A DNA stretch of 61,427 bases, from positions 1 to 61,427 of the IMG/VR virus record IMGVR_UViG_3300035670_000214; one strand, written 5' to 3'. The position numbers and the translations under genes were made by a program. Under the pieces are notes generated by a model that saw only the letters and a list, made by a program, of their open reading frames with translations, was not told the origin of the DNA and did not search any database. Positions within the stretch are counted from its first letter, which is position 1. The number at the start of each line of letters is the position of its first letter. Of the stretch, positions 1 through 61,427 are shown one piece after another. The DNA is from a virus. Its lineage: Duplodnaviria; Caudoviricetes.

Positions 1-127
1 GGTAAGACGCAAACCTGCTCCCGGCTTACAGCTTGGGTGCTTGCTGAGAACCATCCACATTGGTCCAGACCCAAAAGCTGGAACAAGGAACCTCTTCTTC
101 TTCTCGTCTGCGGACGTACTGGAAAGC
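1..127. repeat. 127-bp terminal direct repeat (copy 1); assembly overlap of a circular contig
   Basis: Identical to 61301-61427; lies inside terL; 127 is a common assembler k-mer size. Confidence 0.95.
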
Positions 128-1263
128 AGCTAGAGGAATCTCTCGTACCACGTATCTGTGCCTACCTACCTAGCGAAGATTACAAGGTAGTACGTATAGG
201 CAATATCACCCAACGTATAGAACACGTCAACGGTAACCGTATAGTATTCCAATCACTAGAGAATCCACAGTTAGCCCGCGAGCGCGTCCAGTCCTACGTA
301 GCCAATTTCGTCTGGGTAGACGAGATGCCATCGACAGTTCAGATTATAAACGAACTACTGATGCGTGTTCAATCAAAACAAGGCTACTTCATAGCTAGTT
401 TTACCCCACTCGTCCACAATGCTGAAATACGCAAAATGGTAGACGAGGTTGCAGAGAATATAGGAAAGAAATATCGCTTCCGGATGTTCGATAACCCCAT
501 CTATTCTGACCCAGAACGCCAGGCCCAACTATTAGCTTCTTACGCTCACCTTACCGATATAGAGCGTAACTGTCGTCTCAATGGCGATTGGATGGAAGCA
601 GAGAGTGCGGTATGGCATATTGACCGTGACTTCATGACTGAGACCCCACCAAATTACCACCCAAGCTGGCGTCACGTAGAAGCTTCAGACCCAGCAGTCA
701 GTAGTAAGTTTGGTATCAGTATCTGGGCTGAATGTCCAGAGAACGGTATCTGGTATTGTATCAGGGACGACTACATTGAAGGTATAGCTGCCCCAGACGA
801 CATTGTAGCCGAAGTGAAACGTAGGACAGCTAACATTAACATCATGCGCCGTATCTGTGACCCGCATGAGAGCTGGTACCTAGGCCAAGCGTCCAAGGCA
901 AAATTAAGCTACATCTGTCCTAAAAAGGATGGACGTAAAGACGAGATGATAAAGAACTTGCAAACAGCCCTGAGCTCAGGCAAAATCAAGATTGCCCCTT
1001 GGTGCACCAGATTGGTAGATGAATTAGAACGAGCGCAGTGGTCCGTAACTGACACTAACAAGGCTAGAATAGTAGGCGGTAGTAAGCTACACTTGGCAGA
1101 TACCGCACAATACTTCGTAGACCTTATACCCCAAGCTAGTAAGGACTACCAAGCAAAACCCTGGCATGCTGAACTTCGCCAAGCTAATGAGGAAAGAAAA
1201 GCTACGGTACTAGAACAGCGTATGCTAAAAGTAGGAAAGAAGAAAAGATGGATAATACGTTAA
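1..1263 (+). CDS. terL: Terminase large subunit, 3' part (starts at 61124, spans the junction, about 479 aa in total)
   Basis: Walker A ASNQSGKT spans the junction; Walker B FVWVDE; C-terminal RNase H-like acidic residues (ASDP, HLADTAQY); portal follows. Confidence 0.92.
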   Translation, partial: GKTQTCSRLTAWVLAENHPHWSRPKSWNKEPLLLLVCGRTGKQLEESLVPRICAYLPSEDYKVVRIGNITQRIEHVNGNRIVFQSLENPQLARERVQSYVANFVWVDEMPSTVQIINELLMRVQSKQGYFIASFTPLVHNAEIRKMVDEVAENIGKKYRFRMFDNPIYSDPERQAQLLASYAHLTDIERNCRLNGDWMEAESAVWHIDRDFMTETPPNYHPSWRHVEASDPAVSSKFGISIWAECPENGIWYCIRDDYIEGIAAPDDIVAEVKRRTANINIMRRICDPHESWYLGQASKAKLSYICPKKDGRKDEMIKNLQTALSSGKIKIAPWCTRLVDELERAQWSVTDTNKARIVGGSKLHLADTAQYFVDLIPQASKDYQAKPWHAELRQANEERKATVLEQRMLKVGKKKRWIIR

Positions 1264-1439
1264 GTCTTTGGTTAAGCTTAAGCATAATTCTACCTGTACT
1301 AATCACCATGCTTAGCGTACTGGTATACATGCAGTTAAAGTTACGACGTGAACTGAAACTAGCTAAACAGAAGATGCGAGAAGGTACCTTAAAACGTAAT
1401 CATAAGAGACTATACCTTATAGACACGGAGCGTAAATAA
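1248..1439 (+). CDS. Small single-pass membrane protein
   Basis: Hydrophobic N-terminus and basic tail; fills the terL-portal gap and overlaps both genes. Confidence 0.55.
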   Translation: MDNTLSLWLSLSIILPVLITMLSVLVYMQLKLRRELKLAKQKMREGTLKRNHKRLYLIDTERK

Positions 1440-3463
1440 TGGCTAAGATTATGCGATGGACACCTGAGCAGGCTAAGAAGGAACTAGCTAAAAGGCTTAA
1501 GTTCGCCAAAGAGCAGAGGATACGTCTAGAGTCTGAATGGGACAGTAACGAGTCTACCGTCATGAATGCAGCTGGAGAAACGTCCCGCGTAAACATGGGA
1601 GTTGACTGGAATAGCGGCTCCTTGATAGAGGATATCGACCAATCAGATAGCGACATCGGAGTTAACTATGCTTTTAAAAATTTCCGTTTCATCCATAGCC
1701 AACTGTGCGCAAACCCTCCTACTGTTATACCACGTCCAACTAGTAGCGACTTATCAGACCGTAGAAAAGCTGATGCGGCAGATAGGCTAGTCCGCTACGC
1801 CATGCGTACCTATGGCCTTCCTGACGTATTCGCTCAGGCTAGCTACTACGCCTTGGAGTTCGGTACTGGCTTCATTAAGACTACTTGGGATACTGAAGCA
1901 GGTGAACCATTAGACTTCGATGAAGAAACTGGCGAGCTCACAATGGAGGGCGATATCCAGTTTAAATCCCTAAGCCCCCGTAGTGTCTTCCTTGACCCAG
2001 ACGCGACGAGATGGTCAGAAGTTAAATACGTAATCGAACTAATGTATATGCCTTATGAGGAAGCTATCTATCGTTTCCCAGAGAAAGCCGAGGAGCTTAA
2101 AAAGTATAGAAGAGAGCAGGCTGGTTACTCAGCGGAGGCTCCAATCTCCTACGATAGCGCATTTAAAACTAGCCCTTACGACGTGGTCGAGATATACGAA
2201 TACTACGAGAAGGGATTACCATACAACGGTATGATAGGCAGGCACTGCTACTTTCTGGTAGACGGCACTCCATTGACTGACATGGCACCTAACCCTTTCC
2301 GTTTCACTAGCCCTAAAGACAGAGGACTTGGTCTTCCAGAGCAGGCGTTAAATGAGGAAGCCAAGGATTTACCGGCTACTGCCTATCTTCCTTACCACAT
2401 CTTAACTGACATTGATGTAGGTGGTTCTGTCTGGGGTCGTTCGTTTATAGCTTACGAGGCTCCGCTACAATCAACCTATAATAGGGTGCTTAGCTCCTTG
2501 CTTGATTGCGTGCAAGCCCATGGCGTCACCAGGGTATTGCTACCAGAGGGCGCTGAGATTGCTGACAAGTCCATCACCAATAGTCCGTGGGATATAGTTA
2601 GGTTCACTGGAAACCAGGAACCTAAATTCATGGAACCTATGCCATTTCCTCCAGCTGCAGCTGACCTACTCCAACTCGTTAAGCAGGGTGGAGATGATAT
2701 GGCCGCTGTCAACGAGTCAATGTTCGGACAACAATCCAGGGAACAATCTGGCTTTAGCATGCAATACGCTACCAATCAAGGCAACATGATACGCCGCCGA
2801 CTCTTCGATAAGTACGTCACCTTGGTCGAGAACGTTTACAAGGCATACCTTAACCTCGTCAGAAAGCATTGGTCTGAACCTAGAACCATATTAGTATTGG
2901 GTAAAGAGAAGGCTTTTGAATCTATCGACATTCAAGGCGCTGACATTGATGGTGGATTCGACCTGGTTGTGGAATATGGTGCCAGCTTGTCGCTTGACCC
3001 TACTAGCCGTAGGCAGGAATTGCTACAGTTGTTCCCAATTTTCCAACAAGCTGAGACTGACCCAGCTGCTAAGAAGCTCTTGAGTATGCTGAGGCTAAAT
3101 GAGCTAGAAGGTATGTATGACCGTATCCAGCTAGCAGCCGATAGACAGAGGGAGATATTCGAGGAAATGATAGCTACTGACATGTACATAGCTCCAGCTG
3201 AAGCCGAGGACGACGTCAACATGCTAGCTTGGGCATCAGATTACCGCATGAGTGCAGAGTTCAAATACCTTAAGCCTGAACATCAATTGCTTATACTCCG
3301 TCACATTAAGGAAAGAGCTATGAAGGTAGCCCAGACTGCAGGCGGCATGCCGGGTCCTGGGGGCCCAGGTGGAGGCGGAGCAGCAGCAGGTCAATTACCA
3401 GTAGTACCAGGCGGAGCACCTATGGATATCGCGGCAAGTCCCGCAGCAATGCTTCAGAAGTGA
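1439..3463 (+). CDS. Portal protein (P22-like)
   Basis: 674 aa after terL; DRRKADAA, FGTGFIKTTWD and VFLDPDA motifs typical of P22-like portals; Gly/Pro-rich tail. Confidence 0.88.
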   Translation: MAKIMRWTPEQAKKELAKRLKFAKEQRIRLESEWDSNESTVMNAAGETSRVNMGVDWNSGSLIEDIDQSDSDIGVNYAFKNFRFIHSQLCANPPTVIPRPTSSDLSDRRKADAADRLVRYAMRTYGLPDVFAQASYYALEFGTGFIKTTWDTEAGEPLDFDEETGELTMEGDIQFKSLSPRSVFLDPDATRWSEVKYVIELMYMPYEEAIYRFPEKAEELKKYRREQAGYSAEAPISYDSAFKTSPYDVVEIYEYYEKGLPYNGMIGRHCYFLVDGTPLTDMAPNPFRFTSPKDRGLGLPEQALNEEAKDLPATAYLPYHILTDIDVGGSVWGRSFIAYEAPLQSTYNRVLSSLLDCVQAHGVTRVLLPEGAEIADKSITNSPWDIVRFTGNQEPKFMEPMPFPPAAADLLQLVKQGGDDMAAVNESMFGQQSREQSGFSMQYATNQGNMIRRRLFDKYVTLVENVYKAYLNLVRKHWSEPRTILVLGKEKAFESIDIQGADIDGGFDLVVEYGASLSLDPTSRRQELLQLFPIFQQAETDPAAKKLLSMLRLNELEGMYDRIQLAADRQREIFEEMIATDMYIAPAEAEDDVNMLAWASDYRMSAEFKYLKPEHQLLILRHIKERAMKVAQTAGGMPGPGGPGGGGAAAGQLPVVPGGAPMDIAASPAAMLQK

Positions 3464-3506
3464 TACTGATTCACTAGCATCAATAATATTACTGTTGACT
3501 AGCTCC

Positions 3507-3535
3507 TTGACTTGCTGTTATTATTAGACTGTAAT
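3507..3535 (+). promoter_or_regulatory. sigma70-like promoter of the dut-nrdJ cassette
   Basis: TTGACT-N17-TGTAAT followed by the AAGGAG RBS of dut. Confidence 0.6.
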
Positions 3536-3554
3536 CACAAGGAGAATTACATAG

Positions 3555-3995
3555 ATGAAACTACGTATACAGCGATTGCACCCAGATGCTAAGCTGCCTC
3601 TGCGAGCTACCCCAGGCGCTGCCGGTTATGACCTAACAGCGGTCAGCGTAAAGCACGACCCAGAATTACACACTTGGACCTACGACACAGGCTTAGCCTT
3701 TGAACTTCCTATGGGCTACGAGGGCCAACTGCGTCCTAGGTCTAGCATTTACAAGACTGGCGCAGTGTTGGCCAATTCTGTAGGTACGCTGGACAGTGAC
3801 TACCGAGGACCAGTCAAACTGGTATTTCTATCTCACCACCAACCATACCAGGTTGGCGAACGTATAGCTCAGCTCATCATTGCTAAAGTAGAGACAGCCA
3901 ATTTCGAGGTAGTGGACGACCTGTCTGCAACCGAGAGAAATCAGGGTGGATTTGGTTCTACTGGCAATGGGAGCTTAGGATATGGCAAACTATAA
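3555..3995 (+). CDS. dut: Trimeric dUTPase
   Basis: All five motifs present: AGYDL, RSS, GTLDSDYRG, RIAQL, RNQGGFGSTG. Confidence 0.97.
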   Translation: MKLRIQRLHPDAKLPLRATPGAAGYDLTAVSVKHDPELHTWTYDTGLAFELPMGYEGQLRPRSSIYKTGAVLANSVGTLDSDYRGPVKLVFLSHHQPYQVGERIAQLIIAKVETANFEVVDDLSATERNQGGFGSTGNGSLGYGKL

Positions 3996-4203
3996 CGACA
4001 AGTCTGAAAAGCCCAACTATAGTTCCGCTATGGAGATGGGCAAAGGTAAATATGGTGTTTACGTCACCTTTACCAAAGAGGAATTGGAGAAGATTCAAGC
4101 TCATTGCAACGGCATGCGGGTCAATCTGTCAAAGTGGATAAGCAACATGGTACGCGATGAGCTAATGTTAACCGACATCATGGATAAATCAAAGGACGTC
4201 TAA
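3982..4203 (+). CDS. Putative ribbon-helix-helix DNA-binding protein
   Basis: Strand GVYVTF followed by two helices (EELEKIQAHC / NLSKWISNMVRDEL). Confidence 0.55.
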   Translation: MANYNDKSEKPNYSSAMEMGKGKYGVYVTFTKEELEKIQAHCNGMRVNLSKWISNMVRDELMLTDIMDKSKDV

Positions 4204-7037
4204 TGAGCTGGCAGAATCCGTCGCAAGAATTCGTTTACCTACGTACCTACGCTAGATACCTTACTGAAGAGCAGAGAAGAGAGACTTGGCCTGAGACCGT
4301 AGACAGAGTAGTCTCCTTCCTTAAATTGCAGAGAGCTAATGTTCCAGCCAAGGTCTGGATTAAACTTACGAAGTATATGTTAAATCTGGACGTACTTCCT
4401 AGCATGCGACTTGTCTGGGCAGCTGGCCCAGCGGCAGCTAGGTGTAACGTACCCATCTACAATTGTTCCTTCGTAGAGATGAAGGACATTCAATCCTTCA
4501 GCGAGATGTTATATGTACTTATGTGCGGCACTGGTGTTGGCTTTAGTGTGCAGGCTTGCCACGTGGAGCAGCTACCGGAAGTTCCTAAATTCCCGCTACA
4601 GCAGGAATATATCGAGCACAAGGTCGAAGACAGTAAAGAAGGATGGGCCGATTCCCTGAAATTACTGTTAGAGCAGTTATTTTTGGGCAAGAGCGTAAAC
4701 TTTGATTATTCCGCTATCCGGCCTAAAGGAGCGCGGCTGGCTACCATGGGCGGTAGAGCCTCTGGCCCAGAGCCACTCGTAGTCTTGCATCAATTCGTGA
4801 AGGATACCCTGCACGCTGCCCAAGGCCGTAAACTTAAGCCTATAGAAGTCCACGACATTTGCAATAAGATAGCCGAGATAGTGGTAGTTGGTGGCGTTAG
4901 GCGTAGCAGTCAAATTAGCCTCTCTGACCTTAATGATGAGGACATGCGCCACGCTAAGGACTGGCCCTGCCCTATCCACAGGTTCATGGCTAATAATAGC
5001 GCAGTATATCTGGAACGTCCAGACGCGGTACAGTTCATGAAGGAGTGGCACGCTCTGGCAGCTTCTGGCTCAGGTGAGCGTGGTATATTTAACTTGGGTT
5101 CCGTCCGAACTAATTCGCCTAAACGTAGAAACAAGGAGCTTATCTCAGGCACTAATCCCTGCGTACCCGGCGATACCGAGATATTGACACGTCAAGGTTA
5201 CCAGCGTATTGACCAATTACTCGGTCAAGAGGTAGAAGTCTGGAACGGTTTTGAATGGTCCAAAGTAGAACCAAAGATTACTGGAGAGAATCAAGCTATA
5301 GTAAAGGTCACCCTATCCAATGGACGCTCTTTACGCTGTACACCCGCACACAAGTGGGTAATAGCTGAAGGATACAACGGTAAAACTAAACGACTTAGAG
5401 CAGATGAATTAGCTGTAGGTATGAAGCTAATAAAGCATGAATATCCTGTTATAAAAGAAGGACGTAGGTTCGAGCAGGCTTATACTCAAGGCTTTATCTC
5501 AGCAGATGGCATGGATGATTACGACTTCTTATACTTGTATGAAACTAAGTTCGTCTGTGAATCTAGATTAGTAGGTCAAGCGGTAGGTAGTGGATACACT
5601 AGCCTTAATGGAACTGAGCGTAAAACTTTTAAGCTTGACTTTCAGCCTATGTCTAAAGACTATGTACCATTCGACTGTGACCTTCAATCTAGGCTAGATT
5701 GGCTAGCAGGGTTATTAGATGGAGATGGTACAGAATTAAAAGAGGGCGGAGTTCAAGTTAGCTCAGTTAATAGGTCATTCCTTCTCGAAGTACAAAAGTT
5801 ACTTACCACCTGTGGCGTAGCATCGAAAGTAACGCTAGGTAATCCAGCTGGGCATCGAATAATGCCAGATGGCAGAGGCGGAGTTAAAGCCTACCTCTGC
5901 CAAGAGGGATATAGATTACTTATAGGCGCAACACAGATGCAAGAGCTAAAAGAACTGGGTCTTAAGTGTGAGCGTTTGAAGCTGGAAGCAAGTCCTAACC
6001 GTGATGCTTCTAGATTTGTAACTATTGCTAGTATTGAAGAGGATGGAGTCGAGGAACTAGTATATTGCTTCACTGAGCCACTCCGCAACCTAGGCTGTTT
6101 CGATGGTATAATAACAGGGCAGTGCGGCGAGATTGCCCTGCGTGACAAGCAGTTCTGTAACCTATCTACTGTCATCGTCAGACCTGAGGACACCCTTACT
6201 AGCCTACTCGATAAGGTAGAGACTGCTGCTTGGATAGGCACAATCCAGGCTTCATTTACCAACTTCCCTTACCTCCGTAAAGAGTGGAGTGAGAACTGTA
6301 AGGAGGAGGCCCTCCTTGGGGTCAGCCTATCGGGCCAGATGGACAATGTTCCCTTGCTCACCAAACAGACCTTAGCTGAGCTGAAACGTAAATGCGTCGA
6401 GGTAAATAAGCACGCGGCTGAGGTATTAGGTATTAAGCAGGCTGCTGCGATAACCTGCGGTAAGCCTGAGGGTACTACTAGCCAACTTACCTTCAGCGGC
6501 TCTGGCTGTCACCCTTGGTACTCAAAATACTTTATCCGTAGGTACCGTATATCTGCTAGCGACCCTCTCTGTCACCTATTAAAGGAGTCTGGTGCTCCCC
6601 TTGTCCCGGAGGTAGGCCAGACCTGGGAGACAGCCAATACCCTTGTGGTAGAGTTTCCGTGCAAGGCCCCCGAAGGGGCCATCTTGCGTGAACAGGTATC
6701 AGCTCTGGACCAGTTAAAGTGGTATAAGCGGGTACAGACCAACTGGTGCGAACATAATCAGTCCATCACCGTCTACGTCAAGCCTGACGAGTGGTTCGAC
6801 GTAGGTAACTGGGTATATAAGAACTGGGACATAGCGTGCGGTCTATCCTTCCTGCCCTACGATGGCGGTAACTACCAGCTAGCTCCCTATGAGGAAATCT
6901 CGCAGGAGGAGTACCAAGACCGGTTAGCCAGGTTCCCGACTATCGACTACTCCCAGTTATGGAAGTACGAGCAGGAAGACCAGACTGAAGGAGCTAAAAC
7001 TTACGCTTGCGTTGGCGATAAGTGTGAGCTAAGCTGA
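4203..7037 (+). CDS. nrdJ: Class II (B12-dependent, monomeric-type) ribonucleotide reductase with an intein
   Basis: PSMR, YNC, GTGVGFS, GGVRRS, TNPC|GEI, FCNL, KPEGT motifs and C-terminal CVGDKC; no small subunit in the genome. Confidence 0.93.
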   Translation: MSWQNPSQEFVYLRTYARYLTEEQRRETWPETVDRVVSFLKLQRANVPAKVWIKLTKYMLNLDVLPSMRLVWAAGPAAARCNVPIYNCSFVEMKDIQSFSEMLYVLMCGTGVGFSVQACHVEQLPEVPKFPLQQEYIEHKVEDSKEGWADSLKLLLEQLFLGKSVNFDYSAIRPKGARLATMGGRASGPEPLVVLHQFVKDTLHAAQGRKLKPIEVHDICNKIAEIVVVGGVRRSSQISLSDLNDEDMRHAKDWPCPIHRFMANNSAVYLERPDAVQFMKEWHALAASGSGERGIFNLGSVRTNSPKRRNKELISGTNPCVPGDTEILTRQGYQRIDQLLGQEVEVWNGFEWSKVEPKITGENQAIVKVTLSNGRSLRCTPAHKWVIAEGYNGKTKRLRADELAVGMKLIKHEYPVIKEGRRFEQAYTQGFISADGMDDYDFLYLYETKFVCESRLVGQAVGSGYTSLNGTERKTFKLDFQPMSKDYVPFDCDLQSRLDWLAGLLDGDGTELKEGGVQVSSVNRSFLLEVQKLLTTCGVASKVTLGNPAGHRIMPDGRGGVKAYLCQEGYRLLIGATQMQELKELGLKCERLKLEASPNRDASRFVTIASIEEDGVEELVYCFTEPLRNLGCFDGIITGQCGEIALRDKQFCNLSTVIVRPEDTLTSLLDKVETAAWIGTIQASFTNFPYLRKEWSENCKEEALLGVSLSGQMDNVPLLTKQTLAELKRKCVEVNKHAAEVLGIKQAAAITCGKPEGTTSQLTFSGSGCHPWYSKYFIRRYRISASDPLCHLLKESGAPLVPEVGQTWETANTLVVEFPCKAPEGAILREQVSALDQLKWYKRVQTNWCEHNQSITVYVKPDEWFDVGNWVYKNWDIACGLSFLPYDGGNYQLAPYEEISQEEYQDRLARFPTIDYSQLWKYEQEDQTEGAKTYACVGDKCELS
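5160..6122 (+). mobile_element. Intein (321 aa) with LAGLIDADG homing endonuclease, at the RNR active-site Cys
   Basis: N-junction TNP|CVPGDTEILT; block B CTPAHKW; QGFISADG and WLAGLLDGDG; C-junction IITGQ|CGEI. Confidence 0.93.
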
Positions 7038-7154
7038 GTACCAGTATGTTGTCAATCCGTCCACTTATTGGCACATTATGACAATTATTTAACATTCTAG
7101 TAGCGTATGTGGTAAGATAATTGCAATAAATGCAGTTAGGTTTCTGCGGAGGGA

Positions 7155-7853
7155 TTGCTGGTGTACGCACGTCTCGTTAGCTATACGCAATGGAGTCCGG
7201 AATACTTGGCTCTATCAGGTATCCCAGACGGCCTGGTGAGCCCGGAGGGACCTGTCGCCTACACGGCGCGGGTCTCCTCCCCTAACCCTCTGAATGAATC
7301 CTACGAGCGGTTGCTAAGCTACTGCATTCGCAAAGGACACTGGTCCGTCTTTGAGATGGTTGATGCTACCGTGGAACTGGAGACCAGTAGGGCAATTGCG
7401 GCTCAGATATTGCGACACCGGTCCTTTACCTTCCAAGAATTTAGCCAAAGATATTCAGCAGTTGAGCCTAATTACGAAGCTTCTACATGCCGTATGCAAG
7501 ACAGTAAGAATAGACAGTCCAGTTTACCTTGCGATGACGAGGAATTACGCATGTGGTGGGAATACACGCAGAACGCGCAAGCAGAACGCGCATTCGCCAA
7601 CTATGAGCTAGCCATACAGTTAGGGATAGCCAAGGAGGTAGCCAGGATGCTCCTCCCTATGTCCGTTACCACGAAGCTATACATGAAGGGTAGCCTAAGA
7701 AGCTGGCTCCATTACCTGAACACCAGGCTCGACCCTAGTACCCAACTGGAGCACAGGGAGCTGGCCCAGGCCATATTGACGCAGTTAGCCCCGGTCTACC
7801 CAGTAATCTTCCAGGCAGCCCAGGACGTGTACCCCAACCTGACCCGAATCTGA
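7155..7853 (+). CDS. thyX: Flavin-dependent thymidylate synthase
   Basis: HWSVFE, QILRHRSFTFQEFSQRY, AKEVARMLLP, TQLEHR; exact start uncertain. Confidence 0.96.
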   Translation: MLVYARLVSYTQWSPEYLALSGIPDGLVSPEGPVAYTARVSSPNPLNESYERLLSYCIRKGHWSVFEMVDATVELETSRAIAAQILRHRSFTFQEFSQRYSAVEPNYEASTCRMQDSKNRQSSLPCDDEELRMWWEYTQNAQAERAFANYELAIQLGIAKEVARMLLPMSVTTKLYMKGSLRSWLHYLNTRLDPSTQLEHRELAQAILTQLAPVYPVIFQAAQDVYPNLTRI

Positions 7854-7900
7854 CCCGAAAATCCCTTTCGGGTCCTGCTAATCGGGTCAAATATTGACCG
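7840..7900. repeat. Nested inverted repeat of TGACCCGA boxes (terminator or operator)
   Basis: TGACCCGA at 7840 and 7851; complements at 7866-7874 and 7882-7889; partial copy at 7895. Confidence 0.6.
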
Positions 7901-7983
7901 GTTTAATATTGTCTAGCATACTGTACATATTGGTCTGTTACGTTCACTACAATAAACTTTTACGTTCCGTAGAAAAAAAAGAC

Positions 7984-8012
7984 TTGACAACTAGCGTAAG
8001 CTATGAGATTGT
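7984..8012 (+). promoter_or_regulatory. Putative late promoter for scaffold and capsid
   Basis: A-tract, then TTGACA-N17-GATTGT with a TGn extension. Confidence 0.5.
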
Positions 8013-8086
8013 GTATATTGCACATCCCTCCTTAGGCACTGGCGCGGGGCCGGTAGCCATTTTAGGGCCTGCTTTTGGAGTCTACC

Positions 8087-9193
8087 ATGTCTAACGCAAA
8101 TGAAGTACTGACCGCCCTTTCCAACGGAACTGCCGACCAAATCAGTGATTGGTCAACCGGAGATGCCCCTGGCCTGAATATCAGTGCTGACAGCGGAAGC
8201 TCAGACTCCCCACTTAATACTTATGAATCCTACCTTCAATCTTTGGAGAAGCCAGAGGACGAAGCCGTAGAAGGAACCCAGCCACCCCAACCAGAAGCAG
8301 CAGATTCGGTTGATTCACCGGCCAGTGAATCCCAAGACCTCCCGGCCACGGAGGAAATCTACGTAACGCTGGAAGACGGGCGCAGGGCGAAAATTACAGC
8401 TGACTACTCAGACCGAAACAAGATTAAGAAGGCTTATGAAATGGCTGCCGGGATGCGTAAGTTCGCCGCCGAAAGGGACAAGGAGCGAACCCGCGTCAAG
8501 GAGCTTGATAGCAAAATGCAGGAGCTGAAAGGTACCTGGGATAAGCTGGAAAATGCCTACCAAACCGGCGGCATCGAAGGACTTATCGACCTACTGGAAG
8601 GCCGAGCAGGAGCTAGTAAAGACTACATAGCCAAACGTCTTGAGCAGGAGCGGTTGCGGGAAGCAATGAGCCCTGCCGAGCGAGCCCAGCTGGACATGCA
8701 AGAACGACTCGAGATGGACCGTCGCCAGCGCGAAGCGCAGGAACGTATCCAACGACTAGAGCTTGACAAGATGCAGCAGAGACTCGCCGAGGCTGACGAG
8801 AAGGAAACACGGGCGTTAATAACCCCGGCCTTCGAGAAGTACCGTTTCACGGGCAAACTGGGAGACCCAGTAGCTGAACACCACTTCGACCAGGCTGTAT
8901 GGATGCAGGCACTGTCGAATCTGGAACAGCTAGATGACGACCAGATTACCCCGCAAGTTATCGACAGGGAGTTCGCAAAGGTTAGCAGTGCGTTCGCCAG
9001 GGCAGCAAAGACCCAGGCGGCTAAGGCTACTAAGCAAGCAGTCGATACCAAGAAACAGGAAGCCAAGACTCAGGCAGCAGTATCAGCCATGAAGGGTATG
9101 AATACCGACAGTCGGGAAAAAGACCTGACGAAACGTCTATGGGCCGGTGATGGCGTAGGCGTATTAAAAGACCTATTAATGAAAAAGAAATAA
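8087..9193 (+). CDS. Capsid scaffolding protein
   Basis: Acidic disordered N-terminus and long coiled coil directly upstream of MCP; GGAG RBS before ATG 8087. Confidence 0.75.
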   Translation: MSNANEVLTALSNGTADQISDWSTGDAPGLNISADSGSSDSPLNTYESYLQSLEKPEDEAVEGTQPPQPEAADSVDSPASESQDLPATEEIYVTLEDGRRAKITADYSDRNKIKKAYEMAAGMRKFAAERDKERTRVKELDSKMQELKGTWDKLENAYQTGGIEGLIDLLEGRAGASKDYIAKRLEQERLREAMSPAERAQLDMQERLEMDRRQREAQERIQRLELDKMQQRLAEADEKETRALITPAFEKYRFTGKLGDPVAEHHFDQAVWMQALSNLEQLDDDQITPQVIDREFAKVSSAFARAAKTQAAKATKQAVDTKKQEAKTQAAVSAMKGMNTDSREKDLTKRLWAGDGVGVLKDLLMKKK

Positions 9194-9204
9194 GGAATAA
9201 GTAA

Positions 9205-10560
9205 ATGGCATTTTCTCCTATTGGAAACCTAGACCTTGGTAAGTATTTACAGATAGTCTTCACTCGTGGAGCAATGGTTCAAGTTAGCAAATCACAGCGT
9301 GAATGGGACATGGTAAGTCGCATGCGTGATGGCAACCCTAACGGTCGCGAGCGTCGCTTCCTTTTCATCAACAGCCTCGGTTACGCAGCTGCTCAGACTT
9401 CTAACCCAGCTTTTACTGGCGCTTTCCCAGCAGCACAGAAGGCTAGCATCGCTGAATACACAGCCCTCTACAAGCAAATCGACGTAACTGTTGAGCTTGA
9501 GTATAACCTCTGGAAGTCGGCTCAATTGACTCCTGAGAAGTACGCGGAGCCTCTCGCAAAAGAGATTGAACTCAAAGCTATCGTTGCTCGTCGTTTGATG
9601 GGTACCCACCTCTTCGGTGACGGAACTGGCGTATACGGTACAGCTGCTTCTGCTTCTGATACTACAGGTGCTGGCGGCTCAGTAACTGTAACCCTTAACC
9701 CAGCTGCACGCGGCCACGTTCGTTGGTTTCAGTACGGTGACCTTTTCCTCTGCGCTAACGCAGATGGTAGCTTGGACAGCCCAACTGTCGTAGGTACCTT
9801 CTACGCATGGAGAGTTAAAAACATCTTGCCTAAAACTAACCAAGTAGTACTCGAAGCCATCAACAGCGCCGGTTCTGTACTTAGCCTTACCGCCTCTAGC
9901 ATTGACGCAACTGACGTATTCTACCGCGTTGGTCAGCAAACTCTTCCAGACCTTTCTTCTGTAGGCGACTACGGTTCTGCTACAGACGTTATGCCAGGAC
10001 TAGCCTCGCTCATCTCTAACGATGGCCGACTTGTTCACGGCATCACAATGTCTGGTGCAGCTGCTGGTACTGTCCTTAACTGGGGCGGCTCAGCTATCGA
10101 CATCGACGCCTTCCAAGAGGGCTTGGATGAAGTTGACATGAGAACTGGTAAGGGCGAATTCAGCTACAAGTTAGCTGTTATGGCTCCTGAAACACGTGCT
10201 GCTCTCATCGCTTCTCGCGAAGATGACCGTCGCTTTAACGTAGTAACGGACGGCCTCCGAGGTGGTAAGGGCTTTGGTTACATGCACGATGAAGATACAG
10301 TAATCTACACTCCATCTGAATTCTGCCCTAAGCAGGAAATCTACGTCCTTCCAGAAGGCAAGCAAGATGGTAACAAGATTATCTCTTACTTCGGAACAGA
10401 CTACGAAGCAGTTAGCGTTTCTGGCGGAAACAGCATGATGCTGAAGCCTTCCTCCAGCGGTGGATTTGAAAAGAATATCGTTAGCTACATGCAAGCTCGC
10501 GGTACTATGGTCTGTCACCGTCCAGCAGCTGTATTGCGCGTAACAAACTTTACTGCCTAA
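9205..10560 (+). CDS. Major capsid protein (HK97-type fold inferred)
   Basis: 451 aa after the scaffold; LFGDGTG and MPGLASLI motifs; strongly biased codons; followed by a hairpin. Confidence 0.85.
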   Translation: MAFSPIGNLDLGKYLQIVFTRGAMVQVSKSQREWDMVSRMRDGNPNGRERRFLFINSLGYAAAQTSNPAFTGAFPAAQKASIAEYTALYKQIDVTVELEYNLWKSAQLTPEKYAEPLAKEIELKAIVARRLMGTHLFGDGTGVYGTAASASDTTGAGGSVTVTLNPAARGHVRWFQYGDLFLCANADGSLDSPTVVGTFYAWRVKNILPKTNQVVLEAINSAGSVLSLTASSIDATDVFYRVGQQTLPDLSSVGDYGSATDVMPGLASLISNDGRLVHGITMSGAAAGTVLNWGGSAIDIDAFQEGLDEVDMRTGKGEFSYKLAVMAPETRAALIASREDDRRFNVVTDGLRGGKGFGYMHDEDTVIYTPSEFCPKQEIYVLPEGKQDGNKIISYFGTDYEAVSVSGGNSMMLKPSSSGGFEKNIVSYMQARGTMVCHRPAAVLRVTNFTA

Positions 10561-10580
10561 TTGAAGCAAGAGTAAAGTTA

Positions 10581-10606
10581 GGATACTCTTCGGAGTATCT
10601 ATTTTA
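10581..10606 (+). terminator. Terminator-like hairpin after MCP
   Basis: GGATACTC-TTCG-GAGTATCT followed by ATTTT. Confidence 0.65.
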
Positions 10607-10732
10607 CAGCTTAATAATTAATACTCGGATAAAAGGGAGTCGGCCAACCCCGCAAGTTCTTTTAAGAACTAGGCCGAAACGTTTTTGGGGTACCGTACAA
10701 CCCCTACCTCACTCTACCCATGAGGACGCGGG
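10607..10732 (+). promoter_or_regulatory. Structured leader A upstream of the first fibre gene
   Basis: CGGCC/GGCCG enclosing AGTTCTT/AAGAACT; GGGG/CCCC; CCTCA/TGAGG; CCCGC can pair with GCGGG next to the ATG. Confidence 0.5.
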
Positions 10733-11872
10733 ATGGCAACCAGATATACCACCAATCTACGTTTGCGCATTGAGGATAACCTCACCGCAGACGCCATATA
10801 CAACCTTCAACGTATAGACGAACTGGGAGCTGTATTCAAGCTCTCGACCAGTAGCACAGTCGAACTATCCTCAGCTGAAGACGTGCTCATCCAACCAAAT
10901 AATCCAGCAGCAGGTGGCTCGGGCGTAGGCGGACTCGTTCGCGTAGGTTCATCGGGTCAACCAGCCGATGACATTAATCTATTCGCTAGTCGTGTCAACT
11001 TCTCCGCTCAGACTGTAGACTTCGGCAACGCAAATCTATTAGGCAACTTCACTATACCATGGGACAGGATTGACGCTAGCGGTGGCGGAAGTGTAGCTAA
11101 CTTTCCAGACTTTGAATCAGCCGTACTAGCCATACCAGCAGTATCAGCTAATACCTCTCACCCAAGCATTATCGGTAACCCACACCAGACTACCGCAGCT
11201 GACGTCGGAGCTTACAGCACGAGTCAAATTGACGCACTACTTGCAGCCAAAGCTAACCTTAGCCTATTAACGACCCACACTAGCGCAAGTACTGGAGTCC
11301 ACGGTATTACTGGTGCGGTTGTAGGTACAACTGATGCTCAGACTCTTAGCAATAAGTACCTAGACGCTGACAGCAACCAAATAGTCAACCTCAAGAATGC
11401 CAGCATAGCTGAGGGTGCTAACATCCACGGTTCTAAGATTAGACCGCTGTTCGGGAATCAACAGGTCCAGACCTCAGCAGGTCTACGCCTAGATGGCGCA
11501 TCCCAATACGTGGTTCTTCTACCGTCTGCTGCCGTCCAAGCTACACCCCTAAGCTTTCGCCTTCCTAGCTCTTATGGCTCGGCAGGCCAGGTGCTTGCCA
11601 CAGATGGCAACGGCAACCTTAGCTGGCAGAATACCGCCGGAGCTGCCATCAGCGAGGAAGTCTACCTCTGGCTTGATACCGATGGGGTACAGAAGACCGT
11701 CATCCATAACTTTAACAGTCAATCCCTCGACATTACCATTAGAGATACTACTGACAATGAATTAATCTACGTACCAGACATTAATTTCCTTGACAATAGT
11801 ACCCTAGTTCTGATAAGCTCTGAACCACCAAGCAATGCGTGGCAAGTAATAATACAAGGAGTAGCTAAATGA
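10733..11872 (+). CDS. Virion fibre or decoration protein 1
   Basis: VVGTTDAQTLSNK and GQVLATDGNGNLSW fibre motifs; C-terminal HNFN beta-domain. Confidence 0.7.
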   Translation: MATRYTTNLRLRIEDNLTADAIYNLQRIDELGAVFKLSTSSTVELSSAEDVLIQPNNPAAGGSGVGGLVRVGSSGQPADDINLFASRVNFSAQTVDFGNANLLGNFTIPWDRIDASGGGSVANFPDFESAVLAIPAVSANTSHPSIIGNPHQTTAADVGAYSTSQIDALLAAKANLSLLTTHTSASTGVHGITGAVVGTTDAQTLSNKYLDADSNQIVNLKNASIAEGANIHGSKIRPLFGNQQVQTSAGLRLDGASQYVVLLPSAAVQATPLSFRLPSSYGSAGQVLATDGNGNLSWQNTAGAAISEEVYLWLDTDGVQKTVIHNFNSQSLDITIRDTTDNELIYVPDINFLDNSTLVLISSEPPSNAWQVIIQGVAK

Positions 11873-13659
11873 AAATTTTCGGTAGTATCAGTAGGTTGGT
11901 GAGTATCATCTTCCGCAAAGACGGTCAAGATGTTACTTTCCGCCCAAATCAGTCAACCACTTACACAGCAGCCCGTGACATCCAGTTGCCAGTTGGCGAC
12001 GCTGACCATGAATTGGTTGGCAAGGCCGCTAGTCAGACGCTCACTAACAAGTCAATGTCTGGCGATGACAACACATTCTCAAACATTGGGATTAGCTCCC
12101 TTAAGACTGCTCTGTCTGACGCAGACAAGTTGCTACTTCGTGACGTATCCGGCGCAGTAGTATCTGCTAAGTTGGAAGACAAGCACGTTGCCGCTGGTGC
12201 AGCCATTGCCCTCAGCAAATTGGCAGCCCTCACAGCTAGCAAGGTACTTGTATCTGATGGCTCAGGCGTCATCAGCGCATCTAGCGTAACTAGCACTGAA
12301 CTCGGCTACCTCTCTGGTGTAACCTCTGGTATCCAAAGCCAATTGGACGCACTCTCTGCTTCTAGCTCTGGCGCTCTTTCAGACGCTATCGACGACATCC
12401 AAGCTGATATTGCGGCCCTCACCACTGACGACATCGAAGAGGGTTCTTCAAACCTGTACTTCACCGACGCTCGCGCTCAGGCAGCAGCTGTCGTTGACAC
12501 TGGCTACGCTGGAACCGAAACTAACAAGGCTCCTTCTGTCCGTGCAGTTGTTGCAGCTATCCAAGACGTAACTGACGCTATCGACAGCCTCCAATCTAGC
12601 CTGGAAGCTGCTGACGACGCTTTGGCCGCTGACATTGCTTCTGAGGCTTCTGCTCGTGCAGCTGCCGACAGTTCGCTTCAGACTGCCATCGACAATGAAG
12701 TGTCTGCTCGCCAATCTGCAGTTTCCAGCGAAGCTAGCACACGAGCCGCCGCTGACCTTTCTCTCCAAGCTGAAATTGACGCTGAAGAGATTGCACGTGC
12801 TGCAGCCGATGACGCTCTCGACGCTCGTTTGGACGTATTGGAAGGCGCAGACACAGTAGCTGGTTCAGTAGCCAAAGCGCTCAAAGATGCTAATGCTTAT
12901 ACTGATACTGAAATCTCTGCTCTTGAATCCTCAGTCAATAGTTCAGTTTCTGCCCTTGAATCTGCAGACGATGCAATTGAAGCTCGCCTCGACATCCTCG
13001 AAGGTTCAGCTGCAACTGTTGGTAGTGTTGCTAAAGCCGAAGCTGACGCTAAAGCTTACGCTGACCAAAAGATTGCTGACCTTATCGACGGCGCTCCTGC
13101 CCTCCTCGATACACTTAATGAATTGGCTGCTGCTATTGGCGACGACGAGAACTTCGTCACCACTATCACTACCAGCATCAGCAATGAAGCCTCGGCTAGA
13201 GCTAGTGCGGATACCACGCTCCAGAACAACATCAACGCCCTCGAGACTGCTCTCGAAGCCGCTGACTCTGACCTCCAGGACGCTATCGACGCTGAACAAG
13301 CTCGTGCCGAAGCTGCCGAAGCTACTCTCCAGTCGAACATCGACCTCAAGCTAAATAAGCCTAGCTCAGGTGACGCAGCGGATAAATACCTCCGTAGCAA
13401 TGGCGACGGTAGCACCTACTGGGACGTAGGCTACATTCTTCCAGTCTACAAAACTAACTGGGTTGCAGCCGCTGGTACAAGCAAGACTGTCTCCCACAAC
13501 CTCGGTTCAACGGACGTGGTCGTCAGTCTGGTGGACCTGAGCGATAACCAGGTTATCGGCGTAGATAGCATCGTCGTAACGGACAGCAACACAGTAACAC
13601 TCTCCTCCTCGGAGGCTCCTTCGGCTTCCGGCTGGAGAGTTATCGTTCAGAAAATCTAA
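11869..13659 (+). CDS. Coiled-coil fibre protein 2
   Basis: ExxARxxAD repeats; TTDDIEEGSSNLYFT; APALLDTLNELAAAIGDDENF; C-terminal HNLG domain. Confidence 0.8.
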   Translation: MKIFGSISRLVSIIFRKDGQDVTFRPNQSTTYTAARDIQLPVGDADHELVGKAASQTLTNKSMSGDDNTFSNIGISSLKTALSDADKLLLRDVSGAVVSAKLEDKHVAAGAAIALSKLAALTASKVLVSDGSGVISASSVTSTELGYLSGVTSGIQSQLDALSASSSGALSDAIDDIQADIAALTTDDIEEGSSNLYFTDARAQAAAVVDTGYAGTETNKAPSVRAVVAAIQDVTDAIDSLQSSLEAADDALAADIASEASARAAADSSLQTAIDNEVSARQSAVSSEASTRAAADLSLQAEIDAEEIARAAADDALDARLDVLEGADTVAGSVAKALKDANAYTDTEISALESSVNSSVSALESADDAIEARLDILEGSAATVGSVAKAEADAKAYADQKIADLIDGAPALLDTLNELAAAIGDDENFVTTITTSISNEASARASADTTLQNNINALETALEAADSDLQDAIDAEQARAEAAEATLQSNIDLKLNKPSSGDAADKYLRSNGDGSTYWDVGYILPVYKTNWVAAAGTSKTVSHNLGSTDVVVSLVDLSDNQVIGVDSIVVTDSNTVTLSSSEAPSASGWRVIVQKI

Positions 13660-14002
13660 CTTTGGCTAATAGGAGCTGGACGTTAGATTAAGTTACCTTC
13701 GGTAACCAATCTAATGTCGGCCCCTTCGCCTTATAACGAGGGCCAGGGTTGGCCCCCGCTTCCCAAGTATAGGATGTACTTGGCTGACGACATTTAGACG
13801 GGTCAGATGATATTAAAAAAATATCGTGGTGACACTTTAGATGTCAACTTGTAACTTTACTTTTCAGGTAGGAAGAGCTAAAGTTATTCACGCATCCTAC
13901 CGAAGAGTCCTTCAGACTCTAAGTTACGTGATGGGTATCACTTAACCGGTCGGATGAGCATAACATCGGGGCGACACCCCGCCAATAAGGAGAAGCTAAA
14001 GT
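13660..14002 (+). ncRNA. Large structured RNA or cis-regulatory leader B (family not recognised)
   Basis: 343 nt without an ORF, almost tiled by 10 or more hairpins, with alternative anti-RBS pairing. Confidence 0.65.
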
Positions 14003-17000
14003 ATGAAGATTTTTGGTAGTATCAGTGAATTGGTTGACTTAGCCTTTAGACTCGCTGGCGGGAAGCAAGTGAAGCTTCGCTCCGCTACCCAGACCACCGC
14101 AGGTAGCACAGTAACAGTAAACGTCCCGGACGTAGCAGCTACCGGTGACACGCAGAACATGATATTGACGAATGCTACTCAGACCTTAACTAATAAGACG
14201 CTGACTAGCCCAGTAGTTAGCGGTGGTACCATCAACAACTCCATCATCGGCGGGTCTACCCCAGCAGCTGGTACCTTCACTGACATCGTAGGTTCTACGC
14301 TCGATATCAATACTTCCGCCGAGTTACAGACACTTACTATTCCTAGCTTATCAACAGCTGGTGTATTGCACAATAACTCCTCAGGCGCAGTAAGTTCTTC
14401 CCTTGTCGTTAACGCCGACGTAGATGCTGCAGCAGCTATCGCATTTAGCAAATTGGCTACCCTCGCTTCCGGAAATATCCTCGTAGGCTCTAATACAGGC
14501 GTAGCTACCTCTCGTGCAGTCACTGGTGATGTAACCATCAGCGACCTTGGTGTTACCGCCATTGGCGCTAGCAAGGTCACCGATAGCATGCTAGCTGGTA
14601 ACATAGCTAGAACTAAGCTGGCTACTGGTAACAACTACCGCATACTTGCTAACGATTCCTCAGGTGCAGTGTCTGAGAACGCTGCTTTGACAGCTAACGA
14701 AGCAGTAGCTACCGATGCAAATGGCCAACTGGTATCAGTAACCGGCGTATCCGCTACTGAACTGGGTTACTTATCTGGCGTAACATCCGACGTCCAAACA
14801 CAAATAGATAGTAAGCAAGCAGCTGATGCTACCCTTACTGCTATTGCTGGTGTAACCACTGCCGCCGATAAGTATATCTACTTCGATGGTGTAGATAGCG
14901 CACAAGCAGCTACTATCACCTCATTTGCTCGCGGCCTTTTGGACGATACTAGTGCTACTATAGCCCAGAATACCCTGGGTTTGGGCTCTATGTCCACCCA
15001 GGCTGCCACCAGTGTTAATATTACCGGCGGCACCATACAGACAACTAACCTTCAGAATAACACCCTGAACGGCCATAAACTCGGTTCTGGTTCTGCAAGC
15101 ATTGCTAGCTCTACTCTAACTCCAGCATCTAATAAGTCACTTCAACTTATCGCTTCAGCAGCCAACTTCGGCATGATAGCCAGTCCAAGTGACGGACAGG
15201 AATATGTCCTCGTCAATGAATCTGCATCTGACATTACTATACAGAATCTTACAGGCGCTACTGCAGCTAACCAAATTTATACTGGTACTGGAGCAGATTT
15301 TACCTTTAAGGCTAAATCAGCCGTATCAGTAGTCTACGACGGTACACTTAGCAAGTGGATGTTGACTGGCGGCGGCGGTGGAGCTGGTGGACTTGCTACC
15401 ACCTACGTTACAGCTGGCGGCATCACTGCAGTCAAGAATACTCACTACCTTACGAATCTGGCTGCATCGGGCCAGACCATTACTCTCCCAGCTGGTGTTG
15501 ATGGCGACGTCATCCGCTTCTCTGACGCAGGTGAAGTCTGGGATGTATACCCACTTACCATCGCCCCAGCAAGTGGCGAGAAGATTGATAAGCTTGCGAT
15601 AGATGAGACGCTCGTATGTGACGTCAAGCGCGGCTGGGTTGAGCTCTCCTACAACAGCACCTTCGGCGGCTGGGCTTTCATGTCTCTGGCTTCCAGCTCT
15701 GGCAGTGCCTCTGGCTCTGGCGAGATTAATGCTGTGCTTAACGCCTCGGCAGCAGCTGACACTACTGGCTGGACGAATGCTACACGCGTAAGCTCTGGCT
15801 CACCTTTGGACCCAGTTGTCACTACAGCCCTCAGCATTTCAAATGTGGCAGCTTCCGAAGGCCCTACCTCAGGTGGCTACTACTCTATCGCAACAATGCC
15901 AGCTTCATTACGAAGCAGAAAACTTAAACTAGAATTCTACTATTCCACACCGGCTACAGATGTGTACAAGGTGTCGGTTTATGCCGGTTCAACCAGACTG
16001 TCCCTCAGCAGTGACAACTCAGGAGCTACAAGCCTACCAGCCAACGTAACAGGAGGCTTCTTCAGCGCATCCTTCGACGCTACTACAGCTTCGGCTTACA
16101 CACTGAACATCACCCGTACCTCCGGTACTACTGGCGCAATCACGGTTACGAATGTTGTCGTAGGCCCAGGCATCGTAGCTCAGGGTGCAGCTATTAGTGA
16201 GTGGCAGAGTTATACGCCTGCAAGTACGCAAGGTTTTGGTAATCCCACTGCTACGGTTTATAGATATAAACGTTCAGGTAGCTCAATAATTGTCTCCGTG
16301 AAATTTACCGCTGGCACGGTTACAACTGACGAAGCACGTATATCCCTCCCGTCCGGGCTCACGAGCGCAACCACAAATGCATTGACTATGGTGGGAGCGT
16401 ATGCAAGGGGTACAGGTACTACAGCATCGGCAAATCAAGTATATATTGAAAACGGTGCGGCTTACTTAACTTTTGGACGGGCAGATGGAACCTTAGCTGG
16501 ATATGCTAAGCGGCAAGGTAGTCAGCTTGTTTCCGCTGGTGAGGATTTTGGTTTTACTACTGCAGAAATCCCCATCGCTGAGTGGGCCGGAAATGGCACA
16601 GTCAATTTGGGACAAGGTGCTAACCTCGAATATGCCTTTAATAGCTCGGCTACCACCACGACGGACACGACGAGTTTTGGCTATGGTCCGACCGGCGCTG
16701 CTTTTGCTGCGTTTGCTCCAGGTGGAACAGCAAGTGTAGATAAACGAGTCAGGTTTCAGTATCCAATACAACAAGATGATGAATTGGTTGTCGAAGTGCA
16801 AGAAGCTGGTACTGGAACTTGGGTGCCCTTAATTTCCCGTTTAGGGGCTTTTTACAGCAACGCTGCAGGTACTACCTACTACGGGACTCAATTGATACGT
16901 GTATCTGGTAGCTCGACTGATGTTGATGTTGCATTCTACGCCGCAGCTCCATCTCAAGGAGCCTGGTCTTCATTAAGTACCTGGAAATGGCGAGTACGCA

Positions 17001-17494
17001 AAGCCAAGGCCAGCGCCCCTGTTGGTTTCGGTCTAGCTACAGCTGACCAAGCTGGTCTGTTACGTGGCTACAGCAACATGTCCAAGATTCGCCTGAATAC
17101 TGGTAATGGCTACGGGTCTACTAACACAGCTATCCGACGGTTCACTAACACAGTAGTTAATACCGGAACAGGTATTACCTACGCTGATAGTGCAACGCTT
17201 GGAGCTACGTTTACTGTCAATGAAGCTGGTATTTATGCAATATCGTATAGTGACGGATTTAATGCTGCAGCTGCTTTTGGGATTAGTTTAAACTCAACTC
17301 AATTAACAACAGCTATCGCAACTATTACAGCAGCAGACCGTTTGTGTATGTCAGTAACATCGGCAGCTGATTACCATTCCAGCGTCAGCGTAACTTTAGC
17401 CCTTTCTGTAGGTGATGTTATTCGCGCACATGCAGGAACTGCGGACAGTACAGCTCCTGTAAGAACGCAATTTACTATCCAACGTATCGGTTAA
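14003..17494 (+). CDS. Long tail fibre / receptor-binding protein 3
   Basis: 1163 aa, Ala/Thr/Ser/Gly-rich; QTLTNKTLTSP, TELGYLSGVTS and DATLTAIAG fibre motifs; C-terminal beta domains. Confidence 0.85.
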   Translation: MKIFGSISELVDLAFRLAGGKQVKLRSATQTTAGSTVTVNVPDVAATGDTQNMILTNATQTLTNKTLTSPVVSGGTINNSIIGGSTPAAGTFTDIVGSTLDINTSAELQTLTIPSLSTAGVLHNNSSGAVSSSLVVNADVDAAAAIAFSKLATLASGNILVGSNTGVATSRAVTGDVTISDLGVTAIGASKVTDSMLAGNIARTKLATGNNYRILANDSSGAVSENAALTANEAVATDANGQLVSVTGVSATELGYLSGVTSDVQTQIDSKQAADATLTAIAGVTTAADKYIYFDGVDSAQAATITSFARGLLDDTSATIAQNTLGLGSMSTQAATSVNITGGTIQTTNLQNNTLNGHKLGSGSASIASSTLTPASNKSLQLIASAANFGMIASPSDGQEYVLVNESASDITIQNLTGATAANQIYTGTGADFTFKAKSAVSVVYDGTLSKWMLTGGGGGAGGLATTYVTAGGITAVKNTHYLTNLAASGQTITLPAGVDGDVIRFSDAGEVWDVYPLTIAPASGEKIDKLAIDETLVCDVKRGWVELSYNSTFGGWAFMSLASSSGSASGSGEINAVLNASAAADTTGWTNATRVSSGSPLDPVVTTALSISNVAASEGPTSGGYYSIATMPASLRSRKLKLEFYYSTPATDVYKVSVYAGSTRLSLSSDNSGATSLPANVTGGFFSASFDATTASAYTLNITRTSGTTGAITVTNVVVGPGIVAQGAAISEWQSYTPASTQGFGNPTATVYRYKRSGSSIIVSVKFTAGTVTTDEARISLPSGLTSATTNALTMVGAYARGTGTTASANQVYIENGAAYLTFGRADGTLAGYAKRQGSQLVSAGEDFGFTTAEIPIAEWAGNGTVNLGQGANLEYAFNSSATTTTDTTSFGYGPTGAAFAAFAPGGTASVDKRVRFQYPIQQDDELVVEVQEAGTGTWVPLISRLGAFYSNAAGTTYYGTQLIRVSGSSTDVDVAFYAAAPSQGAWSSLSTWKWRVRKAKASAPVGFGLATADQAGLLRGYSNMSKIRLNTGNGYGSTNTAIRRFTNTVVNTGTGITYADSATLGATFTVNEAGIYAISYSDGFNAAAAFGISLNSTQLTTAIATITAADRLCMSVTSAADYHSSVSVTLALSVGDVIRAHAGTADSTAPVRTQFTIQRIG

Positions 17495-17665
17495 TCCGGT
17501 CCCGAAGGGGACCATCCCGTTACTTCTAGCGAAGTAACTTCTGACTTGACCTGGCACCTCAGCAGGTTTACAATCTGAGGTGTATTCTTTCTGTTTTAAC
17601 CACTTATGGCTAACCCGTTCCCGACAGGGAACCTGGTGGCCATACAACGAATAAGGAATAAACGC
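17495..17665 (+). promoter_or_regulatory. Structured leader C
   Basis: Hairpins GGTCCC/GGGACC, GTTACTTC/GAAGTAAC, CACCTCAG/CTGAGGTG, GTTCCC/GGGAAC; TATTCTTT can pair with the SD region AAGGAATA. Confidence 0.6.
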
Positions 17666-18544
17666 ATGGCCAACTTGTCTAGTAAAACAGGCACCATTAC
17701 CACGCCTGTCCAGACCCAGATATCACTATCCAACAATGCCACCACGTCAGTTCAAGACATGTCTGCTTACGATTCCCAGGAAGTAACTGGCTTCGTATAC
17801 GTGGATGCAACCAACGACCTCCGCTGCAGCTTTAGCGTAACCGTCGTCAAGAACGGCGCAGGCACTTACGAAGTTGCAGCAGTAGACCAATCTGGTGATA
17901 ACTATTCCTCAGCCCCGCTTCTCACGTTTAGCATGAGTAGCAGCACCCTCCGCGTAACTCTACCGAACGTAACAGGCTTCGCATCCGCCTACATGCGCTA
18001 CCAACTCTCGGCCCCTTACCTCGGGGGTAACTACCCACTGAGTGTATCGGCTAGTCAGGTTTTAGGAAATGCTGCAGGTACAGCACCAACTGCTGGCTAC
18101 ATTGGGGAAATTAAGAAAAGCACAGTGACAACGGCAACAAATATACCGGGTGCAACAGGTACTTTTGCTGACGCAGCAAATATATCTATTACGGCAGGTA
18201 TTTGGTTGGTATATGGAGCAGTCAGTATTGCGAGAAACTCGGCAACATTTAGTTCTACAGACATTGCATGTGGATTTAACACGACATCAGGAAACTCAGC
18301 AGCAGGTCTGAAGGAAGGTATAAATTATATAAACCCAGCAGCTTTAATAACCACAACGTTCACGAGGGTTGATTTGGTTTTGCCTCCAACACTTGTCAGG
18401 TGCGATGGAACCACTATTACTCGTGAAGAAGATAGTGTAGCGTTTGCTTCCGGAACCACTTTGTACCTCAAGCTTTATGTAGCAGCATTTAGTGCGGCAA
18501 CGCCACAATATACTGGAAAATTTGTAGCTATTCGCATAGCTTAA
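17666..18544 (+). CDS. Two-domain fibre or receptor-binding protein 4
   Basis: AAGGA RBS favours ATG 17666 over 17606; GTAPTAGYIGE junction motif, then a beta-rich C-domain ending AIRIA. Confidence 0.75.
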   Translation: MANLSSKTGTITTPVQTQISLSNNATTSVQDMSAYDSQEVTGFVYVDATNDLRCSFSVTVVKNGAGTYEVAAVDQSGDNYSSAPLLTFSMSSSTLRVTLPNVTGFASAYMRYQLSAPYLGGNYPLSVSASQVLGNAAGTAPTAGYIGEIKKSTVTTATNIPGATGTFADAANISITAGIWLVYGAVSIARNSATFSSTDIACGFNTTSGNSAAGLKEGINYINPAALITTTFTRVDLVLPPTLVRCDGTTITREEDSVAFASGTTLYLKLYVAAFSAATPQYTGKFVAIRIA

Positions 18545-18847
18545 CAAGTTGGACTCTATCGAGTCCACCAGGCTGACCGAAAGGTCAGCTGTCTCCCTCA
18601 AAAATGAATTGAACGATAAGGAAATGGGGGGGTTGCTAACAGCAACTGGACGTTTCCAACCAACAACAGATAAACAATCCACTCTGGCGGGTGTCCTTAA
18701 AAAGATGTGACTGTTGCCAATCCCACTAACGTGGTCCTGCAACTTCGCATTTACCCCCGCCAGAATCCGCCCTAACGGGCGTCCTATCAACAGATTCAAC
18801 AACCTTCATTAGAAAGGGTAAATGCGTGGCTACTAGATACATAAGGC
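18545..18847 (+). ncRNA. Pseudoknotted structured RNA D (family not recognised)
   Basis: Crossing helices 18683-90/18757-64 and 18746-56/18816-26; GAAA and UAAC-loop hairpins; long closing helix. Confidence 0.65.
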
Positions 18848-19267
18848 GTGAATAAGGTACAGAGCTCAAATGACGGGATAGCACCACCAGATGGATACAT
18901 TGGAGAAATAAAATCAGTATCTACAGCAACGGCTATTACTACTTCTAATTCAAATCTTGCAACCCTAACATTAACTCCTGGTACCTGGATTGTGACTGGC
19001 GGATATCGCTTCGGCGGAGATGCTGTAGCAAGATACTTGATAATCAGCCTTTCTACTACATCTGCGACAGCGGACACAGAGGCAGGAAGAACTGTAGTAG
19101 CGGATTATAATACAGTGGGTGGTGTTGTAGGAGCAACTACATTCTCTCGTACTTTTAGAGTCACCTCGGTAGCTTCTACCCAAACTATATATCTTGTCGG
19201 CCTTACTTCCAGTGTATCCGGAGCAGCATCATTTTATGGTTATATTGAAGCAGTTCGTATAGCTTAA
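18848..19267 (+). CDS. Orphan paralog of the C-terminal domain of fibre 4 (possibly a silent cassette)
   Basis: GIAPPDGYIGEIK ... TPGTWIV ... AVRIA mirrors 18050-18544; GTG start without a well-spaced RBS. Confidence 0.7.
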   Translation: MNKVQSSNDGIAPPDGYIGEIKSVSTATAITTSNSNLATLTLTPGTWIVTGGYRFGGDAVARYLIISLSTTSATADTEAGRTVVADYNTVGGVVGATTFSRTFRVTSVASTQTIYLVGLTSSVSGAASFYGYIEAVRIA

Positions 19268-19330
19268 CAATCCGGCAATCCTACCCCTTACGGGGTAGTC
19301 CGGGCCATCGACTTGCCAGGGAGGCTAATT

Positions 19331-19636
19331 GTGAACCAAGAGCATGACGAGCAGACTAGGTGGCTTGTTTCTTATCTCGAAACTAGGTTCGGTCGGTTAG
19401 AGGATAGAATATCCTCCGTGGCCGAAGGACTTGAAGATAGGTTAGACCAGGCCATTATGGCGCAGTCGGTCAAGATTGATACTCTAGAGGAAAAGGTCAA
19501 CCAATTGGAGAATGACCACCTCAAGTTGTCGAACCAGGCTGGTCTGGTGCGGAATTTGCTTGCATTCATTGGCACAGGTATGCTATCCTTACTTGGTTGG
19601 GCGATTACTTACTTTTGGCCTACTGGCGGTAAGTAG
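19331..19636 (+). CDS. Coiled-coil protein with a C-terminal TM helix (holin or XhlA-like)
   Basis: GGAGG RBS before GTG 19331; heptads followed by LLAFIGTGMLSLLGWAITYFW. Confidence 0.55.
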   Translation: MNQEHDEQTRWLVSYLETRFGRLEDRISSVAEGLEDRLDQAIMAQSVKIDTLEEKVNQLENDHLKLSNQAGLVRNLLAFIGTGMLSLLGWAITYFWPTGGK

Positions 19637-19696
19637 TCCCTCGACCCCCCCCCCTCATACATCCTTGACCTAACTACTAATATAAGGAATAGACAG

Positions 19697-19966
19697 ATGA
19701 AAAAAGAACTACTCAAGAAGATGAAGTACGACATGCCTAAGGGCCCGAAGGGTGAAGCCCCTGAGGGAACTGAGATTGAGATTAGTCTTGGTGAGGAATC
19801 TGAGGAACTTGGCGGACCTAAAATGCCAGGCGAGTCCGAGGACGAGATGATGGCCGAAGAAGAGATGGACATGGAAGAGCCCGAAGCTCTCGACCTATCC
19901 CTCGCATCTGACGAGGAATTGATGGCTGAACTCAAAAAGCGCAAAGCTAAGCCAGCGATGGCCTAG
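19697..19966 (+). CDS. Small acidic disordered virion-associated protein
   Basis: AAGGA RBS; Glu/Met-rich; C-terminal SDEELMAELKKR helix. Confidence 0.6.
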   Translation: MKKELLKKMKYDMPKGPKGEAPEGTEIEISLGEESEELGGPKMPGESEDEMMAEEEMDMEEPEALDLSLASDEELMAELKKRKAKPAMA

Positions 19967-19992
19967 TCCTTTTAGACTAGGAGACCCTGATT

Positions 19993-20991
19993 ATGGCTAG
20001 GTCACTTACTACCCGCCAGTTGATTGCTGCCGTCCGCTCTCTCATTGACGAGCAGAACGAAGCAGAGATTAACGATACTATTGACATACTACCATCCCTT
20101 AACCGGGGATTCGATGACGCCATCGACATTCTAGCACGGCGCTACCCTGATGCCCTTATAACCAACCGCACTGTCTCCTTAAGCGAGGGCGATGAGGGTC
20201 TATTCCCCATCCCGGAAGATGCCTTTCAAGAGCGCTTAGAGAAGGTAGAAGCTAGCATCAATGGCTACTACACCGAGATTCAAAGGATAGACTACCGGGA
20301 CATTACCTACTACGATGTACCCCAGAACTCGGGTTCACCCTTCTACTACGCAGTCATAGGTTCAGATTATAAATTGGTCCCTCCGCCTTCAGGTATTGAT
20401 GGCCTTCGCATCTGGTATATACCAGAAGTAGGGCCACTCGTCGAGGAGTACGGGCGCATAACTGTGATAGGTACCGACAATTCGCTACCTACGGCAAGGT
20501 CGTACGTCAGATTGACCGACGTAACTGACCCTGACCAAGTTAGTCAAGATATAAGCTCCTTGTCTAGCTTCGTTAACCTCATCGACCACAGAACTGGTCG
20601 GATAAAGGCTACCCTCCAGATTGCTAGTATCTCAGGACCTAAGGTAATATTCAGTGCTAGTCCTAATAGGGCAGTTGTTCAGGGCCGCACTGTCAGTACT
20701 TCGCTTCCAGCAGGTACTGAGCTGGATGACTACCTCTGTCCGGTTGACGGTACTTGCATACCTCCTATGCGCTCTCCTTTGACCAACTTCCTCATTACCT
20801 ATAGTTCAGCCGAACTGAAAGCACTGAAGCTGGACGGCGACCCTAACGTGGTACTAGCTCAGCTTAAAAAATTCGAGGAGCGAATAGAGAAGACCTGGGT
20901 AAGAAGAGAGCAGTCTCAGCGAGTTTACCGAGCATCCAAGAACTGGGGTCCACGTACCAATAACCTCTGGGTGCGTACTCCGCGAACATAA
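19993..20991 (+). CDS. Head-tail adaptor (tail tubular protein A-like)
   Basis: LIAAVRSLIDE...LNRG...FPIPED...GSPFYYAV...LVPPP...IWY pattern; lies upstream of the nozzle gene. Confidence 0.7.
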   Translation: MARSLTTRQLIAAVRSLIDEQNEAEINDTIDILPSLNRGFDDAIDILARRYPDALITNRTVSLSEGDEGLFPIPEDAFQERLEKVEASINGYYTEIQRIDYRDITYYDVPQNSGSPFYYAVIGSDYKLVPPPSGIDGLRIWYIPEVGPLVEEYGRITVIGTDNSLPTARSYVRLTDVTDPDQVSQDISSLSSFVNLIDHRTGRIKATLQIASISGPKVIFSASPNRAVVQGRTVSTSLPAGTELDDYLCPVDGTCIPPMRSPLTNFLITYSSAELKALKLDGDPNVVLAQLKKFEERIEKTWVRREQSQRVYRASKNWGPRTNNLWVRTPRT

Positions 20992-20999
20992 GGCATACC

Positions 21000-21152
21000 A
21001 TGGCTACTACTAAAGAAGCAATAGCTAAGCTAAAGGACCAGGGTCCCTGCTGGAAGAACTACGAGCAGGTAGGGATGAAGCCGACCAAAAAAGGTAAGAT
21101 GGTGCCTAATTGCGTTCCTAAGAAGAAAAAGAAGGAAGGCGAAAATAAATGA
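21000..21152 (+). CDS. 50-aa basic protein with the CWxxY...MVPNCVP motif (absent from the ORF track)
   Basis: MATTKEAIAKLKDQGPCWKNYEQVGMKPTKKGKMVPNCVPKKKKKEGENK; motif familiar from small phage proteins. Confidence 0.75.
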   Translation: MATTKEAIAKLKDQGPCWKNYEQVGMKPTKKGKMVPNCVPKKKKKEGENK

Positions 21153-21200
21153 TGGCAGTCACAATCCCTGCGGTCACAGTGTCTGTGAAGGAGCCTGAAT

Positions 21201-21467
21201 ATGGCAGTCACTAAGAAGGCAGTATCAAGCCTAAAAGATAAGATGCCCTGCAATAAACCTAGACGGGCTAATGACGGTAAGCACGACTACGTAGTCAAGG
21301 CTTGCCAGGATGGTGAAGAGCGGATAGTCCGTTACGGCGATTCCAGTATGCCTAACCACCCAGATGACCCTGAACGTAGAGCGAACTTCCGAGCTCGACA
21401 TAACTGCGACGAGAAGAAAGATAAGTTCTCGGCTGGCTACTGGGCGTGTAGGAAACCAGCATGGTAA
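21201..21467 (+). CDS. DUF6321-like small basic protein
   Basis: IVRYGD...PERRANFRARHNC...KFSAGYWAC. Confidence 0.75.
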   Translation: MAVTKKAVSSLKDKMPCNKPRRANDGKHDYVVKACQDGEERIVRYGDSSMPNHPDDPERRANFRARHNCDEKKDKFSAGYWACRKPAW

Positions 21468-21520
21468 CTAACGAAGACGATTGGAAGATATTACAGATAG
21501 CATATACAGGGAGAGTAAAG

Positions 21521-21700
21521 ATGCCACTAGCTAAAGGTTACAGCCAAAAGTCAATCAGTAAGAATATCAGTAAGCTCAAAGAAGAAGGCTATGATGCCAA
21601 AGGTGGCAAACAAGCCGTAGCCATCGCCATGCAAACAGCTTGCAAGTCCTGTCGCAAAGCAGGCAAAGGCAAGTGTGAGATGTGTCAGAAGAAGGGTTAG
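21521..21700 (+). CDS. Small basic phage protein of the MPLxKG...KQAVAIA type
   Basis: MPLAKGYSQKSISKNISKLKEEG...KQAVAIAM plus two CxxC; GGAG RBS before ATG 21521. Confidence 0.7.
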   Translation: MPLAKGYSQKSISKNISKLKEEGYDAKGGKQAVAIAMQTACKSCRKAGKGKCEMCQKKG

Positions 21701-21733
21701 GCGTGCGTCATATTGACGTAGCAGGAGTAATAG

Positions 21734-21808
21734 ATGGCGACTAGATATCAGGATGTTAGGGTTGCCATAGGCAACTTGGATATATCGCCAACAGACAGGA
21801 TTAACTAA
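21734..21808 (+). CDS. Mini-ORF 1, MATRYQDVRVAIGNLDISPTDRIN
   Basis: AGGAG RBS; first 20 nt identical to the start of the 21883 gene. Confidence 0.45.
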   Translation: MATRYQDVRVAIGNLDISPTDRIN

Positions 21809-21810
21809 CT

Positions 21811-21873
21811 ATGGCTACGCGCTATCAAGACAAGTTGAGCTTACAGCTCACCACGATGTCCTTGCTGATATAG
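21811..21873 (+). CDS. Mini-ORF 2, MATRYQDKLSLQLTTMSLLI
   Basis: AGGA upstream; same heptapeptide encoded with synonymous codons. Confidence 0.45.
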   Translation: MATRYQDKLSLQLTTMSLLI

Positions 21874-21882
21874 GAGTTCTAA

Positions 21883-24800
21883 ATGGCGACTAGATATCAG
21901 GACATCTCCTACGGTAGCTTCGGTGGTGGTATAGACCAGCTCTCACCCGAGAGCAAGATACCGGATGACTTCGTAGAGCTTTTAGACAATGTAGACCCTA
22001 CGCCTAACGGCTCGCTAGTTAAGCGTACTGGTACCCAGCTATTCGGCTCGGTACCTGTTCGCGTTGAGCGTATAGAGTACATCCGTGTCGGCAGTCCTGG
22101 AGATTACTCCGGTGAGCTCTGCTTTTTCCTCGATACTAGCGTGGACGTTATCAGTCTTCGCTCTACCCCCATTTACGTCTACGGTAGAACCAGCGAGGGC
22201 CAAGCAGCTGGCGATTTCACCAGCGTTAGCTCCGGTAAGTACTACCCTAAATTTACAACTGACGTCCGGCAATCAGTACTTGAATCGGATGGTATAAGCG
22301 AGCAAACTACTACCATACTGCTAGAAGGTAATACCCACGACCAAGGTTCCCTTCTAGCCTTCGGCCTCTTCCAGAGTATTAGTAGCACTAACCTCGGTAA
22401 CCAGGTAATAGTACCTACCAGCGTTAAGGTAGATAAGCTAAGTGCCGACGTTACCGCCGAAGTAACTACTGGCTTGACTAGCGATGAATCGACCGTAATA
22501 TTTGATACCTTCGCCGTCGCCAAGTCAAGAGCATTCGACCCAGGTACCTCTTACGTCTACACCGCTAGCTTAGCTACAGCTGCTAGCTTTCCTAACCCAG
22601 TCACAGTTAGTATAGCAGCTGGTACCCATAACCTTACCAGCTTTAACATCCTGGCTGATTGCTACCTAGACAATGGTACCGAATACGAGCGTATAGTACC
22701 GGATAGCTACGTGATTACCCCGGCTGGTTCTGTTGAACTATCCTTTAGCTACTATCAGAATTTTAACCTAGTAGCCTGCCTCTACGCTGCACCCAGCAGT
22801 CAATCTAAGATGCAGCTTGTGGAGTCGGGCGAGATAAATGAAACTATAATAGTAGATTACCCAGATACTCCTTTCCTATTCTATCAGCTATTTGCCGAGC
22901 AGCTCGATGGTTCTCGCGTAGCCTTCTACGGTAGCGCCAATTTGGATACGGTAAACGCAGCAGCCGCTAGCGCCGTACTCGACGTAAGACTACTTCCAGG
23001 TGCAACCTCTGACTATCGTTCCACCTTTTACGTCACTAACCAATCTGGTACCGACCTTACTACCTTAACAGTTTGGGATTACGGAAGATTGGTTTCCAAC
23101 AAACTATGCGTAGAAGCAAGCGACCCTGTAATCGACACATTTGCAATAAGCATACCAGGTAGTGAGCATAAATTGGGGGAATTCGTAGCTACCACATTGC
23201 TACAATCCACTAACCCTACTAACCAGAATAACCTACTTATCCAGTATGACGAGGCTAGTACAGCAGTAGTAGACGACACCGTCACCATCAATCTGGCAAA
23301 TAATACCACCAGCCAATTTACTGCCTATGCCATTTTGGCCGATAGGTCTATAATGAGCGGAGCCTATCACCACCCGGCTACACTAGTTGCCGGAGGGACT
23401 ACTCAAACTATTAGCATACCAGCTAGTACGCATAACAAGGGTGCTGATGTAAACCTAAGCCTATTTAGAGTGGTACCGGGAACTGGAGCTACTACTAGCT
23501 ACGAGGAATTACCAGTAACCGATTTAACGATTAGTAGCACAGGCAATATCACCTTATTGGTAGAGAATACCGGAACTAGTGAATACTACGTAATACCGGT
23601 AGTATATTCCGTCACGAATACAGCCACTTCAGGTAGTATAGCTAGTGGAACTACCGGCACACTTAGTATCAGTAGCCTTACCAATCCATTTGCTTTCATC
23701 CATGTCTACCAGATATCTGGCACAGATAGAATACGTATAACCCCAGACCGCGTCTCTGTCAATAGCATTCTCGGAACTGGCAGTATTCAGGTGACTAATA
23801 ATACCGGTTCTGCCCTGACGTATAAAGCATTGTGGGACTACGCCGACTATACCAGCGAAGAGGTGGTTCCTATCACGTCTAGCAGTGGTACTGGTTATAG
23901 GGATAATAACCCGCAGATGACTATCTGGGGTTTACCTCACCGACAGTTGTACTCAGGTGCTACTGGCTCGACTCCAGGCTACGTAACTCACGTAGACGTC
24001 TATAGAGCGCAGGCAGAGGAAAGACCAGTCTGTGGACTTGGCGGAAACCTCTACAATGCTATAGACTTTAGCGAGGCTCCGGCTAGTTACGGTATGGGAG
24101 AATACTATCCTAACCTTAGAGCTAGGGTAGATACGCCAGTTGTAGTAGGCCCTGCTTTCATCAATACCACAGATAGCGATACTAGCCGAACTCAAGGTGT
24201 TATTCGTTTCACTACTGCTGGCAACAATTTGGCTGCCATCGTTCGCTCCGTCTACCAGCAAGGGACTGAAGCGTATCCTGATTATTCCTCTAGCTCCACC
24301 TACACTACCGGAGCTATCGTTAGATTTAACGCTAGCTACTACCAGGCGCTTATGAGTGTACCTGCAGGTCAGGCACCTAGCAATACTGCTTACTGGGAGG
24401 AGGTATTTGAGGGGCATGTAACCTATCGCCTTTACGTACCTAATCTAACTGTGATAGGCTCACTGTCACAAATATTCAATAGCAGCGAATTTCTCACCGT
24501 TAGCGGTATGGGTTACTCCATTAATAATGGTGAATTTAACGTTATAAGTGCAGCCCTGGTACCTAGCAGCGATTACCTGGACGTCACCGTCTATAACCCT
24601 GAGCTCGATACCGCTGACTGGAATGAAGCTAGTTCAGACGGAAGAGCTGGTATCTTCACTGACCGCATTCCTCTGGAAGTGACCTGCCCATTCTTCGAGA
24701 ACGATAGATTACTGTCAGCAAGCTGGGGCGAGGAGCAATTGTTAACCGTTACCGGCACTTCAGCTGGTAATGAAGTCCGCATGGATGGACTCTACGAGAA

Positions 24801-27800
24801 TGTAAGTATACCTGATGGTCTTCTCCTCGTCGGCTCTAGAACCAGCCGTATCATACCTCTCCGCTCGCTTAACGCTATACCTACTACCCAGAATCTGGTA
24901 GCAGGCGATATTCTTAGCTTCACTAACCTCAGCCGTGAGCTTAGAGCTAAATTCGTGAATCCACGGGCAGATGAGGTCGTTAGCATTTCCAGCAACCTCA
25001 GCTATACCTTGGACGACAATCCACCTGTCCGCGTCAATGTGGCCGATTCCAACCTATTCCAGGTAGGCCAGCGTATACTATTACTTAACGCTGGTCAGTT
25101 CACTGGCGAGCAGTTGATAGAAGAGATTATCAGCCCAACTCAGGTTCAACTAGTAGTTAAAGCTTATACCCCAGCACTGGGGGGATGTGTAATTTTTGGC
25201 TATAACGTCGAGGTAGACGAGGATTTTCCTTGGTTCGACAGCTTGACCTCTACCATCAGTTTCACGGTAACCAGACGCTGGTGGCCTATCGAGGAGCCAG
25301 ACAACGACTACCTGCAGTTACCTCCTAATAGGTACCGCTACTTCAACAGTGCTGCGTACGACAACCAGCCATTCCTCCGCTCTACCATGGTACAGGATAC
25401 CATGTATCTGACCAATGGTCTGGATGCGGTACAGCGCTACGACGGCCAGAACCTGACTAGGGCTGGTCTCTTCCGTTGGCAGGCAGGTCTATACCTAACA
25501 CTAGATACTACGACGGTAGGTAAGGTAGTACCTAATACCTATCAAATAGATAACGCTAAAATTGGCTCAGTTGGTAGTAACTTCTTTAACGTAGATAAGT
25601 ACCTTGATAAACACTTCGCTATTGGAGATGTTATACGTTATACCAATGTTACTAGCGGAGTTACGGTAACGCGAGACCTTACTATCACCAAAACCTGGGA
25701 AGGAAACACTGAATCTGTTATAGAAGTAGACACAGATGGTGTAGCCCTGCTAACTAGTGGTACTAAGACGCTTAATAAGGTAAGTACGTACTCCTATTAC
25801 TATCGCCTTAATATGATAGATGTTAATGGAAATATTATAGCTAGTGCCGTTACCAACGCACAAGATGCTAGGATAGATATAGCCCAAGCCGCTGCTATCA
25901 AGCACTTGCTTGTCCGGCCTCCGTTCCTAGATAACTTTGACTTCGCTCGTATCGAGATACAGGTGTACAGAACCAAGGCAAACTTAACTGGACCTTATTA
26001 CCTAGTAGCTACATTGCAGCCTAACTGGAATATCGGTGGCGAAGCCTACCTTGAGTTCACTGACACAGCTGCGGATAACACTCTCGCTAGCACCAACCTT
26101 GACCCAGTTAACGCCACACTCTTAGGGCAAGAATTGGGCCAGACTTGGTCAGGTCCTTTACGTAGTAAGTATCTAACTTCCAATTCCAATAGCCTTGTAC
26201 TAGCCAACTTCCGTAGCTGGCCTAGCCTAAGTCTGCGTCCTCAACGCCTAGCCGAGATAGAGAAGACGGAGTTAGCCGACTACGCAGGCCGTAAGCTATT
26301 AATACTAAAGGATAGTACTGACATTGGGCTTACTACCGATAACCTGAATAGGATGCAATTTGAGTTCCTCTCATCCGGTGCCCATACCATAAGTCTGTCT
26401 GGTGCAGCTATAGACTATGACACTAACGAATTGACTATAACTAATGCAAGTCATGGACTGGTTGAGGGTAACTGGATATATCTGTTCTTTACTAATAGCG
26501 GGCCAACTTCCATTGACCCACGAGTAGGCGGGCACTACCAGGTTAGTTCGGTAGTGGATACTAATAGCTTCCGTATCCAACTGTCCAACACCTTACTTGA
26601 TAGTATCAATACTTACCCACTTAACGGGCAGGACGTCAATCGTTACGTCCACGCTACTAATGCAAATGACGTGCCAGTCTGGATAGGTTCTGACCTATTA
26701 TATAGCACTAAAGCTGGTCTAAAGCAAGCCTCCGTTGACCCTAGCACCTTTGTATTCCTGCGACTTGCCAACGCTATCAATAGTGCGCAAGCTGCTTGTA
26801 ACACTCAAGATTTCGTTCCTTGGATGGTAGCTAACGCTGGTGGCGAGTGGCGAGATAATCGTATAGTAATCGAGACACCTTACGTCACTGATAGCAGGCT
26901 AGCAGCTATACTTCCTAGCTTTGATAACCTCATCATCTACGCTAACGAGCTTAGAGTTAACGCTGGCTCAACCGTACTTGCTGAAGTTCAGGTCTTCCCT
27001 AGCCGTATACTGGTGAGCTACCCTAACTATCCAGAAATATTTGATGCACCTTTAGCCTTCCTAGACACAGATAGTGAATCAGCTATCGACATCAATCCTT
27101 CAGATGGTCAAGAGATAACAGGGGTTATACCGTTCTTTGGCGAGTCGGCTTTCGGAGCTGCGCAAAAGGATAGTATCCTTCTGGTATTTAAGACTGCTTC
27201 CGTCTACCTAGTCAATATTGCGGCCAAGAGGGCAGGCCAGCCTTGCGTACAGCGCCTCGATACCAGAGGCCTTGGTTGTACCGCGCCGTATTCGATAGCA
27301 CCTACCCAGAACGGTATAATGTTCGCTAACCAATCTGGTATCTACCGTATTACCACTAACCTCCAGTGTCAGTACATCGGTCGCCGTGTAGAGCGTATCT
27401 GGAAGGAAGAAGTAGACCTTAACCAGCTAGACTTACAACTACACGGACACTATTACCCGCTGGGGCACCAGTACAAGCTGTCTGTTCCCTATCGGGATGA
27501 TGAGAGGGATTACTCCCAGCGCGTACTGGTCTACAACACCGTTCGGGAATACACGGCTGACGGGTACAGGGACGGTAGCTGGACTTCCTACTCTAATCTA
27601 CCAGCTATCGGCTGGGCTAACATGCTAAGACAACCACTGTTTGCAACCCCTAACGGAGAGGTATTTACTCTCCGCATGACTGGGGATAGCACAGACTACC
27701 GTGACGATGGCTCGCCTATCGAGGCTGTAGCTACCTTACGGGCTATGGACTTTGGCTCGGCTAGTATAAGGAAAGCGGTGGCTAGCTTTAACATGCAATT

Positions 27801-28110
27801 CCGACCAGAAGATAAGGATAGCGAGGTAGTCGTGGAGGCATCCATCGACCTCATCGACAACTGGGAGACCTTGGACCAAGCCGTGGTCAGTAAGCAACGG
27901 GTGGTCGGCAACATTAATAACAGGGCTACCCAAGACTTAGCAGTGATACAGTACATGAGCAATAAGCGCAAGGGTGTTTACTATCAGTTACGGGTAAGTA
28001 ACGGGAAGCTGGACCAGGGTATGCAGCTTAATGGAGCTAGCATGATGGTAGCAGGACTCGGGTCCGAGGGTATCATACAGGCTAAAGAGACAGGTACTGG
28101 TCGAAGCTAG
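21883..28110 (+). CDS. Giant tail nozzle / stabilisation protein (tubular B or P22 gp10-like) with large insertions
   Basis: N-terminal FGGGID...DNVDPTPNGSLVKRTG and C-terminal GCTAPYSI...GIMFANQSGIYR...VLVYN propeller motifs; 2075 aa. Confidence 0.75.
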   Translation: MATRYQDISYGSFGGGIDQLSPESKIPDDFVELLDNVDPTPNGSLVKRTGTQLFGSVPVRVERIEYIRVGSPGDYSGELCFFLDTSVDVISLRSTPIYVYGRTSEGQAAGDFTSVSSGKYYPKFTTDVRQSVLESDGISEQTTTILLEGNTHDQGSLLAFGLFQSISSTNLGNQVIVPTSVKVDKLSADVTAEVTTGLTSDESTVIFDTFAVAKSRAFDPGTSYVYTASLATAASFPNPVTVSIAAGTHNLTSFNILADCYLDNGTEYERIVPDSYVITPAGSVELSFSYYQNFNLVACLYAAPSSQSKMQLVESGEINETIIVDYPDTPFLFYQLFAEQLDGSRVAFYGSANLDTVNAAAASAVLDVRLLPGATSDYRSTFYVTNQSGTDLTTLTVWDYGRLVSNKLCVEASDPVIDTFAISIPGSEHKLGEFVATTLLQSTNPTNQNNLLIQYDEASTAVVDDTVTINLANNTTSQFTAYAILADRSIMSGAYHHPATLVAGGTTQTISIPASTHNKGADVNLSLFRVVPGTGATTSYEELPVTDLTISSTGNITLLVENTGTSEYYVIPVVYSVTNTATSGSIASGTTGTLSISSLTNPFAFIHVYQISGTDRIRITPDRVSVNSILGTGSIQVTNNTGSALTYKALWDYADYTSEEVVPITSSSGTGYRDNNPQMTIWGLPHRQLYSGATGSTPGYVTHVDVYRAQAEERPVCGLGGNLYNAIDFSEAPASYGMGEYYPNLRARVDTPVVVGPAFINTTDSDTSRTQGVIRFTTAGNNLAAIVRSVYQQGTEAYPDYSSSSTYTTGAIVRFNASYYQALMSVPAGQAPSNTAYWEEVFEGHVTYRLYVPNLTVIGSLSQIFNSSEFLTVSGMGYSINNGEFNVISAALVPSSDYLDVTVYNPELDTADWNEASSDGRAGIFTDRIPLEVTCPFFENDRLLSASWGEEQLLTVTGTSAGNEVRMDGLYENVSIPDGLLLVGSRTSRIIPLRSLNAIPTTQNLVAGDILSFTNLSRELRAKFVNPRADEVVSISSNLSYTLDDNPPVRVNVADSNLFQVGQRILLLNAGQFTGEQLIEEIISPTQVQLVVKAYTPALGGCVIFGYNVEVDEDFPWFDSLTSTISFTVTRRWWPIEEPDNDYLQLPPNRYRYFNSAAYDNQPFLRSTMVQDTMYLTNGLDAVQRYDGQNLTRAGLFRWQAGLYLTLDTTTVGKVVPNTYQIDNAKIGSVGSNFFNVDKYLDKHFAIGDVIRYTNVTSGVTVTRDLTITKTWEGNTESVIEVDTDGVALLTSGTKTLNKVSTYSYYYRLNMIDVNGNIIASAVTNAQDARIDIAQAAAIKHLLVRPPFLDNFDFARIEIQVYRTKANLTGPYYLVATLQPNWNIGGEAYLEFTDTAADNTLASTNLDPVNATLLGQELGQTWSGPLRSKYLTSNSNSLVLANFRSWPSLSLRPQRLAEIEKTELADYAGRKLLILKDSTDIGLTTDNLNRMQFEFLSSGAHTISLSGAAIDYDTNELTITNASHGLVEGNWIYLFFTNSGPTSIDPRVGGHYQVSSVVDTNSFRIQLSNTLLDSINTYPLNGQDVNRYVHATNANDVPVWIGSDLLYSTKAGLKQASVDPSTFVFLRLANAINSAQAACNTQDFVPWMVANAGGEWRDNRIVIETPYVTDSRLAAILPSFDNLIIYANELRVNAGSTVLAEVQVFPSRILVSYPNYPEIFDAPLAFLDTDSESAIDINPSDGQEITGVIPFFGESAFGAAQKDSILLVFKTASVYLVNIAAKRAGQPCVQRLDTRGLGCTAPYSIAPTQNGIMFANQSGIYRITTNLQCQYIGRRVERIWKEEVDLNQLDLQLHGHYYPLGHQYKLSVPYRDDERDYSQRVLVYNTVREYTADGYRDGSWTSYSNLPAIGWANMLRQPLFATPNGEVFTLRMTGDSTDYRDDGSPIEAVATLRAMDFGSASIRKAVASFNMQFRPEDKDSEVVVEASIDLIDNWETLDQAVVSKQRVVGNINNRATQDLAVIQYMSNKRKGVYYQLRVSNGKLDQGMQLNGASMMVAGLGSEGIIQAKETGTGRS

Positions 28111-28267
28111 CTTAGGTCAAGTACTTTTATTAGTAGGAATATTTAGAAAGTGCTTGACAAGGCTTCGCCTAGCATGAGATAGTTCTTGTACCCCCCTATC
28201 AGTCTGGGGACTCTGAGGTTCTTCCGAAGAGTCTCCTTACTGTAGGCCCTAGCTACTGGTACTGTAC

Positions 28268-28297
28268 TTGCTTTTACACTTACACCTGTGCTATACT
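28268..28297 (+). promoter_or_regulatory. Promoter for the ejection-protein genes
   Basis: TTGCTT-N18-TATACT with an extended -10 (TGTGc); a second TTGACA at 28154. Confidence 0.55.
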
Positions 28298-28313
28298 ACC
28301 TCAGGGGTGATTT

Positions 28314-30677
28314 ATGGCCGATTTGGTCAATACTATCAAACGAAATAGTCAGTTATTGAAGCGTGGCTCGCAACTGTTCGAGGCCGCGCCAGAGTCGTTA
28401 TATCAACAGGTGTCTAAGCAGGGCTTAGCTCCAGGGGCTGTTGTCTCTCCTCAAGCTGCTGCAGATACTGGACTTACACCTGACCAAGCCAAAATGGCCG
28501 GGTCTGGTGCTCAGGTACAGAAAGCTATCAGGGAGTCGGTAGAACCTACTCGCCAGGCACCTACTAGTTTATTCGCTAGAACCCAAGCTAGTGCTCAAGA
28601 GCAACAGAGAATGGCTAAAGCTCAGCAGTTGCAAGGACTTGAGGCCCTTGGCGGTCGTATATCTGGCCTGGTAAATAGCTACATGCAAGAAGCTAGCGCT
28701 AAGGCTGCTGGTGCTCAAGCTAAGGCTGATGAAGCTAAGATAAAAAATGACTTGCCTAACGCTACCCCAGAGCAGGTAGCTAAGATTAAGAGTGCTATAG
28801 AGACCGGTACCATAGACGCCGAACTCTGGTCACTATTCCCACAAGCTAAGAGTGCGGATGAACTGACCACGGCTCTTAAGCTCTACACTAAAGCTGCTAA
28901 AGAGGTGGTGACTGAGACCATAAAGAATACCTTTGGTCCTGATGTTACCCTTGCTCAGTTAAAACCTAACGACTTCGCTGCCCTTGGTCTTCAAGGTCTT
29001 GGTGATATCGCTACCATGCTTGGCATGGAAGAGGATAAACTAAGAGACCTTACCATAGACCAGTTCCAGGCTAAAGTAAATGAGCTAGTATCCGGTGACT
29101 TTGACCGGGTACAGGAGCTGATGGCTATAGCTAACGACGCCTTCTACCCCGCTAACCTTAGAGAGCAGGCTAAAGCTGAGCTGCGCGACCTCTCCTCCGT
29201 AGGAGTTCAGGCTAGTGAGCAGCAGGTTGCTCAACTGAACGAGGCTATACAATCAGCTGACACCATTACGGTTGGTGATGAACAGATGACAGTAGCTGAA
29301 CTACTAGCTGACGATGGTATCAGTAGCGTGATAGCTAGCTACCTAGATGATACTACGGGTGAATACAGGAAGCTCCTGGAAGAGCAGTACCCTGACCTAG
29401 TTGCCTTCATCAATAAGAATCAGGACGCGCTTAAAGCTGCGACCGCGAAGCTATCAGACGCGGCTAAGGCTAGCGCTAATATACAGCAATCTAACGCTAA
29501 ACTAGAGTATTCAGCTGACGGTAACGTCAAGATGACTGACTTCAATAAATTGGCGTTCGGGGCAGAGTACGACCCTACCAAGCCGTCGAATACTGATTGG
29601 GCTAGTAAAAAGACCGAAGCTCACAAGATACTGGACCCAGAGACTAAAGAGTTCTCGGCTGAAGACAAGTCAGCTTACGCTCAGTTCCTAAATGACATGG
29701 CTAAGATAGCGCCTGATGTATTGCGTAATGAGTTCCTCAACCTCAATGCAGCTGGATTACGTGCTAAATTACCTCCAGGCCAGTCGCTCGCTACTTACGT
29801 AAATAACCTAAAAGGGTACTACACTAACGTTAAAAATCTAGACCCAGCTTCAGGTCTGTCAAATGAAGCTGCCATATCCCAAGCCTTAGGCGGGGAAGCC
29901 AACCTCCAGACTATGGTCAATACCTATAAGCAACTAGCTCTATTCCGTGAGATGGGATTCGGAGACATACCTGACAAGCTAAAGCCTGTAATGGCTATAC
30001 TAGATACAGCTATGGCTGATGGTACGTTAGACCCCAACGAACTAGCGGGGGTTCGCGTCAATTTGGCACAGTACCTTAAGTCTGGGTATAGTGTCAATGA
30101 CGGAAAGTCACTGTATGATTTAGTACGAGATGCTGGCAACAGTTTGACCACTGATACTTACAGGGTGCTATGGTCTAAAGTAAAAGATGGCGAAATTACT
30201 GCTGAAGAAGCAGCTGATTTAGCTGGCACCAATAGTATAAATGAAATATCTAGATTATACGACAAGCTAAATGCCAAGGGACTTATTGTAACAGGCGATG
30301 TCGCAGGTACCCTTAGTCCGGCTATAGAAGCTAACATTAGAACTAAACTGAAGGATAGCGGAGTTAATCCAGATTTAGCCTTTATAACTCCAGATAAACA
30401 AGAGGAGTACTTAAATACTCTGGTTAATCCCAATCAGTATTTGACTAGTTGGTCTAACCTGATTAGGTTACAACAGGAATTAGATAGAAATAAAGGAATT
30501 ATTGCTAACTATGGAGCAGGTTCTCCTGGTCAAGGCAAGCAAGCTTCTGATAAACTAATAGCAGGATTGGATGCTTTTGCAGATAAAATCAGACAGAGAA
30601 TTGAAACTTTAAATCGTGCTAGAGAAGCTGAATCAGATGAAAATATAGCAGCTATAAATGCTCTGGAAGGTAGATAA
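28314..30677 (+). CDS. Internal virion (ejection) protein
   Basis: 787 aa, helical, Ala/Gln-rich, follows the nozzle gene as in podoviruses. Confidence 0.6.
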   Translation: MADLVNTIKRNSQLLKRGSQLFEAAPESLYQQVSKQGLAPGAVVSPQAAADTGLTPDQAKMAGSGAQVQKAIRESVEPTRQAPTSLFARTQASAQEQQRMAKAQQLQGLEALGGRISGLVNSYMQEASAKAAGAQAKADEAKIKNDLPNATPEQVAKIKSAIETGTIDAELWSLFPQAKSADELTTALKLYTKAAKEVVTETIKNTFGPDVTLAQLKPNDFAALGLQGLGDIATMLGMEEDKLRDLTIDQFQAKVNELVSGDFDRVQELMAIANDAFYPANLREQAKAELRDLSSVGVQASEQQVAQLNEAIQSADTITVGDEQMTVAELLADDGISSVIASYLDDTTGEYRKLLEEQYPDLVAFINKNQDALKAATAKLSDAAKASANIQQSNAKLEYSADGNVKMTDFNKLAFGAEYDPTKPSNTDWASKKTEAHKILDPETKEFSAEDKSAYAQFLNDMAKIAPDVLRNEFLNLNAAGLRAKLPPGQSLATYVNNLKGYYTNVKNLDPASGLSNEAAISQALGGEANLQTMVNTYKQLALFREMGFGDIPDKLKPVMAILDTAMADGTLDPNELAGVRVNLAQYLKSGYSVNDGKSLYDLVRDAGNSLTTDTYRVLWSKVKDGEITAEEAADLAGTNSINEISRLYDKLNAKGLIVTGDVAGTLSPAIEANIRTKLKDSGVNPDLAFITPDKQEEYLNTLVNPNQYLTSWSNLIRLQQELDRNKGIIANYGAGSPGQGKQASDKLIAGLDAFADKIRQRIETLNRAREAESDENIAAINALEGR

Positions 30678-30678
30678 T

Positions 30679-31584
30679 ATGGCTGAGCAAGTACCTAAAA
30701 CACCGGCACAAGGACCTAGTCTGTTCTCACAGATACAGCAGAACCTATCCAAACTAGCGCAACCAGCGCAAGCTCCTGGTCAGGTTACCGGACAGACCGA
30801 GGCATTAAGCCGTATATCTCAAGCTGCATCTGGTAAGGCTGTACCTGGAGCCGGTATGGGTGCCGGTCCTGCCCGTAGCACTCAAGCCGAACTAGCCGTC
30901 GTTGACCAGGTTAAGCGTGGTCAAGACGAGCTATTCAAGCAGAATCAGATACAACAGTTAGCCTTGGCTCAGGAACAGAAATCCATTCAAGACCAGGCTG
31001 AGTTCAAGAACCGCCTACTGTCAGAAGACCAACTGGCTACCAGAGATAAGTACTTGACTACCCAAGAACGGATACTGAACGAATACTCCAACAATCAAAG
31101 ACAGTTGGACCTGAATAAAGATAAAGCTAGACTGGAACAGTTAGGCTTTAGCATGCGCCTCAGCAATGATAAGTACTTGCAGGAATTAGACAGACAAGCT
31201 AGAATGGCTAATCTCTCGGATGCGGTAGCCTTCGAGGAGGAAATGTACCGCAGCATCTTCGCTGACGAGGAGGAGCTGTTCCGGGATAATCTAGACTTTA
31301 GAGCGCTGATGGCAGCTGACGAACGTACATTCCGGGACGAGATGTCCCAGATTAGTCTAGACATGGCACTAGACCTAGCAAGGGCCGAGAATAAGGCCCT
31401 GTCTCAGAAGCAAATGTGGGATGGTATAGGCGGACTAGCCCAAGCAGGGGCGTATGGCTATGCTACTTTTGGCGGACCTAGTCCTACTACTACCACAGGC
31501 TATAATGTAGGAGAAGGACCTGAGGCCCTTTCGTACGGTGAGACTCAACAGATGTCGCCTTGGGGCGGTGGAGGCCCCAGATAA
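30679..31584 (+). CDS. Internal virion (ejection) protein
   Basis: Gln-rich coiled coil with a Gly-rich hydrophobic C-terminal patch; ATG 30679 follows the upstream stop. Confidence 0.6.
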   Translation: MAEQVPKTPAQGPSLFSQIQQNLSKLAQPAQAPGQVTGQTEALSRISQAASGKAVPGAGMGAGPARSTQAELAVVDQVKRGQDELFKQNQIQQLALAQEQKSIQDQAEFKNRLLSEDQLATRDKYLTTQERILNEYSNNQRQLDLNKDKARLEQLGFSMRLSNDKYLQELDRQARMANLSDAVAFEEEMYRSIFADEEELFRDNLDFRALMAADERTFRDEMSQISLDMALDLARAENKALSQKQMWDGIGGLAQAGAYGYATFGGPSPTTTTGYNVGEGPEALSYGETQQMSPWGGGGPR

Positions 31585-32453
31585 TGGCTAGTCCTAATCA
31601 ATCAATCTTTCGTAACCTAGCTGGTCAGATGCCTGGACAGAATCAACAGGTAGTTACTGGCCTTCAAGAGGCTGCCAAGTCTCAGATGCTAGGTCAAATT
31701 GGCGCACAGGGTCCTATGGGTCAGCCTATGGGTGTACGTCAAGTGCAGCAGGCTGGAGCACAAGCTACGGCTATGCAAGCTCAACCTCTGCTTCAGGTAC
31801 AGGAACAGGCTCAGAAGCAAGCTGCACAGCTAGGCCAGATGGCACTTAAGGAAGAAGCTAATCTAGCTCAGGCTAAGTTGCAAGAGCGGCAGCTAAACCA
31901 GACTAAGCAGCAGCGTATGTTCGAGTCTCAACTTAATCAATTGAATAGCGGACTTAAGCAACGCCTGCTAGATGACCAGATGACTTTCCAAAAAGATGAA
32001 CTGGGAAGAACCTTCTTTAATGAACGACAGCTGCTAGATTATAAGCTAGCTAACGCTAAATCAAATATCGAACTACGCGACTTCGAGCAGAAGATGCGCC
32101 AAGCTAGTCAACGTAAGTTACAGTTACTTAAGGCTGCTCAGGCTAAGATTAATCAGGAACTGTCCCAGACCTTCGCTCAAGGTCAGCAGGAGCTTGACCA
32201 AGCACAGACTAAACGATTAGCAGAAGCTAAAAGGGCCATGGACGAGAAGATAAGACGGGAACAAGCTAAGGCTAGGAATAGAGGTTCCATGTTCTCGGCT
32301 ATTGGTACACTCGCTGGCATGGCTGTTGGCGCAGCACTTGTTGCGACTGGAGTAGGGGCCCCTGCTGGTGCAACTATACTTGCCGGAACTATGGCAGGCG
32401 GTGCAGCTGGTGGCGGCGTAGGTAACATATTAGCAGGAACAACGAAGATATAA
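31584..32453 (+). CDS. Internal virion / DNA pilot protein
   Basis: Gln-rich coiled coil ending in a glycine-zipper membrane hairpin (IGTLAGMAVGAALVATGVGAPAG). Confidence 0.65.
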   Translation: MASPNQSIFRNLAGQMPGQNQQVVTGLQEAAKSQMLGQIGAQGPMGQPMGVRQVQQAGAQATAMQAQPLLQVQEQAQKQAAQLGQMALKEEANLAQAKLQERQLNQTKQQRMFESQLNQLNSGLKQRLLDDQMTFQKDELGRTFFNERQLLDYKLANAKSNIELRDFEQKMRQASQRKLQLLKAAQAKINQELSQTFAQGQQELDQAQTKRLAEAKRAMDEKIRREQAKARNRGSMFSAIGTLAGMAVGAALVATGVGAPAGATILAGTMAGGAAGGGVGNILAGTTKI

Positions 32454-32462
32454 GGTATTAAT

Positions 32463-33914
32463 ATGGATATCACACAAGAGTTAGCTAAGAAATTAGGTAT
32501 AAGTGAGGAAATGGCTGCAGAGCAATTGCAGCGCGACCCTAGTCTAGCTAGTTTAATCACCGGACAGGCTGTACCTAAAGCTATACCAACGCAAGCTTCT
32601 GCAACCGCCCTTGACGAGGAAGCACAGGCTAAGCAAAGGGGGTTCTCTACCTTACAGGAATTAATTAAAAATAGCGAGCCGGGTCTATCTCCTTCTGCTA
32701 AATTAGCAGAGAGAATGCCTAATCTATCTCCAGAAGCAAGGACTGGATTATTAGCACAAAAATATAGCCTATCCGAAATGGCTGAACCAGAAAAACCTAG
32801 CCCATCCAATCTATTGGATTCGTTTAAGCAAGCTACTGAAATGAAGGAAACCAGGTTACCAGAGCCCGCTATAGTTACAGCTCAGGCTGAGGCTCCTAAA
32901 TTAGCGGAAGCTCCTGGTTTAGTAGAGACTAAACCTAAACCAAAGAAAGAGGAATTTCCTCCACCGGTAAAGAAACCTACACTTCAAGAGCGAATTGCTG
33001 GTGAGATGGCAGGTTTACGCACCGAACGAGAGACGGCTAAAGCAGAGAGACAGGAGCAGCTGCGTCGAGCTGACATAGGTGAATTAGCCTCGCTGATAGG
33101 TAGAAGTCTGGCCCAGATTGGAGCTGCAGCTCAGGGTATGAGAACAGGCGTTGACATGTCTGGTGTTGCTCAACAAGCTATGGTAAACTGGGATAAGAAG
33201 CGGGAGCAGATATACGACAGCTACGCTCAGCAGATAAAGGAACTGGACACTCAGCAGTCTCAATTGATACGTCAGTCTGAACGCCTTGAAGATAAACAGG
33301 AAAGAGACGACGCTAGAAGGGCCGCAGCTAAACTCCGACGAGAAGAGTTGAATTTGCGCGAATCGCAATTTCAAAAACAAGAAGCTTTAAAGAGAAGTGT
33401 AGCTTTACTGAACGCCAAAGTAAAAGGTGATAAAGAAGAGCAAGCAAGGATTCAAAAAGAAGTTGACGATAAACTAAAAGAATTTGAAACACAATATAAA
33501 GACGCAGCAGACTTAGAAGGACTTATTAGTGAATTAGATGTAGCCGACTCTAAGACTAAGAAGAAAGTAGAAGCTCAGATACAGAATAAGGCTGCTATAA
33601 TATTTGGCAAGGAAGGCATACCACAGGAAGAAGGTTGGTTCAGTTCTGGTACTAATATGGATGAGCTATTAAAGTTGACACAGAGTAGGCGAGCATCTTT
33701 AGGTCAAGATATAGATTTACAGAAACAAATACTGTACGGGACAAGAGGACAGGCTGTTCCAGCTCAGGCTCCTGCCCCGACTCCTACCCAGACACCTCCT
33801 TCTGGAAAAGTCTTAAGTTCAGCTAAAGTAAAAGAAGTAGCTCAAAGGGATGGAGTACCCGAAGATGAGGCCAGAAGAAAGCTACAGAAACTAGGCTACA
33901 CTATAAGAGATTAA
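32463..33914 (+). CDS. Internal virion (ejection) protein
   Basis: Charged coiled coils with an LIGRSLAQIGAA amphipathic segment; operon context. Confidence 0.6.
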   Translation: MDITQELAKKLGISEEMAAEQLQRDPSLASLITGQAVPKAIPTQASATALDEEAQAKQRGFSTLQELIKNSEPGLSPSAKLAERMPNLSPEARTGLLAQKYSLSEMAEPEKPSPSNLLDSFKQATEMKETRLPEPAIVTAQAEAPKLAEAPGLVETKPKPKKEEFPPPVKKPTLQERIAGEMAGLRTERETAKAERQEQLRRADIGELASLIGRSLAQIGAAAQGMRTGVDMSGVAQQAMVNWDKKREQIYDSYAQQIKELDTQQSQLIRQSERLEDKQERDDARRAAAKLRREELNLRESQFQKQEALKRSVALLNAKVKGDKEEQARIQKEVDDKLKEFETQYKDAADLEGLISELDVADSKTKKKVEAQIQNKAAIIFGKEGIPQEEGWFSSGTNMDELLKLTQSRRASLGQDIDLQKQILYGTRGQAVPAQAPAPTPTQTPPSGKVLSSAKVKEVAQRDGVPEDEARRKLQKLGYTIRD

Positions 33915-33917
33915 GTA

Positions 33918-36900
33918 ATGGCTAGCAATATACTAGACGAAATACCGGACCTTAAGACCGTTGGTGAAGCTGACGAACTCTCTGCAATTCCTGACCTAAA
34001 GACAGTGAATGAGGAAGAGCTAGCTGCTATTCCTAATCTAAAGGAAATACCAGATGAGCCAGAAAAGGGTGGTATATTTGAAGGTAAGGATATCACCCAA
34101 GCAGAGATACAGGATATAGCTAGTCGTAACCAGACTGACCCAGAACTATTAAAGATGTTCGCACCTTACCTAGGCCGTAGCGTAGAGGGTGAGAAGGGTG
34201 CGGTTACCACCGCTCGTAGGACCATAGGGTTTGTATCCGAAGCACTTGGCGGTCTTCCTACCTGGGTAGCTAAAAAAGCACAGGACCCTAATGTAGAGAA
34301 AGCGATTGACGAGCTTAACGAACTAACTGAGAGAAAGAAATCTTACGCTCAAAAGGGAACCGAAATAGCGGCAGGACTAGTTACGCCTACAGCTATGGTA
34401 GCCCAGACTGGAAGTAGAGCAGCGTTAGCTGGTGCCGGTGCGTTAGAGAGTGCAGGCTTTGCCTTAGGTGAATCTAAGTCTGGAGAAGAATTAAAGCAGG
34501 CTGCTATGGGGGCGGGTATCGGTGCTATTGCTGGTACGGTATTAGCTCCATTGATATTACGTGGTGGCAAAGCTGGTAAGCTAGCTGCAGAGGAACCCCT
34601 TAGCCCAACTGGAATAGATGAATTAAAGCAAATAGCTACACCTGATACCGTCAAGATATTAGATACGGTGGAGCAGGAAGTAGCTGGCAAGGTACCTGGA
34701 TGGGAAAGGGAATTGTCTGAACTACTTGCCTTAGTGGAAGATACCCCTAAGACTATTGGACCAGCTGACATTGATGACCTTAAAGGTAAAATGCCGGATG
34801 AACTGAAAGAACTTTTACTTGACTTTTCCGATAAGTTAGGTGGACCTAGGACATTTGATGGCGCTATCAATAAGGTTAGGGAGTTAAAAGCGACCTTAGC
34901 ACCGGAAGACCTTCAGAAGGCTTATACCCGTTGGCGTACCATTAAGACGGTAGGTGACGACCTTGAGAAGCTAGCAGTAAATGAACCAAGAATAGCCACG
35001 GAGCTAAGGGCAATAAAGGATTTCTTTATAGACTTCTCTTCTGTAGCTAGAGATATGGACAGGCGTTTAGGTATCGACGTCAGCGGAACCCTGCTAGAGG
35101 CTACAAAGCGCACCAATCTCTACCAGGTAGCTCTGAGGGATTACCTTAAAGGTAAATTAAATCTTAACTCTAGCTATGAGAAGCTAGCTCCAGAACTTCA
35201 GACCGAAGTAGCTGACGCCCTTGATGGTGTAGGTGCCTATGCCAATATGACGCGTGAGCAAATAGCACAGGCTATACCTGATGCCGCTAAGGATAATTAC
35301 CTAGGCTGGCGTAAGTTCTTCGACGATGCCGCTACTAAGGTAAAAACTGACTACAAGCTGCCGCTTGAGACTAGGGCTAACTATTTACCGCACCAAATGA
35401 TGGATATGCCTAGGGTAATAGTAGCTATAGAGAAGAAGATAGAAGAGGCCGCAAAGGGACTAAAGATAAATCCCTTGAGTCTACCAGCTAATTACGACCT
35501 AAGTCAGGTGCAGCGTGGTACTCCTTTGGATGAACTAGTAAGGGCTATACATTACCTTACTGGTAAGGAGCCTACTAACGGGGCCGAGTTATCGGCTCAA
35601 CTAAAACAGGCGATACAACCAGGTGGTTCAGTCTATGCAGATGAGATAAAGGCGTCAGCCCTATTACAACGTACCAACCTCATGCCTAAATTCATACAAG
35701 AGAGGGATGTAAGGAAACTGAGTACTAAATGGGGTCAACAAGTGTACCGTTACGCTAACCTAAAGAATAGCTTAGCTGACCTTAGGTATCAAGCTGAACT
35801 ATTACGAAAGTCAGGTAACGTAGATGATGCTATAAAGTTAGAACGGTTACACGATGAATTCTTAGGTCAAGCTAGATTCCTAGCTAAGACCACAAGACAG
35901 GCAGCTGTCTGGTTTCAGACCAGGGCTCTGCGTCTAGCTGAAAGACAGGAAGAGGGCGCTATAAAAGGATTCTATAACTTCTTAGCTGAATCTCCCGATA
36001 TGTTCCAGAATATGGTACTTAACGTATACCCTAACTTTCTGGGTGCATCGCCTAGAGCTGCTATACAGAACCTTACTGGCGGGCTCTACATGATGATACC
36101 AGAACTTGGGTTTATATATGGAACACGGGCTGTAGTACCTGCCTACCTTAAAGCCCTGGCTAATGTAGGTAAGGAGTCATACAGAGAACAATTAGAGCGG
36201 GCTGGATTTTTAGCGCCGCAATGGACTACGGAGTTAAGGGAAGCTATACGTACTGGCAGACCGCCTGGGTTAGTAGGTCAAAGTGCAGAGAAACTATCCA
36301 ACGCAGTTATGTGGATGTTTGAATTCAGTGAACGTATCAACCGAGCAGTAGCTTACGAGACTGGTAAGTTCTTAGCTAAGGACGCAGCAGCTGGAGATAA
36401 GCTTGCTCTTAAGTACCTGAATACTATGCCGGAGCGTATACGAAAAGACACCTTGAAATATCTAGCTAAAAAGGATGACGAAAAGAGTCTTGAAAAAGCA
36501 CAGGACCTTATAACCAGATACCTCGCTGACCGTACACTCTTCAGCTACAACCGTATAACCAGTAGCGAATTATCCAGGGCTATAGGTCCGCTCTTCAGTA
36601 TGTTTAGCAAGTACCCATCTGCAATCAGTGGAAGGATAGCCGATATATTCCAAGAGCGAGGAGCTGTAAAAGGTGGCGCTGAATTTCTTAGATTCTTTGT
36701 TGCTCCCTTAATGGCCGGAGTAGGTATAAACGCCATATTGACTCAGCCAGGTTCTAATCTTGAGACCTGGTTATTTGGAGAACCTAAATCTCCAGACGCT
36801 TCTATCTGGGCACGTGGAGCTACTTCAAGTTCTCCCATATTTGCAGTAAAGAGTATACTAGAGGGTAGACAGTTTCAGCCACCCCTTGTAGCTACGGCAA

Positions 36901-37070
36901 AGGAGCTTACTATGGGCGGGTTTGAATTATTTGAGGGAGACCCGGACCGTCTAGGTAGAGCTATGAGAAATGCAGCTAGGGCTTTTACTCCCGGAGGAGC
37001 ACAGGCAATAGTCAGTCTAACAGAACAACTGTCAGGTAAAGATATACCAATATTAGGAAAGGAAGAGTAA
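33918..37070 (+). CDS. Large internal virion (ejection) protein
   Basis: 1050 aa helical; glycine zipper; C-terminal ERINRAVAY...LFSY...PLFSMFSKYP pattern typical of large podovirus ejection proteins. Confidence 0.7.
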   Translation: MASNILDEIPDLKTVGEADELSAIPDLKTVNEEELAAIPNLKEIPDEPEKGGIFEGKDITQAEIQDIASRNQTDPELLKMFAPYLGRSVEGEKGAVTTARRTIGFVSEALGGLPTWVAKKAQDPNVEKAIDELNELTERKKSYAQKGTEIAAGLVTPTAMVAQTGSRAALAGAGALESAGFALGESKSGEELKQAAMGAGIGAIAGTVLAPLILRGGKAGKLAAEEPLSPTGIDELKQIATPDTVKILDTVEQEVAGKVPGWERELSELLALVEDTPKTIGPADIDDLKGKMPDELKELLLDFSDKLGGPRTFDGAINKVRELKATLAPEDLQKAYTRWRTIKTVGDDLEKLAVNEPRIATELRAIKDFFIDFSSVARDMDRRLGIDVSGTLLEATKRTNLYQVALRDYLKGKLNLNSSYEKLAPELQTEVADALDGVGAYANMTREQIAQAIPDAAKDNYLGWRKFFDDAATKVKTDYKLPLETRANYLPHQMMDMPRVIVAIEKKIEEAAKGLKINPLSLPANYDLSQVQRGTPLDELVRAIHYLTGKEPTNGAELSAQLKQAIQPGGSVYADEIKASALLQRTNLMPKFIQERDVRKLSTKWGQQVYRYANLKNSLADLRYQAELLRKSGNVDDAIKLERLHDEFLGQARFLAKTTRQAAVWFQTRALRLAERQEEGAIKGFYNFLAESPDMFQNMVLNVYPNFLGASPRAAIQNLTGGLYMMIPELGFIYGTRAVVPAYLKALANVGKESYREQLERAGFLAPQWTTELREAIRTGRPPGLVGQSAEKLSNAVMWMFEFSERINRAVAYETGKFLAKDAAAGDKLALKYLNTMPERIRKDTLKYLAKKDDEKSLEKAQDLITRYLADRTLFSYNRITSSELSRAIGPLFSMFSKYPSAISGRIADIFQERGAVKGGAEFLRFFVAPLMAGVGINAILTQPGSNLETWLFGEPKSPDASIWARGATSSSPIFAVKSILEGRQFQPPLVATAKELTMGGFELFEGDPDRLGRAMRNAARAFTPGGAQAIVSLTEQLSGKDIPILGKEE

Positions 37071-37297
37071 TGAATCCAGCAGTATTAGCTACCATCGCAG
37101 CAGCCGTAGGCGGAGCCCTTGGTAAGGTGCTCCTTAGTCTTTTAACTAGTCTTGTTACTGAGACTGTACTCAAGAAGGTAATCATACTTCTCCTTGAGAA
37201 GGTATCGGCTAAGACCGAGAATGACCTGGATAACCAACTACTAGCCATAGCCAAGGAAGCTTGGGAAGCTCCGAAGTTACCAGTGCAGGGTGAATAA
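37070..37297 (+). CDS. Putative holin
   Basis: 75 aa, hydrophobic N-terminus, KTENDLDNQL motif; last gene of the late arm. Confidence 0.45.
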   Translation: MNPAVLATIAAAVGGALGKVLLSLLTSLVTETVLKKVIILLLEKVSAKTENDLDNQLLAIAKEAWEAPKLPVQGE

Positions 37298-37381
37298 AAA
37301 GAGCCTACGCCGTGGCGTACTTAAAGTACGACTTGACGCAGGCCCCAAGTAGTCAAGATTTCAGTGAAAGCAGGTCTATCT

Positions 37382-37600
37382 CTAGACCTCTTTTTCTAGT
37401 CTCGATAGTAACTCATTTAAAGCACGGACCAGTTGTAGTTGACGGAGCTCCAAGTCTTGAACCCGAGCATCCAGCTCGTCTATTACTTCCAGTAATTGTT
37501 CCAGTTGCTTCTCCATCTTCTTTTCGCTTGGACTACGGAAGGAGTCAATCTCCTGACGCAGCTTCTTTTTCCTCTCCGCTAGACTGATAATCCGTGACAT
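37382..37600 (-). CDS. Coiled-coil hypothetical protein
   Basis: GAGG RBS; heptad repeats. Confidence 0.55.
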   Translation of the reverse strand: MSRIISLAERKKKLRQEIDSFRSPSEKKMEKQLEQLLEVIDELDARVQDLELRQLQLVRALNELLSRLEKEV

Positions 37601-37739
37601 TCGCCGCCTCTTTCATTCTTTCCGTTAATTGCCACAACGCAGTTATGGCGTTACTAGCTTGTGTGAATTCCTGTATAGCTAGCTGTTTTCTTTGCTCCCA
37701 CTCGTCCAGTTCCTTGCTAATAATACCTAGCAAGTCCAT
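37545..37739 (-). CDS. Hypothetical protein
   Basis: Strong AAGGAGG RBS. Confidence 0.55.
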   Translation of the reverse strand: MDLLGIISKELDEWEQRKQLAIQEFTQASNAITALWQLTERMKEAANVTDYQSSGEEKEAASGD

Positions 37740-37749
37740 GATTCCCTCC

Positions 37750-38154
37750 TTAATCTACCAAGTAAATGCGGAAGAGGTAGCTTAATTTGGCTAGCTCTAC
37801 GCCACGTTCTACCTTTAGCATGTAGTCTAATCTCTCAGACTCATAGGGCTCCATTAGTATGGGTCCGCCGATGTAAGCCATCCTTGCTAATTCTGGATTG
37901 GGTATTAACATTAAGTGATACTTATCTGCACTAATCCTGCCTAGGTCCAGTTTCGCCCTTTGCCCAGACTTTAGTATGCCATCCTTGATGGGTTCTCCAT
38001 CCTTATCAAACAGAACCTTAGTGAAGTCTTCCACATTAAGACTAAGGCAGTACTTATCGCTAGCGTACTGCAACTTGACTACACCTTCATTTAACTCGTC
38101 ATGTATATGCTTGCTTACTGTAGTTCCTCGGTCTGGTCTTAAAAAGATTGGCAT
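37750..38154 (-). CDS. Hypothetical protein, possibly a degenerate dUTPase fold
   Basis: ILKSGQRAKLDLG...YHLMLIPNPELAR...PILMEP follows dUTPase spacing but lacks catalytic motifs. Confidence 0.45.
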   Translation of the reverse strand: MPIFLRPDRGTTVSKHIHDELNEGVVKLQYASDKYCLSLNVEDFTKVLFDKDGEPIKDGILKSGQRAKLDLGRISADKYHLMLIPNPELARMAYIGGPILMEPYESERLDYMLKVERGVELAKLSYLFRIYLVD

Positions 38155-38167
38155 GATTCCCTCTTAT

Positions 38168-38575
38168 TTATGGATTAAATGTACGCGACTTTCTAGGTCT
38201 GATGTCGAGATGGCACCACCCTGGACTCCTATCCGGCGCCTCTCTCCACAGTTCACACTCTACTAGCTTTGCGTGGTTACTGTCAAGCCATTGGTCTAAG
38301 CCATTGCCTGGGTCCTTAATATCTACAGCTTCGCAGGTGAGGTGCGTAGAGCGCTTAGCTCCGCCAGCCTGAGTATTGTAGTGGCCAGGACGGTACCCTG
38401 AGCTCACTATAGGAGCCGTAAGGGTAGCTGGATATTGAGCTACCAGCTTATTAATACGGAACCAGACCCGCGCCATATTGATAGCATCCGCCTCAGTTAG
38501 CGGATACTGCCAATGTCTATTCATAAGTAGCTCGTCATAACTAATGTAGTTGTGCGGTTTGGACGACTGTGTCAT
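38168..38575 (-). CDS. Endolysin, peptidase M15A (Zn, D-Ala-D-Ala carboxypeptidase-like)
   Basis: SSGYRP..N..GGAKRSTH...AVDI...WCHLD. Confidence 0.9.
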   Translation of the reverse strand: MTQSSKPHNYISYDELLMNRHWQYPLTEADAINMARVWFRINKLVAQYPATLTAPIVSSGYRPGHYNTQAGGAKRSTHLTCEAVDIKDPGNGLDQWLDSNHAKLVECELWREAPDRSPGWCHLDIRPRKSRTFNP

Positions 38576-39224
38576 TTTGGCCTGCCCGTGTCATACGTTG
38601 GTTGAGTACGAAGGCTGCGGCCAGGTAGCCTATGGTTTCTGGGTGTCCAGTCCTAACGTCCAGGCTCGCAGTCTTACGTACCGTGGGGGAATCGAGGCCA
38701 CTGTTATAGGCTGCAAGAGCCAAAGCAGGGTCTCCCTTATAGTGTAGCATAAGTTCCTTGAACCTGCAAGCCCCAACGATGAGGTTGACCTGGGAATCGG
38801 CTAGGTCCTTTGGGTCTATCTCCCCGATACCACAAGCCTTAGCGAACTCAGGGGCGTATTTTGGCATGACCTGGGTAAGCCCAGTAGCCCCTACGGGGGA
38901 GCGAGACTCATTATTGAATCTGGACTCAATACAGATAAGGAAGTAGAACCACTTACGCTCTTCATTCTTAGGGAAGAAGGCTTCGCCTACCAGGCGTATC
39001 TGCTCGGCTAGTATCTCTCGTTTAGCAGGAGACACCTTAGCGTTACATGCGTCCATAACGGATTGCACGTAGAGGCGTCCTTCCGGTATCTCGTCTGCTT
39101 CTGGCTGCATAGTACTTTCAGCTACGTCTTGTGGCTTTACTTCTACGTCATTGGTATGAGCGTCGATACACCCTACTGCCAAAAGACTGATACCCAGATA
39201 TAACTTATTCTTTAACTTTTGCAT
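38541..39224 (-). CDS. Lipoprotein lytic transglycosylase (SLT domain)
   Basis: Lipobox LLAVG-C; IESRFN, GATGLTQVMP, ALAAYNSG, ETIGY. Confidence 0.9.
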   Translation of the reverse strand: MQKLKNKLYLGISLLAVGCIDAHTNDVEVKPQDVAESTMQPEADEIPEGRLYVQSVMDACNAKVSPAKREILAEQIRLVGEAFFPKNEERKWFYFLICIESRFNNESRSPVGATGLTQVMPKYAPEFAKACGIGEIDPKDLADSQVNLIVGACRFKELMLHYKGDPALALAAYNSGLDSPTVRKTASLDVRTGHPETIGYLAAAFVLNQRMTRAGQNDTVVQTAQLH

Positions 39225-39426
39225 TCGTAGTCTCCTTAAGATTGCGCATAAGTTCGTTAATACGGTTAAGGCTTTCTTTTATGCGCTGTAGTCTAACGTC
39301 TAGCATGTTTCTTTCCAGGTCGTCAGCGTACTTGAACTCAGCCTCAACGTGAATCTCAGCATTTCCTTTCCTGGTTGTTGGTAGTTGTATAACCTTTCCC
39401 ATTTTAGTCTCAGTCTTATCCATCAT
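39205..39426 (-). CDS. Hypothetical coiled-coil protein
   Basis: Overlap-coupled ORF with an RBS. Confidence 0.5.
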   Translation of the reverse strand: MMDKTETKMGKVIQLPTTRKGNAEIHVEAEFKYADDLERNMLDVRLQRIKESLNRINELMRNLKETTNAKVKE

Positions 39427-39602
39427 TCCCTCTCTAGTATTAGTGGTATCCTAGCTTCACAGTGCGGGCAAGCTATAATTTCTGCACCAGTAACCCACAT
39501 CTGATAGCCAGACTGCTCACACTCAGAGCAGTAGACGTAACCTACTGACCAGTTGCGTCGGTATAGGTCCAGGTATCGGATGTTGGATTTATCATCGGCC
39601 AC
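39423..39602 (-). CDS. 59-aa zinc-ribbon protein (absent from the ORF track)
   Basis: GTG start; CSEC...CPHC; exactly fills the gap between neighbours. Confidence 0.55.
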   Translation of the reverse strand: MADDKSNIRYLDLYRRNWSVGYVYCSECEQSGYQMWVTGAEIIACPHCEARIPLILERE

Positions 39603-39606
39603 GTTA

Positions 39607-40020
39607 TTACTCTGGTTTATCTATGCCGCAATGCTTGCAAGCCAGCTGTAAATGATGAAAGCTAATATTAACCCATTCGTGAGTGCAAGTACGATTACTA
39701 CCATCCAACCCAACATCACGAGAAACTCCAGTACCGTATTCAGCTCCTTCATTAGGCGTTTCACTCTCGTCCTCCCATGGCCAGTTCCATCCGTCAATCT
39801 CCCATTCCCATACACCATTAGCGGAGTTCCATGCCATACTAATCTTGGAATTAGGATTCATGTCAATACTACGCTTAAATCTAGGGTACTGGGCTACTGT
39901 GTAGATAGGCAAATTGTCAGCAACGGTATAATCCATAGTCCAAGTATTGTTATTACCCTTAACCTGGTGCCAATGTGCACTAGTGATAGCGGCATTGCCT
40001 CCGTTAATTATTAGTCCCAT
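39607..40020 (-). CDS. Hypothetical protein with a C-terminal CxHxW...CxxC zinc motif
   Basis: AAGGAGG RBS; CTHEW...CKHCG. Confidence 0.55.
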   Translation of the reverse strand: MGLIINGGNAAITSAHWHQVKGNNNTWTMDYTVADNLPIYTVAQYPRFKRSIDMNPNSKISMAWNSANGVWEWEIDGWNWPWEDESETPNEGAEYGTGVSRDVGLDGSNRTCTHEWVNISFHHLQLACKHCGIDKPE

Positions 40021-40253
40021 GGTAGTGCCTCCTTATCGTAGTTACTTGTAGCGAACTCCAGGGCATCCCTTAGTATTTCCTTGTGATGCGGGTAATCCTC
40101 TGCGTGCAACTCGGTAATGTGACCATAGTCCTCATGCTCTACTACCAGGTATACCTCGCCATTACTTTCCGTCTCTTGTATAACGGAAAGAAGGCTATTA
40201 AGTGCCTTAACTGTATTAGTCATATTCTTTAACTTGGCTTCTACACTTAGCAT
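40011..40253 (-). CDS. Hypothetical protein
   Basis: AAGGAGG RBS; operon packing. Confidence 0.55.
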   Translation of the reverse strand: MLSVEAKLKNMTNTVKALNSLLSVIQETESNGEVYLVVEHEDYGHITELHAEDYPHHKEILRDALEFATSNYDKEALPWD

Positions 40254-40276
40254 TTACTAGCCTCCTTTACTATAGA

Positions 40277-40501
40277 TTACGGAATAGCGTTACGGCACTG
40301 ATATTTAACAACTAGCTCAGCTAGTTCACTCTCTGGTTCGCCCATGCGCTCGACGAACTGCTCAGCGCAGATAGCCCTGAGGTCTGCCCGGAGCTTACGC
40401 TGCTCAATCTCATCTCCTACGATGTAGCCAAGAGCTAGCCCGACCAAGGCAAAGCAAGCTATTTTCAGAATCATTGCCAGAATTTCCAGATACTTCTTCA
40501 T
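40277..40501 (-). CDS. Small membrane-anchored protein
   Basis: N-terminal TM helix and two Cys in the soluble part. Confidence 0.55.
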   Translation of the reverse strand: MKKYLEILAMILKIACFALVGLALGYIVGDEIEQRKLRADLRAICAEQFVERMGEPESELAELVVKYQCRNAIP

Positions 40502-40953
40502 ACGGTCTCCTTATTAGCAGCGGGTCTTGGATGCCTATCATCCTCCCCCACGCCGTGCTGCTCATGATACACCAGGAATAGTAGATTGCAAGCACAATGT
40601 GCTAGATGGCTAAGACCAGTCTCGGGGTCCTTGTCCTCTCCACGCATATGGGCGTAGAGATGTCTAAGACTTGCGGCATACAACCTGGACCATTTAAATC
40701 CCTTAGCCCAATTCCAGTCCTGATACTTATCGGCACCGAAAGCCAAAACTTTAGCCACCTCTTCGATAGCTTCTGCTGGTACTAGATGTAGCGGTAACTT
40801 GCCCTTATCGTGCTTAATACCAGCTGTCTGCGTCACTTTGACGTGCCCCTCCACTAGCTTACGTCCTTGGTCTTCTAGGCTATCCTTATGGAACTTTCTG
40901 AGTTCCTCGAAGCTCCAACCCCAGGCATCTAACTCCCGCTTGATATTACTCAT
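40498..40953 (-). CDS. dATP/dGTP diphosphohydrolase domain protein (DUF5664)
   Basis: GIKHDKGK...LVP...GADKY...NWAKG...RH...DPETGLSHLAH. Confidence 0.9.
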   Translation of the reverse strand: MSNIKRELDAWGWSFEELRKFHKDSLEDQGRKLVEGHVKVTQTAGIKHDKGKLPLHLVPAEAIEEVAKVLAFGADKYQDWNWAKGFKWSRLYAASLRHLYAHMRGEDKDPETGLSHLAHCACNLLFLVYHEQHGVGEDDRHPRPAANKETV

Positions 40954-41215
40954 CTGAGATACCTCTTTCTTGCTTAAGCTCGTAGTACATTTCTTCCAGT
41001 AATCCTATGGCCAGGTCTACTTCTGGATGAGCTTCGATGAGCTCGTTCAATTTCCTACCCCGAACGCTATCTGGGTAGCCATGCTTACGGTGAGGCCGAA
41101 ACACTAGCTGTTCCACGTCCCAGATGAAGCAAGAGAGGTCGGTTGCTTGAAGCATACGCTTATGCTCTATCCTATCGTCAGCGTCATTAAGGTCGAATTC
41201 AATTATCGCTTTCAT
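40946..41215 (-). CDS. Conserved phage hypothetical protein (MKAIIEFDL type)
   Basis: GGAGG RBS; familiar N-terminal motif. Confidence 0.6.
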   Translation of the reverse strand: MKAIIEFDLNDADDRIEHKRMLQATDLSCFIWDVEQLVFRPHRKHGYPDSVRGRKLNELIEAHPEVDLAIGLLEEMYYELKQERGISDE

Positions 41216-41320
41216 TATCGTATTCCTCCGACATTAGCTGGTTAGCTAGGTTAAACAGACCAATGATGGACAGTACAACCAGGGATGGGATGATGAGGCC
41301 AAAGAGTATTCCGTAGTACA

Positions 41321-41653
41321 TTATTTATCCTTTCTCTGTTCTAATCGGTTAATCTCGGACTCAGCTTTAGCACGTTCTACTGGCGGAAGTCCAGATATTT
41401 CTGCTCGAAGATTATTAGCCTCCTTAAGTTCCTGGAATCCTGAGCGCTTAGTACCGGAGGGATAGCTAGCTTTCATCACCATAGGGGCACTGGGTACGCG
41501 CTTGACTGTATTGAACTCGCGGCATTGGTCACAGTTCCAGCGGTTCTCGTAGCTAGCCTCGGAGCGTCGCATGGTAGTGACGGTACGAGTGTTACAGGTC
41601 TCGCACCAGAGGTCTACGCTAATTAGTGTGCCGTTTCCATATTCATGACTCAT
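41321..41653 (-). CDS. Zinc-ribbon protein (FmdB-like)
   Basis: CETC...CDQC...KRVPSAP. Confidence 0.55.
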   Translation of the reverse strand: MSHEYGNGTLISVDLWCETCNTRTVTTMRRSEASYENRWNCDQCREFNTVKRVPSAPMVMKASYPSGTKRSGFQELKEANNLRAEISGLPPVERAKAESEINRLEQRKDK

Positions 41654-42105
41654 AATCCTAACTCCTTATTCTCTAGCAGTAATTCTTGCAGGTATTCCAT
41701 AAGGTCCTGCTTTAATTGCTCTGGATTGTCGGACTGCTTTACCGCAGCCTGTGCTGCCTCGGAGGCATACTTGGTAGCCAGTACGTCCTTGCCGGAGTAG
41801 CTCTGTATCGGGTTATTCTCGTACCGGTAAGCAGAGTTACTGTAAGCTAACTTCCCGGTGTAGATGGCAGCCCAGTCGTCGTGGGTATTACGCAGGTTTG
41901 CCGCTGTATGTGCAATGTCCGCAGCTTGCGAACAGGCATAGGCGTAGCTGTCATCCTCCAGCCACTTGCTCACTATGTATAGGCAGAAGCGTCCAGTCTC
42001 GGAACTGGTTACGGACATGGCAGCATCCAAAGCAAACAGTACTTTAGACCTATGGTCTAGCTTATGTATGTAACGTATCTGGTCATCCCACTTTACAGTA
42101 TCCAT
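41650..42105 (-). CDS. Helical Imm5-like hypothetical protein
   Basis: VLFALDAA...KWL...Ala-rich helices; AGGAGG RBS. Confidence 0.45.
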   Translation of the reverse strand: MDTVKWDDQIRYIHKLDHRSKVLFALDAAMSVTSSETGRFCLYIVSKWLEDDSYAYACSQAADIAHTAANLRNTHDDWAAIYTGKLAYSNSAYRYENNPIQSYSGKDVLATKYASEAAQAAVKQSDNPEQLKQDLMEYLQELLLENKELGL

Positions 42106-42114
42106 ACTTCCTCC

Positions 42115-42330
42115 TTATTCTATCAATCCTTGTCCATCTATTACTTGTACTTCTAATGGCTTAGCTAGTAGATATACGCCACTATTTCCTTTAATTACCC
42201 TCGGTTTAAACAGGGATTCTAATAGTGAACTAGCCTCTTCTGGGGTGGAGGCAAGTCCTCTGTATTCCCGTACATGCGTGATGTCTTTTCTAGCTAGATA
42301 AAATCTGACCTCAAACACTAGCTCTTTCAT
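42115..42330 (-). CDS. Hypothetical protein
   Basis: AGGAGG RBS. Confidence 0.5.
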   Translation of the reverse strand: MKELVFEVRFYLARKDITHVREYRGLASTPEEASSLLESLFKPRVIKGNSGVYLLAKPLEVQVIDGQGLIE

Positions 42331-42401
42331 ATTTCCTCCTAATTCGTGGGATTTGTTACCGAGATGTACACATCGGGATGCCCGAAGGGCAGATTGGTAA
42401 C

Positions 42402-43022
42402 CTAAGTCCCGGTCACTTCGTAGATATCGTACAGCTCTTCTAACAGATGGCGAGGGACTTTATAGCCGCCAGTACGGTACCCTCTATTCTTTATCAGTAC
42501 CAGTCCTAGCTTTTCCTTTCGGATAATCCGGTCCAAAACTTTACACAATTTCTTGATGTCGTTAAACTGGTAGTAGATTCCATTCCTTGCAAAGTAGTAA
42601 ACTAGTACATCTACTCGCTTTGCTCGGGATTGCCAAGGGCCACCGGGTGTTTGCTTCTCCCAGTTGCTCCATCTCTCGAAGAAAAAGTTAGAAGTAGACT
42701 CGTGGTCCCAGTCATCAGTCTTAAGTTCCAGCTTCTCGCCAGTCTTAACTACCTTGAAATCGTAGGCAAAAGTGGTGGCTGCCGTTAACGGCCTATGGTA
42801 GATGTCGTGAAAGTCCTGCTGAGCTTGAAGCCCATAGGCTAGCTGCTGTTCCCAGGTATATACCTTATTTCCACGTCCAGAGGTCGTCACACTCCACCCA
42901 TCCTTTCTCAAGCTTTCGCTTCGTAGTCTTACATTTACAGCAGGTCCAGGTGTGCTGATAGCCACCGTGGCAGGGAGTGCTGGGGTATTCAGGGCCAGCT
43001 GGGTCATAAGCACTACACCCAC
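42402..43022 (-). CDS. Restriction-endonuclease-like PD-(D/E)xK nuclease (true start probably downstream)
   Basis: YDF...LELKTD...NFFFE...GGPW motif order. Confidence 0.65.
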   Translation of the reverse strand: MGVVLMTQLALNTPALPATVAISTPGPAVNVRLRSESLRKDGWSVTTSGRGNKVYTWEQQLAYGLQAQQDFHDIYHRPLTAATTFAYDFKVVKTGEKLELKTDDWDHESTSNFFFERWSNWEKQTPGGPWQSRAKRVDVLVYYFARNGIYYQFNDIKKLCKVLDRIIRKEKLGLVLIKNRGYRTGGYKVPRHLLEELYDIYEVTGT

Positions 43023-43152
43023 ACATTCCCTTATTTGCTTCCCAGAACGGGCAGGTCGCGCCTATTCCCTCATACCAGGTGTCCTTGTGTGGCGTTACGC
43101 TAGCGCATTTACGGCAGCGCTTTCGCTTAACCTTAAGCCAATACCTATTCAT
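42865..43152 (-). CDS. Cys-rich zinc-binding hypothetical protein
   Basis: CRKC, C..C.C, HTWTCCKC; coupled to the helicase stop. Confidence 0.5.
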   Translation of the reverse strand: MNRYWLKVKRKRCRKCASVTPHKDTWYEGIGATCPFWEANKGMCGCSAYDPAGPEYPSTPCHGGYQHTWTCCKCKTTKRKLEKGWVECDDLWTWK

Positions 43153-44624
43153 AGTCCTATAGCCTTATGCGTAGGCTCCTCTGATACTGCATCACAGAAC
43201 CAACCAGGGAACAGCTCTCGGTAGTCATTGTACAGGCGTTTAAAGGAACGGTCTACGATGAATGTCTCCCCGAAGTCATTGGGGTTACGACAGACTCGGC
43301 CATAGGCTTGGACAACTAGTCTGGCTGCCTCGTTAGCGTAGCCCTCTGGGTCCTGCTGAGCTAAATACTGCATAGCTGGTTCGGTTAGGTTAGCCCAAGG
43401 TACCTTACAGATTACCTGCCACCTGGCTAGGTCATCGGCTAGGTCAATACCCTCATACATACCAGAGGCTACCATTATCTTACCTTCAGTCTCCTGGAAC
43501 TCTTTGAATATTGCCTGCTTATTTTGGTTACTGTGGAACAGGAACCTCGGATGATTACCTAGCAGTAAGCTTAGGTTCTTGGCTAAGGCGTAAGGAGCGT
43601 GGATGAAGCCTCGACCGGGTTTGGTCTCGGCTAGTTCTAGCAAATAGTCAGCAAGTTTGGGTATGTCTCTACCGTTGGCTGCGGCTGATAGGTTAAATCT
43701 TAGGTCAAGGTGTAAGGGTCTGCGTTCCACTGGTATAGGACTGGGTGCATCAATAACACAGATGCGCCTGTCACCTAAGCCCATGTCCTCTACATCCTTA
43801 CGATTTATTGTACCGGATAAGAAGAATAGTTTCTTAACCTTACCTAAGGGCCAGAGTAGTGGCGGTTGGTCTTTGACGTCTACGGGTATCAATTTAAGGC
43901 ACTCCCGTTCCTCGCCCCTATACAGGGAATAGCCCTTCTCTACTAGGTAATGTACCTTGTTGGACATGAGCTCTGCTCTTAGCTCTTTCAGCTTCTTGTC
44001 ATTGGGTGTTCTAGTCAAACGCTCAGTGACCCAGCGGAGTAGCTGGCCGTAGGTCCGTACATACGATGGGAACTCGTAATCGTGGTGCCATAACTTCTTA
44101 GCCGCTAAGTCCTTTATCATGCCTTGCAGCAGATGGCCCTCATCTATAATCAAGCCTTCACCGTATAACCTATAAGCTAGGTAGGTATAATTATTGATAA
44201 CTACGTAAGGCATAGCTTGGGCTTTACGCAAGGCTCCTACGTAAGGGCAACCCTTGCAATAAGCTCCACGCTTCTTACTGGTACCAGTTAACTTGGTATG
44301 CTCGCCACAGTCAAACTTAACAGTCTGATTCTCGTAGAGGGAGCAAGTATAACTCTCCCGCTTCTTTAGCGTATTGATACTAGGGAAGCTGTCTAGGTAC
44401 TGCTGTAACAATAGGTTATTAGGTACTAATATCCTAGACTTCCACTTATTCCGCTGCTGAAGGTATCTTGCAATAGTCATGGATAGTAGCGTCTTACCAG
44501 AAGCGACAGGTGCTCTGATGATGAATACATCTGAGCTATCGAACTTCTCTTCTAGCTTTAGCAACACGTCGCGTTGAACATCTCTTAACTGCCATCCTCC
44601 AGGTACAGCTTTAAGTATGCTCAT
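43149..44624 (-). CDS. DinG/XPD-like SF2 helicase
   Basis: APVASGKT, Cys cluster ending CKGCPY, DEGH, LSGT, EGID, QAYGRVCR. Confidence 0.88.
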   Translation of the reverse strand: MSILKAVPGGWQLRDVQRDVLLKLEEKFDSSDVFIIRAPVASGKTLLSMTIARYLQQRNKWKSRILVPNNLLLQQYLDSFPSINTLKKRESYTCSLYENQTVKFDCGEHTKLTGTSKKRGAYCKGCPYVGALRKAQAMPYVVINNYTYLAYRLYGEGLIIDEGHLLQGMIKDLAAKKLWHHDYEFPSYVRTYGQLLRWVTERLTRTPNDKKLKELRAELMSNKVHYLVEKGYSLYRGEERECLKLIPVDVKDQPPLLWPLGKVKKLFFLSGTINRKDVEDMGLGDRRICVIDAPSPIPVERRPLHLDLRFNLSAAANGRDIPKLADYLLELAETKPGRGFIHAPYALAKNLSLLLGNHPRFLFHSNQNKQAIFKEFQETEGKIMVASGMYEGIDLADDLARWQVICKVPWANLTEPAMQYLAQQDPEGYANEAARLVVQAYGRVCRNPNDFGETFIVDRSFKRLYNDYRELFPGWFCDAVSEEPTHKAIGL

Positions 44625-45091
44625 CTATCGCCTCGCTTGTAAAAGTTTATGCGTATCCCGTAGCTATCCTCAACAGGATATTTCATGCGGGTCCAGGTTT
44701 CGGTTTTCATATCCACGTAATAGGGCTGAGCCTGGTCAAAAGTATGCCTAGAATGGTGCTCCCAGAATAGCTCGACTTTACCGAGGTCTAGCCCGAACTC
44801 ATAGTGCCAGCCCATGGTCATGAACTTAGCATCTGTCCCCTCTCCATGTACCTCGTTATTCCAATAGAGGTAGTCGTTGAGCATCCGTAGGTCAAACTCA
44901 GCAGCTACCCTGCCCTTATACTCATAGCAGTCTAGTTCAGGTGTCTGGAACTCTCTATTGCAACCAAACTTCATCAGCTTAAGGCTAAACCTGTCTAGTT
45001 CAGCCCAACGAATGCCCTCAGTCTCCTCAGCCAATACTGGATGGGTATAGTAGAGTGGTATTATAAACCATAAGGCTAGTAATGGATTCAT
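44621..45091 (-). CDS. Exported protein, putative small outer-membrane beta-barrel
   Basis: Signal peptide ending VLA; alternating aromatic strands; WEHHSRH; terminal YGIRINF. Confidence 0.5.
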   Translation of the reverse strand: MNPLLALWFIIPLYYTHPVLAEETEGIRWAELDRFSLKLMKFGCNREFQTPELDCYEYKGRVAAEFDLRMLNDYLYWNNEVHGEGTDAKFMTMGWHYEFGLDLGKVELFWEHHSRHTFDQAQPYYVDMKTETWTRMKYPVEDSYGIRINFYKRGDR

Positions 45092-45432
45092 TTATTTGAC
45101 CTCCGCTTATACATCTGGAGGAAGCCGTGCTCGAATGCCCGGATTATACCTTCCTCATCTTCCTCGCTAATCTTAAAGTGATGGCCGGATAGGAACAATA
45201 GCATGTGACAGAGTTCATGAAACAGGGTGCGTTCCATCTCTTCTCTGGGTTGGTCCAAGCAGATATATATTACCTTCTCATTCAAATAACTTAGACCAAA
45301 GGAATCGGCCTCACCTCTAGGCATAGTGTGGCAGTAGTAAATGCGTATCTTATAGCCGAATAGTTCCACGGTGCTAGGGAAGCCTCTAGGCTTTCTGCCA
45401 CGCTTTACTCTAGGTAGGCGTCCCATTGTCAC
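45088..45432 (-). CDS. Zincin-like metallopeptidase (ImmA/IrrE-like)
   Basis: RTLFHELCH...EE. Confidence 0.7.
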   Translation of the reverse strand: MTMGRLPRVKRGRKPRGFPSTVELFGYKIRIYYCHTMPRGEADSFGLSYLNEKVIYICLDQPREEMERTLFHELCHMLLFLSGHHFKISEEDEEGIIRAFEHGFLQMYKRRSNK

Positions 45433-45704
45433 TCCTCCTCGTCATCGAAGTATGCGTCCTCTTCGTACTCATCTGAATAGATAGCAGATGCTAGTAGTAA
45501 TAGCAAGTCCTGAACGTCATCTGGGAACAGTATGTAAGTGTTAGCACTAAAGTCCATGGAGTAACCCTCGCAACCGCCCATCCTGTCTACATATTCACTA
45601 GCATCCATCTCGTCTGGGTCGATGGGTGATAGTTCCATTACGCCAAAACGCTCTAAGAGTTCTGCGACCAGGGATGCTAGCTCCTCGTGTGATTTCATGG
45701 CCAT
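45429..45704 (-). CDS. Very acidic small protein
   Basis: Asp/Glu-rich; overlap-coupled. Confidence 0.5.
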   Translation of the reverse strand: MAMKSHEELASLVAELLERFGVMELSPIDPDEMDASEYVDRMGGCEGYSMDFSANTYILFPDDVQDLLLLLASAIYSDEYEEDAYFDDEEE

Positions 45705-46318
45705 ACTCCAGTAGTAAGTTTATATATAAGACGTTCGTCAAACTCTCTGAACTCTAAGCTATTTGCCAAAAGAGCCTTGTGAATGGCGGTCCAGCCTAGC
45801 ATTATCGCATCATTCTCATCTGACTTATGGTAGTTATCTGGTACTAGGCTACGCCAACTGCGCGGACTTACTAGTAGTACAGGTACATCCCAGATACTCA
45901 TGATTACCCCTACAGATTGATGCAGGCTTATTACGTTACGGGTAGCGAAAGCTGCGCCTGGTCCTTCCCCCATAAAGGGAGGGATGTTCTCGGTAACGAG
46001 TAGGTCTGGTTGCTCGAAATCCTCCCTCAATGAGTGGGATAGTCTATACAAGCGGTTATGTACCTCGTCTCCGGAGCGGATACGTACAAGGCCGCTATCC
46101 TCCAGCTGCCCTGACTTATAGATAGCATAACCTGGCTGACTATTAGCACTACCGCTAGAGGGGTCAAAGGCTAGGACAGTGCCGTTGAGCAGTGCGCCTA
46201 TGTTGGATGCTACTGCCTTGTCTAGCTTAGACGCCCCCGTCTTTCTTCCTTGCTGTAGAGGTGAGGTAGTTTTGCGTTTTCTCGTTCGTTTTCCAGTCAT
46301 AAGTTTCATCCTTATCAT
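45695..46318 (-). CDS. RuvC-like Holliday junction resolvase (start uncertain)
   Basis: VLAFDPS...GYAI...VTE...DENDA. Confidence 0.75.
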   Translation of the reverse strand: MIRMKLMTGKRTRKRKTTSPLQQGRKTGASKLDKAVASNIGALLNGTVLAFDPSSGSANSQPGYAIYKSGQLEDSGLVRIRSGDEVHNRLYRLSHSLREDFEQPDLLVTENIPPFMGEGPGAAFATRNVISLHQSVGVIMSIWDVPVLLVSPRSWRSLVPDNYHKSDENDAIMLGWTAIHKALLANSLEFREFDERLIYKLTTGVWP

Positions 46319-48653
46319 CTGCCCATGATAGGCATACGTTTGGTTCGCCTTTAAGGTGTATCTCTCCGCCTAACATCTTATTCAACTTAGGGTACACTAC
46401 ATCCTTCAGTAGCTTTACAGCTTGCTCCGCTTGGTCCTTATGTACAGCAAACATTAAGCAATCGTGTAGGTCCATGTGCCAGGGGTACCAGTCGAACCCG
46501 TTGCTAGACAATTCCTCTGCAGTCAATACCTGGAACAATACGTGAGCATCATGGCCGACAGACTGACACTGCGAGTTCACTAGGTCCTTCTCTCGCATTG
46601 GTTCAAGGCAGATTGGTCTACCAAAACCATTGAGTAGCCAACCCCCGTTATCCTTCCACTGTCTTCGGAGTTCTGCTTCCCAAACTTTAACCCCACGTCG
46701 CAAGTCCCAGAAACCACGATGCATCTTTATTACTTCATCGAGACTGATGTCAATACCATCCTCCCTTAAGGAAGCATGTATCTTACCTGGACCCGCTTGA
46801 TAGTTGGCCGAGAGTACTACCTTCTTTGCTACCTGACGCCATTTACTAGCTGCCTTCTTCGCTGCCTTTACTGACTCAGGTGTCCAGTTCTCTGGGTCGT
46901 AACCGCACTCGCGTATCTTTTGACCGAGTACAGGAAGACGCGCTCCGACCGATAGGTACATACAGTCCCCTTTGCGACTGGTCGGGCCATAGAAGTTCCA
47001 AAGACTAGCATCTCGGGATAGTTCAGCAAGAACATAGTCCTCTAGTGAGGCGTGGTCGCAGGTAATAATGACATAGGGTTCAGGTACGGTAAATGCGGCT
47101 AAGTAATCTAATGACTTAGGAGGATTCTGGGCATTGAATCCACCAGCCCCAGCCAGACGACCGGTATGTGTACCTGGTACCTTGAAGGATGGATGGTACT
47201 TGCCTGTATCCAAATTGATGACGTTCCTCAGAGACTGGTTAAAACCCAACTCCTTCTCAGCACTAATGTAGTCAGATAGTAGTTTACCGGGGGCGCCAAA
47301 TTGACGCAGAGCCACCTCATCTGTAGCAGGCTGTCCAGATTCGGTAGTCGATACTATTGGATAGCCCATAGCCTCGTAGAATAGCCACTGCTTTTGTGGT
47401 CCACTGTTCAGGTTAAAGAGGCTTTCAGTCTGCAAGTCCTCGAGCTTTCGCTTCCAATTAAGCCAGACCTGACTGGTAATAGGACCAGCAGCTAGTTTAG
47501 CTTGGTAGGAAAGCCAAGCTTGGGTCTCAGTTCCGTCCTTTTTGTAACGATTAGTTGGCTCTGCTGGAGGCCACTCGCCCTTATGTTGCTTGGGCTCCTT
47601 ACTTAGGTGCTCGTCAATGATACGCTTGGAATAGGCATCTACGTGAGGCTTAACCTCTGGATGTTCTAGGAATTCCTGCTTCAAACCTTGGATGCGAGAT
47701 TCCAGGTTTACTTTATGTGTATCGAGCATAGTAAAATCGACGGTAATCCCGGAGATTTTTTGCCAGATAAGCAGGTATAGGAAGCGCATGTAGAGTTCGT
47801 GCATGTACCACTGCAGGCCCTCGAACTTATGTAACACAGGCTCTAATACCTTGACGTAAAAGTCAAATGTTGATTGGGCATCGAGGCGACAGTATTCTCC
47901 TAGCACCTCCGCAGGAGCTAGGTACATCATTTCTTTTTTGGGGCTGACCCAGCGGTCGTCTTCTTCCGTAATCTCAGGGATAGACTGAGAGTACTGTCTA
48001 GCACCCTTAGCGTAAGCCGGAAAATAATAATAGCCCTCTTTCGCTGTTCTGCTGATATTCGCCACATGTTCGTTCTCTATAAGCCAGAGGTCGAGTTTAG
48101 CTTCGTTACTATTAGGCCATTTAAGAAGGTCTACCTGAGCCTTCTTGAGACCATACTGCTGCCCTGGGTAGCCTTCAGATGCTAATAATCTGTATAAAGC
48201 ATAAGTACATACGTGCCAGTTAAGCCAGCAACCAGGCTCCTTACTAGCAAGTCCTTGACGTGGTCTGCCAGTCTGGTCCAGGTCTCGCATGAACCAGCCT
48301 GCATCGAAGAATAGGTTATGGGCCATCAATCTTATAGATTTACGGCGTAAAATGTCAACTAACACTGGGAGCGTATCTGGAGCGCTATTTGTGATGGAGA
48401 TGTAAATGGAACCCTGTTCATTGGCGAGGCCGACGCCCACAACGTAACTGTCAGGGTCTGCGTAATCGCCTTTGGTTTCAAGGTCAAGAGCTAGGAGGCT
48501 TCCCTCCGGGACGGCGGATAGTAGAAGAGGCAGTACCGTTGCTGGCTTGTCGGTGGCTATTAGCCCCGGCCACTTTGGATGCAAAGGGCGCAGGCTGGGA
48601 GGAGTTGGAGCGGCTTTCAGGAGAGCTAGGGATACATCCATGAGAGACTCCAA
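46227..48653 (-). CDS. polA: Family A DNA polymerase with 3'-5' exonuclease
   Basis: ExoI DLET, ExoII HNLFFD, ExoIII YCRLD; TGRL, NAQN; motif A DHASLE, B RQVAKKVVLSANY, C LHD. Confidence 0.93.
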   Translation of the reverse strand: MESLMDVSLALLKAAPTPPSLRPLHPKWPGLIATDKPATVLPLLLSAVPEGSLLALDLETKGDYADPDSYVVGVGLANEQGSIYISITNSAPDTLPVLVDILRRKSIRLMAHNLFFDAGWFMRDLDQTGRPRQGLASKEPGCWLNWHVCTYALYRLLASEGYPGQQYGLKKAQVDLLKWPNSNEAKLDLWLIENEHVANISRTAKEGYYYFPAYAKGARQYSQSIPEITEEDDRWVSPKKEMMYLAPAEVLGEYCRLDAQSTFDFYVKVLEPVLHKFEGLQWYMHELYMRFLYLLIWQKISGITVDFTMLDTHKVNLESRIQGLKQEFLEHPEVKPHVDAYSKRIIDEHLSKEPKQHKGEWPPAEPTNRYKKDGTETQAWLSYQAKLAAGPITSQVWLNWKRKLEDLQTESLFNLNSGPQKQWLFYEAMGYPIVSTTESGQPATDEVALRQFGAPGKLLSDYISAEKELGFNQSLRNVINLDTGKYHPSFKVPGTHTGRLAGAGGFNAQNPPKSLDYLAAFTVPEPYVIITCDHASLEDYVLAELSRDASLWNFYGPTSRKGDCMYLSVGARLPVLGQKIRECGYDPENWTPESVKAAKKAASKWRQVAKKVVLSANYQAGPGKIHASLREDGIDISLDEVIKMHRGFWDLRRGVKVWEAELRRQWKDNGGWLLNGFGRPICLEPMREKDLVNSQCQSVGHDAHVLFQVLTAEELSSNGFDWYPWHMDLHDCLMFAVHKDQAEQAVKLLKDVVYPKLNKMLGGEIHLKGEPNVCLSWADDKDETYDWKTNEKTQNYLTSTARKKDGGV

Positions 48654-48896
48654 GCAACGGTTGACTGCCGAAACGCTTAAGCTTATTGCCTGAGAACTGA
48701 CCTAAGTTACCCATCTCTTCAGGATGGAAGAGATAACCACCAAATTCGTAACCCTCACTAGCTAACAGTTCGGAGCTGTTACTTAGGGAAACGGTAGCCA
48801 GGATTGGGTCAAAGGGCCAGTTCTTAGTCATAGCTTAGGGCTCTTTCAATCTGATTCTGTGAATAGCCCAAGTTACACTTACGTGTAACCTGCACA

Positions 48897-49211
48897 TCAA
48901 TTCTTCGCAGTGACAATCAAAGACTCAACCTTTAGTTCACGACCATCTTCCATGCGAATGAAGACTTCGAGCTTGTTAGGCTTGCCCTTGAACATGGCGC
49001 GACCATCCTTAGTTTGACCGGGGAAAAGGCCAGTAAGGTTAATGAATTCCACGCTCTCGCCTTCTCCAACCTTAGCTGAAAGGCTGTGAGTGGGACGATT
49101 CTCGCCCTCAGCCTTTGGCTTTGATGGAGCGCTAGCGGGCTTGTTGCCTGCGTAGCTACTGCGTGGTGCTGTTGCTGCTGCTGCTGATTTCTGTACGTAT
49201 GCCATGAACAT
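48897..49211 (-). CDS. Hypothetical protein, possible ssDNA-binding protein
   Basis: Small beta-rich domain (RPTHSL...TGLF...TKDG) in the replication cluster; highly biased codons. Confidence 0.4.
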   Translation of the reverse strand: MFMAYVQKSAAAATAPRSSYAGNKPASAPSKPKAEGENRPTHSLSAKVGEGESVEFINLTGLFPGQTKDGRAMFKGKPNKLEVFIRMEDGRELKVESLIVTAKN

Positions 49212-49216
49212 TCCTC

Positions 49217-50206
49217 CTAGGAATAAAGGCTAGACACTGCGTCCAACCATTTCTTGTAGTCTGACTCTAGCTTATCACAGGTAGCTTGTAAAGGACAATA
49301 ATCGCAGTTGCTGAAAGTCCCTGGACTACCATCTGCTTTAAGTGTACTCGGTCTAGGTGCAAGCTTCTGTTTTGATTTCTGTTCTACCACGACTTCGTAG
49401 TAGTCGATGATACCTTGTTGAGTGATAGGTGTCCAAGTCCATTCCATACCCTCAGGTCTATCGGCAAGTATGGGTCTATACTTTAATTGTTTACCCTTAG
49501 TCCATTCTAACTCGTATCCTTGACGGAACTGTAGCAACTTCTTAACTGTAACCTTGCCCTTTGATTCACCAAACTCCAGTACATTAGTGAGCAGGTTATC
49601 CTTAGGTGGAAAGGTACGTTGTTCCCAGCCACTGCCTACTGCAAACTCCGCACGATTGGTATACCAGAGTTGGAACGGCACACCTAACTGCCAACTGTAA
49701 TGACCTGCTTGCATGAGGTGAACGAGCTTGGGTTCTAGCATTACGCCAGTATCTCTACCGGTCCATACGCTAGAGACAAGTTTAAGCTCTAGACCTACTA
49801 CTGGCTTAAACTCTTCACCTTCCATTCGGCCTAGTACAATGTCAGGTCTACCAGTAACCGCAATACCAGAGGGTGTAACCCACCTGATAGGTACTTCCTC
49901 CTCACGCTTAACAACAAGGCTTTCGCCTAAGGCTTTTATCCCAGTCTCCAATGACTTTACCCAGATATCTTCGTTGGATAGACCAGCATCAAACATAAGG
50001 CGCTTACTATCCTCGACCTGTTCGTAGCGTATACCCTCGAATCTCAGTAGGGTAGTACGGGCGCATGGACCTGCTACCTTACCGCCATCCATAATAATGC
50101 CAGTATTACCAGCACGCAATATCCCCTTCTTATCCGCCTCTTTCAGGTCATGTTCGGCTGCCATAGACTGGATGCCTGCATCGTATAGTGCATTAATATC
50201 AAGCAC
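49217..50206 (-). CDS. Cas4-like PD-(D/E)xK exonuclease
   Basis: CAR...GRPDIV...ELK...QAGHY...CDYCPLQATC. Confidence 0.8.
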   Translation of the reverse strand: MLDINALYDAGIQSMAAEHDLKEADKKGILRAGNTGIIMDGGKVAGPCARTTLLRFEGIRYEQVEDSKRLMFDAGLSNEDIWVKSLETGIKALGESLVVKREEEVPIRWVTPSGIAVTGRPDIVLGRMEGEEFKPVVGLELKLVSSVWTGRDTGVMLEPKLVHLMQAGHYSWQLGVPFQLWYTNRAEFAVGSGWEQRTFPPKDNLLTNVLEFGESKGKVTVKKLLQFRQGYELEWTKGKQLKYRPILADRPEGMEWTWTPITQQGIIDYYEVVVEQKSKQKLAPRPSTLKADGSPGTFSNCDYCPLQATCDKLESDYKKWLDAVSSLYS

Positions 50207-50324
50207 ATCTTACCTCTTACCTTGATTGTTGTGTAGATGCGCTTAATCAATGACAGCTAGCAACATCCACTCTTTGTATTCGGCTCGGTCGGGGATAGGC
50301 TCCCCGGCCTTGAGCATTAGCTGC

Positions 50325-50630
50325 TTACCCGTGTAACGATTCCTTAGTATCCAGGCTCTCTGGTTCGGGAACCTGCTCAGTATCTCCCGAAGACTCATGA
50401 CCAGCAGCTTCATCCGCTAGCTCCTTTAGTATTTCCTGTTCAAGTTCTGCGTCCTCTTTGGAGCTAGCTAGTTGTTTCTTATGCTCTTCTAACATTTGAT
50501 TCCACACCAGGTCCACGCAATAGTTGACGAAGGTGTCCAGCTTTAGGTTTACCCCATCAAGCTGGCTCTTCATCAGTTGGTACTGCTCCAGGTCTGCGAA
50601 CGATACGTCTACTCTTACCTTGTGTGCCAT
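50325..50630 (-). CDS. Hypothetical protein (RHH-like N-terminus, acidic tail)
   Basis: AAGGAG RBS; VRVDVSF strand followed by helices. Confidence 0.45.
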   Translation of the reverse strand: MAHKVRVDVSFADLEQYQLMKSQLDGVNLKLDTFVNYCVDLVWNQMLEEHKKQLASSKEDAELEQEILKELADEAAGHESSGDTEQVPEPESLDTKESLHG

Positions 50631-50859
50631 GGTACGTCTCCTTGTTCACTGTTAATACTATACACTGCCTATCGCCTAACTTACGTGCTAACTGGTACTG
50701 AAGTTTCTCGTTAAATATTACTATCAAGTCGGGGTACTTGTAACGCTCAATCATAAGAGTGCGGTGTTTCAGGTGACTTATAGTCTCCACATCCACTACC
50801 TGGGCCGTGTCCTTGGAGTGTTGTATATACCAGGTACCCTTATACTTTGACGGTATCAT
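50557..50859 (-). CDS. Hypothetical protein
   Basis: ATGA overlap with the protease gene. Confidence 0.45.
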   Translation of the reverse strand: MIPSKYKGTWYIQHSKDTAQVVDVETISHLKHRTLMIERYKYPDLIVIFNEKLQYQLARKLGDRQCIVLTVNKETYHGTQGKSRRIVRRPGAVPTDEEPA

Positions 50860-51479
50860 CTGGCTAACCTCAATACGTAGTAGTCCAGCACTTTAAACCA
50901 TACCTTAGTAGACTTCTGTTGCACCTTAGTTATAGACCACATGCTATTATCCGAGTCACGGAACGCTAAGTAGTCTAGCTCACTCATGCCAGTAACTTCC
51001 ATGCCCAACTGGTCCCACTTCTCTTGCTCAGCAGCTGTCTGTAAGCCAGTCTCAATAAGGTCTTGAGGCAGAACAGGCTGGTTAAAACTGACGTGTATCT
51101 TATGTGGAAACAAGCGGCTAGACTTAAGGGCGTAGCGTTTATCGCAGTGCAAGTAAATGAAGAAGGCTGCGCTAGCTACGTAGTTACCGGCATAACAATG
51201 TATAGTCTTACCTCTAGCGCGGAGCATGTCAAACTGACCCACCAACCACTCAGCTGCACGCATGTCTCCACCTGGACTATTGATGAGCAGGTGTACATCC
51301 TTAAAGGTAGCGGCTGCTTGCATAGCTACCATGCGTACACTGTAGATACTAACGGCATCTTGTAGCTGCACTGTGTCCTCGTCTAAGCTAACGTAGTTCA
51401 CCTTGACGGCGTTAGTTTGTGCAAACAGACCTGCCGTGAGTGTCATGCTTAGGATTAGTGAGCTAAGTATAGGTAACAT
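50856..51479 (-). CDS. ClpP/S14-like serine protease with a signal peptide
   Basis: LLINSPGG, VASAA (nucleophile Ser), KRYA...LFPH; hydrophobic leader ending LFA. Confidence 0.8.
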   Translation of the reverse strand: MLPILSSLILSMTLTAGLFAQTNAVKVNYVSLDEDTVQLQDAVSIYSVRMVAMQAAATFKDVHLLINSPGGDMRAAEWLVGQFDMLRARGKTIHCYAGNYVASAAFFIYLHCDKRYALKSSRLFPHKIHVSFNQPVLPQDLIETGLQTAAEQEKWDQLGMEVTGMSELDYLAFRDSDNSMWSITKVQQKSTKVWFKVLDYYVLRLAR

Positions 51480-51584
51480 CTGTCATTCCTCATCGTCAGG
51501 TTTGCCATCAGTGAACGTCGCTATCAAGAATAGCACGAGTACTAGGGTTGCTGCAAGCAATATCGGGTCCATGCTAGGTATTCC

Positions 51585-51863
51585 TTAAAAGGGTGCGTTC
51601 CAGAGGTGGCTGTCGTCATTCGCCACCAGGTACCACTCGGCCCAGAGGTCTACTGCATCTGGTACCCAGTCGGTATCCAGTATACCTTCCACCTGGCAGG
51701 TGAGTACGTAATTACTTCTCGGGTTTCCCAATTCCATCAAGCATAGACTGTGCGAGCCTGGCCAGCCGCTCTTCCTCACTGCTTGGCCCGTAATCATTAT
51801 CCTCCTCGCAGTCTTCCAGTTCATATGGTTCGCAGTAGCAGTCGTCGTCTTGCTTGTTCTCAT
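51585..51863 (-). CDS. DUF2829 / Tad2-like protein (start 51863 or 51824)
   Basis: MNWKTARRIMITGQAVRKSGW...WVPDAVDLWAEWYLV matches the MxFxxA...GxxVxRxxW...WxPxxxDxxAxDW pattern; AAGGAGG before 51863. Confidence 0.65.
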   Translation of the reverse strand: MRTSKTTTATANHMNWKTARRIMITGQAVRKSGWPGSHSLCLMELGNPRSNYVLTCQVEGILDTDWVPDAVDLWAEWYLVANDDSHLWNAPF

Positions 51864-52089
51864 CGAATACTTCCTCCTTAGTGTAACCGCCAAACTGAAC
51901 CATACATCGGATGAATAGCAGTAATTCTTTAGCATCCATTCCATCTGCTGAATCTTCTGAGCTTAAGTATAAATGATTACCGTATAGATGTAGACTGGGT
52001 AGAAAACGACGCGCCTGCCAGAAGGGTAAATCCTTTATTAGTTTAGCTTCCAGTTGTTTTGTAGTAGCTTGATATTGTTTAAAGTTCAT
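51712..52089 (-). CDS. Hypothetical protein with an acidic tail
   Basis: ATGA-coupled; its tail overlaps the DUF2829 ORF. Confidence 0.5.
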   Translation of the reverse strand: MNFKQYQATTKQLEAKLIKDLPFWQARRFLPSLHLYGNHLYLSSEDSADGMDAKELLLFIRCMVQFGGYTKEEVFDENKQDDDCYCEPYELEDCEEDNDYGPSSEEERLARLAQSMLDGIGKPEK

Positions 52090-52541
52090 TGTTCTTCCTT
52101 CTTACGAAATGGTATAACCTTAGACTCTTTACCGGCGTTCAGCTTCTTAGCGTTAGCCTGTTCCTTCTGACGCTTGCCTCTGCGAAGCTCGTTGGTTATG
52201 CGCTCGTTACTGCGCTTGCGCTCCAGCTCCCGTATCCGCTTCTGGTCCTCTGGACTAATCTCGTTATCTCTCAGTTCTATCTCTGGCTTAGCAATAAATA
52301 CCCACTTGTTATAGCCACCGTAGATAAGCTGGGTACCTACGCCAGCTTGGGGCTTATACTGGTTGGGACTCAAGGGTTTAGCCTTGTAGATGAAGCCATG
52401 GTTTGACTCCTCATCCTTGCCCAGTATCAGGAACCAGCTGTGCGAGAAGGCGTCCCGGACTACCATAGGGCAGCCGTGGGTACGTTCCAGTTCAAGAAGG
52501 GTGCTGTACATCAATCGTCCTCCCTCATAAATACTAAGCAC
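52086..52541 (-). CDS. Hypothetical protein
   Basis: Downstream of a leftward promoter; basic coiled-coil tail. Confidence 0.55.
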   Translation of the reverse strand: MLSIYEGGRLMYSTLLELERTHGCPMVVRDAFSHSWFLILGKDEESNHGFIYKAKPLSPNQYKPQAGVGTQLIYGGYNKWVFIAKPEIELRDNEISPEDQKRIRELERKRSNERITNELRRGKRQKEQANAKKLNAGKESKVIPFRKKEEQ

Positions 52542-52702
52542 AAGATTAGCATGGTGCTAATGAATATGCCAAGTACTATATGCGCTACGGTATGGTCCAT
52601 TAGTAAGCTCCTTGTAATCATTGGTAAATAAAAATAGTACTTGACAGTCCGCTTCGCGTCGTGATACCTATAAGGTATCTGGGTTTTACCTTATAACCCT
52701 CT

Positions 52703-53107
52703 CTACTCATTACCCTCATTACCATTACCTACCCCTACCGTAGGTATATCTGCAAGAACTGTACCAGTCGTACCTTGGATGTTGCAAACATCCTTGTCTT
52801 GCCTATCCCAGAACGCATGTATTATACTGTCTACTAGTAGCTGTAGCTCTGGCTCCAGGTCCTCGGTAACTATTGCCTTTATAATAGGCTCATTCTGTTT
52901 AATGTGTCTAGTGTAAGCATCGTATATCTCTGCTTCATCCATATCCAGGTAGTGGTCTACCAGTCCATTCCACATGAAGAGTTTATGCTCATCGCATAAC
53001 TCTAGGCCATAATGACTTGGTGACTCCCGTACTATCACCTCGTCTGGTAACTCACGTAGATGTTTATCTGCCAACTGATAGGCTATGCGTCTGAATTTAC
53101 TTTCCAT
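52703..53107 (-). CDS. Hypothetical protein
   Basis: AAGGAG RBS; coupled to the HTH gene. Confidence 0.55.
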   Translation of the reverse strand: MESKFRRIAYQLADKHLRELPDEVIVRESPSHYGLELCDEHKLFMWNGLVDHYLDMDEAEIYDAYTRHIKQNEPIIKAIVTEDLEPELQLLVDSIIHAFWDRQDKDVCNIQGTTGTVLADIPTVGVGNGNEGNE

Positions 53108-53634
53108 TACTTGGCTCCTTTGAACTGGGAGATAGCTTCTTCGGCCATCATTACTGTATCCGGTTGTATGTCTGCTAAGGAGACTCTAGCGTTAAGTGAA
53201 TGCTTCACGCCATAAGCATTCAGCTTACGCTGGAGGGTGCGAAGACCTATACCCAGACTCTGTGCCGTCTTAGTCTTGTTGCCCTTCATGTGGATAAGGC
53301 GGGTCAGAATCAGATACTTCTCCATGTCCCTAATACTAGTAGTGTCGCCTGGTAAGTAGTTCACGTGTGCTCCTCTGTTGTTGTTCATGGTACCTCCTAT
53401 GTCATTTCGTCGTAGTTGTTTACGCACCGTGTTGATGTGCATATTAAGTGTATCGGCAACTGCTTCCAAATTCTTTAGCCTTCTGAAACGAATAATTATG
53501 CAATGGGTTCTAAACTCCTGAATAGTCTGGTAATTCCGTAACCTAGGTAGCTTACTATGCCGCCAGATATTCCGTATCTCTCCATCTATCCACAGTTGTT
53601 TAGGCTTAGTCATAGCTACTCCAGAACTCCTCAC
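53107..53634 (-). CDS. Tandem Fis-family (HTH_8) DNA-binding protein
   Basis: NLEAVADTLNMHINTVRKQL and GNKTKTAQSLGIGLRTLQRKL; internal GGAGG-ATG at 53388. Confidence 0.8.
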   Translation of the reverse strand: MRSSGVAMTKPKQLWIDGEIRNIWRHSKLPRLRNYQTIQEFRTHCIIIRFRRLKNLEAVADTLNMHINTVRKQLRRNDIGGTMNNNRGAHVNYLPGDTTSIRDMEKYLILTRLIHMKGNKTKTAQSLGIGLRTLQRKLNAYGVKHSLNARVSLADIQPDTVMMAEEAISQFKGAK

Positions 53635-53839
53635 TCATCTTTATCCTGACGAACTCCAGCTCGAAGAGGGGAATGAATAGGCTACCTTTAAAAGCTGATG
53701 CCTCGTTACTCTCCAATTCCTCCACGTCAGCGCCAGCGTAGCCGATGAGAAGGCGGTCCCAGGGTAGCCAGAATCTGAGGCTAATCTGAAGTCCGCCATT
53801 GATACGTCTACTAATCCAAATGAATTTCAGAAGGTCCAT
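53606..53839 (-). CDS. Hypothetical protein
   Basis: AAGGA RBS; first gene after a promoter. Confidence 0.5.
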   Translation of the reverse strand: MDLLKFIWISRRINGGLQISLRFWLPWDRLLIGYAGADVEELESNEASAFKGSLFIPLFELEFVRIKMSEEFWSSYD

Positions 53840-53898
53840 GCTAATATATCCTTTAGTGTAGGTTAATGGTCCGGTGGCTTAGCTTACGGACCTATACT

Positions 53899-53927
53899 AT
53901 AGTATCCTATAGCTTAGTCCGCGTCAA
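53899..53927 (-). promoter_or_regulatory. sigma70-like promoter
   Basis: TTGACG-N17-TACTAT on the minus strand. Confidence 0.6.
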
Positions 53928-53933
53928 TCCGCA

Positions 53934-54806
53934 CTAGTGCGTCCGGGACGAAGTCATTCTTACATAGTCCTCCACTAGGTGGTCTGGGTATAGATACTCC
54001 TGGCCATAGCGTTCGCTAGGCGTAGTCTTTCGTTCTATACCTTTAGTCTTAGCTAACTTACCAAGCTCCCTGGATAGCTGCTGAGGAGTCTTAACCTTCA
54101 ACTCTGGGTATATGTTCTGCCAACCTATCACGGTCTTCCAGCTATCTAGTTCTTGCAGGCGTATGCGTGCGTCAACGTAGGCATCTTCGAGTACCCTGTA
54201 CCGTCGCACCGCCTGAGCTGCAGTATTCATGGCCGTAGCCTCACGCTTACTGCCTATCCAAGCCTTGGTACGCTCGGCCTCATTCAGCTTGCTTATCAGT
54301 AGGTGTACGTAATCGGCTAGCTTACTAGCATTGGCTCTCAGGTCTTGGTTCTCTAGGTCCAACTGACTCGCTCTAGCAGACTCGGTCCATAACTGACGAT
54401 TGATAGCCCAAGCCTCTGGGGTATTAACCAACTTTACAACCGCCTCTACTGTTTCTTTAGGCAAGAAGTGTGATGGTCTACCAGTTATTGGAATAACCTT
54501 TTTATTACGGAGAGTTGTCCTGGTTTCTTGAGTAATACGCATAAAACTAAGACTGTAACTTTTAATCAAGTGATGGATGGTTGAACTATCTACATTCAGT
54601 AGTCGCGCAATTTCAGATAAGAACATACCATCCTGTCCGTTAATCCGTAGTATGATTGCCCGCTTACCGTTATCCAGTTCCTTGTACTTTACGTTTACTG
54701 CTGACATTGTTTGCTCCTTATTGTTAATAGCCGTCTTTATAGACCTTCGGTCGCCAAAGAGATGTTCATCATCTTGTTCAGTACCCATCTTTATACCAAT
54801 TACCAC
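53934..54806 (-). CDS. Antirepressor-like DNA-binding protein (probable start MSAVN near 54707)
   Basis: N-terminal HTH (LSEIARLLNV); AWIGSKREATAMNTA motif seen in phage antirepressors. Confidence 0.65.
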   Translation of the reverse strand: MVIGIKMGTEQDDEHLFGDRRSIKTAINNKEQTMSAVNVKYKELDNGKRAIILRINGQDGMFLSEIARLLNVDSSTIHHLIKSYSLSFMRITQETRTTLRNKKVIPITGRPSHFLPKETVEAVVKLVNTPEAWAINRQLWTESARASQLDLENQDLRANASKLADYVHLLISKLNEAERTKAWIGSKREATAMNTAAQAVRRYRVLEDAYVDARIRLQELDSWKTVIGWQNIYPELKVKTPQQLSRELGKLAKTKGIERKTTPSERYGQEYLYPDHLVEDYVRMTSSRTH

Positions 54807-54975
54807 CCTTGAGTTGGAAGCTACCTAAGCTAATCAATCTATGCCATTCTGGCGCAGTACACTTAGGACACTCTTTAACCTTAGCCTGGTACTCATCTCC
54901 TTCCTTCATGCTCTGTATCAATTCTAGCTCATGGCCACAAGTCTTACATTTATACCTATAAATAGGCACCCTCAT
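54778..54975 (-). CDS. FmdB-family zinc-ribbon protein
   Basis: PIYRYKCKTCGH...CPKC...RLIS...FQLKGGNWYKDGY. Confidence 0.85.
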   Translation of the reverse strand: MRVPIYRYKCKTCGHELELIQSMKEGDEYQAKVKECPKCTAPEWHRLISLGSFQLKGGNWYKDGY

Positions 54976-55117
54976 TCTCCTTCTTTTTTTTCGTTTGATA
55001 ACTTAAATGGATTGGGTTTTCCTGCTTGTTCAGCTAGTAGATTTGTTAAACTAGCTAATACTATTTTAATATCATTTAATTGGTCTGCAATTTCTTTTAA
55101 ATTGCTGGCTTCTTTTC

Positions 55118-55405
55118 TCATGTATTATCCTCATCTTCCCAGACCATATTTTCTGGGTCGTCAGAACTAGAGAACTGTATTGAGAGTAGGTCCATAGAGT
55201 TTAACGGACTCTCGAAACGAACCACGTGGCCTTTTGGTTCAGTCACATCCATCTCCGGTTCTTCCTCGCCCATCACCTCGTCGAAGCAGGCCTCGCAGGT
55301 GCCGCTGATGAACAACTCCTTGTAGCCGAGGTCAGTGAAGACATTCTCCTCGCTGTAGGGATGCTTACAGCGCCAGCAGTTACCTCGTGGTAGATTGTAC
55401 ATCAC
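55118..55405 (-). CDS. Zinc-binding hypothetical protein
   Basis: CWRC...ISGTCEACFD. Confidence 0.6.
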   Translation of the reverse strand: MMYNLPRGNCWRCKHPYSEENVFTDLGYKELFISGTCEACFDEVMGEEEPEMDVTEPKGHVVRFESPLNSMDLLSIQFSSSDDPENMVWEDEDNT

Positions 55406-56096
55406 AGACTCCTGATGAGTATTATTAGTACTACTACGCTAACCAGTACACCAAAGCTAAGGGAGAACAACAGGTAGGCTAGTGAAATCATACGTATACC
55501 TCGTACTGTAGGGTACTGAACGAACTGTCGCATACAGCCATAGGCCAATCTTCGAGCAGCTCTTCCAGGCTATCGTATTCTATACTATCGACAGCTTCAT
55601 TGTCCAAGTTAATCAGGTGGCAGTAGAAAACTACTCGGTAGCTATTCATTATCCAACCCTCCTCGTAAGTTTAAGCTGTTCACGTTGCTTAGCTAGGAAT
55701 CCGTTAACAGCGTTGAGTGCCTCACGTTCAGTAGCGAAAGATTTCTGGCGCATACCGTACTTATCATGCCAGAGAAGTACAAGCACTACGTCATTCTGAC
55801 GCACGACCTCTGCCGACCAACCTATTAAGCTTACCATCACTTGTCTCCTGTATATCATTGGTGCCGTAGGCATACTATCGTCAGACTAGCGAAAAACTTG
55901 AGGGCTGTTTTGGGAATCCGCTTCGCGTCCAATCCTCTTTCAGAGTCCTCGAAGGTAACTGATTTGCGTCAGCTGGGGTAGTTCGTCGGGGGAGACCCCC
56001 TAGTAAACGCCCGTTTTTTCTATATTTTTTAACCAAAACTTAACTCTTTTCTCGAAATTCTAAAGAAACGGTTCGAACTTCCGATCTTCGCCTTGA

Positions 56097-57026
56097 TTGG
56101 TCGGAGGGTTCTGGATGCGAGATAGGCGGGGACAGGAAAGAAGGGTCTGCCCTAATGAAAGGTGTAAGAACCATTCTGTCCCTAGTTTTGACTTCACAAA
56201 AGATGGCTTTTACCTTCGAAAGACGGGAAAAAAGGACCGAGTGCAAAGGTATAGGTGTAAGTCCTGCGGTAAAAGATTTCACGGGACATACGGGAGGCTC
56301 ACCTATAGGCAGCGAAAGCCCGAGATAAATAAGCCCTTCGTTGAAGTATACCTATCTGGTGTAAGCCTAAGACGGACGGCACACATCCTAAAGGTAAACA
56401 GAAAGACCTTAGCAAGGCGAATACTAACCCAAGGGGCTATGGCCAGAAAAAGCCACGAAGATAGACTCTTAAAATCCGACGACTTTAAAGGACGGAACTA
56501 TTCCTTCGACGATATGATTACAAAGGTCGGTAGCAAATACTTTCCCGTATCGTTATCAATAGCGGTAAATGAGGATACAGGCAAAATCGTAGACATCAAA
56601 GTTTCAAGAATCAATGCCTACGGTTATCCCGCCAGAAATTCTTCCAAGGTCCCTGGCCTTACCAAAGTCCCAACCGACCTACACAACCAGGAAATGATAA
56701 ATGTGCTTTCCGCCATTAAAATTGCCTCTAAAGGCACAAAATTCTTTCTTCATACGGATAAAGCCAACAACATAGTATCGACAGGACGAATCGCCCTTGG
56801 CAAAAATTTTGTTCATAAACCTGTGAAGGCCCCTAAGAAGGGCGAACAAAGAGCGGGTTTTTCCGCTATGTTCTGGCTGAATCATGTTTGTGCTAGGATA
56901 AGGGCCGACTTAGCAAGGATGGGAAGGTCCAGTTGGTGCTTTAGCCGATCGATGGATTCCCTACAATCGCACCTTGATATGTTCATGGAGTTCTTCAATA
57001 ATAGACAGTATAGAATAGCCTCTTGA
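56097..57026 (+). CDS. IS1-like transposase (Zn ribbon, HTH, DDE-type core)
   Basis: CPNERC...QRYRCKSCGKRF; SGVSLRRTAHILKVNRKTL; SFDDM, LHTD, LNH...R. Confidence 0.85.
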   Translation: MVGGFWMRDRRGQERRVCPNERCKNHSVPSFDFTKDGFYLRKTGKKDRVQRYRCKSCGKRFHGTYGRLTYRQRKPEINKPFVEVYLSGVSLRRTAHILKVNRKTLARRILTQGAMARKSHEDRLLKSDDFKGRNYSFDDMITKVGSKYFPVSLSIAVNEDTGKIVDIKVSRINAYGYPARNSSKVPGLTKVPTDLHNQEMINVLSAIKIASKGTKFFLHTDKANNIVSTGRIALGKNFVHKPVKAPKKGEQRAGFSAMFWLNHVCARIRADLARMGRSSWCFSRSMDSLQSHLDMFMEFFNNRQYRIAS

Positions 57027-57057
57027 TTGCGGTTGTGTTTGTTTTTATGAAGTCTTA

Positions 57058-57294
57058 TTAATAAGACATTAGGTCTTTCCAATCATTTCGACGTTTTTCA
57101 TCTGCCCATATAAATACACTCTGGTCGTATTCCTTAGGGCAGCCATGCGGTTTTGTTACGGCACCACGGAGGTCTTTTGTAGCAAAAGGAATCCACTGGT
57201 CAAGGATTTTGCCGCAGCGCTCGCAAGGGTCTGGGGTCAGATCAAGGTCATATTTTGCTGCCCATTTTTTGACTGGAACATTCGGATAAATCAT
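57058..57294 (-). CDS. IS passenger protein (CxxC...HxC)
   Basis: Inside the TIRs; GAGGA RBS; own sigma28-like promoter at 57329-57356. Confidence 0.65.
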   Translation of the reverse strand: MIYPNVPVKKWAAKYDLDLTPDPCERCGKILDQWIPFATKDLRGAVTKPHGCPKEYDQSVFIWADEKRRNDWKDLMSY

Positions 57295-57540
57295 AAATAT
57301 AAAATCCTCTGATGGTTTATTCTACTGCTTATCGGAAAAATTAAGAATAAACTTTTTAAAAGTTCAACCTGGAAGAAAAAGTCCTTATAGAAAACCCCCG
57401 TTGTCTACCCCAGCTGATGATTTGCGATTTCCCTTCTCTTACCCTTACCGCCTGTAAGAATTAGTCGAAAGACAAATGCATAGACCGTGCCAATTTGACG
57501 CGGTTGCGTCTGGCTAAAGGTTAAAAATATCCTAGCCCAT

Positions 57541-57568
57541 CTATCGGCAGAAGTGAAATAAAACTTAA
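57541..57568 (-). promoter_or_regulatory. sigma28/FliA-like promoter (leftward)
   Basis: TTAAGTTT-N12-GCCGATAG against consensus TAAAGTTT-N11-GCCGATAA. Confidence 0.6.
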
Positions 57569-57695
57569 GTTTGAAGTATAATGTACGGATATTATTAATC
57601 ATTTATTGACCTGTAAAATTACTTTGAATTTTCTGACCCCAGTTGTCGATGAGTTCATTGTGGTCAGTGAGATAAACAACAACGGGGTAATTACA

Positions 57696-57968
57696 ATGGA
57701 AAACTATAATGGATATCAGAATAGGGAGACATATGATGTGGTGCTGTGGTGTCAGAATGACGAGGGTCTCTATCATATGTTTAGGGACCAAGACGCCCAG
57801 ACCATTAAAATTCAGTTTCAGGAGTGGGCGGATCAGTCAGTGACTGAACCCATGGAGCTCACCGAGGAGCTACGCTCGGTGCTCCGCGATATCGGCTCTC
57901 TCTGGCGGGTCAATTGGTACGAGGTCTCCGACGCGTTAACAGACGAAACAGAGGAGGAATCGGTATGA
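57696..57968 (+). CDS. Early-region conserved phage protein (YNG..N.ET..V.LW..ND type)
   Basis: MENYNGYQNRETYDVVLWCQNDEGLY; GGGG RBS. Confidence 0.65.
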   Translation: MENYNGYQNRETYDVVLWCQNDEGLYHMFRDQDAQTIKIQFQEWADQSVTEPMELTEELRSVLRDIGSLWRVNWYEVSDALTDETEEESV

Positions 57969-58315
57969 ATAGGAAACAGATGAAAGAGCTAGGAAAAGCG
58001 ATGAACGAATTGGAACGATACCGTGCACCCGCCGTCCGGTTTGTTGTGAAGCGCGGTAAGACCGTTGGACAACCGGAGCACCGCTGGGTCGTTTGGGATA
58101 CCCGGTTCCAGGAATGGATGATAGCTGGGGAGAACTATAGGGTGATAAAAAACACGGCAGACGGTTGGAACGTGGAAGAGATAAAGAGACCTCAATTGGT
58201 TTTGGTGGTTTCCAATTCTTACGATTGGTATCAATTGACGGTCAGGAAATTAAGTCGTGTTTTACCTAGGCAGAATGATAGGAAAAATCAGGTGCATTTA
58301 AGTTTGGTCCGGTGA
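57965..58315 (+). CDS. Early-region hypothetical protein
   Basis: GAGGAGG RBS before ATG 57965. Confidence 0.5.
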   Translation: MNRKQMKELGKAMNELERYRAPAVRFVVKRGKTVGQPEHRWVVWDTRFQEWMIAGENYRVIKNTADGWNVEEIKRPQLVLVVSNSYDWYQLTVRKLSRVLPRQNDRKNQVHLSLVR

Positions 58316-58325
58316 TTCCCGAAAA
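58298..58325 (+). promoter_or_regulatory. sigma28-like promoter
   Basis: TTAAGTTT-N12-CCCGAAAA upstream of 58376. Confidence 0.45.
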
Positions 58326-58375
58326 GTCTTATATCAGGTCGGTGATGGCACCGGCCAAGAACAAGGAGACCTAAG

Positions 58376-58564
58376 ATGTTTCAGCACAACGATATCATCA
58401 GTGGAGACCAAGAATTCCTTAAAGAATGGCTAGGACTAGAAAAAGGCGCGGCCAGCTGTTTCTCTGACGGCTTTCTGTTCATCGTGCAGCGTCAGAACGG
58501 TCACTGGGTGACCCTTAAGGCCTTCGACCTCAAAATTGAAACCGATATCCTAGGAGGGAAATAA
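58376..58564 (+). CDS. Early-region hypothetical protein
   Basis: AAGGAG RBS. Confidence 0.55.
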   Translation: MFQHNDIISGDQEFLKEWLGLEKGAASCFSDGFLFIVQRQNGHWVTLKAFDLKIETDILGGK

Positions 58565-58565
58565 G

Positions 58566-58886
58566 ATGAGTATTCAGATTATTACCTGGTATGATACCGT
58601 CAGTCCCGAGTCAGCGGAGCAGGGTGAGTATGAGAGTACCGGAAACGACGAGCGGGTCTATCGGTTTGATCCGGTTGAATTGGCTGAGGCTGTCGCTGAG
58701 TTCCGGTCCATGGTTGAGCAAGGGGCTTGGGAAACGACTGATATCCGCGTGAATGAGGTCCTGTACTCTGCCGACCCGTCGCTGGACTATAGGACAGGAC
58801 ACGAGGACAGCGATTGTCTCGTGCTGCACATCGACGACCCTGAACTTCGCAAAAAGGCCCAGGCTCTCATAGACTCCTGGGACTAA
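58566..58886 (+). CDS. Acidic early-region protein (Y..V.PESAE.G motif)
   Basis: AGGAGG RBS; motif common in phage early genes. Confidence 0.6.
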   Translation: MSIQIITWYDTVSPESAEQGEYESTGNDERVYRFDPVELAEAVAEFRSMVEQGAWETTDIRVNEVLYSADPSLDYRTGHEDSDCLVLHIDDPELRKKAQALIDSWD

Positions 58887-59293
58887 GAGACAGCCCCCCT
58901 GAAGTCGTGTCTTAATAGACACGCCACGGCCCCGTTGGCAGACGCTGACGGGGTCTTTTAGTTTTAGACCTAGCTCAATCCACCGCCCCGCCAATTTAGC
59001 GCCGCGCCCTTTCGACCGGACCATCCCATCGCCGTCGGGAACTTCCCCTCCACCACCACCACACCACGCCTCACGTGTAAGCAGCGACAAGATGGTCGCC
59101 AAGTGGGGTCAACCGACGCGCTGAAGAGAATTTCCGGGCACACACTCGGGGATAATCGGGGGCAAAAGGTCAATAATATTAGGCTGTTAGAGGAATAGAT
59201 ACGAGGGGTAATAGTAGGTGCTAAGTTACGAATATCACTAGCATTAATTAGCAGTACCAAATGTCAGCCAAAAACCCGGCCCAAAAGTACTAA

Positions 59294-59322
59294 GCCCCCT
59301 GCTAGCAACTGCTAGAGGGGGC
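59294..59322 (-). terminator. GC-rich hairpin, terminator-like for a leftward transcript
   Basis: GCCCCCT-g-CTAGC-AACT-GCTAG-AGGGGGC; followed by TTAGTACTTTT on the minus strand. Confidence 0.5.
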
Positions 59323-59486
59323 GTATAGGTGCTTGCTTCGGCCTCTCCCTCGGCCTCGTCTCTCTCTACCTCCCCTCTTCGGGGTAGCTATCGAGCTCCT
59401 CGGCCTCGGGGTACTACCTATTAACTAGGTACTAGCAACCAGCCCAGTACCAGATAACGACACTAGTTGTCTCGTTCTGGTAACAT

Positions 59487-59544
59487 CCTGCTAGATAGTA
59501 CAAGCCACTTCGTGTCAGGTGCCAATAACCTGCTAGATAGTACA
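59487..59544. repeat. 16-bp direct repeat CCTGCTAGATAGTACA (two copies)
   Basis: 59487-59502 and 59529-59544 (42-bp period) in the largest non-coding region. Confidence 0.8.
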
Positions 59545-59672
59545 CAAAAGAAGGTACTTACCGGGCACTTGAAAAGTCCAGTACTCTAGATATAACAAGT
59601 TATCAGTCACAGGTCAACTACGTAGTTATAGACCAACCCATATATATTCACATAGGGTAGGGGAGTAATAAG

Positions 59673-59758
59673 AATGTAGCACGACCTGAAGGGTCTGTCA
59701 AGTAAAAAATTAATCAAGACACAAAAAACTTGACTTGCCCCTACCGATAGGCTAATAT
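59673..59758. promoter_or_regulatory. Divergent sigma70-like promoter pair
   Basis: Minus strand TTGACA-N17-TACATT (59701 to 59673); plus strand TTGACT-N17-TAATAT (59730-59758). Confidence 0.65.
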
Positions 59759-59783
59759 ATACTCTGGTCTGGAGGTCTACGCG

Positions 59784-60089
59784 ATGCTTAAACCATTCCA
59801 GAAGTCCCATAACACCGCCTTTAGGCTGTTCACCGTCCTGCTATACGGCTTGGAATCCAACCTACCCTACCTGGAATACCTAGGTCAAGAGGGAAGATAC
59901 CGCCGATTACGGCTTCGACCAGCCCCTTGCTCTTACTCCATGCGTATGACGGTCCACCGCATGAAGCAGCACCTGGTCTGGCTGCAGGAAATCGGTCTAA
60001 TAGACCAGCTGGAACTATCCCCAGGCCGGATAGACCTTAGCATAAAGCTACCCGACCCAGCTCCGTACACCGAGGAAGCAGAAGAATGA
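59784..60089 (+). CDS. Possible winged-helix regulator
   Basis: GGAGG RBS; VHRMKQHLVWLQEIGLI recognition-helix-like segment. Confidence 0.45.
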   Translation: MLKPFQKSHNTAFRLFTVLLYGLESNLPYLEYLGQEGRYRRLRLRPAPCSYSMRMTVHRMKQHLVWLQEIGLIDQLELSPGRIDLSIKLPDPAPYTEEAEE

Positions 60090-60655
60090 GCCGAGAATCC
60101 AGCAAAGGGGCCGCTAATACCCCTCAGTCCACCGAAATGAAGGATGCCGTAGAGCAAATAATCTACGTACCTACTACCCAGGAGAGAAAACTCAAGGCAA
60201 AATTCTGGTCAAAAGCCGGTGAGAACCCCCTCATGCCCATAGCAGGCTCCAATATCAGCCTAGCCAATATTAAACAACTGACCGGCAATAATCAATCCCT
60301 CGATGCAGCCTGGAAAAAGCCAGGATTCCAGAACTGGTTCATGAATGCCGATGACGGGCGAGCCAAAATGGAGTACCTATTTGACCTAGGGCTGGACGCC
60401 ATCGAGGAATTGCTCATGAGCCCAGACCCCAAAACCTCCTCCGCCAAGGTAAACGCCCTAAAGCTTCTAGCTGAATTGACGGGCAGGTACATTAAGGGCA
60501 AGCAGGGTCAAATAGGCGGACTTGGCGAAGCTATCGCCCATGCCGACAAGGCTAGCCTGGAAGCCCTCTTCGAGTCAGCCGGATTAAAAGTAGCAGTTTC
60601 AGCCTCTAAAGGCCAAGAACAAATGATAACCATAGAACCAGAAGGAGACAAGTAA
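60086..60655 (+). CDS. Putative terminase small subunit
   Basis: HTH-like segment, then helical AKVNALKLLAELTG; two genes upstream of terL. Confidence 0.55.
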   Translation: MSRESSKGAANTPQSTEMKDAVEQIIYVPTTQERKLKAKFWSKAGENPLMPIAGSNISLANIKQLTGNNQSLDAAWKKPGFQNWFMNADDGRAKMEYLFDLGLDAIEELLMSPDPKTSSAKVNALKLLAELTGRYIKGKQGQIGGLGEAIAHADKASLEALFESAGLKVAVSASKGQEQMITIEPEGDK

Positions 60656-61038
60656 TGTCTAAAGCCTATTATCCACAGGAATGCAAACTATCAAATGTGA
60701 CAGTTATAGGTGCAAGCCAAACTAACACCCCAATTTCTCTAACATTTTCAGTCTCCAAAGCTGGTTCCTTGAACATCCTGGTAGCCATCCAGTGCTCTGC
60801 GGTTACAGCAGGTGCAGGGATTACTGCCAAGCTACAATCTAGCGTAACAGGCGCTGATTGGCTAGATGGAAATAGCGTATCAGTAACAGGTAATGGCTGG
60901 TTCTACATCCGCATGAACATCGAGGTCAGCGCCGACCAAGCTAAATTACCATTAGCCGACCTAGGTAGAGTAGTACTTACTACAGGTGCAGGCTCAGCAG
61001 CTACCATTGACGCAGTCTACGTGGTTCAAGCCCATTGA
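60655..61038 (+). CDS. Small all-beta (jelly-roll-like) virion protein
   Basis: AKLQSS...W...GRVV pattern; Thr/Ser/Ala/Val-rich. Confidence 0.5.
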   Translation: MSKAYYPQECKLSNVTVIGASQTNTPISLTFSVSKAGSLNILVAIQCSAVTAGAGITAKLQSSVTGADWLDGNSVSVTGNGWFYIRMNIEVSADQAKLPLADLGRVVLTTGAGSAATIDAVYVVQAH

Positions 61039-61123
61039 CTCTAGATGAAAAAAACCTAGTACGGATACGTAGTATCTTGGTCGAAGACCTCGTAGTGTCC
61101 CACTTCTTAACTTAGGCTGTGCA

Positions 61124-61427
61124 ATGACCACACTGTCCCCAGAAATGCTAGCCAAAGCTGCCGAGCGTTATAGACGTCTTGCTTTGCAGGACGCCTTTGA
61201 CCCTCACAACCTAAGCACCAGACCCACGGCAGTACAGCAACAAGTATTCGAGGAGTTTGGCCAAAGAAGCCAACAGTGGATAGTAGCGTCCAACCAATCG
61301 GGTAAGACGCAAACCTGCTCCCGGCTTACAGCTTGGGTGCTTGCTGAGAACCATCCACATTGGTCCAGACCCAAAAGCTGGAACAAGGAACCTCTTCTTC
61401 TTCTCGTCTGCGGACGTACTGGAAAGC
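61124..61427 (+). CDS. terL: Terminase large subunit, 5' part
   Basis: MTTLSPEMLAKAAERY...PTAVQ...IVASNQSGKT; 59 codons before 61301, in frame with base 1. Confidence 0.88.
   Translation, partial: MTTLSPEMLAKAAERYRRLALQDAFDPHNLSTRPTAVQQQVFEEFGQRSQQWIVASNQSGKTQTCSRLTAWVLAENHPHWSRPKSWNKEPLLLLVCGRTGK
61301..61427. repeat. 127-bp terminal direct repeat (copy 2)
   Basis: Identical to 1-127. Confidence 0.95.

Follow-up and report, generated by a model that had tools for sequence, protein, structure and literature searches.

We identified an insertion sequence (IS) in a complete phage genome from a metagenome, and the reading we favour, with a probability of roughly 85%, is that of an intact, recently transposed IS from a large, uncurated clade related to IS1, which jumped from a bacterial genome into the phage. 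The window analysed here is the whole 61,427-nucleotide stretch of the phage record, and the features discussed below are collected in Table 1. The element is a variant within a known category, not a new one, and in its clade the third catalytic position of the transposase is held by Asn.

Boundaries of the element and its target duplication

Repeat scans recovered a complete element whose ends and 9-bp target duplication lie exactly where an earlier note on this DNA, made from the sequence alone, had drawn them, and the perfect ends together with the perfect duplication agree with its suggestion of recent transposition. That the ends lack the GG typical of IS1 also holds, as the element termini read TCAGCTG. 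Within the window, the exact terminal 13-mer is present solely at the two ends. A perfect 13-nt inverted pair is by itself not rare: at a spacing of 700–5000 nt, the window contains 8 such pairs, compared to an average of ~5 in 30 Markov-1 random sequences. Among these 8 pairs, only the one reported here is flanked by a direct repeat (9 nt), and no flanking repeat of at least 7 nt was found at the inverted pairs of the 30 random sequences.

The left end is independently confirmed, because a second copy of the element (L034; 91% nucleotide and 94% amino acid identity), located in an unrelated, bacterial-looking contig, begins with the identical 13-nt terminus. This terminus lies at the same distance 5' of the L034 transposase gene, and the flanking DNA is unrelated up to its first T. 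The earlier note had named homologous transposases without these terminal repeats as grounds for doubt; this close homologue carries the same one. Homology between the two copies ends exactly at the transposase stop codon, with wholly different DNA downstream, and the right end is known from the phage copy alone because the L034 contig stops before any right repeat. The IS is single-copy in the phage (one match within the 61,427-bp record) and has a GC content of 43.4% vs 47.7% for the phage. Folding of its 162-nt 5' end as a structured leader was no better than that of shuffled sequences (z +1.29), and a consensus scan called 2 weak minus-strand terminator-like sites inside the IS, which is the number expected from shuffles. 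No tRNA-like gene was detected, either by ARAGORN in the window or by Rfam in 55500-57900 (E <= 1).

Table 1 Features of the insertion sequence and its surroundings (positions in the window)
Feature	Position	Strand	Basis and remarks
Whole insertion sequence, 1,449 bp	55969..57417	+	Inverted-repeat and direct-repeat scan
Left target duplication copy, 9 bp, TGATTTGCG	55960..55968	.	Direct-repeat scan (family D8)
Right target duplication copy, 9 bp	57418..57426	.	Direct-repeat scan (D8)
IRL, 13 nt, TCAGCTGGGGTAG	55969..55981	+	Inverted-repeat scan (I3); 100% complementary to IRR
IRR, 13 nt, plus-strand letters CTACCCCAGCTGA	57405..57417	-	Inverted-repeat scan (I3)
Conserved module (5' leader and transposase gene) common to L034	56025..57026	+	blastn, single 1,002-nt segment, 91.0% nucleotide identity
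Transposase gene, 303 aa	56115..57026	+	ATG start; ORF list, profile searches, alignment, AF2
Perfect palindrome, 16 nt, GTCTTATTAATAAGAC	57052..57067	.	Read from sequence; between the convergent ORFs, overlaps the passenger stop codon
Passenger ORF, 78 aa (candidate gene)	57058..57294	-	ORF list; C24-x2-C27, H50-x-C52; convergent with the transposase gene
Minus-strand ORF, 65 codons (probably not a gene)	57405..57602	-	Extends from phage sequence into the IS at its right end; overlaps promoter-like sites

The phage and the site of insertion

The phage record is complete (~61.3 kb) and carries genes for a portal protein, RNR, DNA polymerase and helicase. A six-frame search of the complete record for an integrase or resolvase found no tyrosine or serine recombinase, consistent with the earlier description of the phage as non-integrating, and among the 32 ORFs scanned against PHROGs the only match in the category 'integration and excision' was the IS transposase itself. 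Published surveys place IS mostly in temperate phages, and transposases are called 'very rare in virulent phages' (PMC8136500), so that it is unusual to find one fixed among the early control sequences of a phage of lytic type. The same survey statements would suit a temperate phage that gained the IS while it was a prophage or plasmid-prophage, the usual route for IS into phages, and the PHROG scan covered only 32 ORFs in a genome with many small early ORFs without assigned function. We nevertheless consider a temperate origin unlikely, given the lack of any tyrosine or serine recombinase domain in six frames and the sole PHROG match being the IS transposase; moreover, the DNA polymerase, helicase, RNR and internal-virion-type lysin are typical of lytic podovirus-like phages, as we would provisionally type this one.

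The landing site is a ~370-bp divergent early control region, ~90–130 bp upstream of the first leftward gene, and the IS may affect phage transcription. The leftward promoter that had been proposed at 57541-57568 was not picked up by a consensus promoter scan, which instead called one site on the minus strand (57617-57589) and one on the plus strand (57553-57582). As for the minus-strand ORF that starts at 57602, the arithmetic of the earlier note was right: precise excision of the element gives an ORF of 87 codons with its stop at 55881. The proposed restoration did not find a counterpart: when the 61 aa of the interrupted ORF that are encoded by phage DNA served as protein query, solely the interrupted 65-aa form on record was returned, and this ORF is probably not a gene.

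A transposase related to IS1 with Asn at the third catalytic position

The single-ORF, IS1-like transposase described before is borne out as one uninterrupted plus-strand ORF of 303 codons, with GGAGGG 7 nt 5' of its ATG. An alternative upstream TTG start at 56097 would yield 309 aa; the recorded protein has 303 aa. A Cys zinc ribbon at the N-terminus and an HTH region precede the catalytic domain, which has an RNase-H fold and contains D132, D215, N256 and R263. In the AF2 model (pLDDT 91.7, pTM 0.88), residues 27-56 near the N-terminus form beta hairpins, and helices follow at 69-120. The predicted catalytic domain has the strand and helix order of RNase H, with strands at 128-138, 140-152, 157-165 and 210-214 and a helix at 253-265; in this model, D132 is placed on strand 1, D215 just past strand 4 and N256 in the next helix, as expected of an RNase-H-like enzyme. 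Foldseek returned 30 matches at E <= 0.001, and the matches listed were DDE transposases and retroviral integrases, with ISCth4, Mos1 and HIV integrase as the best.

To place the transposase, we compared it and 66 aligned relatives with curated models. The best-matching model, NCBIfam IS1 (NF033558), gave 56.9 bits (E 2.6e-15), about half of its cut-off of 100, over residues 41-169 of the queried 309-aa ORF, which correspond to 35-163 of the 303-aa protein. This model matches 65 of the 66 relatives at E <= 0.001, and even the best of them (E 2.7e-18) probably also lies far below the 100-bit level; the Pfam model of the IS1 catalytic domain matched none of the 66. The N-terminal part has an InsA-like zinc finger and HTH, as indicated by C12, C48 and C51, which are invariant across the 66 relatives, by sub-threshold matches to IS1_IS1595_Zn (23 vs 28 bits) and Pfam HTH_Tnp_IS1 (18.1 vs 24.9 bits), by hhalign to an IS1-family protein, in which the alignment begins at residue 43, and by the AF2 model. 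Homology of the catalytic domain to InsB was found through a protein that NCBI names an IS1-family transposase, from Emticicia: hhalign of the 66-member profile against it gave a probability of 99.2% (E 2.6e-19; query residues 43-293). E. coli InsB on its own matched weakly (probability 15.7%, E 0.0017), with the Arg-ladder motif and its spacing in common.

A comparison with IS1 itself (IS1A, K-12) reveals both likeness and difference. Common to the two are a zinc finger and HTH followed by an RNase-H-fold catalytic domain, a near-identical C-terminal R-x2-LAR-x-GR-x-S-x2-FS-x-S at the same spacing from the third catalytic position, TG as nucleotides 6-7 of the ends, and a target duplication of 9 bp. 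The duplication in IS1 measures 8-9 bp, and this length was found here (9 bp) as well as in two relatives (9 bp in L037, 8 nt in L123). Missing from the phage element are the Glu of the D-D-E triad, in whose place Asn stands here, the GGnnnTG ends and the insA/insB frameshift layout. IS1A has separately annotated insA and insB and an end reading GGTGATGCTGCC (GGTGATG), whereas the phage element has a single 303-aa ORF, ends that start with TC, and extra DNA with a passenger ORF. The layout of insA and insB with a programmed -1 frameshift defines classical IS1 only; among the ISfinder subgroups of IS1, 'single ORF' has no such frameshift, and another is named 'ISMhu11'. The GGnnnTG consensus is the form of the IS1 ends given in PMC6807381.

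The Emticicia protein (WP_015026368.1, from an E. oligotrophica plasmid) is likewise encoded by a single ORF, and the profile alignment with it extends over almost the entire length and takes in the two Asp as well as the C-terminal Arg ladder. It differs in that it keeps the Glu (E194) and has only 231 aa, with 23.5% identity; the phage transposase is ~70 aa longer through insertions in the catalytic domain.

An assignment to the IS1595 family has to be weighed against this placement. In the IS1595 family, the transposase reportedly carries a zinc finger at its N-terminus, its third catalytic residue is often Asn (DDNK), and passenger genes are frequent (Siguier et al. 2009, cited in PMC7986276). 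Target duplications in this family measure 8 bp. The phage element shares the Asn and the cargo layout, the N-terminal zinc-finger/HTH region aligns with an NCBI-named IS1595-like, ISBwe1-family transposase (hhalign probability 96.3%, residues 7-95), and tblastn against plasmids placed IS1595-named genes under the N-terminal third. The catalytic domain, however, gives no alignment with the IS1595-like transposase, in contrast to the near-full-length alignment with the IS1-family protein; the residue at +7 is Arg rather than Lys; and the duplication has 9 bp, as in IS1. Among the 66 relatives, NCBIfam IS1 matches 65, compared to two for NCBIfam IS1595 and one for Pfam DDE_Tnp_IS1595. We therefore rate membership in IS1595 as unlikely; judged by its transposase sequence, the IS is a variant from a large, uncurated clade related to IS1.

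The previously noted Asn at the place of the third acidic residue is borne out by both spacing and conservation. The motif N256-x6-R263-x4-R268-x2-R271 parallels E-x6-R-x4-R-x2-R in E. coli InsB and in the Emticicia protein, and on this alignment Asn256 occupies the position of the IS1 catalytic Glu. Across the 66 aligned relatives, position 256 is Asn in 63, Asp in two and Gly in one, with D132, D215 and R263 invariant, and Glu was absent from this position among the best 150 hits. By these counts, Asn in place of Glu is a family-wide state rather than a lesion. The D-D-N triad is likely to be catalytically active, and the freshly made duplication argues for an active IS1-like enzyme of this type.

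Relatives of the transposase are numerous (2,294 representatives at E <= 0.001 with 50% clustering), and distant ones have inverted ends with the common core nnA(A/G/T)CTG. Seven distant relatives carry inverted ends with this core, and only L037 among them showed a clean target duplication (9 bp); among the eight end-bearing copies of G001, duplications were found only at L123 (8 nt) and, in imperfect form, at L119. A related 1,077-bp element has 16 matches in one Bacteriovoracaceae MAG chromosome, six of which (the query copy and five others) are end-to-end with conserved TAAACTGCTCCC ends. Such multi-copy elements and duplications point to activity within the clade.

It could be argued that a transposase without the Glu is dead, the element having been moved in trans or the gene co-opted as a DNA-binding regulator, since the third position lacks an acidic residue and the gene lies within the early regulatory region of the phage. 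This is very unlikely, considering that Asn is conserved in a family of thousands in which both Asp and R263 are invariant, that relatives occur in multiple copies with conserved ends in one genome, and that the phage copy itself has perfect ends and a perfect duplication.

By analogy with the family, transposition of an active IS would proceed as follows. The zinc ribbon and HTH would bind the 13-nt terminal inverted repeats (core nnAGCTG across the clade), the RNase-H-fold domain (D132, D215 and Asn256 for Glu) would cut and join the DNA, and a 9-bp staggered cut of the target would give rise to the duplication of TGATTTGCG. The IS would have moved from a bacterial genome, presumably that of the host cell, into replicating phage DNA. 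In each of the four sampled runs, the phage was assembled in its IS-bearing form.

Empty site, host, passenger ORF and implications

The search for an empty site that had been proposed as a check yielded none, either in phage relatives or in the contigs of four runs. Scans of IMG/VR with neighbouring proteins returned the record alone, and blastn of 55500-57900 against 50,697 GenBank phages gave no match, nor did tblastn of the transposase against the same phages. A DNA-polymerase scan found one close relative (76% aa), whose contig stops immediately ahead of the early region, and one distant relative (40%) without recognisable early genes. In the contigs of the four runs, all from a single study, there was no joint that skips the IS and no loose end at its boundaries, though a rare IS-free variant could escape contigs; one of the runs contained 55% of the sampled words, though at low depth, and gave fragments of both the IS and its flanks. 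Logan contigs of two runs (15.5 and 61.3 kb, even depth) cross both junctions in one piece, at depths of 18 and 74. That the contig is an assembly chimera of phage DNA and a bacterial IS is hardly credible: the record is indeed a metagenome assembly, and all runs holding it come from one study, with three of them possibly its source, but a chimera would not leave 9 bp of phage sequence duplicated on either side of the IS, a separate assembly procedure (the Logan contigs) spans both junctions, and, as noted, the IS boundaries were free of loose ends.

The earlier claim that the IS marks the host is weak, as the only close copy lies in the L034 contig, which is of Gram-negative type, encodes a secretin and has flanks of 31.7% GC vs 47.7% in the phage. 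Single-protein scans covering one genome per species turned up neither a relative of this secretin nor a close transposase copy.

From the transposase stop codon to the right end there are 391 bp, and these contain the passenger ORF, which has a plausible ribosome-binding site. The perfect palindrome where the two ORFs converge may act as a stop signal in both directions; the consensus scan made no terminator call there. Of the convergent CxxC passenger gene previously described, the ORF and its CxxC motif stand, but its description as a cargo gene is weak. No relative other than itself was found among 5.8 billion clusters, making it an ORFan, and it has no match in Pfam, NCBIfam, PHROG or PADLOC. 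The Atlas feature and structure leads are all low-confidence and of 'zinc ribbon' type, and the single-sequence AF2 model (pLDDT 45) has no confident fold; we regard it as a candidate gene only. In L037 and L041, the interval from the transposase gene to the right end likewise holds convergent ORFs. A stretch of ~390 bp with a convergent 78-codon ORF has the layout of a cargo-carrying 'transporter IS' (tIS), with a putative non-transposition ORF between the transposase gene and the right end; unlike in tIS, the passenger here is a 78-codon ORFan, and the close copy L034 has different DNA past the transposase stop.

A bolder interpretation, which we put forward tentatively and consider doubtful as a whole, is that the Asn-for-Glu clade is a large, unrecognised, active sister family of IS1, and that the IS brought a new small zinc-binding gene under early leftward transcription and became fixed through a benefit that the phage draws from the cargo or from altered early expression. 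If true, this would be a worked example of a virulent phage gaining genes via a transporter IS.

On the favoured reading of a recent jump by an IS1-related element, the phage copy provides a well-defined specimen of the uncurated clade: its ends and duplication are perfect, its gene is intact, another copy exists elsewhere, and its defined ends could be used in a transposition assay. Current curated models miss this clade of D-D-N transposases. For the phage, the IS would be a natural marker linking it to bacteria with the same IS, and its insertion may represent one route by which lytic-type phages take up foreign DNA.

Anatomy of the insertion and a second copy

The phage carries a real, recent and intact insertion sequence (IS) of 1,449 bp, counted between and including its inverted ends. 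The boundaries proposed in the earlier note are present exactly, with a 9-bp direct repeat lying directly outside a 13-nt end whose perfect reverse complement forms the opposite end. A CGGGGG run follows the 13 perfect pairs at both ends, one base out of step, so that the inverted repeat extends imperfectly beyond 13 nt. At such spacing a perfect 13-nt inverted pair alone is unremarkable, as the window holds 8 at comparable distance versus a mean of ~5 over 30 random sequences. Among these 8, only the IS pair is flanked by a direct repeat, and no flanking repeat of at least 7 nt was found beside the pairs in the 30 random sequences. The exact 13-mer occurs in the window solely at the two IS ends, and the phage record holds one copy of the IS.

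Features of the IS and its surroundings in the window
Feature	Position	Strand	Remarks
Record ends	1-127; 61301-61427		identical over exactly 127 nt
290-aa ORF	53934-54806		phage transcriptional regulator family (phrog_4936, E 1.9e-13)
Small early phage ORF	54778-54975	-	two CxxC pairs; FmdB-like zinc-ribbon regulator families (phrog_1076, E 9e-6)
Direct repeats	55960-55968; 57418-57426		TGATTTGCG
Inverted ends	55969-55981; 57405-57417		TCAGCTGGGGTAG and its reverse complement
Transposase gene	56115-57026	+	most likely start ATG at 56115, GGAGGG 7 nt upstream
Palindrome	57052-57067		GTCTTATTAATAAGAC, perfect, 16 nt
Passenger ORF	57058-57294	-	78 codons; AGAGGA 11 nt upstream of ATG
Promoter scan site	57553-57582	+	
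Promoter scan site	57617-57589	-	

The left end is independently confirmed by L034, an unrelated, bacterial-looking metagenome contig encoding a protein 94% identical to the window transposase; a word search returned only 6 transposase-like clusters among 5.8 billion protein clusters. The DNA match is confined to window 56025-57026 (91.0% identity). Upstream of it, at L034 3510-3522, stands the identical 13-mer, on whose left side L034 and the window have unrelated DNA as far as the first T, which agrees with the proposal that homologous transposases would have the same ends. Among 113 loci, the 13-mer is present only in L034 and the window's own copy. The L034 flank, with a secretin gene (Pfam E 2.2e-25), has a GC content of 31.7% versus 44.3% in the IS part, so this IS also occurs in a bacterial-type genome with a markedly different base composition. 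Beyond the transposase stop, nothing is shared between L034 and the window copy. L034 has four minus-strand ORFs there (L034:4568-5850; 67, 99, 86 and 114 aa), none related to the window passenger and one with a weak phage-family match (phrog_8017, E 5e-4), which may be cargo or host DNA; the contig stops before any right repeat.

The transposase and its proposed third catalytic residue

The transposase is 303 aa long in databases and is encoded by a single ORF, as described earlier. The description as IS1-like is borne out by the best NCBIfam match, the IS1 family model (56.9 bits against a cut-off of 100, N-terminal half only), together with profile comparison; in Pfam, the InsA HTH alone matched, below threshold. 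A search of 1.84 billion proteins with a profile built from six close relatives yielded 2,294 representatives with E ≤ 0.001, of which 320 also passed E ≤ 1e-30; from these matches, 66 mostly near-full-length members were hand-picked for an alignment. The IS1 NCBIfam model matches 65 of these 66 at E ≤ 0.001 and the IS1595 model two, and the Pfam IS1 catalytic domain matches none. Using hhalign, the 66-member profile aligned over residues 43-293 with an Emticicia-plasmid protein named 'IS1 family transposase' by NCBI (probability 99.2%, E 2.6e-19), weakly with E. coli InsB (probability 15.7%), and with an IS1595-like transposase in the zinc-finger/HTH part alone. The AlphaFold2 model based on the alignment (pLDDT 91.7, pTM 0.88) has the strand and helix order of RNase-H, with ISCth4 and Mos1 transposases and retroviral integrases as top Foldseek matches. 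The protein is homologous to IS1-family transposases, and the ISfinder IS1 subgroups 'single ORF' and 'ISMhu11' may already contain relatives.

Across the alignment, C12, C48, C51, D132, D215 and R263 are invariant, and position 256, the third of the proposed D-D-N triad, holds Asn in 63 of the 66, the others having Asp (two) or Gly (one). Through a 3-residue gap in the helix around position 256, hhalign pairs the IS1 Glu with C259. An ungapped register, in which Glu corresponds to N256, is better supported by the motifs: InsB reads E126-x6-R-x4-R-x2-R-K, the Emticicia protein has equal spacing from E194, the window protein reads N256-x6-R263-x4-R268-x2-R271, and all three share an S-x2-FS-x-S tail after the Arg motif. 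Equal Arg spacing and the common tail thus place N256 at the Glu position, in line with the earlier reading of Asn for the third acidic residue; in the AlphaFold2 model, N256 stands at the beginning of the helix after strand 5. By regular-expression count, 150 of 160 retrieved proteins bear the motif, with Asn at the third position in 128 and Glu in none of the 150; most other letters result from register slips of the pattern. Judged from these sequences, Asn is the normal state of the family and not a lesion. IS1595 'DDNK' is a precedent for Asn as a catalytic residue, and from the fresh duplication here and the multi-copy relatives we infer that the D-D-N enzyme is active.

Ends and passenger ORFs across the clade

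Our end survey covered 17 loci in which the match was nearly full-length. In seven of them (L006, L007, L014, L037, L041, L042, L044) the gene is bracketed by inverted repeats, 13-29 nt long, with the core nnA(A/G/T)CTG, and the window end TCAGCTG agrees with this core. L010 has a 36-nt inverted repeat unrelated to it, and none was found in the other nine, several of which are short or cut contigs (L034 lacks the right side). If its ends are placed 2 nt outside the repeat, L037 shows a 9-bp duplication, GGCGAGCGG; no target duplication was found in the other six core-bearing loci. A 1,077-bp relative is matched 16 times in one Bacteriovoracaceae MAG chromosome (G001, L116-L127), six times from end to end (the query copy and five others, 83-100% identity) with conserved TAAACTGCTCCC ends. 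The end-to-end copies other than the query copy reach 84% identity at most, and duplications comprise an 8-nt one (L123) and an imperfect one (L119); taken together, these copies suggest that this transposase clade expanded here long ago. One account gives the IS1 end consensus as GGnnnTG (PMC6807381), with which the window ends share TG at positions 6-7 but not GG, as the earlier note had seen. The IS1A end begins GGTGATGCTGCC.

From the transposase stop codon to the right end, 391 bp contain the convergent passenger ORF, whose product carries C-x2-C and H-x-C. The proposed CxxC cargo gene is there as an ORF, and the odds that it is a real gene are about even. It has no relatives in 5.8 billion clusters, no family matches (Pfam, NCBIfam, PHROG, PADLOC), weak Atlas leads, and no usable fold in structure prediction. 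In the distant family members L037 and L041, a convergent ORF likewise separates the transposase gene from the right inverted repeat: in L037 a 96-aa ORF (1804-2094, minus strand) with two CxxC pairs (zinc ribbon) and a hydrophobic, membrane-type tail, and in L041 a 201-aa membrane-type ORF (3966-4571, minus strand), so the layout recurs. An ORF inside the ends beside the transposase gene matches the layout of what one account terms a transporter IS (PMC7986276). In the window, the palindrome lies between the convergent ORFs and overlaps the passenger stop codon.

The phage carrier and the placement of the IS

The window spans a whole IMG/VR virus record, which has a completeness score of 100%. 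Its 'direct terminal repeat' looks like a circular-assembly overlap rather than measured physical ends. A 61,331-base contig of run X2 from the separate Logan assembly spans 54000-59400 in one piece; by our arithmetic its length is the sum of 61,300 unique bases and an overlap of 31 nt, which means that the two assemblies form one and the same circle, and we take 127 and 31 to be assembler word sizes. PHROG matches include portal, ribonucleotide reductase, tail proteins, a lysin-type internal virion protein, helicase, a RuvC-like resolvase and DNA polymerase. No tyrosine-recombinase or resolvase domains were found in six frames of the record, using models that matched in 14 and 12 of 14 control genomes, which is consistent with, though not proof of, the suggested non-integrating phage.

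The insertion lies in a gap bounded on one side by the end of the first ORF of the leftward gene block, at 55873, and on the other by rightward genes beginning at ~57606-57697; the PHROG match of the first rightward ORF starts at residue 30, adjoining an internal ATG. A leftward promoter proposed at 57541-57568 was not picked up by our scan, which listed the two promoter-like sites given in the table. If leftward transcription began to the right of the IS, the passenger would be transcribed in the sense and the transposase gene in the antisense orientation. The 87-codon ORF predicted upon IS removal is arithmetically right, with the interrupted form alone in the database; it overlaps the promoter-like sites and is probably non-coding. 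The phage stretch is present in four runs of one study, three possibly its source, and single contigs cross both IS junctions at depths 18 and 74. The suggested search for an empty site found neither a joint skipping the IS nor loose ends at its boundaries in the contigs of these runs; a minority IS-free form may be present, compatible with these contig-level data. L129, a related phage contig (IMG/VR, 13,707 bases; DNA polymerase 76%, helicase 83%, neighbouring proteins 55-80% identical), begins within its counterpart of window 49217-50206 and so lacks the early region in which an unoccupied site would be seen.

GenBank phages contain no relative of the window transposase, and an IMG/VR scan gave only three matches, at zinc-finger level; according to one account, virulent phages very rarely carry transposases (PMC8136500). 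The element resembles IS1 in domain plan, C-terminal motif and 9-bp duplication, but departs from it in the defining features of curated score, Glu and GG ends. We therefore file this IS as belonging to an IS1-related sister clade rather than as a proven IS1 member.
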